Source: Candidatus Dormiibacterota bacterium
GTDB taxonomy: Bacteria > Chloroflexota > Dormibacteria > Aeolococcales > Aeolococcaceae
DNA: 33,694 nucleotides
NCBI GenBank assembly: GCA_019234035.1
Contig: JAFALX010000262.1
Location: 1 to 33,694 of the forward strand
Direction: 5' to 3'
Of the stretch, positions 1-33,694 are shown in pieces. The stretch's first letter is position 1, and each line of letters opens with the position of its first letter. The notes under the pieces are model-generated. The model did no database searches. It was not told where the DNA came from and saw only the letters and a list, made by a program, of their open reading frames with translations. The translations under genes and the position numbers were made by a program.

Positions 1-487
1 TCTCGGGGCTCAGCTGCTCCTCGACCCGGCGGATGCGGCTCGGACCCTCGTTGCGGTGCCGCGCGGCCACTGCGTCGGTGCTGGCGCGAGCCACCTCCTC
101 GGCGAGCGCCTCCGCGCTGATCGTCGCGACGCCCATGGCGCCGACCAACGCGCGCTGCAGGCGGTCGCCGGTGGCGACCGTCACCTGGCCGGCCTCGCCG
201 TGGCGCGCCCGTCGCTGGGCGAGGCGCTCGATGACGTGATCGGCGGACGCGGCCTTGGTGCCGAAGCGGACGGTGACGCCGTCGAGGACCGCGGGTGGCT
301 CCGCCGTCTCGGTGCGTTCGTGTGAGTCGAACACCACGGTCACCTGCACGCCGCTGTGCGCCGAGTACTCGCTGAGTGCGTGGACGAGCTGATCGCGGGC
401 ATCCTCCAGCCCGCGCGTCTGGAGGATGCGCTTCAGTGCCGGCCACGCGTGCACGACGTTGTAGCCGTCGACGATCAGCGTCTGCAT
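1..487 (-). CDS. NYN-domain ribonuclease, YacP/Rae1-like (3-prime end runs off the window)
   Basis: ATG at 487-485. Translation MQTLIVDGYNVVHAWPALKRIL...VQVTVVFDS...SADHVIERLA...VTVATGD resembles B. subtilis YacP/Rae1. It lies directly downstream of rlmB, as in Firmicutes. It is absent from the ORF track because no stop lies inside the window. Confidence 0.75.
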   Translation of the reverse strand, partial: MQTLIVDGYNVVHAWPALKRILQTRGLEDARDQLVHALSEYSAHSGVQVTVVFDSHERTETAEPPAVLDGVTVRFGTKAASADHVIERLAQRRARHGEAGQVTVATGDRLQRALVGAMGVATISAEALAEEVARASTDAVAARHRNEGPSRIRRVEEQLSPE

Positions 488-533
488 ACCATGAGTGTCC
501 CCGAAGAGACGCTGTCGGAGGCGCCGCGAAGCG

Positions 534-1268
534 TCAGCTCGCGACAAAGCCCCGCTGGCGCTGCACCTCGTACAGGAGCACCGCAGCTGCCGCGCCGGCG
601 TTGAGCGACGCGACGCGGCCGAGCATCGGCAGCGCGACCAGCGCGTCGCAGTGCTGCCGGGTGAGCTGGTGCAGCCCGCGGCTCTCGGCGCCGACCACCA
701 GCAGCACGGGCTGGGTGAAGTCGAACTCGTCGTAGCGCATCGCCCCCTCGGCGTCGAGGCCCACGCGAGCGATCCCGGCTGCCGCGATCGTTTCGAGCGC
801 CAGCGCCAGGTTGGGGACCGTACTGATGTTCACGTGCTCGATGGCGCCGGCGGATGCCTTCGCCGCCGCCCCGGTCAGCGACGCGGCGTGCCGCCGCGAG
901 ACGACCACCCCGTCGACCGCACACGCCTCGGCCGAGCGCACGATGGCGCCCAGGTTCTGCGGATCCTGGATGCCGTCGAGCGCCAGGAGCAGCGCGGGCG
1001 GGCGAACCGCGTCGAGCAGATCGTGCAGGTGCAGCGGCACGCGCGTGTGGAAATACCCCGCGATCCCCTGGTGGTGCTCCGTGTGCGCGATGTCGTCGAC
1101 GCGGCGCCGCGGCGAGGTCTCGACCGGGACGCCTGCGGCTGCGGCGCGCTCGAGGATCTCGCGGATGCGACCGTCCTCACGAATGCCCTCGGCGACCACG
1201 AGCTTGCGCGCCGGCCGCCGCGCCCGCAGTGCCTCGAGCACGGGATTGCGTCCGTAGATCACGTCCAC
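534..1268 (-). CDS. rlmB: 23S rRNA (guanosine-2'-O)-methyltransferase RlmB (SpoU/TrmH family)
   Basis: 244 aa with a GTG start. N-terminal YGRNPVLEAL substrate-binding motif. SpoU motifs LDGIQDPQNLGAIVRSA, LVVGAESRGL and SLNAGAAAAVLLYE. Follows cysS as in Bacillus (yacO). Confidence 0.85.
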   Translation of the reverse strand: MDVIYGRNPVLEALRARRPARKLVVAEGIREDGRIREILERAAAAGVPVETSPRRRVDDIAHTEHHQGIAGYFHTRVPLHLHDLLDAVRPPALLLALDGIQDPQNLGAIVRSAEACAVDGVVVSRRHAASLTGAAAKASAGAIEHVNISTVPNLALALETIAAAGIARVGLDAEGAMRYDEFDFTQPVLLVVGAESRGLHQLTRQHCDALVALPMLGRVASLNAGAAAAVLLYEVQRQRGFVAS

Positions 1269-1280
1269 GTGAAGGCCGGG

Positions 1281-2720
1281 CTAGGCGGACCGCTTCCAGC
1301 GCTGCCCGCCAGGCGTGTCGTCGATGTCGATGCCACGGCGCGCGAGCTCCTCGCGCAGACGGTCGGAGAGCGCGAAATCGCGCGCCTGCCGCGCCGCGGC
1401 GCGTTGCTGCAGCAGCGACTCCTCCTCCTCGTCGAGCCCGCCGGCCAGCTCGCGCTCGCGATCGACGAGCGGGAACACGCCGAGCACGTCGTCCACCTCG
1501 TCAAGGAGGCTGCGCACTGCGTGGAGCGCCTCGCCGCCGCTCGGCGCGCCGTCCAGCACGCGGTTGATGTCGCGCAGCGACGCGAACACGGCGCCCATCG
1601 CCTCGGGCAGGTTGAGGTCGTCGTCCATGGCATCGTCGAACCCTGTGCGCGCCTGGCGCACGGCTGTCAGCACCGCGTCATCCGCGAGCTCGGTGTCCTC
1701 GTCCTCACCGGACGGTTGCAGCTCGCGCAAGCGATCGCGGAAGGACACGAGCCTCTCCACCGCCTCGCGACTCGCCGCCAGCGGCTCATCGGAATAGTTG
1801 AGCGGCTTGCGGTAGTGGGTCGAGGCCGCGAGCAGGTAGCGGAGCGCGGCGGCCGACGCGCCCTGCTCGAGCACCTCGGGCACACGCAGGAACCGTCCGG
1901 TGCGGCGCGCCATCTTCTCGCCGTCGACGCGCAGGTGTTCGCTGTGCACCCACATGCGCACGAACTGCTTGTGCGTCGCCGCCTCGGACTGCGCGATCTC
2001 GTTCTCGTGATGGGGAAAGATGTTGTCGACACCGCCGCAATGGATGTCGAAGCTCTCGCCGAGCAGCGTCATGCTCATCGCCGAGCACTCGATGTGCCAC
2101 CCGGGATGGCCGCGGCCGAACGGTGAGTCCCACCCCGCCTGCCCCGGGGCAACCGCTTTCCAGAGCGCGAAGTCGCGCACGTCCTCCTTGGTGTAATCGT
2201 CTGCGTCGACGCGTCCACTCGCGCCCGCGATGAGCTGGTCGGCGCTGATGCCGCTCAGCCGTCCGTATGCGGGAAACGCCGGGATGTGAAAGTAGACGCT
2301 TCCCTCCCTACGATATGCCGCGCCCTCGCGCTCCAACCGTTCGATGAGCTCGACCATCTGCGCGACGTACTCGGTGGCGCGCGGGTAGTGGTGCGCGGGG
2401 CGGATGCCGAGCGTGTCGCGGTCCTCGAAGAACGCCGCGATCCACGGTGCCGTCTCCTCGTCGAGGCTGTGTCCGGACTCGCGTGCGTTGTTGATGATGC
2501 GGTCGTCGACGTCGGTGAGGTTCATCACGTGCACCACGCGCTCGAAACGGCGCTCGAGCCAGCGGCGCAGCACGTCCTCGAAGAGGAATGTGCGGAAGTT
2601 GCCGATGTGCACGCGGTTGTACACGGTCGGTCCGCAGGTGTACATGCGGATCTCCTGGTCGCGCAACGGCTCGACCGGCTGCAGGCGTCGCGTCAGTGTG
2701 TCGAAGAGGCGCAGCGTCAT
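1281..2720 (-). CDS. cysS: Cysteine--tRNA ligase
   Basis: Internal ATG at 2720 (MTLRLFDTLTRR...). The Arg-rich extension of the track ORF up to 3215 overlaps ispF and is rejected. Motifs present: CGPTVYNRVHIGN (HIGH), WHIECSAM (Zn site) and a KMSKS position reading KMARR. The start forms an ATGA overlap with the ispF stop. Confidence 0.93.
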   Translation of the reverse strand: MTLRLFDTLTRRLQPVEPLRDQEIRMYTCGPTVYNRVHIGNFRTFLFEDVLRRWLERRFERVVHVMNLTDVDDRIINNARESGHSLDEETAPWIAAFFEDRDTLGIRPAHHYPRATEYVAQMVELIERLEREGAAYRREGSVYFHIPAFPAYGRLSGISADQLIAGASGRVDADDYTKEDVRDFALWKAVAPGQAGWDSPFGRGHPGWHIECSAMSMTLLGESFDIHCGGVDNIFPHHENEIAQSEAATHKQFVRMWVHSEHLRVDGEKMARRTGRFLRVPEVLEQGASAAALRYLLAASTHYRKPLNYSDEPLAASREAVERLVSFRDRLRELQPSGEDEDTELADDAVLTAVRQARTGFDDAMDDDLNLPEAMGAVFASLRDINRVLDGAPSGGEALHAVRSLLDEVDDVLGVFPLVDRERELAGGLDEEEESLLQQRAAARQARDFALSDRLREELARRGIDIDDTPGGQRWKRSA

Positions 2721-3205
2721 ACGGGGGCGAGCAGGACAGTAGCGGAGGCCCACACACCCTCGCCTCGTCCCGGGAACCCCATGCCGTCGGTCGTGGTGGC
2801 CCCCACGTGCACGGCTGTGTCGGCGACACCCAACGCCTGCGCCATCGCGTGCGCCATCGCATCGAGGTGCGGGGCCAGCCGCGGCTCCTCGGCCACCGCG
2901 ACGACGTGGGCGGACACCAGCATCCATCCCGCCTCGCGGATCGTCTCCGCGACGCGGCTGAGAAAGTCGCATCCCGAGGTGTCCTTCCAGCGCGGATCGT
3001 TGGACGGGAAGAAGCGCCCCATGTCGCCCATGGCGGCGGCGCCGAGCATCGCGTCCGCAAGCGCGTGCGCGATGGCGTCGCCATCGGAGTGGCCCAGGAG
3101 GCCGCGCTCGTACGGCACGTGCACGCCGCCGAGCATGAGCGGCCGTCCGGGGATGAAGCGATGCGCGTCGATGCCGTGGCCGATGCGCAGCGATGGCAGG
3201 CTCAT
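2717..3205 (-). CDS. ispF: 2-C-methyl-D-erythritol 2,4-cyclodiphosphate synthase
   Basis: Starts at ATG 3205 (MSLPSLRIGHGIDAHRF...GHSDGDAIAHAL...). These are the classic IspF Zn/substrate motifs. ATGA overlaps occur at both ends, with the ispD stop and the cysS start. Confidence 0.93.
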   Translation of the reverse strand: MSLPSLRIGHGIDAHRFIPGRPLMLGGVHVPYERGLLGHSDGDAIAHALADAMLGAAAMGDMGRFFPSNDPRWKDTSGCDFLSRVAETIREAGWMLVSAHVVAVAEEPRLAPHLDAMAHAMAQALGVADTAVHVGATTTDGMGFPGRGEGVWASATVLLAPV

Positions 3206-3828
3206 GGCGGCACACCGAGCAACGCGCGTACCACCTCGAGGTCGTGCGGGTGCGTCACCTTGATATTGCGCGGCTCGCCGGCGACCACGGTGACACCGAC
3301 CCCTGCCTGCTCGACGATGAAGGCGTCGTCGTCCCCGGTCGTGCCCTTCGCCAGCGCCTCCTCGTGCGCGCGTTGCAGCACGGTCGTGCGAAACACCTGC
3401 GGCGTCTGCGTCGCCACCAGCTCGGAACGGTCGAGAGTGCGGATCACGTGCGCGTCGTGGACGACCTTGATCGTATCCACGCAGGGGACCGCTGCGGTGG
3501 CCGCGCCTGTGTCCCTCGCGACCTCGAGCGCGCGGTGCACCACCTCGGCGCCCACCAGCGGGCGGGCGGCGTCGTGGACGCAGACCCACTCGCAGTCGCC
3601 GCACAGCTCCAGTGCGAAGCGCACCGAGTCCTGACGCCGATCGCCGCCCACGGTGAGGCGCGGCGCCGGCAGTCCCGAGGCGGACACGAGACTGATGATC
3701 GCGTCCCAACGCGGCTTCGGCGACGCGACGACCACGACGTCGAACGCCCGCGACGCGGCGAGCCCGTCGAGTGTGTATGCCAGCAATGGACGGCCGCCGA
3801 TCTCGCACCACAACTTGTCCATCCCCAT
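3202..3828 (-). CDS. ispD: 2-C-methyl-D-erythritol 4-phosphate cytidylyltransferase (true start probably upstream of 3828, near 3873)
   Basis: Body reads ...DKLWCEIGGRPLLAYTL...VHDAARPL...TQTPQVF. The first ATG is at 3828. The conserved N-terminal P-loop (LSTALILPAFGRGTRMG) is encoded in frame just upstream, at 3829-3873, where no ATG/GTG/TTG exists. See the ispD finding. Confidence 0.88.
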   Translation of the reverse strand: MGMDKLWCEIGGRPLLAYTLDGLAASRAFDVVVVASPKPRWDAIISLVSASGLPAPRLTVGGDRRQDSVRFALELCGDCEWVCVHDAARPLVGAEVVHRALEVARDTGAATAAVPCVDTIKVVHDAHVIRTLDRSELVATQTPQVFRTTVLQRAHEEALAKGTTGDDDAFIVEQAGVGVTVVAGEPRNIKVTHPHDLEVVRALLGVPP

Positions 3829-3869
3829 CCTGGTGCCGCGCCCGAAGGCCGGCAGTATCAGCGCCGTGC

Positions 3870-5045
3870 TCAGCGGTGCGCGACCTTCGTGCCGCGCGGG
3901 GTCCGTGCGGGCGCGGCCGGCTCGTCGTCCACGCCGTTGACCGCGGCGAAGATCATGCGGCCCGAGGCCGTCTGCAGCACGCTCGTGACCGTCGCGGTCA
4001 CGGTCTCGTTCTGGCGGTCGCGGCCACGCTCCACGACGACCATGGTGCCGTCCTCGAGGTAGCCGACGCCCTGCAGCGCCTCCTTCCCCTCCTTGACGAT
4101 GGTGACGGTCACCGACTCGCCTGCGGCGAGGATGGGCTTCACCGCGTTCGCCAGGTGGTTGAGGTTGAGCACGCGCACGCCCTCGATGCGGGCCAGGCGG
4201 TTGAGGTTGTAGTCCTGGGTCATGATCGCGGCGCCGCGGACGCGCGCCGTCTTGACCAGCCGGGAGTCCACCTCCGGCGTGCCGGGGAAGTCGAGGTCGA
4301 TGACCTGACAGCGCACGTCGCGCTCCTGCTGCAGCGTCTCCACCACGCCCAGGCCCCGCCGCCCCTTGGCACGGCGGATCGGATCGCCTGAGTCGGCGAT
4401 GCGCTGCAGCTCCTCCAGCACGAAGCCGGGAAGCAGCAGCCGGCCCGGGATGAACCCGGCCGCGGCGACGTCGACGATGCGTCCGTCGATCAGCACACTC
4501 GTGTCCACGACGACCGGCTGGCCGTCGATCGGGCCCTGGTCGTCGGCGTCGATGTCGACACTGGCAGGAACTGCTTCGGCCCGGCTGCGCGAGAACGCAT
4601 CAAAGAACGCGTCGCGGCGGCGGCTGCCCGCACGCACGCCCACGTAGACGAGGGCGACGGCCAGCGCGATCGAGATGATCACGCCGAGATCCCAGGGCAG
4701 TGGCGAGAGCAGCACGGCCACGAGTGCTGCGACGAGCAGCGCCACGATCAGTCCCAGCGTGGCGCCGAGGATCTGGACGGCGGGTGCCTCGTCGAGCATC
4801 CGCTCCAGCCAGAGATAGGGGTCGACGGACAGCAGTGGCGCCGCAATCGCGAGGCAGATGGCGCCGACGACACCAGCGGAGAGCAGCGCCGCCAGCGCCA
4901 CGGTCTTGTTCTGATTCAGGAATCCCGAGGAGTTGCCGACAACGTAGGTGCCGTACAGGATTCCGAGCGCCATGCCCGCGGCGGCGCCGACGAATCGCGA
5001 GAGCGTCCGTGCACGCCGAACGCGCCTTGGGTCGTGCGGAGGCAT
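3870..5045 (-). CDS. PIN + TRAM domain membrane protein (YacL-like)
   Basis: N-terminal TM helices, then VVVDTSVLIDGRIVDVAAAGF...LLPGFVLEELQRIADSGD...RRAKGRRGL (PIN). The C-terminus reads NLNHLANAVKP...VKEGKE..QGVGYLEDGTMVVVE...VTSVLQTASGRMIFA (TRAM) and is colinear with B. subtilis YacL. ATG 5045 was chosen; the track start at 5165 would overlap radA. Confidence 0.85.
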   Translation of the reverse strand: MPPHDPRRVRRARTLSRFVGAAAGMALGILYGTYVVGNSSGFLNQNKTVALAALLSAGVVGAICLAIAAPLLSVDPYLWLERMLDEAPAVQILGATLGLIVALLVAALVAVLLSPLPWDLGVIISIALAVALVYVGVRAGSRRRDAFFDAFSRSRAEAVPASVDIDADDQGPIDGQPVVVDTSVLIDGRIVDVAAAGFIPGRLLLPGFVLEELQRIADSGDPIRRAKGRRGLGVVETLQQERDVRCQVIDLDFPGTPEVDSRLVKTARVRGAAIMTQDYNLNRLARIEGVRVLNLNHLANAVKPILAAGESVTVTIVKEGKEALQGVGYLEDGTMVVVERGRDRQNETVTATVTSVLQTASGRMIFAAVNGVDDEPAAPARTPRGTKVAHR

Positions 5046-5100
5046 CGTCACGATTGAACCACAGGCAAATCGAGCCAGCAGCCACGGTGACGCAACGGTC

Positions 5101-6471
5101 TCAGGCCAGATGGCGCAAGGCTTCGCGGAGCGTCGCCACCGAATGCACACGCATCTGTGCGCCATCCGGCAGCGCGGTGCCGGACGGCACGACCACGTCG
5201 GTGACGCCAGCCACCGCCGCCTCCTTCAGGCGCGGACCGAGCCGCGTCACCGGACGCACCTCCCCTCCCAGCCCCACCTCGCCCAGCGCGGCCCATCCCG
5301 CGGGCAGCACCCGGTCGCGGTGCGACCCGGCCAGTGCGAGCGCCACCGCGAGATCGACCCCGGGATCGCCGAGGCGCAACCCGCCCGCCGCGTTGACGAA
5401 GACGTCGCACCCGCCGAACGGAATCGAGCAGCGCTTCTCCATCACCGCCAGCAGCAGGCAGCAGCGGTTGACGTCAAACCCGGAGCACGTCCGGCGCGGG
5501 ATCGCCAGGTTCGTGGGCACGGCGAGCGCCTGCACCTCGACGGCCAGCGGGCGCACGCCGTCGCACGTGACGGTGAGGACGTTGCCGGGTACTCCCAGCG
5601 AGCGCTCGTCGACAAAGGCACGGTGCGGCGCCGTGACCTCACTGAGCCCTTCGCCGTCCATTGCCAGCAGGCCGAGCTCGCCCGTGGATCCGAAGCGGTT
5701 CTTGACCCCGCGGAGCACACGCTGCTCGCCGAGGCGCTCGCCCTCCAGATACAGGACGACGTCGACCATGTGCTCGAGCATTCGCGGCCCTGCGATCGCA
5801 CCTTCCTTGGTGACGTGACCGATCAGCAGCACCGGCACCTCCGACGCCTTGGCCACGGTCACCAGGTGGCAGACCGCCGAGCGCACCTGCGATGGACTGC
5901 CCGGCGGCCCCGCGACGCTCGGGTCGAACAGCGTCTGCATCGAGTCGACGACCGCCACCGCCGGGCGCCGGCGATCGATGGCGGCAACCAGCGCCTCGAC
6001 GTCCGTTTCCACGTACAGGTCGAGTCCGGCGGCCGCACAGCCGAGGCGCTCGGCCCGCCGCGCGATCTGCGCCTCACTCTCTTCGCCGGAGCAGTACAGC
6101 GCGCCGGCGTCGCCGCTCAGCCGCGCGGCCAGCTGGAGCGCGAAGGTCGACTTGCCGACTCCGGGATCGCCCCCGACGAGCACCACCGACCCCGGAACGA
6201 GGCCGCCGCCGAGCACGCGATCGACCTCGGCGAGCCCCGTCGGCAGCGGCGGAACCACGTGGCCGGACACCTCGGCGAGCGCCACCGGCGCCCGTCCCGT
6301 TATCGCTGTGGCACGCGCAACCTCGGCCCGGGGCGCCTCGACGACGGAGTTCCAGTCACCGCACGCCGGGCACCGGCCGCTCCATTTGGGCGTCCCCGCC
6401 CCGCACGCCTCGCAGACGAACGCCGGCCGGGTGTGGCGGCGGGCGGGCTGTGGGACGGCCGAGGCGACCAC
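5101..6471 (-). CDS. radA: DNA repair protein RadA/Sms
   Basis: 456 aa with a GTG start. Zinc finger CEACG...CPACG, Walker A GDPGVGKST, KNRFG motif (VKNRFGSTGELG) and a Lon-like C-terminal domain. Confidence 0.95.
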   Translation of the reverse strand: MVASAVPQPARRHTRPAFVCEACGAGTPKWSGRCPACGDWNSVVEAPRAEVARATAITGRAPVALAEVSGHVVPPLPTGLAEVDRVLGGGLVPGSVVLVGGDPGVGKSTFALQLAARLSGDAGALYCSGEESEAQIARRAERLGCAAAGLDLYVETDVEALVAAIDRRRPAVAVVDSMQTLFDPSVAGPPGSPSQVRSAVCHLVTVAKASEVPVLLIGHVTKEGAIAGPRMLEHMVDVVLYLEGERLGEQRVLRGVKNRFGSTGELGLLAMDGEGLSEVTAPHRAFVDERSLGVPGNVLTVTCDGVRPLAVEVQALAVPTNLAIPRRTCSGFDVNRCCLLLAVMEKRCSIPFGGCDVFVNAAGGLRLGDPGVDLAVALALAGSHRDRVLPAGWAALGEVGLGGEVRPVTRLGPRLKEAAVAGVTDVVVPSGTALPDGAQMRVHSVATLREALRHLA

Positions 6472-6477
6472 CGCACG

Positions 6478-6483
6478 AGTATA
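6478..6483 (-). promoter_or_regulatory. Putative -10 (TATACT) of radA, 6 nt upstream of the GTG start (leaderless geometry)
   Basis: The minus strand reads GTTCGC-TATACT-CGTGCG-GTG. Confidence 0.45.
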
Positions 6484-6499
6484 GCGAACGTACGTTCGC
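6484..6499. promoter_or_regulatory. Candidate LexA operator (SOS / Cheo-type box) upstream of radA
   Basis: GCGAACGTACGTTCGC is a perfect 16-nt palindrome containing GAAC-N4-GTTC. It abuts the putative radA -10 (TATACT, 6478-6483). Confidence 0.55.
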
Positions 6500-6527
6500 C
6501 TTACCCATGCTCGGCTGCGCCGCGGGG

Positions 6528-8600
6528 TTACCGCCGAGCCGGCGCCCGCCGGCGACCCTGCCCTCGCGCCGAGGGCCGGCGGTTGCCCGATGACTCGAGC
6601 TCCAGCTCGGACTGCCTGCCGTCGAGCACGCCCTCGAGGCGGCGGCGCAGCTCGGTGAGGCGGTCGCGCAGCTCGGCGGCGCGCTCGAACTCGAGATCGC
6701 GCGCGGCGCGCAGCATCTCCTTCTCCACGTCCCGTGCGAGGCGGAGCGCCTCATCGGGCGGCAGCCCTGCGGACTCCTGGAACGCAACCGCGCGCAGCGA
6801 CGCCTCGTCGCGCCGCGACTCGAGCTGGTACACCGCCTTCACGATCGACTGCGGCGTGATGCCGTTGGCTTCGTTGAACGCGACCTGCAGCGCTCGGCGC
6901 CGGTCGGTCTCCGCGATGGCGCGTCGCATCGCGTCCGACATCCTGTCGGCGTACATCACCACGTGGCCGAACACGTTGCGCGCGGCGCGCCCGGTCGTCT
7001 GGATCAGCGAGCGGTAGCCGCGGAGGTAGCCCTCCTTGTCGGCGTCCAGGATGGCGATGAAGGACACCTCGGGGAGGTCGAGGCCCTCGCGGAGCAGGTT
7101 GATGCCGACAAGGACGTCAAATACTCCGAGGCGCAGGTCGCGGATGATCTCCACCCGCTCCAGGGTGTCGATGTCGCTGTGCAGATAACGAACTTTGATG
7201 CCCGCCTCGCGCAGGTAGTCGGTGAGGTCCTCGGCCATCTTCTTGGTCAGCGTCGTGATCAGGCAGCGCTCGTGCCGCGAGATGCGCTGCCGCAGCTGGA
7301 CGATGAGGTCGTCGATCTGCCCTTCGGACTTCTTCACCTCGACCGTCGGATCGACCAGCCCGGTCGGACGGATGATCTGCTCCACCGCCGCGGACGCGTG
7401 CTCCTCCTCGTAGGGACCGGGCGTCGCGCTCGTGTAGATGATCTGGCCGACCATCGAATCCCATTCGGCGAACGTCAGCGGCCGGTTGTCGAGCGCGGAC
7501 GGCAGCCGGAAGCCGTACTCGACCAGGGGGATCTTGCGGGCGCGGTCACCCTTGTACATGCCATCGATCTGCGGCACCGCGACGTGCGACTCATCCACGA
7601 CGATCAGCGCGTCGCCGGGCAGGAAGTCCAGCAGGCAGAACGGACGCTGCCCCTCGGCGCGCGCGGTGAGGTGCCGTGAGTAGTTCTCGATGCCGGCGCA
7701 CGTGCCGGTCTCGCGCATCATCTCCATGTCGAAGTTGGTGCGCTGCCGCAGGCGCTGCGCCTCCAGCAGGCGGCCGCGCAGCTCGAGCTGCCCCACACGC
7801 TCGTTGAGCTCGTTCTCGATGAGCTCCAACGCCGTCTTCATCTGCTCGGCCGGCGTCACGTAGTGCGATGCGGGGAAGACCGTGACCTCCTCGCGCGTGG
7901 TGAGGATCTCACCGGTCAGCGGGTCGAACTCCTTGATGCTCTCGACCTCGTCGCCGTAGAACTCGATCCGCGTCGCCACCTCCTCGTACGCCGGCTGCAC
8001 GTCGACGACATCACCGCGCACGCGGAACTTGGAGCGGCCGAAGTCGATGTCGTTGCGCGAGTACTGCAGGTCGGCGAACTTCCGCAGCACGATGTCGCGC
8101 CGCCAGCGCTCGCCGGTCTTCAGCGTGATCGACTCGCCCAGGTAGTTCTCGGGTGAGCCGATGCCGTAGATGCAGGACACCGAGGCCACCACGACCACGT
8201 CGCGACGGGTGAGCAGCGCCCGTGTCGCGCTGTTGCGCAGGCGGTCGATCTCGTCGTTGCGCGTCGAGTCCTTCTCGATGTACGTGTCGGTGCGCGCGAT
8301 GTACGCCTCCGGCTGGTAGAAGTCGTAGTAGGAGACGAAGTACTCCACCGCGTTCTTCGGGAAGAACTCGCGGAACTCCGCCCAGAGCTGCGCCGCGAGC
8401 GTCTTGTTCGGCGACAGGATCAGCGTGGGCCGCTGCTGCGCCGCGATGACGTTCGCGACCGTGTACGTCTTGCCCGAGCCGGTGACCCCGAGGAGGATCT
8501 GCTCGCGAAGCCCGTCGCCGATGCCGGCATTGAGCCGCTCGATGGCCCGCGGCTGGTCGCCCGCCGGCGCGAACGGCGCTACGAGATCAAAGTCGGCCAC
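6528..8600 (-). CDS. uvrB: Excinuclease ABC subunit B
   Basis: 690 aa with a GTG start. Motifs [19 protein letters not shown] and DESH, helicase motifs, and the C-terminal UVR domain ([12 protein letters not shown]). Confidence 0.97.
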
Positions 8601-8606
8601 GGATCG

Positions 8607-8612
8607 AGTGTA
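8607..8612 (-). promoter_or_regulatory. Putative -10 (TACACT) of uvrB, 6 nt upstream of the GTG start
   Basis: The minus strand reads GGA-TACACT-CGATCC-GTG. No SD is possible in the 6-nt gap. Confidence 0.45.
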
Positions 8613-8629
8613 TCCGTGAGCTCAGCGGC

Positions 8630-9670
8630 TCAGACACGCACCGCGGCGTACGCCTGCCGGAGCAACGTGCCCACCACGTCCCAGGAATGCTCGGTGGCGA
8701 CGAACTGCCGGCCGCGGCGGCCGAGCTCGGCGGCGAACCCGTCGTCGGTCAGCACACGCAGGGCGGCGCGGTACAGCGCCTCCTCGTCGTCCTCGCCCAC
8801 CAGTGTTCCGCCGTCCCGCACCGCGTCGCGCAGGCCGGTGACGTCGTAGCCCACCACGGGCGTCTGCCGTGCCTGGGCCTCGAGGGCCACGAGGCCGAGC
8901 CCCTCGAACCGCGACGGCATGATGAGCACCGACGCTCTGGCGAGCTCACGGGCGACGGTGGCGTCGTCGACGCGGCCCATCACCTCGATCTGCTCGTACT
9001 CCGACGCCTCCTCGCCCACCTGTCGATCGAGGCGGCCGGTGCCGATGACGGCGGCGCTCCACCCGGGCCGCCGCTGCAGCACGCGGCGCATCAGCCGGAC
9101 CGCGGCGAGCGGACCCTTCTCCCGCTCCAAGCGCCCCACGAAGAGCATGCGTCCCTGCTCGCGCAGATCCGCCCGGAGCTCGGGCAGGTCGATCCCCGGG
9201 GGCACCACGGCCACGCGGGAGGCGGGCACCCGCATCGCGAGCACCGCGTCTGCGGTGGAGTCGGACACCGCGAGGATCCGCGAGGCGCGCCGGTACGCGA
9301 GCCCCTCGACGGGCGAGAGGACGCGCCGCGGGTCACTGGGCACGAATGCCTGCCGGTACGTGTGGTGCGCGGTGTAGACCACGGGGACGTCGAGGCGCCG
9401 GAGGAACAGCACGCCACCCGGTCCGCCATGCACGTGCACCACGTCGGGGTGCGTGTGTGTGATCGCGTCGGGGTTGCGGTTGGCCCACAGCGAGAAGTCG
9501 AGCGGCGCCCGCCCCGTGACATTCGGGAAGTCGACGGCGTGCTCGCCGCGGCCGGAGATGACGGCCGTCTCCACATCGCGCACCTCGAGCACGCGGCGCA
9601 TCCCGCGGAGCATCACGCCCTGGCCGCCCTGCGGCGGCTCGTCGTCGAAGGAGACGAAGGTGACTCGCAC
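8630..9670 (-). CDS. GT4-family (GT-B, retaining) glycosyltransferase
   Basis: GTG at 9670 (VRVTFVSFDD...). C-terminal half has FVGRLEREKG and the EX7E motif (PSRFEGLGLVALEAQA). The upstream part of the 538-aa track ORF is the out-of-frame shadow of mutM. The start overlaps the mutM stop by 1 nt (TAGTG). Confidence 0.8.
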   Translation of the reverse strand: MRVTFVSFDDEPPQGGQGVMLRGMRRVLEVRDVETAVISGRGEHAVDFPNVTGRAPLDFSLWANRNPDAITHTHPDVVHVHGGPGGVLFLRRLDVPVVYTAHHTYRQAFVPSDPRRVLSPVEGLAYRRASRILAVSDSTADAVLAMRVPASRVAVVPPGIDLPELRADLREQGRMLFVGRLEREKGPLAAVRLMRRVLQRRPGWSAAVIGTGRLDRQVGEEASEYEQIEVMGRVDDATVARELARASVLIMPSRFEGLGLVALEAQARQTPVVGYDVTGLRDAVRDGGTLVGEDDEEALYRAALRVLTDDGFAAELGRRGRQFVATEHSWDVVGTLLRQAYAAVRV

Positions 9671-10494
9671 TACCGCTGATCGTGCGGGCAGTACACGGTG
9701 GTGCGGCCGCCGATGACCGTCTTCTTCAACGTCGTGCCGCAGCGAAAGCAGGGCTGCCCGCCGCGTCCGTACACCTGCAGCACCTCCTGGTGGTTGCCGC
9801 GCGCGTTCCAGACGTCGCGATAGTCGTCGACGCTGCTGCCGCGGTTGACGATGGCGCTCAGCAGCGTCGCGCGTATCGCGCTCTGGAGCGCGGTCATCTG
9901 CGCGCGCGTCACCCGGTTGCACCTGCGCGTCGGGCGCACACCCGCGGTGAAGCACGCCTCGTCGATGTAGATGTTGCCCAGCCCCGCGACACGGCTCTGG
10001 TCCAGCAGGGCGGCCTTGAGCGTGCGCGTGCTCGGGTGCAGCAGGCGCCAGAGCGCGTCCGGCGTGAACTCGTCCGACAATGGTTCGACGCCGAGGGCGG
10101 GCAGCGCGCGCGCCTGCTCGAGCTGCGCGCGCGAGCCGTACGCGAGACGTCCGAAGCGGCGGGTGTCGTCGAACCGCAGCTCGCGGCCGTCGTCCAGGCG
10201 GGCGCGGAGGTGCGTATGCCGGGACTCCGGCGCATCGCCGTCGCACACGAGCAGATGACCGGTCATCCCCAGGTGGACCATGAGGTCGTCGCCGCCGTCC
10301 ATCCCGAGCAGGATGAACTTGCCGCGGCGATCCACGCTCATCACGCTCTGCCCCGCGACCACCTGCCTGAACACGTCGGCGGGTGGCGTGCGCAGCACGT
10401 CGTCGCGCGCGAGCCGCACATCCTCGATGCGCCGCCCCACCAGCTCTGAACGGAGGTCGCGAGCCACCGTCTCGACCTCAGGAAGCTCGGGCAC
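9670..10494 (-). CDS. mutM: Formamidopyrimidine-DNA glycosylase (Fpg/MutM)
   Basis: GTG start followed by PELPEVE (catalytic Pro2, Glu3). H2TH region present. C-terminal finger is CFRCG...YCPHDQR, with Asp at the position of the usual fourth Cys. The 5-prime end overlaps the polA stop by 17 nt. Confidence 0.92.
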   Translation of the reverse strand: MPELPEVETVARDLRSELVGRRIEDVRLARDDVLRTPPADVFRQVVAGQSVMSVDRRGKFILLGMDGGDDLMVHLGMTGHLLVCDGDAPESRHTHLRARLDDGRELRFDDTRRFGRLAYGSRAQLEQARALPALGVEPLSDEFTPDALWRLLHPSTRTLKAALLDQSRVAGLGNIYIDEACFTAGVRPTRRCNRVTRAQMTALQSAIRATLLSAIVNRGSSVDDYRDVWNARGNHQEVLQVYGRGGQPCFRCGTTLKKTVIGGRTTVYCPHDQR

Positions 10495-13255
10495 CGACCT
10501 CCACGCCGGCGAGCACGGGCGTCATCTCGCCCCAGTTGTGGCCTATCTTGACGTCAACCTCGAGGGGCACGGCCAGCTCGATGGCGCCGGACATGGCGTC
10601 GCGTACGAGCGGTATGAGCCGGTCGACCTCATCCACCGGCGCCTCGAGCAGCAGCTCGTCGTGCACCTGCAGCAGCATCCGTGAGCGGAGGCCGGACTCG
10701 CGCAACGCCTCGTCGACGCGGATCATCGCGCGCTTCATGATGTCGGCGGCGGCGCCCTGCATCGGCATGTTCACGGCCATGCGCTCGGCGGCGCCGCGGA
10801 TCTGGCGGTTGGCGGCGCGGATGTCAGGGAGGTACCGGCGCCGGCCGGTGAACGTCTCCACCCACCCGTACTGCCGTGCGTGGTTGCGCACACCCTCGAG
10901 ATACTCCGTCACCGCCGGCACGTTCGCGAAGTACTTGTCGATGAACGTGCGTGCGTCCTCCTGGGGGATGCCGGCGCCGCGCGCGAGGCCGAAGTCGCTC
11001 AGGCCGTACACGACGCCGAAGTTGACCATCTTGGCGATGCGCCGCATGTCCGGCGTGACCGCCTCGGGCGCGACGTTGTAGACCTCGGCGGCGGTGCGGC
11101 GGTGAATGTCCTCTCGGTTGCGGAACGAGTCGATGAGCGTCGCCTCGCCGGTGACGTGCGCGAGCACGCGCAGCTCCACCTGCGAGTAATCGGCGCTGAC
11201 GAGCGTCTGCCCGGGGTCGGCATGAAATGCGCGGCGGATGCGCGCGCCCCACTCGGTGCGCACCGGAATGTTCTGCAGGTTCGGATCCGCGGACGACAGC
11301 CGTCCGGTGGTGGCGACCGCCTGGTTGAACGACGTGTGGATGCGCGAGTCCGCGGAGCATAGCAGCGGCAGCGAGTCCACGTACGTGCTCTTCAGCTTGG
11401 TCAGCTGACGCCACTCGAGGATCTGCTCGACCACCGGATGCTCGGACCGCAGCTGCTCCAGCGTGTCGGCGTCCGTGCTGCGCCCCGTCTTGATGCGCCG
11501 GCCCGGCGCCAGCCCGAGGTCGTCGTACAGCAGGCGCGCCAGCTGCTGCGTGCTGCCGGGATTGAAGGTGTAGCCGGCGACATCGTGCAGCTCGGACTCG
11601 ATCGCGGTGATGCGCTCGTGCAGCTCGCGACTGATGTCGCCGAGCAGATCGCAGTCGACCCTGATGCCGCGGATCTCCATCGCCGCGAGGATCGGCACGA
11701 GCGGGAGCTCGAGCTCGTCGTACAGGTGCCGGGCGCCGATGGTGTCCATCGCCTGCGACACCGCGCCGGCCACCGGAGCGATGACGCCTGCCCAGGCGCC
11801 GTAGTACGCCGCCAGCTCGTCCTGCGGGACCGAGGCGATGTCGCGCTTGGAGCGCCCGATGCCCAGCAGCGCCTCCTCCTCGTCGAGCTGGATGCCGCAC
11901 AGGTCGTGCGCCAGCACGGGCAGGGAGGGCACGCGCAGCCGCTGATTGCTCACATACGCGGCGAGCTGGATGTCGAACTGCAGCCCACGTACCTCGAGGC
12001 CATGCCGCGTCCACGCGAGCACCTCGCGCTTGAGGTCGTAGCCGCGCAGCGCCACCGATTCGTCCGCGAACAGCTGCGACAGGGCAGCGCGCAGGCTGCC
12101 GTCGCCGTCCAGCGGCACGTAGTACGACGCACTGCCACCGAACGGCACCAGTGCGACACCCAGCAAAACGCCGGTGCGCGCGGCACCGCCGACCGCTGTG
12201 CGCACATCCATGCCACCGGCCTCGCGAACGCGCTCGACCACGTCGGCGGCGGTGTGCGCATCCTCGACCACGATCACCTCGGTGTCGGGTCGGCGCAACC
12301 CCGGCGGCGGGGCGGCGGCTTCGCGTTCCAACGGCAGCAGCGCCTGACCGTTGCCTGCGCTGGCGACAGCCGGCGCAGGCTCGTCGTCGCGCCCCGGGAG
12401 CCGCGACAGCAGTGAGCGAAACTCGAGTCGGTCGAAGAGGTTTGTGACCTGCTGTTCGTCGTAGTGATACAGGCGCGCCGGCGCAAGGTCGAGCTGCACG
12501 TCCATGTCGGTCGCGATGGTCGCGAGGCTCTTGCTCTGCAACGCCTGCTCCTCGTGCCCTTCGAGCGCGCGGCGCACGCGGCCCTGTGGCATCGAGGGAA
12601 CCGCGGCAATGATGTCCTCGACGGTGCTGTACTGCTGCACGAGCGTCAGCGCCGTCTTCTCGCCGATGCCCGGAATGCCCGGGATGTTGTCGGACGCGTC
12701 GCCCTGCAGCGCCTTGAAATCGACGACGTGCGGCGGCTCGAACCCGTATCGCTCGCGCACCTTGTCGAGGTCGTACACGATCGTGTCGCTGAGACCGCGG
12801 CGGCTCGCGAACACGACGACGTGCTCGTTCACCAGCTGCAGCACGTCGAGATCACCTGTGAGGATGATCACGTCCAAGCCCGCTTCGGTGGCGCGGCGCG
12901 AGAGCGTGCCGATGACGTCGTCGGCCTCGAAGGTCGGCACCTCGACGATGGGAATGCCCAGCGTGGCGACGATCTCGCGACTCCAGGTGAACTGCGGCAC
13001 GAGCTCCGGCGGCGGCGGCTTGCGCTGCGCCTTGTACTCGGCGAACTCGCCGTGGCGGAACGTGCGTCCCGGCGGGTCGAAAGCCGCGATGGCGTAGTCG
13101 GGGTGGTGGTCGTTGAGCGCCTTGAACAGCATCGATGTCATACCGAACGCTGCGTTGGTCATCTCCCCGCGGCTGTTGCTCAGCGCCGGCATGGCGTGGA
13201 AAGCTCGGTAGACGAGGTTGTGCCCGTCGATGAGAAGCAATGTTTCGCGCGCCAT
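10478..13255 (-). CDS. polA: DNA polymerase I
   Basis: 925 aa. N-terminal 5-prime nuclease (LLIDGHNLVYRAFHA, GDASDNIPGIPGIGEKTA), a central exonuclease-like domain, and Pol A motifs (DYSQVELRVLAH, RRIAKMVNFGVVYG, QVHDELLLE). Confidence 0.97.
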   Translation of the reverse strand: MARETLLLIDGHNLVYRAFHAMPALSNSRGEMTNAAFGMTSMLFKALNDHHPDYAIAAFDPPGRTFRHGEFAEYKAQRKPPPPELVPQFTWSREIVATLGIPIVEVPTFEADDVIGTLSRRATEAGLDVIILTGDLDVLQLVNEHVVVFASRRGLSDTIVYDLDKVRERYGFEPPHVVDFKALQGDASDNIPGIPGIGEKTALTLVQQYSTVEDIIAAVPSMPQGRVRRALEGHEEQALQSKSLATIATDMDVQLDLAPARLYHYDEQQVTNLFDRLEFRSLLSRLPGRDDEPAPAVASAGNGQALLPLEREAAAPPPGLRRPDTEVIVVEDAHTAADVVERVREAGGMDVRTAVGGAARTGVLLGVALVPFGGSASYYVPLDGDGSLRAALSQLFADESVALRGYDLKREVLAWTRHGLEVRGLQFDIQLAAYVSNQRLRVPSLPVLAHDLCGIQLDEEEALLGIGRSKRDIASVPQDELAAYYGAWAGVIAPVAGAVSQAMDTIGARHLYDELELPLVPILAAMEIRGIRVDCDLLGDISRELHERITAIESELHDVAGYTFNPGSTQQLARLLYDDLGLAPGRRIKTGRSTDADTLEQLRSEHPVVEQILEWRQLTKLKSTYVDSLPLLCSADSRIHTSFNQAVATTGRLSSADPNLQNIPVRTEWGARIRRAFHADPGQTLVSADYSQVELRVLAHVTGEATLIDSFRNREDIHRRTAAEVYNVAPEAVTPDMRRIAKMVNFGVVYGLSDFGLARGAGIPQEDARTFIDKYFANVPAVTEYLEGVRNHARQYGWVETFTGRRRYLPDIRAANRQIRGAAERMAVNMPMQGAAADIMKRAMIRVDEALRESGLRSRMLLQVHDELLLEAPVDEVDRLIPLVRDAMSGAIELAVPLEVDVKIGHNWGEMTPVLAGVEVGARAS

Positions 13256-13263
13256 TCACAGGT

Positions 13264-13776
13264 ATGGTACCCAGCGCGATGACCGCCCACGACCCGACCC
13301 AAGGCCGGCCGCCGGCGGAGGTGCAGCTCAATCTCACCCGCGCCGACATCGGCTTCTCCGCCGCGCATTTCAGCATCGTCGGCGGGCGCGCCGAGCGCCT
13401 CCACGGGCACAACTACCGCGTTGAACTGCGAGCGCGCGGCAGCCTGCGGGCGGACGGCACGCTGGTCGATTTCGCCGTCCTCAAGCGCGCCCTGCGCGAT
13501 GTGTGCGCGAGCCTCGACGAGCGCACGTTGTTGCCACTGCATAGCGACCGCGTTGCGGTGCGAGAGGACGGTGACCAGGTCGACGTCGTCGAAGGCACGC
13601 GGCATTTCCGGTTTCCCCGCGAAGACGTGCGTCTGCTGCCGATTCCCAACACCACGTGCGAGTCGCTGGCGACGCACCTGATGCTCGCCGTCCGCGCCCG
13701 CCTCGGTGACGCCCCCGTGCGGCTCGAGCTCACGGTGGAAGAGACGCCTGGTCAGAGCGCGACCGTGGCCGAGTGA
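13264..13776 (+). CDS. 6-pyruvoyl-tetrahydropterin synthase / QueD-family protein (divergent)
   Basis: FSAAH and HGHNY supply the Zn-binding His triad, and ETPG lies near the C-terminus. The start is uncertain. ATG 13240 overlaps polA. ATG 13264 and ATG 13279 are both possible, and 13279 fits a TATGGT -10 at 13263-13268. Confidence 0.7.
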   Translation: MVPSAMTAHDPTQGRPPAEVQLNLTRADIGFSAAHFSIVGGRAERLHGHNYRVELRARGSLRADGTLVDFAVLKRALRDVCASLDERTLLPLHSDRVAVREDGDQVDVVEGTRHFRFPREDVRLLPIPNTTCESLATHLMLAVRARLGDAPVRLELTVEETPGQSATVAE

Positions 13777-13829
13777 CGACGCATCTCGCAAACGTGTAGC
13801 GGCGGCGGGCCCGGCGGGGAAACCAGCGC

Positions 13830-13835
13830 TATCAT
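13830..13835 (+). promoter_or_regulatory. Putative -10 (TATCAT) of the BFN nuclease gene, 6 nt upstream of the ATG
   Basis: The plus strand reads GCGC-TATCAT-CGGTCC-ATG. Confidence 0.45.
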
Positions 13836-13841
13836 CGGTCC

Positions 13842-14378
13842 ATGGCCGCCGATTTGATCGAGATGACGGTCGACAGCATCCGGGTCCACATGCCGACCGG
13901 CCAGCATGTGGTGATCCTCAAGGAGAAGTCGGCAGAACGTTATCTCCCCATCTGGATCGGCATCAACGAGGCCAACGCCATCGCGTTGAAGATCACCGGC
14001 ATCACACCGGAACGGCCGATCACGCACGACCTCTTGGCCAACGTGCTCAGCGCGGTCGACGTGACGGTGGAACGCATCGTCGTCACGTCGTTGAGCAACG
14101 AGGTGTTCTACGCCAGGATTCTGGCCCGGTGCGACGGCAAGTCGCTGGAGATCGACTCGCGACCATCGGACGCGATCGCCGTGGCGGTGCGCGTCGGCGC
14201 CGGCATCTTCGTCGCCACGGAGGTGCTCGACAAGGCGGGGGTGCTGCCCGAGCCCGAGAAGGAGGGCGAGGCCATCGAGCTCGACCCCGCCACCATGGAG
14301 CGCCTCGAGAAGGTGCGCGACTGGGTCAACGAGCTCAACCTGCCCGATCTGGGCACCAGCGGCGCCTCAGAGTCCTGA
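13842..14378 (+). CDS. Bifunctional nuclease (BFN, DUF151 family)
   Basis: 178 aa. HVVILKEKSAERYLPIWIG..EA.AIA......ERPITHDLL....L......V.VT.L...VFYA.I......EIDSRPSDAIA.A.R...PIFV is the typical DUF151 core. Acidic C-terminal tail. Confidence 0.75.
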   Translation: MAADLIEMTVDSIRVHMPTGQHVVILKEKSAERYLPIWIGINEANAIALKITGITPERPITHDLLANVLSAVDVTVERIVVTSLSNEVFYARILARCDGKSLEIDSRPSDAIAVAVRVGAGIFVATEVLDKAGVLPEPEKEGEAIELDPATMERLEKVRDWVNELNLPDLGTSGASES

Positions 14379-14388
14379 CGGGGTCAGG
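14374..14388. terminator. Short hairpin between convergent genes (BFN / GH18 lipoprotein)
   Basis: CCTGAC-GGG-GTCAGG is a 6-bp stem that includes the BFN TGA stop. There is no U-tract. Confidence 0.3.
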
Positions 14389-14390
14389 CC

Positions 14391-15962
14391 TCACCCGAAG
14401 AGGCTCCAGAAGTTCGGGTCCTCGAAGCCGAGACGCCAGGCGGCGACCCCGGCGAGGCCGTCCTGGTGTGCCAGGGCGAGCTTCAGCGAGAGGCTCGCGG
14501 CGTCGTCGAAGTAGGTGACGCTGCTGCCGTCGGACGACTCGATGAAGGGTGTCTGGGCCGAGAAGTCGTAGTCGACGCGCGCGCCGGGGCTGGAGAGATC
14601 GCTCAGCGCCTCCGCATACGAGGCGGACGACCCCGTCCCGCCGGTCCAGTTGCGCCCGTACAGCGGGATGCCCAGCAGCGTGTGCGACGGCGCCAGGCCG
14701 GGCAGTGTGCCCGCGAGCTCGGCCTTGACCCAGTCGAGGCCGGCGACGGGACCCGGGTCACCGCCCTCGCCGTGCTCGTCGTACGCCATGACGTCGACGT
14801 AGTCCGCGGCCGAGCCCAGGGCGGGAACGTCGTACGCGGCCGAGTACCGGTTCGTGCCGCTCGGGGTGTGCGGGACGACATCGACCGTGAGCTGCGCGCC
14901 GTGGGCGTGGAGGGCCGTGGCCAGGCTCTTCACGAAGGCCGTGAAAGCGTCCTTGTCGCTCGAGGGCATCGCCTCGAAGTCGAGGTTCACGCCCGGGAAC
15001 CCCCCGTTCACGACGTTCTGGACCGTCGTGGCCACGAGGGTCCCCACGGCCTGCTGCGACTTCAACAGCGTGTCGGTCCCGGTCTGATCGCTGAAGTCGT
15101 TCTCGAGGTCCGGCCACAGCGGCAGGCGAACGCTCTTGGCACGGGCAACAGCGACGGGGTCGGCGCTGCCCTGAATCGTGCCGTCCGGTTGCGCCTGCCA
15201 GCCGGTGGCGGACACCCAGCTGAGGACGCTTTGGTGGTGTGCGAGCGAGCTGTTGGCGGCGGGGGTGTCGGTGACGAACGCCACCAGGTTCGTGCCGGCG
15301 ACCGGCGCCGGCGCCGGGCTGGCGACGCGGGAGAGCTCGCCGGCCGCGAGGCCGGCGAGGCCGAGGTGCACGGCGGCCGCAAGGTGCGATCCGCGGGCCG
15401 TGGGGATACCCGCGGGCAGATCGACCGCGGGCGGCGCAGGGCCTGACCACGAGATCCTGAGGTGGGTCGGGTCGCGCCAGCTCAGGCCGGCGCCGGGGAG
15501 CGCCTGTGCCACCGCCGACTGCGTGGGCGCATCGTCGAAGACGCCGTCGACGACCGTACCCGCCGCCGGGTCGACGTGCGCCGCGAACATCGCCGAGGTC
15601 GCAGGGATCACGCTGAATCTCACGCTGATCCCCTGGGCGCGGCCGGCGACGCTTATGTTCAGGTGGTGGTTGGAGCCGAGCGGCAGCGCCGATGTGGAGG
15701 CCACGAGGTCGGAGCCCGAGGCGGTGAATGTGAGCGCACGGCTGTCGACCTGCCCGGTCACGTCCTGCGGGCGCAGGGCTTTCTGGGCATGCAGCCGCAG
15801 GTCGAGGGTGGGAGGCACCTGGTCGCTGCCCGGCGTCAGCAGCACGCCCCCGTCGGACACGGAGATGAATCCGTACTCCGGCGGTGTGTCGACGAACGGA
15901 AGGTTGCAAGCGGTGAGCGCTGCCGCGGACGCGATGGCCACGCAGACGAGCCTGTGGGGCAT
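14391..15962 (-). CDS. Lipoprotein with C-terminal glycoside hydrolase family 18 domain
   Basis: Signal peptide plus lipobox (AALTAC). The C-terminal half has GVNLDFE (GH18 DxxDxDxE-type catalytic strand, Glu retained), VMAYDEHG and IPLYGRNW. The N-terminal half looks like Ig-type beta domains. Confidence 0.75.
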   Translation of the reverse strand: MPHRLVCVAIASAAALTACNLPFVDTPPEYGFISVSDGGVLLTPGSDQVPPTLDLRLHAQKALRPQDVTGQVDSRALTFTASGSDLVASTSALPLGSNHHLNISVAGRAQGISVRFSVIPATSAMFAAHVDPAAGTVVDGVFDDAPTQSAVAQALPGAGLSWRDPTHLRISWSGPAPPAVDLPAGIPTARGSHLAAAVHLGLAGLAAGELSRVASPAPAPVAGTNLVAFVTDTPAANSSLAHHQSVLSWVSATGWQAQPDGTIQGSADPVAVARAKSVRLPLWPDLENDFSDQTGTDTLLKSQQAVGTLVATTVQNVVNGGFPGVNLDFEAMPSSDKDAFTAFVKSLATALHAHGAQLTVDVVPHTPSGTNRYSAAYDVPALGSAADYVDVMAYDEHGEGGDPGPVAGLDWVKAELAGTLPGLAPSHTLLGIPLYGRNWTGGTGSSASYAEALSDLSSPGARVDYDFSAQTPFIESSDGSSVTYFDDAASLSLKLALAHQDGLAGVAAWRLGFEDPNFWSLFG

Positions 15963-16150
15963 CGTGGGCCCAGTCTACGGGTGCTTCGCTTTCGCACCGC
16001 TATCGCCCGATTGGAGCGATACTTGGGCGCGTAGAGATGAGGGAGTTGAGATAGCTTCCGTAATCGTCCCCAACCTGATCGTGTTCGTGGCTGTGCTGGC
16101 GGCAGTGATGACGGCGTTCGTGCTGGCCATCGGCCGCATCGCCCGATACC

Positions 16151-16186
16151 CGTAGCGGACCCCTGGTTGGAGCGCGGTCCGCTGCG
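16151..16186 (-). terminator. Stem-loop immediately after the anti-sigma gene stop
   Basis: CGTAGCGGACC...GGTCCGCTGCG forms about 11 bp (one G-U pair) with a 14-nt loop. It starts 1 nt after the stop codon at 16188-16190. No clear U-tract. Confidence 0.45.
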
Positions 16187-16187
16187 A

Positions 16188-17084
16188 CTAGCGGACGGTG
16201 ATGGTCAAGGTCGCGCTCAGCGGTGCCTGCGAGGTGTTCGGGTAGTTCGCCGGGATCGTGGCGACAACGTGGATCACCGTGCCCGGAGCGGTGCCGGGCG
16301 GGATCGTGAAGGTGTCCCCGGCGATGGTGTTCGTTGCCGAGACCGGGTTCTGCCCCATGGCTGGGCCGGCCGCCGGCAAGGGCGCTGCGAAGGCCGCGCC
16401 AGAGGGACCGGTGACGCTCAGGCAGGGCGTCACCGACGTGGTGGCTGCCGATGCGGCTGCCCCCGGTGCACCCGCCGCCTGTGCCGGGATGGTCAGCACG
16501 GCGTAGATCTGGACCTGGGAGCCCGCGGCTGCCGTCGCATCGCTGGCGCTGAGCACCAGTTGCTGGCCGGGGCGCGAGCGGTCGGCCGCGCTCGTTCGGT
16601 AGGTGAACGAGGGGACTGTGCCCGCGGTCGCGGCGCCGGGGCAGGACGCTCCCTGGTGCCCCTGGTTGTCGGCAGCCGCCGGTGCGTTGGTGTTCTTGCC
16701 CGCGTGATTCAGGGTTGCAGGTGTCTCCTGCGCCGGAGCCGAACCCCGGGTGAGGCCGACGACGACGATGGCGACGGCTGCAAGGGCTGCGACGCCGGTG
16801 GCGGCTCCCATTGGCAGTCGTTTCGATATGAGGCGGCGAAGCCGGTCCGCGGCCGTGGCGCGTTCCGCTGTGGGCGCGCCGGTCGGAAGGTGAACCGGCA
16901 GCGGCATCGCGGCTTTCGGCAGCGCACGCACCGTCCCGATCGCCTCCGTGAACGTGTCGTAGGACGTGCTGCAGTCGCTGCACTGCCTGAGGTGGTCGTG
17001 GAAGCTCTGCTCCTGCGCCGGCGAGAGCTCGTCGTCGATGGCGGCGGAGAAGAGCTGCTCGACGTGCTGCGCTGTGGCCATCAC
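16188..17084 (-). CDS. Anti-sigma factor (zf-HC2 type), single-pass membrane protein
   Basis: N-terminal HLRQCSDC (H-x3-C-x2-C), a TM helix (AATGVAALAAVAIVVVGL), and an Ala/Pro/Thr-rich extracytoplasmic domain with no recognisable fold. ATGA overlap with the sigma gene stop. Confidence 0.75.
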   Translation of the reverse strand: MMATAQHVEQLFSAAIDDELSPAQEQSFHDHLRQCSDCSTSYDTFTEAIGTVRALPKAAMPLPVHLPTGAPTAERATAADRLRRLISKRLPMGAATGVAALAAVAIVVVGLTRGSAPAQETPATLNHAGKNTNAPAAADNQGHQGASCPGAATAGTVPSFTYRTSAADRSRPGQQLVLSASDATAAAGSQVQIYAVLTIPAQAAGAPGAAASAATTSVTPCLSVTGPSGAAFAAPLPAAGPAMGQNPVSATNTIAGDTFTIPPGTAPGTVIHVVATIPANYPNTSQAPLSATLTITVR

Positions 17085-17656
17085 GCCCCTCCTTCGGCGG
17101 TGCTACTAACGGCCCCGCTGCGCTGCAACGAGTCGACCAACATGTGGCGGGCGCGGTTGAGGCGCGACTTCACCGTGCCGACCGGAATGCGCAGTGCTTC
17201 TGCGATCTCGTCGTAGCTCAGGTCGTTGATGTCGCGAAGGACCACGGGAAGGCGGAAGTCGACGGGTAGTGTCAGCAGCGCTGCGCGAACCGAGGCGGCC
17301 TGCTGGCGCGCCAGCGCGGTGGCCTCAGGCCCGAGCGCGGGATCGGGAAGCTCGATGACGTTGCCGGCCGAATCCTCGAGCGGAGACGTGGGGCGGCGAG
17401 TCGACCGACGCTGCACATCGCGCGCGCAGTTGACCGCAACGCGGAAAAGCCATGCCCGCACCGTCTTTCCGCGGAGCTCAGGAAGATGTGTGTATGCCCG
17501 CAGGAATGTTTCCTGGACGACGTCAGCCGCGTCGTGCGGTGTTCCCAACATGCGGAGCGCCATCGTGTACAGATCGTCCTGGTTGCGTGTGACGATGGCG
17601 GCGAAGGCGTCGCGGTCGCCACGACGCGCCCGCTCGAGGAGCGCCTCGTCGTCCAT
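17081..17656 (-). CDS. ECF (group 4) RNA polymerase sigma factor
   Basis: ATG 17656 (MDDEALLERARRGDRDAFAAIV...). Region 2 reads DVVQETFLRAY; region 4 reads LSYDEIAEALRIPVGTVKSRLNRAR. The track extension to 17767 is Arg-rich and not sigma-like. Confidence 0.88.
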   Translation of the reverse strand: MDDEALLERARRGDRDAFAAIVTRNQDDLYTMALRMLGTPHDAADVVQETFLRAYTHLPELRGKTVRAWLFRVAVNCARDVQRRSTRRPTSPLEDSAGNVIELPDPALGPEATALARQQAASVRAALLTLPVDFRLPVVLRDINDLSYDEIAEALRIPVGTVKSRLNRARHMLVDSLQRSGAVSSTAEGGA

Positions 17657-17662
17657 CAATTG

Positions 17663-17692
17663 AGAGTACGCGGCAGGAGCGGTATTGGTTCC
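17663..17692 (-). promoter_or_regulatory. Putative promoter of the ECF sigma operon (GGAACC ... TACTCT-N6-ATG)
   Basis: The minus strand reads GGAACCAATACCGCTCCTGCCGCGTACTCTCAATTGATG. It has an ECF-like GGAAC -35 (17688-17692) and a CGTA/TACTCT -10 region (17663-17670). The hexamer ends 6 nt before the ATG. Confidence 0.4.
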
Positions 17693-17866
17693 AGCAAGGC
17701 ACGGCTTCGAAACCTGCCGAGCACGACTCTTGTGGTCCGCATTGCCGGTTGCGACACGCCCTCGCATTGTCCGTATTTTGAGTGCCTGAGCGAACGTTTG
17801 TTTGGTAACCTTGTCGAATGGACTTACCCGCTGTGCGGTCGAAGGGTAAGCTGGGTAAGCGCGCTC

Positions 17867-17951
17867 GCGGGAGTGCTGGAACTGGTCTACAGAATGGTCT
17901 CAAACACCATCGCCGAAAGGCTTGTGGGTTCGAATCCCACCTCCCGCACCA
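17867..17951 (+). tRNA. tRNA-Leu (anticodon CAA), class II with long variable arm, CCA encoded
   Basis: Hand-folded cloverleaf. Acceptor stem GCGGGAG/CTCCCGC and a 3-bp D stem CTG/CAG with a GG-containing loop. Anticodon stem ATGGT/ACCAT with loop CTCAAAC. Variable arm of 13 nt (GCC-GAAA-GGC). T arm GTGGG-TTCGAAT-CCCAC, discriminator A, then CCA. Confidence 0.9.
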
Positions 17952-17975
17952 GCCGCTGCACGCTCACCGTGCGTC

Positions 17976-18728
17976 GTGACGCGCCCGCAGTCGCAAGTCG
18001 ACGATGTGCTTCGTCTGCGTGAGCTCGGTCTAAGCATCAATCAGATCGCGGACACCCTGGGTATTCCTCGAGGAACGGTCATAAGTTGGTTACGGCCCAA
18101 AGCGCCGCGTATGCCCAGGCTCGTCTGCTTTCGCTGCGGGGATGCGCAACTCGAGCAGCCACAGGCGTACGTCTATCTACTTGGCATTTACCTCGGTGAC
18201 GGATACCTCGTGCCCTTCCCGAGGGACGTCTGGCACTTGCGCATCTTCCAGGATGAGCGGTATCCAGGGCTGATAGCGGAATGCGATCAGGCGATCCGAG
18301 CGGTATCCCATCGCCGCGTAGGACATGTCAAGAAGATTGGCTGTGTGCAAATCAGTTGTTACTGGAAGCATTGGATACACGTGTTTCCGCAGCAGGGCCC
18401 TGGACCCAAGTGGCTCCGGCCGATTCGCATGGCGGCGTGGCAACAAACGCTGATCGAGACATACCCAGCCGAGCTCTTGAAAGGCCTGATCCACTCGGAC
18501 GGCACGCGTTTCGTCAACCCAATAACTCGTCGCTTTGCAGGTCGCGTCGTGCGGTACAGCTACCCGCGCTACATGTTCTCGAATGCTTCTGACGACATTA
18601 GGTCGTTGTTCATAGAGTCGTGCGAACGTTTGGCTGTGCGATGGACCCAGACCAACGCGCGCAACGTGGCGGTCTCCCGTTCCGCCGACGTGGCCTTCCT
18701 GGACACGTTTATCGGGCCGAAGTTCTGA
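17976..18728 (+). CDS. Free-standing HTH + double-LAGLIDADG protein (homing-endonuclease-like)
   Basis: N-terminal HTH (LRELGLSINQIADTLGIPRGTVISWL). Two LAGLIDADG motifs, YLLGIYLGDGYL and LLKGLIHSDGT, both keep the acidic Asp. GC content and GC3 are visibly lower than in the neighbours. The track TTG start at 17922 lies inside the tRNA. GTG 17976 was chosen; GTG 18006 is an alternative. Confidence 0.7.
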   Translation: MTRPQSQVDDVLRLRELGLSINQIADTLGIPRGTVISWLRPKAPRMPRLVCFRCGDAQLEQPQAYVYLLGIYLGDGYLVPFPRDVWHLRIFQDERYPGLIAECDQAIRAVSHRRVGHVKKIGCVQISCYWKHWIHVFPQQGPGPKWLRPIRMAAWQQTLIETYPAELLKGLIHSDGTRFVNPITRRFAGRVVRYSYPRYMFSNASDDIRSLFIESCERLAVRWTQTNARNVAVSRSADVAFLDTFIGPKF

Positions 18729-18736
18729 GGCGGAGA

Positions 18737-19579
18737 TCAAGATGCCATCTGCATTGCGCTTGACGTCCCGGGGATCACGAGTCCCGGTATAGAGCGCGGC
18801 GCGACGGCGACCATCACCGCAAGCATCAGCAGGACCACCGTCGCAAAGGTCAGTACCGAGCGCCGCCACGGCAGTGTCTTCTCAACAGTGATGAGACCGG
18901 CGATCACCGCCATCCACACGAGACTCATCACGCCGAGCGCAAACAGCGCCGCCATGAGCGCCCAGCAGCACCCCACGCACCATGCAGCGTGACGCGCGCC
19001 CATCTCGAGCGCACCGCGCGTACCGTCCCGCCAGCTACCCAGCAGAAACCCGAGCGGGGTCCGGCACTTCGTCAGGCACGCGTTCTTGAGCGGTGTCACC
19101 TCGTACAGTGCGGCAGCGGCCAACGTCGCGGCAACAGCCCAACGTCCACCTGCACTCCAACTGAGCTGCGTCCCGAGAACGTTCTTCCCCAGCTCGAACA
19201 GTCCGTATGACGCCAGCCCAACGAGGCACCACACGACGAGGTACGACGCCGTGAACACCAGCGGTCGCACCCAGCTTCGCTGTCTGGTCATCCGCGCGTA
19301 CAGCGCGACCGTCGGAGCCACCGACGGGAACATCATCGCGGCCATCATCAAGATCCAGACGCCGACGAACCATCCCAGCGCGCCCAGTTCCGCGCCGGGA
19401 GCGGCGTCCATCCCGGCCATCTGATTCGCGGTCGCCCACCAGGCGACGCCGGCGAGCAGCAACAGCAGCACCACGAGCCCCAGGCGCGACCGAGCGGCCG
19501 CGAACGCCTCGCCCAGCCCCTCGCGACGTGTGGTGAGCTGGACGGTCGAAGTGGTCTCGCTGACCCCTACGCCGACCAC
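18737..19579 (-). CDS. DUF2182-family predicted metal-binding integral membrane protein
   Basis: 280 aa with a GTG start and multiple TM helices. Family-typical motifs are MMAAMMFPS, CLTKCRTP and HAAWCVGCCWALM. Overlaps the upstream DUF1326 gene by 13 nt. Confidence 0.75.
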   Translation of the reverse strand: MVGVGVSETTSTVQLTTRREGLGEAFAAARSRLGLVVLLLLLAGVAWWATANQMAGMDAAPGAELGALGWFVGVWILMMAAMMFPSVAPTVALYARMTRQRSWVRPLVFTASYLVVWCLVGLASYGLFELGKNVLGTQLSWSAGGRWAVAATLAAAALYEVTPLKNACLTKCRTPLGFLLGSWRDGTRGALEMGARHAAWCVGCCWALMAALFALGVMSLVWMAVIAGLITVEKTLPWRRSVLTFATVVLLMLAVMVAVAPRSIPGLVIPGTSSAMQMAS

Positions 19580-20166
19580 GCGAACGGCGTTGAAAAACCG
19601 GCCTTGCCTTCGTACGAGATGCCGAACGCGTTGATGTTCGAGCGCGTGTTGCGGGCGATCGTCAACTCACTGCCGGCGGGGTGGAACACGCCGACGAGAC
19701 GCGCGGGCTGACCGGTGTCGACACCGAACGGCACCACATCTTCGATCTCGAAATCGACCAAATCGCCGATCCGAATAGAGTGCTTGAGCCCTTCTTCGGA
19801 GACTTCGATCGGCAGCCGTTCCACGCCGAGGTTCTCCCCCACCAGCGGCACCAATGCCGCCATCGGGCCGCCGAGCGCGCCGGAGAACACGCCACCGAGC
19901 TTCCCCGCCTGCTCGTCCGTGGCAGCCCCGTCGATCACCACACCGAGCCGCCAGTTGCCGTCGGTCATGACCTTCGGCGTATCAGCGACTGCCGCCACCG
20001 TGAGCCCGCTGACGTCGGTCCCTTCCACGTCGCCCTGCTTGACGTTGAACACGAGAACCACACGGCATCGGTCAAGCGTCGCCCCCAGGCTCAGTGACGC
20101 GGTGCACGGGCAGACGACGTTGCACGAGCACGTTTCGAAATACGACCCGCTGATCTTCCAGGCCAT
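19567..20166 (-). CDS. DUF1326-family protein
   Basis: 199 aa. N-terminal Cys cluster YFETCSCNVVCPC is typical of DUF1326. Strong SD (GGAGGTGG) 5 nt upstream of the ATG. Classic DUF1326/DUF2182 gene pair. Confidence 0.75.
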   Translation of the reverse strand: MAWKISGSYFETCSCNVVCPCTASLSLGATLDRCRVVLVFNVKQGDVEGTDVSGLTVAAVADTPKVMTDGNWRLGVVIDGAATDEQAGKLGGVFSGALGGPMAALVPLVGENLGVERLPIEVSEEGLKHSIRIGDLVDFEIEDVVPFGVDTGQPARLVGVFHPAGSELTIARNTRSNINAFGISYEGKAGFSTPFAWSA

Positions 20167-20229
20167 TCACACCACCTCCACTCGTACGCCCGAAACGGGG
20201 CATCAACACAGCCCGAGAATGCAGGAAGT

Positions 20230-20784
20230 CTAGCGACCCGTCAGGGCGAGTAGCTTGGCCTGAGGCGAGTCGTCGTGCGGCGCGCAGGGAGGTCCGAATG
20301 CACCGCCGGAGCGCCAGAGCTCCGCCACTTTCAGCATGTACGCGTAGGTGTAGTCGACAAGGTCGGGATCGAGCGCCTCGCCGGCACCGATCGCGCGCGC
20401 CAGGTCCCATGTGTGGATGACGGTGTCGGCCGCCATCTGCTGGGCGTACTCCATGGCCGGCGTGTCACCGAACGACAGCTGCACGGACTTCTCGGCAGCA
20501 CCAGGAGCGTCGAACGCCGCGCACGCCGACGCCCGGCCGGCGGCGACGGTCTGCACCGGGTCGTCGCCAAGCACGTCACCGTCGAGGCTGCTCCCGACGT
20601 CGGCGATCGTCTTGCCGGACATGAGCTCGGCGACCCACAGCCACTCGCCGCCGACGTGGTTCACGAGCGCGCGAACGTCCCATTCGGCGCACGGAGTCGA
20701 CGCCGTCCATTGATTGGCGCCGATCAGACGGGCGCGCTCGATGAAGGCGTCGGTTGCGCGCTGAAAAGCCTCAGCGTTGTTCAT
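20230..20784 (-). CDS. TIGR03086-like / DinB-fold (MDMPI N-terminal domain) protein
   Basis: 184 aa. W...TPC.EWDVR.L..H and the overall pattern match my recollection of the actinobacterial TIGR03086 family (mycothiol maleylpyruvate isomerase N-terminal-like fold). TATTCT lies 6 nt upstream of the ATG. Confidence 0.7.
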   Translation of the reverse strand: MNNAEAFQRATDAFIERARLIGANQWTASTPCAEWDVRALVNHVGGEWLWVAELMSGKTIADVGSSLDGDVLGDDPVQTVAAGRASACAAFDAPGAAEKSVQLSFGDTPAMEYAQQMAADTVIHTWDLARAIGAGEALDPDLVDYTYAYMLKVAELWRSGGAFGPPCAPHDDSPQAKLLALTGR

Positions 20785-20790
20785 GGCCGG

Positions 20791-20796
20791 AGAATA
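20791..20796 (-). promoter_or_regulatory. Putative -10 (TATTCT) of the TIGR03086-like gene, 6 nt upstream of the ATG
   Basis: The minus strand reads GGG-TATTCT-CCGGCC-ATG. It lies in the 20-nt divergent gap shared with the FEN gene. Confidence 0.4.
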
Positions 20797-20804
20797 CCCG
20801 GACC

Positions 20805-21695
20805 ATGGCCCGCACGTCCTGCGACTGGTTGCTGGTCGACGGCTCGAGCCTCATCTTCCGCGCGTTCTACGGCGTGCCGGGGAGCGTCCGCTCGCCGTCG
20901 GGCAGACAGATCAACGCGGTGCGCGGCTTTCTCGACACCCTCGCGCGCCTCGTCAGCACCCGCAACCCACGCCACGTCGCCGTCGCCGCCGACGACGACT
21001 GGCGCCCCGACTGGCGGGTCGCGCTGATCCCGCAGTACAAGGCGCAGCGCACCGCCGAACCGGTTCCCCCACTCCTCGAGCCGCAGTTCCCGGTCATCTG
21101 GGATCACCTCGACGCGATCGGCGTCGACCACGCCGGTTTGCCCGACTACGAGGCGGAGGATGTCGTCGCCACCTGGGCCGCCGAGGCGACGGGCACCGTC
21201 GAGATCGCCAGCGGCGACCGAGACCTCTTCGCGCTCGTCGAGGAGGGTCGCGTCAGCGTCCTCTACCCGGAGCGCAGCGGCCTCGCGCTGGTCGACGAGA
21301 CCGAGGTGACGCGGCGGTATGGCGTTCCCGGCCGGCGATACCCCGACTTCGCGGTGCTTCGTGGCGATCCCTCCGACGGCCTCCCGGGCCTGCGCGGCGT
21401 GGGGCCGGCCGCTGCCGCGAGCCTGCTCCGCGCCCACGGCGACATCGAGGGCGTCATCGCCAACGCCCGCCTCAGCGACGAGCAGCGCGACTACCTCCGT
21501 CGCGCGGTGCAGATCGTGATGCCGCAGCGCTCGCTGCCGATCGCGCTCCCGCACGGGTCACGCCGCGGCTATCCGGCGGAACCCGAGCGACTCACCGAGC
21601 TCATGCGCGAGTACGGCACCGACAGCCCTGTGGCGCATCTCGTGCAGGCGCTCAACGACGTGGTGGCGCAGCCGGCTCAGTCGTCGCCGGCGTAG
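20805..21695 (+). CDS. Stand-alone 5'-3' exonuclease / flap endonuclease (FenA/ExoIX-like)
   Basis: ATG 20805. [15 protein letters not shown], the acidic clusters (AADDDW, YEAEDV, SGDRDL) and H3TH ([18 protein letters not shown]) mirror the polA N-terminal domain. Confidence 0.85.
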
Positions 21696-23167
21696 GCCGC
21701 CGCCTGCGCGGTCTTCCCCGGCTTGGCGGTGAGGGTTGTCGCCGGGTGCACGGGCAGCGTCACCGGCGCCAGCGGCGCCTGGTTGAAGTCGAAGTCCGAC
21801 ATCAGGTCGCCGAGCACCGACACGTTCTCGCGCACATCCGGACGCGGGTCCGGCCGCCCATCGGTGTGCGGGTCAAGTCGCTGCCCGTTGAGGAACAGGT
21901 CCTCGATGAACTTGTCGTACGCATCGAAGCTCAGTGTCTGGTGATCGATGTAACCGCGGCGGGCGTAGGGGCTGATGACGATGCCCGGGACACGCAGGCC
22001 GTACCCGTTCTGATCGACGCTGGGCGGCGCGACGTGGTCGTAGAAGCCGCCCCAGTCGTCCCAGCCGATCAGGATGGCCGTCGAGTTCCAGTCCGGACTG
22101 GCCATAACAGCGTTGACCAGGCTCGTCACGTACGACTGTCCGGCGCTCACGGCTCCGGGCGGGTGCTCGCTCACCGGTCCCGACGGCACGACCCAGCTCA
22201 CGGCCGGCAGTGTCCCCGCCTTCGCTGCCGCATAGAACCGGTCCACCGACTGGATGTTGCCGAGCTGGCCGTCGTTCTTCACCGTGTCGAAGTACGGCAG
22301 CGGGTTCCAGATGCCCGGCGTCGCCGCGTTCTGCTTCACGGCGGCACAGCTCAGCGCCGAGTCGTCGGCGCAGTCCGGCTCGGTGCCCGACACGACGTAG
22401 TACCCCCAGCTCACACCGTGCTGGTGCAGGAGATAGGTCAGATCCGTCCATGCATAGATGGGATCCGGGCCGGCCTTCGCCCCCGCGCCGGGTGGCGAGC
22501 CCGGGCTCTGCAGCGCGTTCACACAGCTCGACGGGTTGTCGTGCTGCGTGCACTTCGCGGACCACTCCGAGACTATGAACAGATGCTCCGGCAGGCTCCA
22601 CGACGCGTTGGGCTCGAACATGTGGTCCTGCAGCACAAAGTCCTTCGCGTACGTCCAGTAGTTGGGGATGTCGCTCTGCGTGTGATAGCCCATCACATCC
22701 GGAGTGGCGGAGTTCGCGCACGCCGGGTTGTTCACGTCTGCGCACCCCTTCTTGGCCTTCTCCACCTCTGACACGAAGCCGTCCATCTTCCCGCCGTTGA
22801 TGTCCGCGGTCGCATTGGTCTGGCCGTGCGGCCCGCCACCGTTGACGTCGGCGTGATCGGCGAACGGCTTGACGCACGCTCCCGTCGCTGGATCGGGGAT
22901 GCAGACCGTCGGGACGCCGTTCTGCATGGGGATGCCATCCGCTCCGGGGTAGGTGCCGAAGTACGTGTCGAACGAGCGGTTCTCCTGCATGACGACGATG
23001 ACGTGCTTGATCTTCTGCGCGGGAAGGCCGCCCGATCCGGCAGCGTTCCCGGAGGTGCCGCCCGCCGGCGGCGCCGTGCCGGCAGCGGAACCGCAGGCCG
23101 ACACCGCGATCATGGCGACGGCGACACCGGCGACGACAGCGCCGCGGTGCCGCCGATTCATCTGCAT
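21677..23167 (-). CDS. Phospholipase C / acid phosphatase family phosphoesterase, lipoprotein
   Basis: 496 aa. Arg-rich n-region (NRRHRG, possibly Tat) plus lipobox [27 protein letters not shown] is the signature of the PlcA-D/AcpA phosphoesterase family. Confidence 0.85.
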
Positions 23168-23231
23168 CGACTTCGACGCTACGACACGTGCCGCGGCGCG
23201 CGCCTGAGAAAACGACGAGCGTTGATCCGCA

Positions 23232-23245
23232 CGAACTCGCGTTCA
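23232..23245. promoter_or_regulatory. Second GAAC-N4-GTTC (LexA-type) box in a divergent intergenic region
   Basis: CGAACTCGCGTTCA lies 65 nt upstream of the PLC-like gene (minus strand) and 43 nt upstream of the methyltransferase-lgt-yggT operon (plus strand). Confidence 0.35.
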
Positions 23246-23287
23246 CCGGGGGCGCAGGCAGGAAGTCCATCGCGGCGACGAAGGGGA

Positions 23288-23935
23288 ATGACATACGAGA
23301 ATCGCCATGTGGCGCAGCACTACTTCACGACCGATCCCGAGGTGGCCTCACGTCCCGCGCCGGTCCGGGTTTCACTCCGCGGTCTCGAGCTGCAGCTGCA
23401 GAGCGATCGTGGGGTGTTCGCCTACGCGCACCTGGACCGCGGCACCGAGATCCTCTTGCGCACCGTGCCGGATCCACCCGATGGTGAGCTGCTCGACCTC
23501 GGCTGCGGCTACGGTCCGATCGCGATCACGATCGCGCTCCTGGCACCGTCGGCGCGTGTCTGGGCGCTCGACGTCAACCGGCGTGCGCTGGAGCTCACGG
23601 CAAGAAACGCCACGGCCGTAGGTGCCGCAAACGTGACCGCGGTCCCGCCCGACGCGGTCCCGGACGACGTGGCGTTCTCCGCCATCTACTCCAATCCGCC
23701 CGTCCGGCTCGGAAAGGCGCAGCTGCAGGCCCTGCTCCGGTACTGGCTATCACGACTACAGCCGGAGGGGGTCGCGTATCTGGTCGTGCAGCGACATCTC
23801 GGCGCGGACACCCTTGCTGCCTGGCTCGCTGCGGAGGGATTCGGCGTGCTCCGTGTCCGGTCCCGGCAGGGTTATCGCGTGCTCGAGGTGCGGCATGGCG
23901 CCACCAGCGATCATCATGGCGACCGTGATTCCTGA
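23288..23935 (+). CDS. Class I SAM-dependent methyltransferase (RsmC/RlmG-like small MTS domain)
   Basis: ATG 23288 preceded by GAAGGGGA. Motif I LDLGCGYGPIAI and motif IV SNPPV (N-methyltransferase type). The remainder of the 369-aa track ORF upstream is the antisense shadow of the PLC gene. Confidence 0.8.
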   Translation: MTYENRHVAQHYFTTDPEVASRPAPVRVSLRGLELQLQSDRGVFAYAHLDRGTEILLRTVPDPPDGELLDLGCGYGPIAITIALLAPSARVWALDVNRRALELTARNATAVGAANVTAVPPDAVPDDVAFSAIYSNPPVRLGKAQLQALLRYWLSRLQPEGVAYLVVQRHLGADTLAAWLAAEGFGVLRVRSRQGYRVLEVRHGATSDHHGDRDS

Positions 23936-24830
23936 AGCGTCGGCCCTCACCGGCGTGATCACCATCAATATCAACCCGGTCTTCCAGCTGGGGCCGTTCA
24001 CCATTCACTGGTACGGCCTTTTCTACGCGATCGCCTTCATCGTCGCGTACCGCTACGGAGCCCTTCCGCTCGCGCTGCGCAAGGGTGTGTCGCGTGCGAT
24101 GGCGGAACGCATCGCCGTGTGGACCATCGTCTTCGGACTGCTCGGCGCGCGGCTGTACTACGACGTGCAGCAACCCGACTTCGTCAGCAATTACCTGCTG
24201 AAGCCCATCAACCTCATCGCGTTCTGGAACGGGGGCATGGCGTTCTTCGGCGCGATCATCGCCGGCTTCATCACGCTCGCCGTGTGTGCGTGGCGCTACC
24301 GAATCAACCCCTGGATGCTGCTCGACGGAGGCGTGCTCTTCGCGGTCGTCGGCCAGCCGATCGGACGCATCGGCAACATCATCAACGGCGACATCCTCGG
24401 CAGTCCGAGCAACCTGCCGTGGGCAACGGCGTACACCTTTGAAACCCCGCCGGGCAGCGGCCACTGCGCGATCCTGCAGCCCGGCTTCTACTGTGGCATC
24501 GCCTACCAGCCCGCGGCCGCCTACGAGGCGCTGGGTACGATCGTCATCGGCGTGATCCTGTTCCTGCTCATGCGGCGCGGCGTCCGAGATGGCGTCGCCG
24601 CCATCACCTACGTCGGCCTCTACGCCGTCTCGCAGCTCATCCTCTTCCAGTTCCGCAAGAGCGAGCCGCCCGGACCGCTGGGACTCCGTGAGGCGCAGTG
24701 GACCGCGATCGTCATGCTCGTCGTTGCCGTTCCGCTCCTGATCTTTCTCTGGCGGCGGACTGCCTCTCGCCTGGAGGCGATGCACAGCGGGGCCCACGTC
24801 CCGCCGGCACAACCGGCGGCCGCGCAATGA
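23916..24830 (+). CDS. lgt: Prolipoprotein diacylglyceryl transferase
   Basis: FQLGPFTIHWYGLFYAIAF, GARLYY, WNGGMAFFGA and GRIGNIINGD are Lgt signatures. The start is ATG 23916 or ATG 23895. Either overlaps the methyltransferase 3-prime end. Confidence 0.9.
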   Translation: MATVIPEASALTGVITININPVFQLGPFTIHWYGLFYAIAFIVAYRYGALPLALRKGVSRAMAERIAVWTIVFGLLGARLYYDVQQPDFVSNYLLKPINLIAFWNGGMAFFGAIIAGFITLAVCAWRYRINPWMLLDGGVLFAVVGQPIGRIGNIINGDILGSPSNLPWATAYTFETPPGSGHCAILQPGFYCGIAYQPAAAYEALGTIVIGVILFLLMRRGVRDGVAAITYVGLYAVSQLILFQFRKSEPPGPLGLREAQWTAIVMLVVAVPLLIFLWRRTASRLEAMHSGAHVPPAQPAAAQ

Positions 24831-25417
24831 GCGTCGCCGTCGCCAGCACCGCGATCAACGTGATCAACATCGTCTCGGTCGTCCTGTACGTTCTGATCCT
24901 GGCTCGCATCCTCATCTCGTGGCTTCCGATCCATCCCTGGCATCCGCTCGTGCGCTGGCTGCGGATCATCGTCGACCCGATTCTCGCGCCGTTCCGGCGG
25001 ATTCTCCCCTCGGTCGCCGGGCTCGACCTCTCGCCACTTCTGGCGATCCTTGTCATTTTCTTCATCGCCCACCTGGCGACCGGCGCGATTGCGCAGGCCG
25101 CAGGTTTCGCTCCGCTGAGCATCCCAGCGCTGGTGGTCTCGTTGATCGCGCAGCTCATCGAAGCGGTGATCATCATCCTGGGTGTGCTGGTGCTGCTTCG
25201 GCTGCTGCTGTCGCTGTTCAGCGCCGACCCGTTCCATCCGCTTGTCGCTGGCATCCGCTCCATGACGAACCCGCTGGTGCGGCCCTTCGCCGGATTCGGA
25301 CGGCGTCGTGCGCTGACCGGACTGGACGTGCCCGCGCTGCTGACGCTGATCCTCTACGTCATTCTGTACGTGGTCGTGGAGATCGTCTTCAACCGGCTGC
25401 TCGTAAGCGTGCTGTAG
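24827..25417 (+). CDS. yggT: YggT-family membrane protein (two YGGT repeats)
   Basis: ATG 24827 overlaps the lgt stop (ATGA). Two repeats: LILARILISWLP...DPILAPFRRILP and LLRLLLSLFSADP...NPLVRPFAGF. Confidence 0.8.
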   Translation: MSVAVASTAINVINIVSVVLYVLILARILISWLPIHPWHPLVRWLRIIVDPILAPFRRILPSVAGLDLSPLLAILVIFFIAHLATGAIAQAAGFAPLSIPALVVSLIAQLIEAVIIILGVLVLLRLLLSLFSADPFHPLVAGIRSMTNPLVRPFAGFGRRRALTGLDVPALLTLILYVILYVVVEIVFNRLLVSVL

Positions 25418-25431
25418 GCGGTTCCCCGCCT
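25416..25431. terminator. Hairpin between the convergent yggT and lipoprotein genes
   Basis: AGGCGG-TTCC-CCGCCT (6 bp) fills the 13-nt gap between the two stop codons. Confidence 0.3.
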
Positions 25432-26549
25432 CAGGACGATCTGATGACGCCGACCAGGCGTCCGCTTCCCACGAGATGCCGCGTGCCGTCGAGTGCCACG
25501 ACGTCGAGCTCTGGGTTGGGCAGCGAGCTGTCGAACGCAACCTGCGCGACCAGGTTGCCGTCATCCAACCAGCCCTCGGCAAACGCGCCGGAGAGGTACT
25601 GCACGGAGTGGTCGGCGACGCTGATGATCGCCGTCTGCGCCTCGGGCTGCTCATTGCATCCGGCGTTGAGCATTGCAACGGCCACCCTGCTCCCGTCGGG
25701 ACTGATGTACGCGCCCTTGGGTTGCAGGCTCGGCGCCGCCGTGTCCGCCCAGGTGAAGGACGTGCGGCCGGAGAGCACGATCGACTGCGCCGTGTCCGCG
25801 GCCTTGGGCGCGCTCACGATCAGCCCGTCGTGCACGTCGACGACCGAGATGGCGTCGAGGTCCGTTCGCGCGCCGGTCTTCGGATTCACGACGAAGCTCC
25901 CGCTCTGATGGCCTGAGGCGCAGCCTGACCACGGAGGCGGCTGGCTGCTCACCAGCCCCTGGTCACTCCATTCGACCAGCCGGTCATACGCCTGGTCGAG
26001 GCTGTTCGCGGTGTCGTTTTCCGTCCACTGATAGACCCTGTGTGGCGCCTCGCCGACTCCGGCGACCCAGAACGAACCGGTGACCGTCACAGGACTGCCG
26101 TTGGCTGCGGGTGAGGGGTTCGTGCCGTCGACCGTCGACCACGCCCACTCGGCGCTGGTCGAGCTGAAGACCTCGCCGGCGCCGCTGCCATTTCCGATCG
26201 AACGGCCGCTCCTGTCGAACACGCTCACCGTCTTCGCCTTGCTGTCCACCTCGAAGAGCCGCGGGCCGGCGGCAACCATGTACGGACCGGGGGATGGATA
26301 CGGCACCGACCAGAGGGGGCTTCCCGACGGATCCTTCGCCTGGAGCACCGTCTGCGTACCGCTTGCCTGCTGCGCGATCAGCACCACCGGCGGCTGCGGC
26401 GCCGCGGACGGCGACGCCGTCGCCGTCGATGGAGCACCTGTCGCGGACGACTGGACACTCGCCGGAGCCGCGGGGGCTCCCCCGCACGCGGCGATCAGCG
26501 CCACGACCGGCAATGCGCCGATCGCTCCCAGTGCAGTGCGGTATCTCAC
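25431..26549 (-). CDS. Hypothetical lipoprotein (possible beta-propeller-like repeats)
   Basis: GTG 26549 (TTG 26567 is an alternative). Signal peptide plus lipobox (LIAACGG), a low-complexity linker, then YISPDGSRVAV-type TolB/WD40-like strands. No confident family assignment. The part of the track ORF upstream of 26549 overlaps the SnoaL gene out of frame. Confidence 0.55.
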   Translation of the reverse strand: MRYRTALGAIGALPVVALIAACGGAPAAPASVQSSATGAPSTATASPSAAPQPPVVLIAQQASGTQTVLQAKDPSGSPLWSVPYPSPGPYMVAAGPRLFEVDSKAKTVSVFDRSGRSIGNGSGAGEVFSSTSAEWAWSTVDGTNPSPAANGSPVTVTGSFWVAGVGEAPHRVYQWTENDTANSLDQAYDRLVEWSDQGLVSSQPPPWSGCASGHQSGSFVVNPKTGARTDLDAISVVDVHDGLIVSAPKAADTAQSIVLSGRTSFTWADTAAPSLQPKGAYISPDGSRVAVAMLNAGCNEQPEAQTAIISVADHSVQYLSGAFAEGWLDDGNLVAQVAFDSSLPNPELDVVALDGTRHLVGSGRLVGVIRSS

Positions 26550-26569
26550 GCGCGAACAGGTGAGCAAGA

Positions 26570-26596
26570 GGGGCCGCGGCCCGGTGCCGCGACCCC
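26570..26596 (-). terminator. GC-rich stem-loop downstream of the SnoaL-like gene
   Basis: On the minus strand GGGGTCGCGGC-ACCGG-GCCGCGGCCCC pairs at 10 of 11 positions and is followed by TCTTGCT. It begins 18 nt after the stop codon. Confidence 0.5.
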
Positions 26597-26614
26597 GTCT
26601 GTGTGTTGAAGACC

Positions 26615-27040
26615 TCAAACGTTGGCGGGCATCGGCACGACGCCCAGCTGCACCATCATGGTCATCGTGTCGTAGTAGCCGTCGAAGCGCGCGATCTTGC
26701 CGTCGCGGATGGTGATCCACCCGGCACCGCGCAGCTCCACCGGCTTGCCGGTTGCCGGGATCTCGCCTGCGGGTCCGACGAGCGGGCCGGTCTGCGTGCC
26801 CCTGTAGAGCATCCGCCCGACCGCTTGGTCGCCGCTCGTGACGATGTCGTCGATCGACACGGTCGCATCCGGGAAGGCGGTCCACCATGCTTTGAGGTAC
26901 TCGCCGACCGCCGCGATGCCCGACACCTCGGCCATCGAGTCCCGGAACTCGACATCCGGCGTGCAGACGGCCGCCAAATCCGCGCTCGAGCTCGCGATGG
27001 CCGCACTGAAGCCATCGAGCAACTCACGAGGAGTTCCCAT
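26615..27040 (-). CDS. SnoaL-like / ester cyclase (NTF2-fold) protein
   Basis: The layout ...FRDSMAEVSGIAAVGEYLKAWWTAFPD..V.I.D....GD.V..R....GT.TGP......IPATGK.V.L.G......RDGKIA.F.GYYD is typical of the ester-cyclase group. ATG 27040 was chosen because GGAG lies 9 nt upstream. ATG 27049 and TTG 27064 are possible. Confidence 0.65.
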   Translation of the reverse strand: MGTPRELLDGFSAAIASSSADLAAVCTPDVEFRDSMAEVSGIAAVGEYLKAWWTAFPDATVSIDDIVTSGDQAVGRMLYRGTQTGPLVGPAGEIPATGKPVELRGAGWITIRDGKIARFDGYYDTMTMMVQLGVVPMPANV

Positions 27041-27170
27041 CGTATCCATCTCCGCGCCCGGCAACCCCCCTCGAGGTTGCAGACCGGGCCGGCGCTCAGT
27101 CTACGCGTGTGACCGCGCGTCTTCCGAAGAGCGGTTACGGGGCCCGGCGAGCGCGAGCGGATCCGACGCC

Positions 27171-30100
27171 TCAGCGTGTCCGCGCAGCGGTGCGGCGATC
27201 GCGCTCGGGTGCGCGCTCGCGGCGGATCTCGACGCGGTATGAGCCGTTCCCGGCAAGCGCTTCGACGGCGCGTTCGAGTGCGGGCCCGGGACACACCTTG
27301 AATGCGTCGGGCAGTGACACGTCGTCGAGACTGGCCGGCCCTGCGACGTGGAGGATCACCGGGCAGTCGCCGCGGTGCTGCTCCAGCGCGTGCCGCAATG
27401 CGACGATGGCCGCCGCGTGCTTCTCGGCGAGACGGATGTGCACGGTGCTGTCGCTGCGCCACGCCGCCAGCCGTGGATCGTCGAAGGCATAGACTGACTC
27501 CGCGAGGATCTTCGCCGGCTCCAGCTCACCGCGCTCGTCGTCCTCGACCGGCGGGGTCGCGCCGTTTGCCGGCCGCCCTGACTCCACCTTGCCGCGCACG
27601 ACGACGACCGCATCGGGCCGCAGCGCGCCGGCGCATTCCTCGAACGTTCGCGCGAACACGACCACCTCGACGGCGCCGGTGAGGTCCTCGATCTGCAGAA
27701 ACGCCATCCGCTGTCCCGTGGTGCTCTTGCGCGGCACGAAGCTGCGCACGTCGCGCACGGCGCCGCCCACCTGCACGATGAGCCCATCGAGATGGGGACC
27801 GAGCTCGTTGATGCTGGTGTCGACGCGCTCCTGCAGCTCCGCCGCGACACGCCGCAGGGGGTGATCGCTCAGGTACATGCCGAGGTACTCGCGTTCCCAT
27901 GCCAGTCGTTCGTCGGCCGCGGCGGGACCGAGCGCCGAGCCGTCGCTCTTCGGCAGCGGCTCGACGGGCGTTCCCATCACGCTCACCTCGGGCTGCGCCG
28001 GCTCGGTGAACCCGGCAGCATCACCGAACAGCGCGATCTGACCCGACTCGCGCTCGCGGCGGATCATCGCGGAGCGGTCCATCACCGCGTCGAGGCTGCG
28101 CAGCATCGCCGCCCGCTCGCCGAGGGCGTCACAGGCGCCACTCTTGATCAGCGCCTCGAGAACGCGGCGGTTCAGATCGCGCGTGTTGACGCGCAGGCAG
28201 AGATCGAGGAGCGAATCGAATGGCGCCCCCTCGGCGCGAGCCTCGACGATGGTGTCGGCCACGCGCTCACCGACGTTCTTGATGTGGCGCAGGCCGTACA
28301 GGATCTCGCCGGAGTCGACGTCACCGATGTTGAACGGGCCGGAGCTGCGATTCACATCCGGCGGCCGCACGACAAGAGCTCGCGCGTGCGCGTCGAGAAT
28401 CGTGAGCTTCAGCTTGTCGAAGTCGCCGGAGCGGCTGTTCAGCAACGCGCACATGTATTCCAGCGGATGGTTCGCCTTCATGTACGCGGTCTGGTAGCCG
28501 ATCAGGCCGTAACAGTGGCTGTGTGCGGCATTGAAGCCGTAACCGGCGAAGTACGCGATGAGGTCGAATATTTCCGCAGCCTTCTCCTCGGCCACTCCCC
28601 GCGCGGCGGCACCGCGCAGGAACTTCTCCCTCTGTGTGGCCATTTTGGCCTTGTCCTTCTTGCCCATCGCGGCGCGCAGCACGTCCGCTTCTCCGAGTGT
28701 GAACCCCGCCACAGCCGACGCGATCTGCATCACCTGGTCCTGGTAGATGATTGTGCCAAACGTTTCCGCCAGACTTGCCTCCATCTCGGGAAGCAGGTAC
28801 TCGACAGGCGCCTCGCCGCGCTTTCGCCGCATGTAGATGTCGACGACGCCACCTTCGATGGGGCCCGGCCGGTTGAGCGCGTTGGCCACCGCCATGTCCG
28901 GGATCGACTGCGGCTGGAGGTCGATGAGCACGCGTTTCGCGAACGTGCCCTCCATCTGGAAGACGCCGTGCGTGTCTGCGCGACACAGCAGCTCATACGT
29001 GGCGCGGTCGTCGAGGGCGATTGCGTCGATGTCGAACTCGATACCCCGCACGCGCCGCACGAGCTCGGCGGCCTCGTCGAGCACCGTGAGGTTGGACAGC
29101 CCGAGAAAATCGATCTTCAGCAGCCCGATCTTCGACACGCCGTTCATGTCGAACTGCGTGATCGCCGCCGAGCCATCACTGCTCGTCGAGCGCTGCAGCG
29201 GCACGACACCCACCAGTGGCTCGGACCCGATCACCACGCCCGCGGCGTGCGTGGATGCGTTGCGCGCGATGCCCTCCAGGCGGCGAGCGTTGTCGATGAC
29301 GTGCGTCGCCCACTCCTCACTCTGGTACAGCTCGCGCAACTCGCGGCTCTCCGCCAGCGCGCGTTCGAGGGTGACACCGACCACCGGCGGCACCAGCTTG
29401 GCCAACCGGTCGACATCGGGAAGCGACACGTTGAGGACGCGCCCCACGTCGCGTATCGCCGCGCGCGCCGCCATGGTGCCGAACGTGATGATCTGCGCGA
29501 CGCGGTCGTGCCCATACTTGTCCTGCACGTAGCGCAGCACGCGGTCACGCCTGCGGTCATCGAAGTCGATGTCGATGTCCGGCATCTGCACACGTTCGAG
29601 GTTGAGGAACCGCTCGAAGATCAACCCGTAATGCATGGGGTCGATGTCGGTGATGCGGAGTGCATACGAGACGATCGAAACGGCAGCGCTGCCGCGACCG
29701 GGGCCGACCCGCACGTGGTTGCAGCGCGCGGCTCGGATCAGGTCCCAGACGATGAGGAAGTACGCGGAGAATCCGGTCTTACTGATGACGCCCAGCTCCA
29801 TCGCCATCCGCTCGCGGTGCGACGCCGGCACGTCGTCGCCGTAGCGGTCGCGTAGTCCAGCCTCGCACAGCTCCTGCAGGTAGCTGTCCGCCGTGTGGCC
29901 CGCGGGAATCGGCTCGTACCGGGGCAGCAGGTTGCGGCCGAGGGACAGCTCGACGTTGCAGCGCTGCGCGATCGCCAGCGTGTTGCTCACCGCCTCGCCA
30001 TACGCCGCGAAGCGCTGTCGCATCGCCGCACCGTCGGTGACGTAGAACTCGGGGCCCGAGAACTTGAATCGCTTCTCCTCCTCGCGGCGGGCGCCCGTCT

Positions 30101-30791
30101 GCAGGCAGAGCAGGATGTCGTGCGACTCGGCGTCGTCGGGCCGGATGTAGTGCGAATCGTTCGTGCACACGAGCGGCAGACCGGTGCGTCGCGCGATCTC
30201 CACGAGCCCCTCGCGCACCGTCCCCTCCTCCTCGATGCCGTGGTCCTGAAGCTCGAGGAAGTAGGCGTCGGGGCCCATGATCTCCGCGTGCTGGCGCGCG
30301 ACCGCTTCGGCCGCGTCCATGTCGCCGCGCAGGATCGCCTGCGGCAGCTCGCCGCCGAGACACGCGGAGAGGCAGATGAGGCCCTCGCTGTGCTGCGCGA
30401 GGAGCTCCTTGTCGATGCGCGGCCTGTAGTAGTGGCCCTCGAGGTGCGCGGTGCTGACCAGGCGGATCAGGTTGCGATAACCGGTGTCGCTCGCCGCAAG
30501 CAGCACGAGGTGGCTCGGGTCACGGTCGGTTCGCGCCTCGCGATCCGTGCGCCCGCGCGGCGCCATGTACATCTCGCAGCCGATGATCGGCTTGATCCCT
30601 GCCGCGGTCGCCTTTGCGTAGAAGTCGACCGCGCCGTACAGCACGCCGTGGTCGGTGATGGCGACCGCCGGCTGGCCCAGCCGCTTGGCGGTGTCGACGA
30701 GCTCGCCGATGCGCGCGGCACCGTCGAGCAGCGAGAACTCCGTATGTGTGTGCAGGTGAACGAAGGGCTCGGTCGCGCCGGCGTCGCTCAC
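27171..30791 (-). CDS. dnaE: DNA polymerase III alpha subunit
   Basis: 1206 aa. GTG start with GAGGAG 10 nt upstream. PHP domain (FVHLHTHTEFSLLDG), polymerase core (GPGRGSAA, PDIDIDF) and a C-terminal OB fold. Confidence 0.97.
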   Translation of the reverse strand: MSDAGATEPFVHLHTHTEFSLLDGAARIGELVDTAKRLGQPAVAITDHGVLYGAVDFYAKATAAGIKPIIGCEMYMAPRGRTDREARTDRDPSHLVLLAASDTGYRNLIRLVSTAHLEGHYYRPRIDKELLAQHSEGLICLSACLGGELPQAILRGDMDAAEAVARQHAEIMGPDAYFLELQDHGIEEEGTVREGLVEIARRTGLPLVCTNDSHYIRPDDAESHDILLCLQTGARREEEKRFKFSGPEFYVTDGAAMRQRFAAYGEAVSNTLAIAQRCNVELSLGRNLLPRYEPIPAGHTADSYLQELCEAGLRDRYGDDVPASHRERMAMELGVISKTGFSAYFLIVWDLIRAARCNHVRVGPGRGSAAVSIVSYALRITDIDPMHYGLIFERFLNLERVQMPDIDIDFDDRRRDRVLRYVQDKYGHDRVAQIITFGTMAARAAIRDVGRVLNVSLPDVDRLAKLVPPVVGVTLERALAESRELRELYQSEEWATHVIDNARRLEGIARNASTHAAGVVIGSEPLVGVVPLQRSTSSDGSAAITQFDMNGVSKIGLLKIDFLGLSNLTVLDEAAELVRRVRGIEFDIDAIALDDRATYELLCRADTHGVFQMEGTFAKRVLIDLQPQSIPDMAVANALNRPGPIEGGVVDIYMRRKRGEAPVEYLLPEMEASLAETFGTIIYQDQVMQIASAVAGFTLGEADVLRAAMGKKDKAKMATQREKFLRGAAARGVAEEKAAEIFDLIAYFAGYGFNAAHSHCYGLIGYQTAYMKANHPLEYMCALLNSRSGDFDKLKLTILDAHARALVVRPPDVNRSSGPFNIGDVDSGEILYGLRHIKNVGERVADTIVEARAEGAPFDSLLDLCLRVNTRDLNRRVLEALIKSGACDALGERAAMLRSLDAVMDRSAMIRRERESGQIALFGDAAGFTEPAQPEVSVMGTPVEPLPKSDGSALGPAAADERLAWEREYLGMYLSDHPLRRVAAELQERVDTSINELGPHLDGLIVQVGGAVRDVRSFVPRKSTTGQRMAFLQIEDLTGAVEVVVFARTFEECAGALRPDAVVVVRGKVESGRPANGATPPVEDDERGELEPAKILAESVYAFDDPRLAAWRSDSTVHIRLAEKHAAAIVALRHALEQHRGDCPVILHVAGPASLDDVSLPDAFKVCPGPALERAVEALAGNGSYRVEIRRERAPERDRRTAARTR

Positions 30792-30948
30792 CGCATCTCT
30801 ACTCCTCGCCGCCTCTGCTCGAACATGCGTACGTTACCACGCCCGGGCCGGGGCCCTGCAAGGTGGTACGCGATCGCAGACACGTAACCGCGAGGCGTAT
30901 TGCCTCGATGAGGGAGAGGAGACTGAAAACCGAACAGGAGTGGTCGAA

Positions 30949-31479
30949 GTGAACAAGCAACAGAGGCACACGGTCCTCACGAGAACCGGCTTCACCCTGC
31001 TCAGCGGCGCCGGTCTGCTGCTCGCGGCATGCGGTGGATCCGGCACGAGCAGCCCAGGCGGCGGAAGTGGATCCGCCGCGGCGTACACATTCTCCACTGC
31101 GAACGTGCCCGGACTGGGCACCGTGCTCGTCAACGGCGACAACCACACGATCTACACCCTCAGCTCCGAGGCAGGCGGCAAGCTGACGTGCACCGACGCC
31201 AATGGCTGCACCAAGGTGTGGCCCGACACCGAGCTGCCGTCGGGTGTGGCTGCGCCGGTCGCCGCAAACGGCGTGCAGTCCTCGCTGCTCGGCACCGTCA
31301 AATCGGCTGACGGCAGCCTGTACTCGACGTACGGCGGCTACCCGCTGTACACGTACTCCGGCGACAGCGGTCCCATGCAGAACCACGGTCAGAGCATCAC
31401 GAGCTTCGGCGGCACGTGGTACGCGATCGATGCGTCCGGAAAGCCGGTGACCACGAGCACGGGCGGCGGCGGGTACTGA
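30949..31479 (+). CDS. Secreted-repeat lipoprotein (COG4315 / Lipoprotein_15-like, Yx[FWY]xxD repeats)
   Basis: GTG 30949 with AGGAG 8 nt upstream; the track start at 30940 overlaps that SD. Lipobox LLAACGG. Repeats NHTIYTLSSE and GYPLYTYSGD. Confidence 0.65.
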   Translation: MNKQQRHTVLTRTGFTLLSGAGLLLAACGGSGTSSPGGGSGSAAAYTFSTANVPGLGTVLVNGDNHTIYTLSSEAGGKLTCTDANGCTKVWPDTELPSGVAAPVAANGVQSSLLGTVKSADGSLYSTYGGYPLYTYSGDSGPMQNHGQSITSFGGTWYAIDASGKPVTTSTGGGGY

Positions 31480-31490
31480 GCTCCTCCCGA

Positions 31491-31518
31491 GCGCCGTTCG
31501 CCCGCCAGCGGGCGGCGC
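31491..31518. terminator. Hairpin between the convergent COG4315 lipoprotein and rlmD-like genes
   Basis: GCGC(C)-GTT-CGCCCG-CCAG-CGGGCG-GCGC is a 6-bp inner stem plus a 4-bp outer stem. It ends at the rlmD-like stop codon. Confidence 0.4.
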
Positions 31519-32805
31519 TCACACGGCTCGCCGCTGCAGGCAGGCGACCGACTCGACATGGTGCGTCTGGGGAAACATGTCGACGATCTCGAGCGAGCAG
31601 AGCTCGTACGGCCCGGACGCGACGAGCACGTGCAGGTCGCGCGCCAGCGTCGCGGGATCGCATGAGACATAGGCGATGCGCTCGGGTCCGGTCAGCGCCA
31701 GCCATGCGCTGACCGCGCTTTCGCAGCCCGCGCGCGGCGGGTCGAGCACGAGGCAATCGATGACGCCGGCGAGCCGGGGCAGCGCGCGCTCCACCGGCTC
31801 GGGCATGTAGGTCAGGCGTTCGCCGACCTCGTTGAGCCGCGCATTGAGCACACCCATGCGCGCCGCCTCCCGGTTGCTCTCGATGCAGATCACGTGCTCC
31901 GCCGTTGCGGCGAGATGCACGGACAGGACGCCGATGCCGGCGTACGCATCGACGACGCGCAGACCGGTCACGTCGCCGAGCGCATGCAGCGCGCATTCGT
32001 AGAGCACGTCCATCTGCATCCAGTTCACCTGGATGAACGTCGCCGGCGTCACACGATAGGCGTGGCCGCGCCAGTGCAGAGTGGTCGACTCGATCGCGAA
32101 GCGCGCCCGCGCCTCGGCATGCGCGGCGACGTCATCCACAACCTCCGCCGGCAGCGCCGACCGCGGCTTGCCCCGCACGAGCAGCTCGATGCCATCACCG
32201 GCGGTGACGTGCACCACCGTCAGCGGAGAGCCGGCCTCGCCCACGCTGCGTCGCGCCAGCTCGCGCAGCGATGCCATCGAGTCGGTGATCGCCGCCGCAT
32301 GAATGAGGCAGTCGTCGATGGCGATGGGCCGCCAGCTGCGGGCGCGGTTGAACCCGAGCTCGGCATCCGCGACGCCACGGTGCCCCGGCACGACATGGAA
32401 CTCGCCACGCCGCCGGTATCGCCACGGATCGTCCATGCCGTGCACCGGAATCTCGGCCGGCGCGGGGACGTGCTGGCGCGCCAGCGCGTCGAGCACCACC
32501 TCGCGCTTGAGGGTCAGCTGACGCGGATACGCGATGTGCTGCCACTGACAACCGCCACACTCGGGGACGTAGCGGCACGGCGGCACCACGCGATCCGGAT
32601 CCGGCTCGATGACGTCGCGCGCAGTCGCGAACGACACCTTGCCCTTGCGAAAGCGCAGCTCGGCGTCCACGAGCTCGCCGGGGATCGCCGCGTCGACCAG
32701 CACCACAGCGCCGTCCTCGTCATGCGCGATGCAGAGTCCGCCGTGCACCATCCGTTCACAGCGCAACCTGATCATCGGGGGGCTTGCGGGGGAGCTCCCC
32801 CGCAT
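31519..32805 (-). CDS. TRAM + Fe-S cluster RNA (uracil-5-)-methyltransferase, RlmD/RumA-like
   Basis: TRAM-like N-terminus, Cys cluster PPCRYVPECGGCQWQH, SAM motif VDAYAGIGV, DPPRAG, and nucleophile motif YVSCDPATLARD. The start is ATG 32805 or ATG 32775 (MIRLRCE). Confidence 0.85.
   Translation of the reverse strand: MRGSSPASPPMIRLRCERMVHGGLCIAHDEDGAVVLVDAAIPGELVDAELRFRKGKVSFATARDVIEPDPDRVVPPCRYVPECGGCQWQHIAYPRQLTLKREVVLDALARQHVPAPAEIPVHGMDDPWRYRRRGEFHVVPGHRGVADAELGFNRARSWRPIAIDDCLIHAAAITDSMASLRELARRSVGEAGSPLTVVHVTAGDGIELLVRGKPRSALPAEVVDDVAAHAEARARFAIESTTLHWRGHAYRVTPATFIQVNWMQMDVLYECALHALGDVTGLRVVDAYAGIGVLSVHLAATAEHVICIESNREAARMGVLNARLNEVGERLTYMPEPVERALPRLAGVIDCLVLDPPRAGCESAVSAWLALTGPERIAYVSCDPATLARDLHVLVASGPYELCSLEIVDMFPQTHHVESVACLQRRAV
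32786..32803. repeat. 18-nt perfect GC-rich palindrome at the gatB / rlmD-like junction
   Basis: GCGGGGGAGCTCCCCCGC reads identically on both strands. Confidence 0.6.
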
Positions 32806-32806
32806 G

Positions 32807-33694
32807 TCACGGACGCGGGAGTCGATCCCGCAGCAGCTGATCCACCAGCCTGGGCTGCGCCTTGCCGCCCGTCGCCTTCATCACCGCGCCCACGAGCCGG
32901 CCCAGCGCCGCGTCCTTGCCACCCTGGAAATCCGCTGCCGCCTCGGGATTCTCCGCGATGGCGCGCTCGACCAGCGCCGTCAGCTCGGCGGTGTCGCTCA
33001 CCTGCGCCAGGCCACGCTCGCGCACGAGCAGCTCGGGATCGCCGCCGGGTACGTAGAGCTCCGCGAGCAGCTCCTTCGCCGTGGGGCCGTTGATGGCGCC
33101 GTCGAGAACCAGGCGCAGCAAGCGGGCCAGCCCGGCGACCCCAAGGCCGCTGTGCGAGAGCGTGCGGCGGTGCTCGTTGGCCAGCGCGGCGACGTCGCCC
33201 GTCAGCCAGTTTGCCGCGATCTTGGCGGGAACATGGGCAGCGACCAGCGCCTCGAACGCATCGGCGTCGTCGCGCGTGGCCGACACCAGCGCGGCGTCGT
33301 ACTCGCTCAGCCCGTGCTGCTCACGGAATCGCTGCGCGCGGGCGTCCGGCAGCTCCGGCAGGCTCGCGCGAACCCGCTCCACGAACGTCGAGCCGAGCTC
33401 CAGCGGCGGCAGGTCGGGCTCGGGGAAGTAGCGGTAGTCGTGCGCGTGCTCCTTGCTGCGCTGCGACACCGTGCGCGCCTGCGTCTCAACCCAGCCGCGC
33501 GTCTCCTGCGGGATGACACGACCGCTGTCGAGGTCGCCGGCCTGGCGGCGGATCTCGTACTCCAGCGCGCGATGCACGGCACGGAACGAGTTCATGTTCT
33601 TGACCTCGACCTTGGTGCCGTACTCGGCCGCGCCGTGCTCGCGCAGCGAGATGTTGGCGTCGCAGCGGAACGAGCCCTGCTCGAGATTGCCGTC
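32807..33694 (-). CDS. gatB: Asp-tRNA(Asn)/Glu-tRNA(Gln) amidotransferase subunit B (5-prime end outside the window)
   Basis: The open frame continues to the window edge (...FRCDANISLR...VEVKNMNSFRAV..A..YEI.RQ). The C-terminal YqeY/GatB domain reads NWL.G.....N......, ANPEAAADFQGGK and G.LVG.VMK.TGGKA.P. Confidence 0.93.
   Translation of the reverse strand, partial: DGNLEQGSFRCDANISLREHGAAEYGTKVEVKNMNSFRAVHRALEYEIRRQAGDLDSGRVIPQETRGWVETQARTVSQRSKEHAHDYRYFPEPDLPPLELGSTFVERVRASLPELPDARAQRFREQHGLSEYDAALVSATRDDADAFEALVAAHVPAKIAANWLTGDVAALANEHRRTLSHSGLGVAGLARLLRLVLDGAINGPTAKELLAELYVPGGDPELLVRERGLAQVSDTAELTALVERAIAENPEAAADFQGGKDAALGRLVGAVMKATGGKAQPRLVDQLLRDRLPRP

Follow-up and report, generated by a model that had tools for sequence, protein, structure and literature searches.

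A free-standing HTH-LAGLIDADG gene family linked to tRNA-Leu genes in bacteria and phages

The window, as we call the whole 33,694-nucleotide stretch of DNA analyzed here, carries a free-standing gene directly behind a tRNA-Leu(CAA) gene. Its product combines an N-terminal helix-turn-helix (HTH) with what the AF2 model gives as a monomeric double-LAGLIDADG fold, and it belongs to a family of at least 1,000 clusters at 50% identity. The linkage of this family to tRNA-Leu genes is the new result of our analysis. We favor, with moderate confidence, the explanation that these proteins are free-standing homing endonucleases that target tRNA-Leu genes and are linked to a resistant tRNA allele, with cleavage as a prediction. 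If this is true, the family would be a bacterial chromosomal counterpart of the homing endonucleases of phage tRNA regions, built on a LAGLIDADG scaffold and directed at one tRNA family. Our literature search, whose coverage was incomplete, returned no account of the family or of its tRNA-Leu linkage, and an earlier description may exist elsewhere.

A gene directly behind tRNA-Leu(CAA)

A preliminary description of the locus had reported a free-standing gene 25 nt behind an uninterrupted tRNA-Leu(CAA). ARAGORN and Rfam confirmed an intact 85-nt tRNA and the adjacency stands, but the spacer is 24 nt long. The features are as follows.

17867..17951, plus strand: tRNA-Leu(CAA), class II (long variable arm), 85 nt, CCA encoded, no interruption (ARAGORN; Rfam tRNA, 53.8 bits)
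17952..17975, plus strand: 24-nt spacer from the CCA end of the tRNA to the start codon (sequence and scan)
17976..18728, plus strand: coding sequence, 250 aa, GTG start, modeled as an HTH plus monomeric double-LAGLIDADG protein (homologs start MTRP; AF2; Foldseek)
17988..18092, plus strand: N-terminal HTH, three helices, residues 5-39 (AF2; HTH_23 matches in homologs; profile matches in the PDB)
18126..18137, plus strand: CxxC (C51, C54), located in the variable linker that joins the HTH to the LAGLIDADG core (conservation list)
18159..18704, plus strand: segment assessed by DSSP on the AF2 model, Foldseek against the PDB and conservation
18174..18209, plus strand: LAGLIDADG motif 1, YLLGIYLGDGYL, residues 67-78, with the D75 codon at 18198-18200 (D75 invariant; aligns to the I-AniI motif-1 Asp)
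18474..18506, plus strand: LAGLIDADG motif 2, LLKGLIHSDGT, residues 167-177, with the D175 codon at 18498-18500 (D175 invariant)

The reading frame is already open from 17922 and its stop codon ends at 18728; we placed the start at GTG 17976 because homologs begin M-T-R/H/W-P there. A tabulation of D stems gave CUGG/ACAG (C10-G25, U11-A24) for the adjacent tRNA, where GCGG/ACGC is usual.

The gene lies among genes for an ECF sigma/anti-sigma pair, PpoB2, DUF1326 and MDMPI. As the preliminary description had stated, these neighbors include neither an integrase nor a transposase, the tRNA 3′ end (att) is not repeated within 17700-18950, and the spacer shows no Shine-Dalgarno-like purine run or promoter-like site. 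A terminator-like site was also missing from the spacer, and scanning 17600-19000 revealed neither a sigma-70-like promoter nor an intrinsic terminator. Since no integrase or recombinase adjoins the gene and no att repeat was found, we rejected a tRNA-targeting integrative element.

The low GC content that had first drawn attention to the gene was borne out: its GC is 0.586 against a window average of 0.689, its GC3 is 0.697 against 0.75-0.92 in neighboring genes, and it is the lowest-GC 753-nt stretch in the whole 33.7-kb window. The recent acquisition read from this composition did not hold up. Gene GC is below that of the flanks at nearly every locus examined, making low GC a family trait, and the four closest relatives (the Dormibacterota-like loci L199, L200, L201 and L085) also have it downstream of this tRNA-Leu(CAA), at a distance of 10-14 nt. 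The gene is 55-60% identical in these relatives, and flanking proteins are 73-88% identical. Synteny in L201 is the same as in the window (sigma, tRNA, gene, PpoB2, DUF1326, MDMPI), while L085 has the tRNA-gene unit in the opposite orientation to that in L200, L201 and the window. A search for empty sites found that homology of another contig, L082, to L085 stops exactly at the gene-proximal edge, and the L082 contig ends 95 nt further on. In the window's lineage, the gene is a long-term resident of the polA-proximal tRNA-Leu(CAA) locus.

Spacers of 10-24 nt, free of terminators and promoters, make co-transcription with the tRNA plausible in this lineage. Expression would then probably occur by read-through from the tRNA, whose 3′ processing would release a nearly leaderless mRNA. 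This arrangement is not general, as a conserved terminator-like hairpin separates the tRNA from the gene in Streptomyces members.

Fold and conserved residues

The preliminary description had read an HTH and two LAGLIDADG motifs, both with Asp retained, and had proposed HMM searches and a comparison of predicted structures. Single-sequence searches with the window protein (Pfam, NCBIfam and phmmer against the PDB) gave weak HTH matches only: HTH_23 scored E = 1.4e-4, under its gathering score, and no LAGLIDADG HMM in Pfam or NCBIfam matched the protein alone. As these searches were too weak, we assigned the fold through the family alignment, the AF2 model and Foldseek. HTH_23 is matched by 41 of 45 homologs, and PF14528 by 13 of the 45 at E <= 0.01 (best 3e-6).

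The AF2 model (pLDDT 93.9) has HTH helices at residues 5-16, 21-28 and 32-39, and the HTH part of the family profile matches IS21-transposase and resolvase HTH domains in the PDB. The structural comparison bore out the LAGLIDADG reading. By the AF2 model, its DSSP topology and Foldseek, the protein has the double-LAGLIDADG fold of monomeric two-motif endonucleases. The best PDB match was I-Tsp061I (E = 1e-9), followed by I-AniI, bI3 maturase, I-DmoI/E-DreI, I-SceI, I-OnuI, PI-SceI and WhiA (8dy9_I, 3hyj), with probability 1.00 for I-Tsp061I, I-AniI, I-DmoI, I-SceI and I-OnuI. The best matches are thus enzymes encoded in introns and inteins, and Foldseek also matched phage LAGLIDADG endonucleases.

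D75 and D175, the acidic residues that close the two motifs, are invariant across the 45 homologs, so the retention of both Asp residues extends to the family. The family profile aligns with I-AniI (E = 0.003), placing D75 opposite the motif-1 Asp; D175 faces the motif-2 Glu, in a part of the alignment that lacks significance by itself, and profile positions 168-229 match I-Tsp061I (2dch). The N-terminal domain is hypervariable and the C-terminal domain conserved. C51, C54, C123 and H132 are nearly invariant, and the CxxC, together with C123 and H132, may form a structural metal site.

The protein thus resembles the monomeric double-motif endonucleases I-Tsp061I, I-DmoI, I-AniI, I-SceI and I-OnuI in its two helices, each closing on a conserved acidic residue, and in its core of about 190 aa. 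Unlike these enzymes, it is encoded outside any group I intron, archaeal intron or intein, adds an N-terminal HTH and a CxxC linker, and misses every Pfam LAGLIDADG model, and its family is almost always adjacent to tRNA-Leu.

WhiA/DUF199 also joins a double LAGLIDADG fold to an HTH in a bacterial chromosomal gene, and 8dy9_I and 3hyj represent it among the structural matches. In WhiA the LAGLIDADG part comes first and the HTH is C-terminal, whereas the HTH of the window protein is N-terminal; WhiA lies in a conserved operon without tRNA linkage; and its Pfam domains matched neither the window protein nor any of the 45 family members. In addition, WhiA has lost its catalytic residues (PMC3384342), while the family keeps both, which argues against the domesticated WhiA-like regulator that the preliminary description had offered as one of two readings.

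Linkage to tRNA-Leu, cassette haplotypes and phage copies

Thousands of actinobacterial genomes encode family members, whose annotation goes no further than "HTH protein" or "helix-turn-helix domain-containing protein"; RefSeq labels members "transcriptional regulator". We examined 80 genome loci drawn from Streptomyces, Actinomadura, Acidimicrobiia, Solirubrobacterales, Thermoleophilia and Chloroflexota. At all 80, a tRNA-Leu lies 0-204 nt from the gene, with anticodon CAA, CAG or TAG. The tRNA may be upstream or downstream and on the same or the opposite strand; all four geometries occur, opposite-strand arrangements are common, and geometry groups by protein clade yet also switches. None of the linked tRNAs contains an intron. 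Most bacterial members adjoin an intact tRNA, with no tRNA fragments found beside them, and neither amplification nor tandem duplication of the tRNA was seen at any locus. At tblastn sensitivity, the family was not found among isolated phages (INPHARED) or plasmids (PLSDB), and PHROG contained no full-length family match.

D stems of gene-adjacent tRNA-Leu comprise 25 variants, and about one-third of the adjacent genes lack G10; the non-adjacent controls numbered just 17, mostly from phages, too few for a decisive comparison. A control for tRNA diversity covered two groups of Solirubrobacterales and was clear in one, where mean pairwise identity was 80% for Leu(CAG) and 94% for Glu(CTC); the TAG/CAA group was mixed.

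We sampled 40 Streptomyces loci through a flanking ANTAR gene. The family gene was present in 39 of them, two copies being truncated; in S. clavuligerus the site is empty and a class I tRNA-Leu(CAA) is kept. Beside the gene, most loci carry a class I tRNA-Leu(CAA) of 74-77 nt, which alternates with class II alleles. We also considered that pieces of an earlier class II tRNA might survive near the class I tRNA, and rejected this because local alignment scores fell in the range of shuffled sequences.

The tRNA and the gene form a cassette of about 1 kb whose haplotypes are only 37-75% identical in DNA between strains with approximately 99% identical flanks. The haplotypes have sharp edges, with breakpoints within the gene. 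The gene shows a dS of 0.45-1.2, compared with 0.008-0.05 for pyk, and its dN/dS of approximately 0.31 indicates that the protein is under purifying selection. Alleles of the tRNA and the gene co-segregate: median protein identity is 99.6% between loci with the same tRNA allele and 74% between loci with different ones. Among 82 loci, we counted 39 tRNA-Leu(CAA) alleles, with compensatory changes in their stems; these alleles are hypervariable and still structurally sound.

Among the phage and plasmid collections searched, distant relatives appeared only in IMG/VR contigs. Nineteen lie in tRNA arrays there, and in about 16 of the 19 the gene is directly flanked by, or the locus contains, tRNA-Leu. 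In three of these phage loci (L183, L184 and L186), a 5′ fragment of a class II tRNA-Leu precedes the gene and ends at the same break point, at approximately nucleotide 23/24; in L184, a matching fragment with the T-arm and acceptor begins at the stop codon of the gene. All three cassettes carry a complete class I tRNA-Leu. L186 has an intact class II tRNA-Leu(TAA) that is identical to the broken fragment at 24 of 25 nt, and its class I tRNA is the CAA isoacceptor only. L184 has several class I tRNA-Leu isoacceptors located away from the gene.

How the protein may act

According to the explanation we favor, the enzyme would recognize and cut a tRNA-Leu gene, most likely at a site that starts on the 3′ side of the D stem and extends into the anticodon arm, which is isoacceptor-specific. 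The chromosome or phage carrying the endonuclease gene would provide the template for repair of the break, and the roughly 1-kb cassette, consisting of the endonuclease gene and the neighboring tRNA-Leu allele, would be co-converted. The linked allele would be functional and resistant to cutting, whether as a class I (short-arm) tRNA-Leu or as a class II tRNA whose stems carry compensatory changes. Signs of mobility are indirect but agree with one another: divergent cassette haplotypes in backgrounds of about 99% identity, the empty site of S. clavuligerus, the truncated tRNA-Leu genes beside phage copies and the inverted tRNA-gene unit. Of the two readings in the preliminary description, we thus favor the selfish endonuclease, with the tRNA as its target rather than merely a safe harbor.

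T4 SegB is a free-standing homing endonuclease of a tRNA cluster that recognizes the tRNA T-psi-C motif (PMC2330249), and SegB-family genes are often associated with tRNAs (PMC13096335). The window gene is likewise free-standing beside a tRNA gene. By analogy, the family most plausibly also resembles SegB in mode, with tRNA gene sequence as the target and co-conversion of flanking tRNA genes. SegB is a GIY-YIG enzyme directed at a generic T-psi-C motif, whereas the family has a LAGLIDADG fold and tRNA-Leu neighbors specifically; given this fold, the window protein may work like SegB yet is not a SegB-family member. Also unlike SegB, the family is mostly chromosomal (Actinomycetota, Chloroflexota, Dormibacterota) and is paired with alternative tRNA alleles, class I tRNA-Leu included.

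One alternative is that an active endonuclease is retained because it benefits its carrier. By replacing, amplifying or diversifying tRNA-Leu, it would let the host or phage escape tRNA-targeting toxins or defense nucleases, and the class I tRNA would be a decoy-resistant variant without the long variable arm. There is a precedent: Septu cleaves the variable loop of a tRNA, and it is overcome when SegB drives the amplification of a phage tRNA-Tyr gene (PMC13096335). The hypervariable but structurally sound tRNA alleles, the class I isoacceptors away from the gene in L184 and the persistence of the gene under purifying selection are all consistent with such a benefit. Nevertheless, PADLOC returned no match to known defense or anti-defense families, the linked tRNAs are not amplified or tandemly duplicated, and we found nothing that shows nuclease attack on tRNA-Leu(CAA) in these hosts. 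We regard a carrier benefit as unlikely to be the main explanation; it overlaps the homing explanation, and the two are not mutually exclusive.

We give a similarly low probability to a domesticated host regulator with a LAGLIDADG fold, which would bind DNA through its HTH and the surfaces of its beta sheets but, like WhiA, leave it uncut, and which would control, for example, the adjacent tRNA-Leu or its own operon. The HTH, the structural match to WhiA and the RefSeq label point in this direction, as do the purifying selection, the occupancy of one syntenic core locus in 39 of 40 Streptomyces and the conserved position in the window's lineage. A regulator that had lost cutting, as WhiA has (PMC3384342), is harder to reconcile with two invariant, putatively metal-binding Asp residues. 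Control of a single promoter does not account for four geometries and three anticodons, and a regulator leaves unexplained the deeply divergent haplotypes of near-isogenic strains, the phage copies within broken tRNA-Leu genes and the atypical composition at nearly every locus.

Several observations temper the homing explanation. Near-fixation in Streptomyces, the shared locus in all four Dormibacterota-like relatives and purifying selection fit a host function equally well, because an endonuclease that is only selfish would be expected to decay once fixed. The intact tRNAs beside most bacterial members, the missing LAGLIDADG HMM match of the window protein alone and the negative tblastn searches of INPHARED and PLSDB also count against it. 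Moreover, tRNA-cleaving toxins, defense systems or other pressures could hold the tRNA under balancing selection, which could likewise account for the haplotype divergence.

LAGLIDADG maturases exist and tend to lose their catalytic residues. An RNA-level role, in which a maturase-like or tRNA-binding factor would act on the tRNA-Leu transcript (processing, stability) and not on DNA, has the bI3 maturase among the best structural matches and the probable co-transcription in the window's lineage in its favor, but we consider it very improbable given the intronless tRNAs, the invariance of both catalytic residues, the DNA-binding HTH module and the common opposite-strand arrangements.

The homing explanation bears on an unusual tRNA. 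Bacterial tRNA-Leu is nearly all type II outside the Streptomyces type I tRNA-Leu(CAA) (PMC6614811). In S. coelicolor, this type I tRNA, with its short variable loop, is leucylated by ScoLeuRS, and it is absent from some Streptomyces; the study gives no origin for it and mentions no neighboring gene (Fan et al., 2019; PMC6614811). The class I tRNA-Leu(CAA) that accompanies the gene at most Streptomyces loci appears to be of this kind. Here, it segregates together with LAGLIDADG gene alleles, and its phage counterparts lie inside cassettes of the same gene. Tentatively, and with more doubt than conviction, we suggest that an arms race between the endonuclease and its essential target may have reshaped the tRNA. 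Both the Streptomyces type I tRNA-Leu and the class I tRNA-Leu of large phages would owe their origin or spread to the cassette, which would supply them as cleavage-resistant substitutes for the class II gene that it destroys or replaces. The allelic diversity of Streptomyces tRNA-Leu(CAA) would then be the footprint of continuing target escape and re-targeting. This proposal offers a testable explanation for the Streptomyces type I tRNA-Leu(CAA) and for its presence in only some species (PMC6614811).

More broadly, the analysis provides a function-level hypothesis for at least 1,000 sequence clusters so far labeled simply as HTH proteins. Enzyme alleles paired with tRNA-gene alleles could aid studies of how LAGLIDADG specificity evolves, as well as meganuclease engineering. 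The Streptomyces tRNA-Leu(CAA) locus is a recombination hot spot, with which strain typing and genome engineering should reckon. A short CCTTCGATTC repeat flanks the Streptomyces class I tRNA.

The gene behind tRNA-Leu(CAA) and its protein family

The preliminary description placed a gene encoding a helix-turn-helix (HTH) and two LAGLIDADG motifs behind tRNA-Leu(CAA), which we confirmed with slightly corrected coordinates. The reading frame is open from 17922; we set the start at GTG 17976 because homologs begin there, with a conserved M-T-R/H/W-P, and the spacer between tRNA and coding sequence is then 24 nt. The locus consists of:

17867-17951, forward strand: class II (long variable arm) tRNA-Leu(CAA), 85 nt, CCA encoded, Rfam tRNA score 53.8 bits
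17976-18728, forward strand: the gene, 250 aa, GTG start set by homologs
Upstream neighbours: ECF sigma/anti-sigma pair, GH18 and polA
Downstream neighbours: PpoB2, DUF1326 and MDMPI

As had been described, the gene is less GC-rich than its surroundings. Its GC content of 0.586 makes it the lowest-GC 753-nt stretch across the whole 33.7-kb window, and its GC3 is 0.697, compared to 0.75-0.92 in neighbouring genes. The reported lack of a promoter, Shine-Dalgarno sequence, recombinase and tRNA 3′-end repeat also held. A scan of 17600-19000 revealed no sigma-70-like promoter, intrinsic terminator or tRNA 3′-end repeat, the spacer contains no Shine-Dalgarno-like run, and no recombinase is found among the gene's neighbours in the window. 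The tRNA has an unusual D stem (17876-17891), with C10-G25 and U11-A24. Gene-adjacent class II tRNA-Leu genes exhibit 25 D-stem combinations, and about one-third of these genes have no G10.

Searched alone, the window sequence matched no LAGLIDADG model, just weak HTH models. Its family comprises at least 764 homologs at 90% clustering, and 1,075 clusters of a library clustered at 50% identity match at E ≤ 1e-30. In an alignment of 45 members, the YLLGxYLGDG and GLIHSDG motifs are nearly invariant, including the motif-1 and motif-2 aspartates (D75 and D175 of the window protein); 13 of the 45 match Pfam LAGLIDADG_3 and 41 match HTH_23. Searches of the PDB with the family profile returned I-AniI, I-HjeMI, bI3 maturase, I-DmoI and I-Tsp061I, all with marginal E-values, and aligned D75 with the motif-1 Asp of I-AniI. 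AF2 modelled the protein with high confidence (pLDDT 93.9). With Foldseek, PDB matches were almost exclusively LAGLIDADG enzymes, led by I-Tsp061I (E = 1e-9) and followed by I-AniI, bI3, E-DreI/I-DmoI, I-SceI, I-OnuI and PI-SceI, with WhiA lower; BFVD matches were phage LAGLIDADG endonucleases and intein endonuclease domains. RefSeq labels members "helix-turn-helix domain-containing protein," "transcriptional regulator" or "hypothetical protein"; PADLOC families gave no match and PHROG no full-length family match. A CxxC in the linker (window 18126-18137) is nearly invariant, and C123 and H132 are conserved in domain 1. These residues could form a structural metal site.

Linkage to tRNA-Leu in bacterial genomes

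By scanning one genome per species, we obtained at least 583 loci and fetched the best 80, which derive from Streptomyces, Actinomadura and relatives, Acidimicrobiia, Solirubrobacterales/Thermoleophilia and Chloroflexota. Each of these best 80 loci has a tRNA-Leu gene at a distance of 0-204 nt. With about six tRNA-Leu genes in a genome of several megabases, chance adjacency is approximately 1e-3 per locus. The Streptomyces loci represent one orthologous locus and hence are not independent; overall, there are at least six to eight independent gene/tRNA-Leu arrangements. Each of the four possible geometries was seen: same-strand with the tRNA upstream (most loci), same-strand with the tRNA downstream, convergent and divergent. 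In several convergent loci, the stop codon is 0-9 nt from the tRNA 3′ end. Geometry follows protein clade, yet also switches. The linked anticodon is mostly CAA; two Solirubrobacterales/Thermoleophilia clades differ, one having CAG and the other TAG. Chloroflexota proteins have no HTH, and their genes start directly after the tRNA.

The low GC content had been taken as a sign of recent acquisition, which comparison with relatives contradicts. The closest proteins are only 55-60% identical to the window protein. A "Candidatus Dormibacteraeota" MAG (L201, GCA_036378495.1) matches the window in gene order (anti-sigma, sigma, tRNA-Leu(CAA), gene, PpoB2, DUF1326, MDMPI), with flanking proteins 73-88% identical and the gene 55% identical. 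In two other relatives, L199 and L200, the gene likewise comes after the tRNA, across spacers of 10-14 nt, and in L085 the tRNA-gene unit is inverted relative to the sigma gene. In all four, gene GC is 0.58-0.62, compared to 0.67-0.71 in the rest of the contig. Because these relatives carry the gene at the same tRNA, diverged beyond its flanks, the window copy is an old resident, evolving faster than its neighbours. As the spacers are very short and lack a promoter or terminator, the simplest expectation is that the gene would be co-transcribed with the tRNA in this lineage.

We also noted that similarity between two near-identical metagenome contigs, L082 (1-95) and L085 (990-1060), ends exactly at the endonuclease-proximal edge of a shared SRPBCC gene. 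The ends of several related contigs (L081-L084) also fall no more than a few hundred nt from here, a pattern suggestive of strain-level variation on which the assemblies break. Separately, L200 (11764-12681) contains a DNA polymerase III alpha gene (1,660-aa product) with an intein bearing its own LAGLIDADG_3 domain, and thus a second, unrelated LAGLIDADG element in the window's lineage.

Cassette haplotypes at the Streptomyces locus

The Streptomyces locus comprises, in order, branched-chain amino-acid ABC transporter, ANTAR response regulator, tRNA(CAA), gene and pyruvate kinase (pyk). We sampled 40 of these loci using the ANTAR protein rather than the gene. The gene was present in 39, two of which (L161 and L175) carry truncated copies. 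The empty site, in S. clavuligerus (L212 2781-3000, CM000913.1), has no endonuclease gene in the 220 nt between pyk and the ANTAR gene, which hold only a class I (short variable arm) tRNA-Leu(CAA) and a GC-rich hairpin.

Each locus carries one of two tRNA-Leu(CAA) forms: class II, 84-87 nt long, or class I, which measures 74-77 nt and has a short variable loop. The class I form appears to correspond to the type I tRNA-Leu(CAA) of Fan et al. (PMC6614811), who showed that S. coelicolor LeuRS leucylates it, noted that some species lack it and left its origin unexplained. In alignments, loci of the two kinds differ only in a cassette of about 150 bp around the tRNA. Sequences on both sides are homologous, including a conserved terminator-like hairpin, AAGCGGATGTCCACGTTCTCGTGAACATCCGCTTTTT, that separates tRNA from gene in loci of either class. 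A short direct repeat, CCTTCGATTC (leader ...AACCTTCGATTCG, trailer CTTTTCCTTCGATTCCAAGG), borders the class I tRNA in L031, L034, L075 and further Streptomyces class I loci (alignment A2, columns 100-235).

Strains with identical ANTAR proteins and approximately 99% identical flanks carry three tRNA alleles (P0128 strain group) or five (P0194 group), and every allele comes with a matching gene variant. Type I (74-77 nt) and type II (84-87 nt) tRNAs alternate among such strains (L170-L179 and L202-L211, tRNA at about 2812-2906); this alternation at one syntenic locus bears on the unexplained distribution of type I (PMC6614811). Between near-isogenic strains, DNA identity falls to 37-75% within a cassette of about 1 kb, whose sharp edges are the pyk stop codon and a point upstream of the ANTAR gene, and mosaic breakpoints occur within the gene. 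In near-isogenic pairs, dS is 0.008-0.05 for pyk and 0.45-1.2 for the gene, with gene protein identity of 54-75%. Median gene identity is 99.6% for pairs sharing a tRNA allele and 74% for pairs that differ. Among 82 loci we counted 39 tRNA-Leu(CAA) alleles. Many contain changes in the D, anticodon and T stems that are compensatory, so the alleles remain proper cloverleaves.

By the same rough method, dN/dS is approximately 0.31 for the gene and 0.20 for pyk. Within the genus, variation clusters in the HTH, linker and N-terminal LAGLIDADG-domain beta-sheets, while the LAGLIDADG helices, interdomain linker and C-terminal domain sheet are conserved. This pattern fits one variable and one constant half-site and is confounded by linkage, since the N-terminal half adjoins the tRNA.

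Phage relatives and a proposed homing model

IMG/VR contains 19 distant relatives (26-36% identity) on low-GC contigs with tRNA arrays. A tRNA-Leu (TAA, CAA or TAG) directly flanks or lies inside about 16 of the 19; exceptions are L193-195, which adjoin tRNA-Met, and L185. The arrays of some phage contigs also include tmRNA genes (L187 2165-2529, L188 3421-3859 and L198 1597-1947).

Three phage loci (L183, L184 and L186) have a 5′ fragment of a class II tRNA-Leu (...GTGGCGGAATTGGTAGAC) ahead of the gene; it covers the initial 23-25 nt, and in all three the break falls at one shared position in the D-stem 3′ strand. L184 also retains the corresponding T arm and acceptor strand, which start at the gene stop codon. 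These fragments mark insertion of the phage copies into tRNA-Leu genes. Local alignments of the fragments matched at 18/18 and 19/22 positions for L184 and 24/25 for L186. A complete class I tRNA-Leu is present in these cassettes. In L183 (5127-5201, TAA) and L184 (5124-5197, CAA), it sits in frame within the ORF, and its sequence codes for the linker joining HTH and LAGLIDADG core. Its position in L186 and L189 (both CAA) is at the gene's stop codon or slightly beyond. In L186, the TAA, CAG, TAG and AAG isoacceptors are class II and CAA alone is class I, adjoining both the gene and the broken class II remnant. Among 86 viral-locus tRNAs, this L186 tRNA is the best match to Streptomyces type I tRNA-Leu (77-81%), compared to 69-72% for other viral class I tRNA-Leu and a background of ≤68%.

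The simplest model is that the family consists of putative free-standing LAGLIDADG homing endonucleases whose target, the tRNA-Leu gene itself, is both essential and conserved in sequence. Linkage as tight as possible would tie the endonuclease gene to a tRNA-Leu allele that still functions yet resists cutting, and double-strand-break repair would move both together. Homing would account for the variable geometry, the isoacceptor jumps, inversion of tRNA and gene as a unit, haplotypes of ancient origin in isogenic backgrounds, occasional gene decay and loss, the atypical composition and the broken phage tRNA genes. Since the intact L186 tRNA-Leu(TAA) shares 24/25 nt with the class II remnant, the target would have to comprise more than the D arm, with recognition reaching into the anticodon arm. 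A co-opted function, either regulatory or in beneficial tRNA-gene turnover, also fits, as the gene is near-fixed under purifying selection in Streptomyces and Dormibacterota-like genomes.

The proposed homing at tRNA-Leu resembles the behaviour of T4 SegB, which, within the T4 tRNA cluster, recognises a T-psi-C motif and drives inheritance of neighbouring tRNA genes (PMC2330249); SegB-family genes are reported as often tRNA-associated (PMC13096335). Neither the LAGLIDADG fold nor the general notion of free-standing endonuclease genes lying among tRNA genes is new. In the literature covered, which was incomplete, we found no description of an N-terminal-HTH LAGLIDADG lineage specific for tRNA-Leu neighbourhoods, of such a lineage predominating in bacterial chromosomes, or of a LAGLIDADG family paired with alternative tRNA alleles, the unexplained type I tRNA-Leu among them. 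A more far-reaching and rather doubtful reading is that class I tRNA-Leu is itself a product of the conflict between endonuclease and tRNA-Leu.

L184 contains further class I tRNA-Leu genes away from the endonuclease gene, at 1924-1996 (TAA), 7887-7962 (TAG) and 9859-9932 (TAG), together with one class II tRNA-Leu(AAG). Given these distant genes, class I tRNA-Leu is a broader phage phenomenon.
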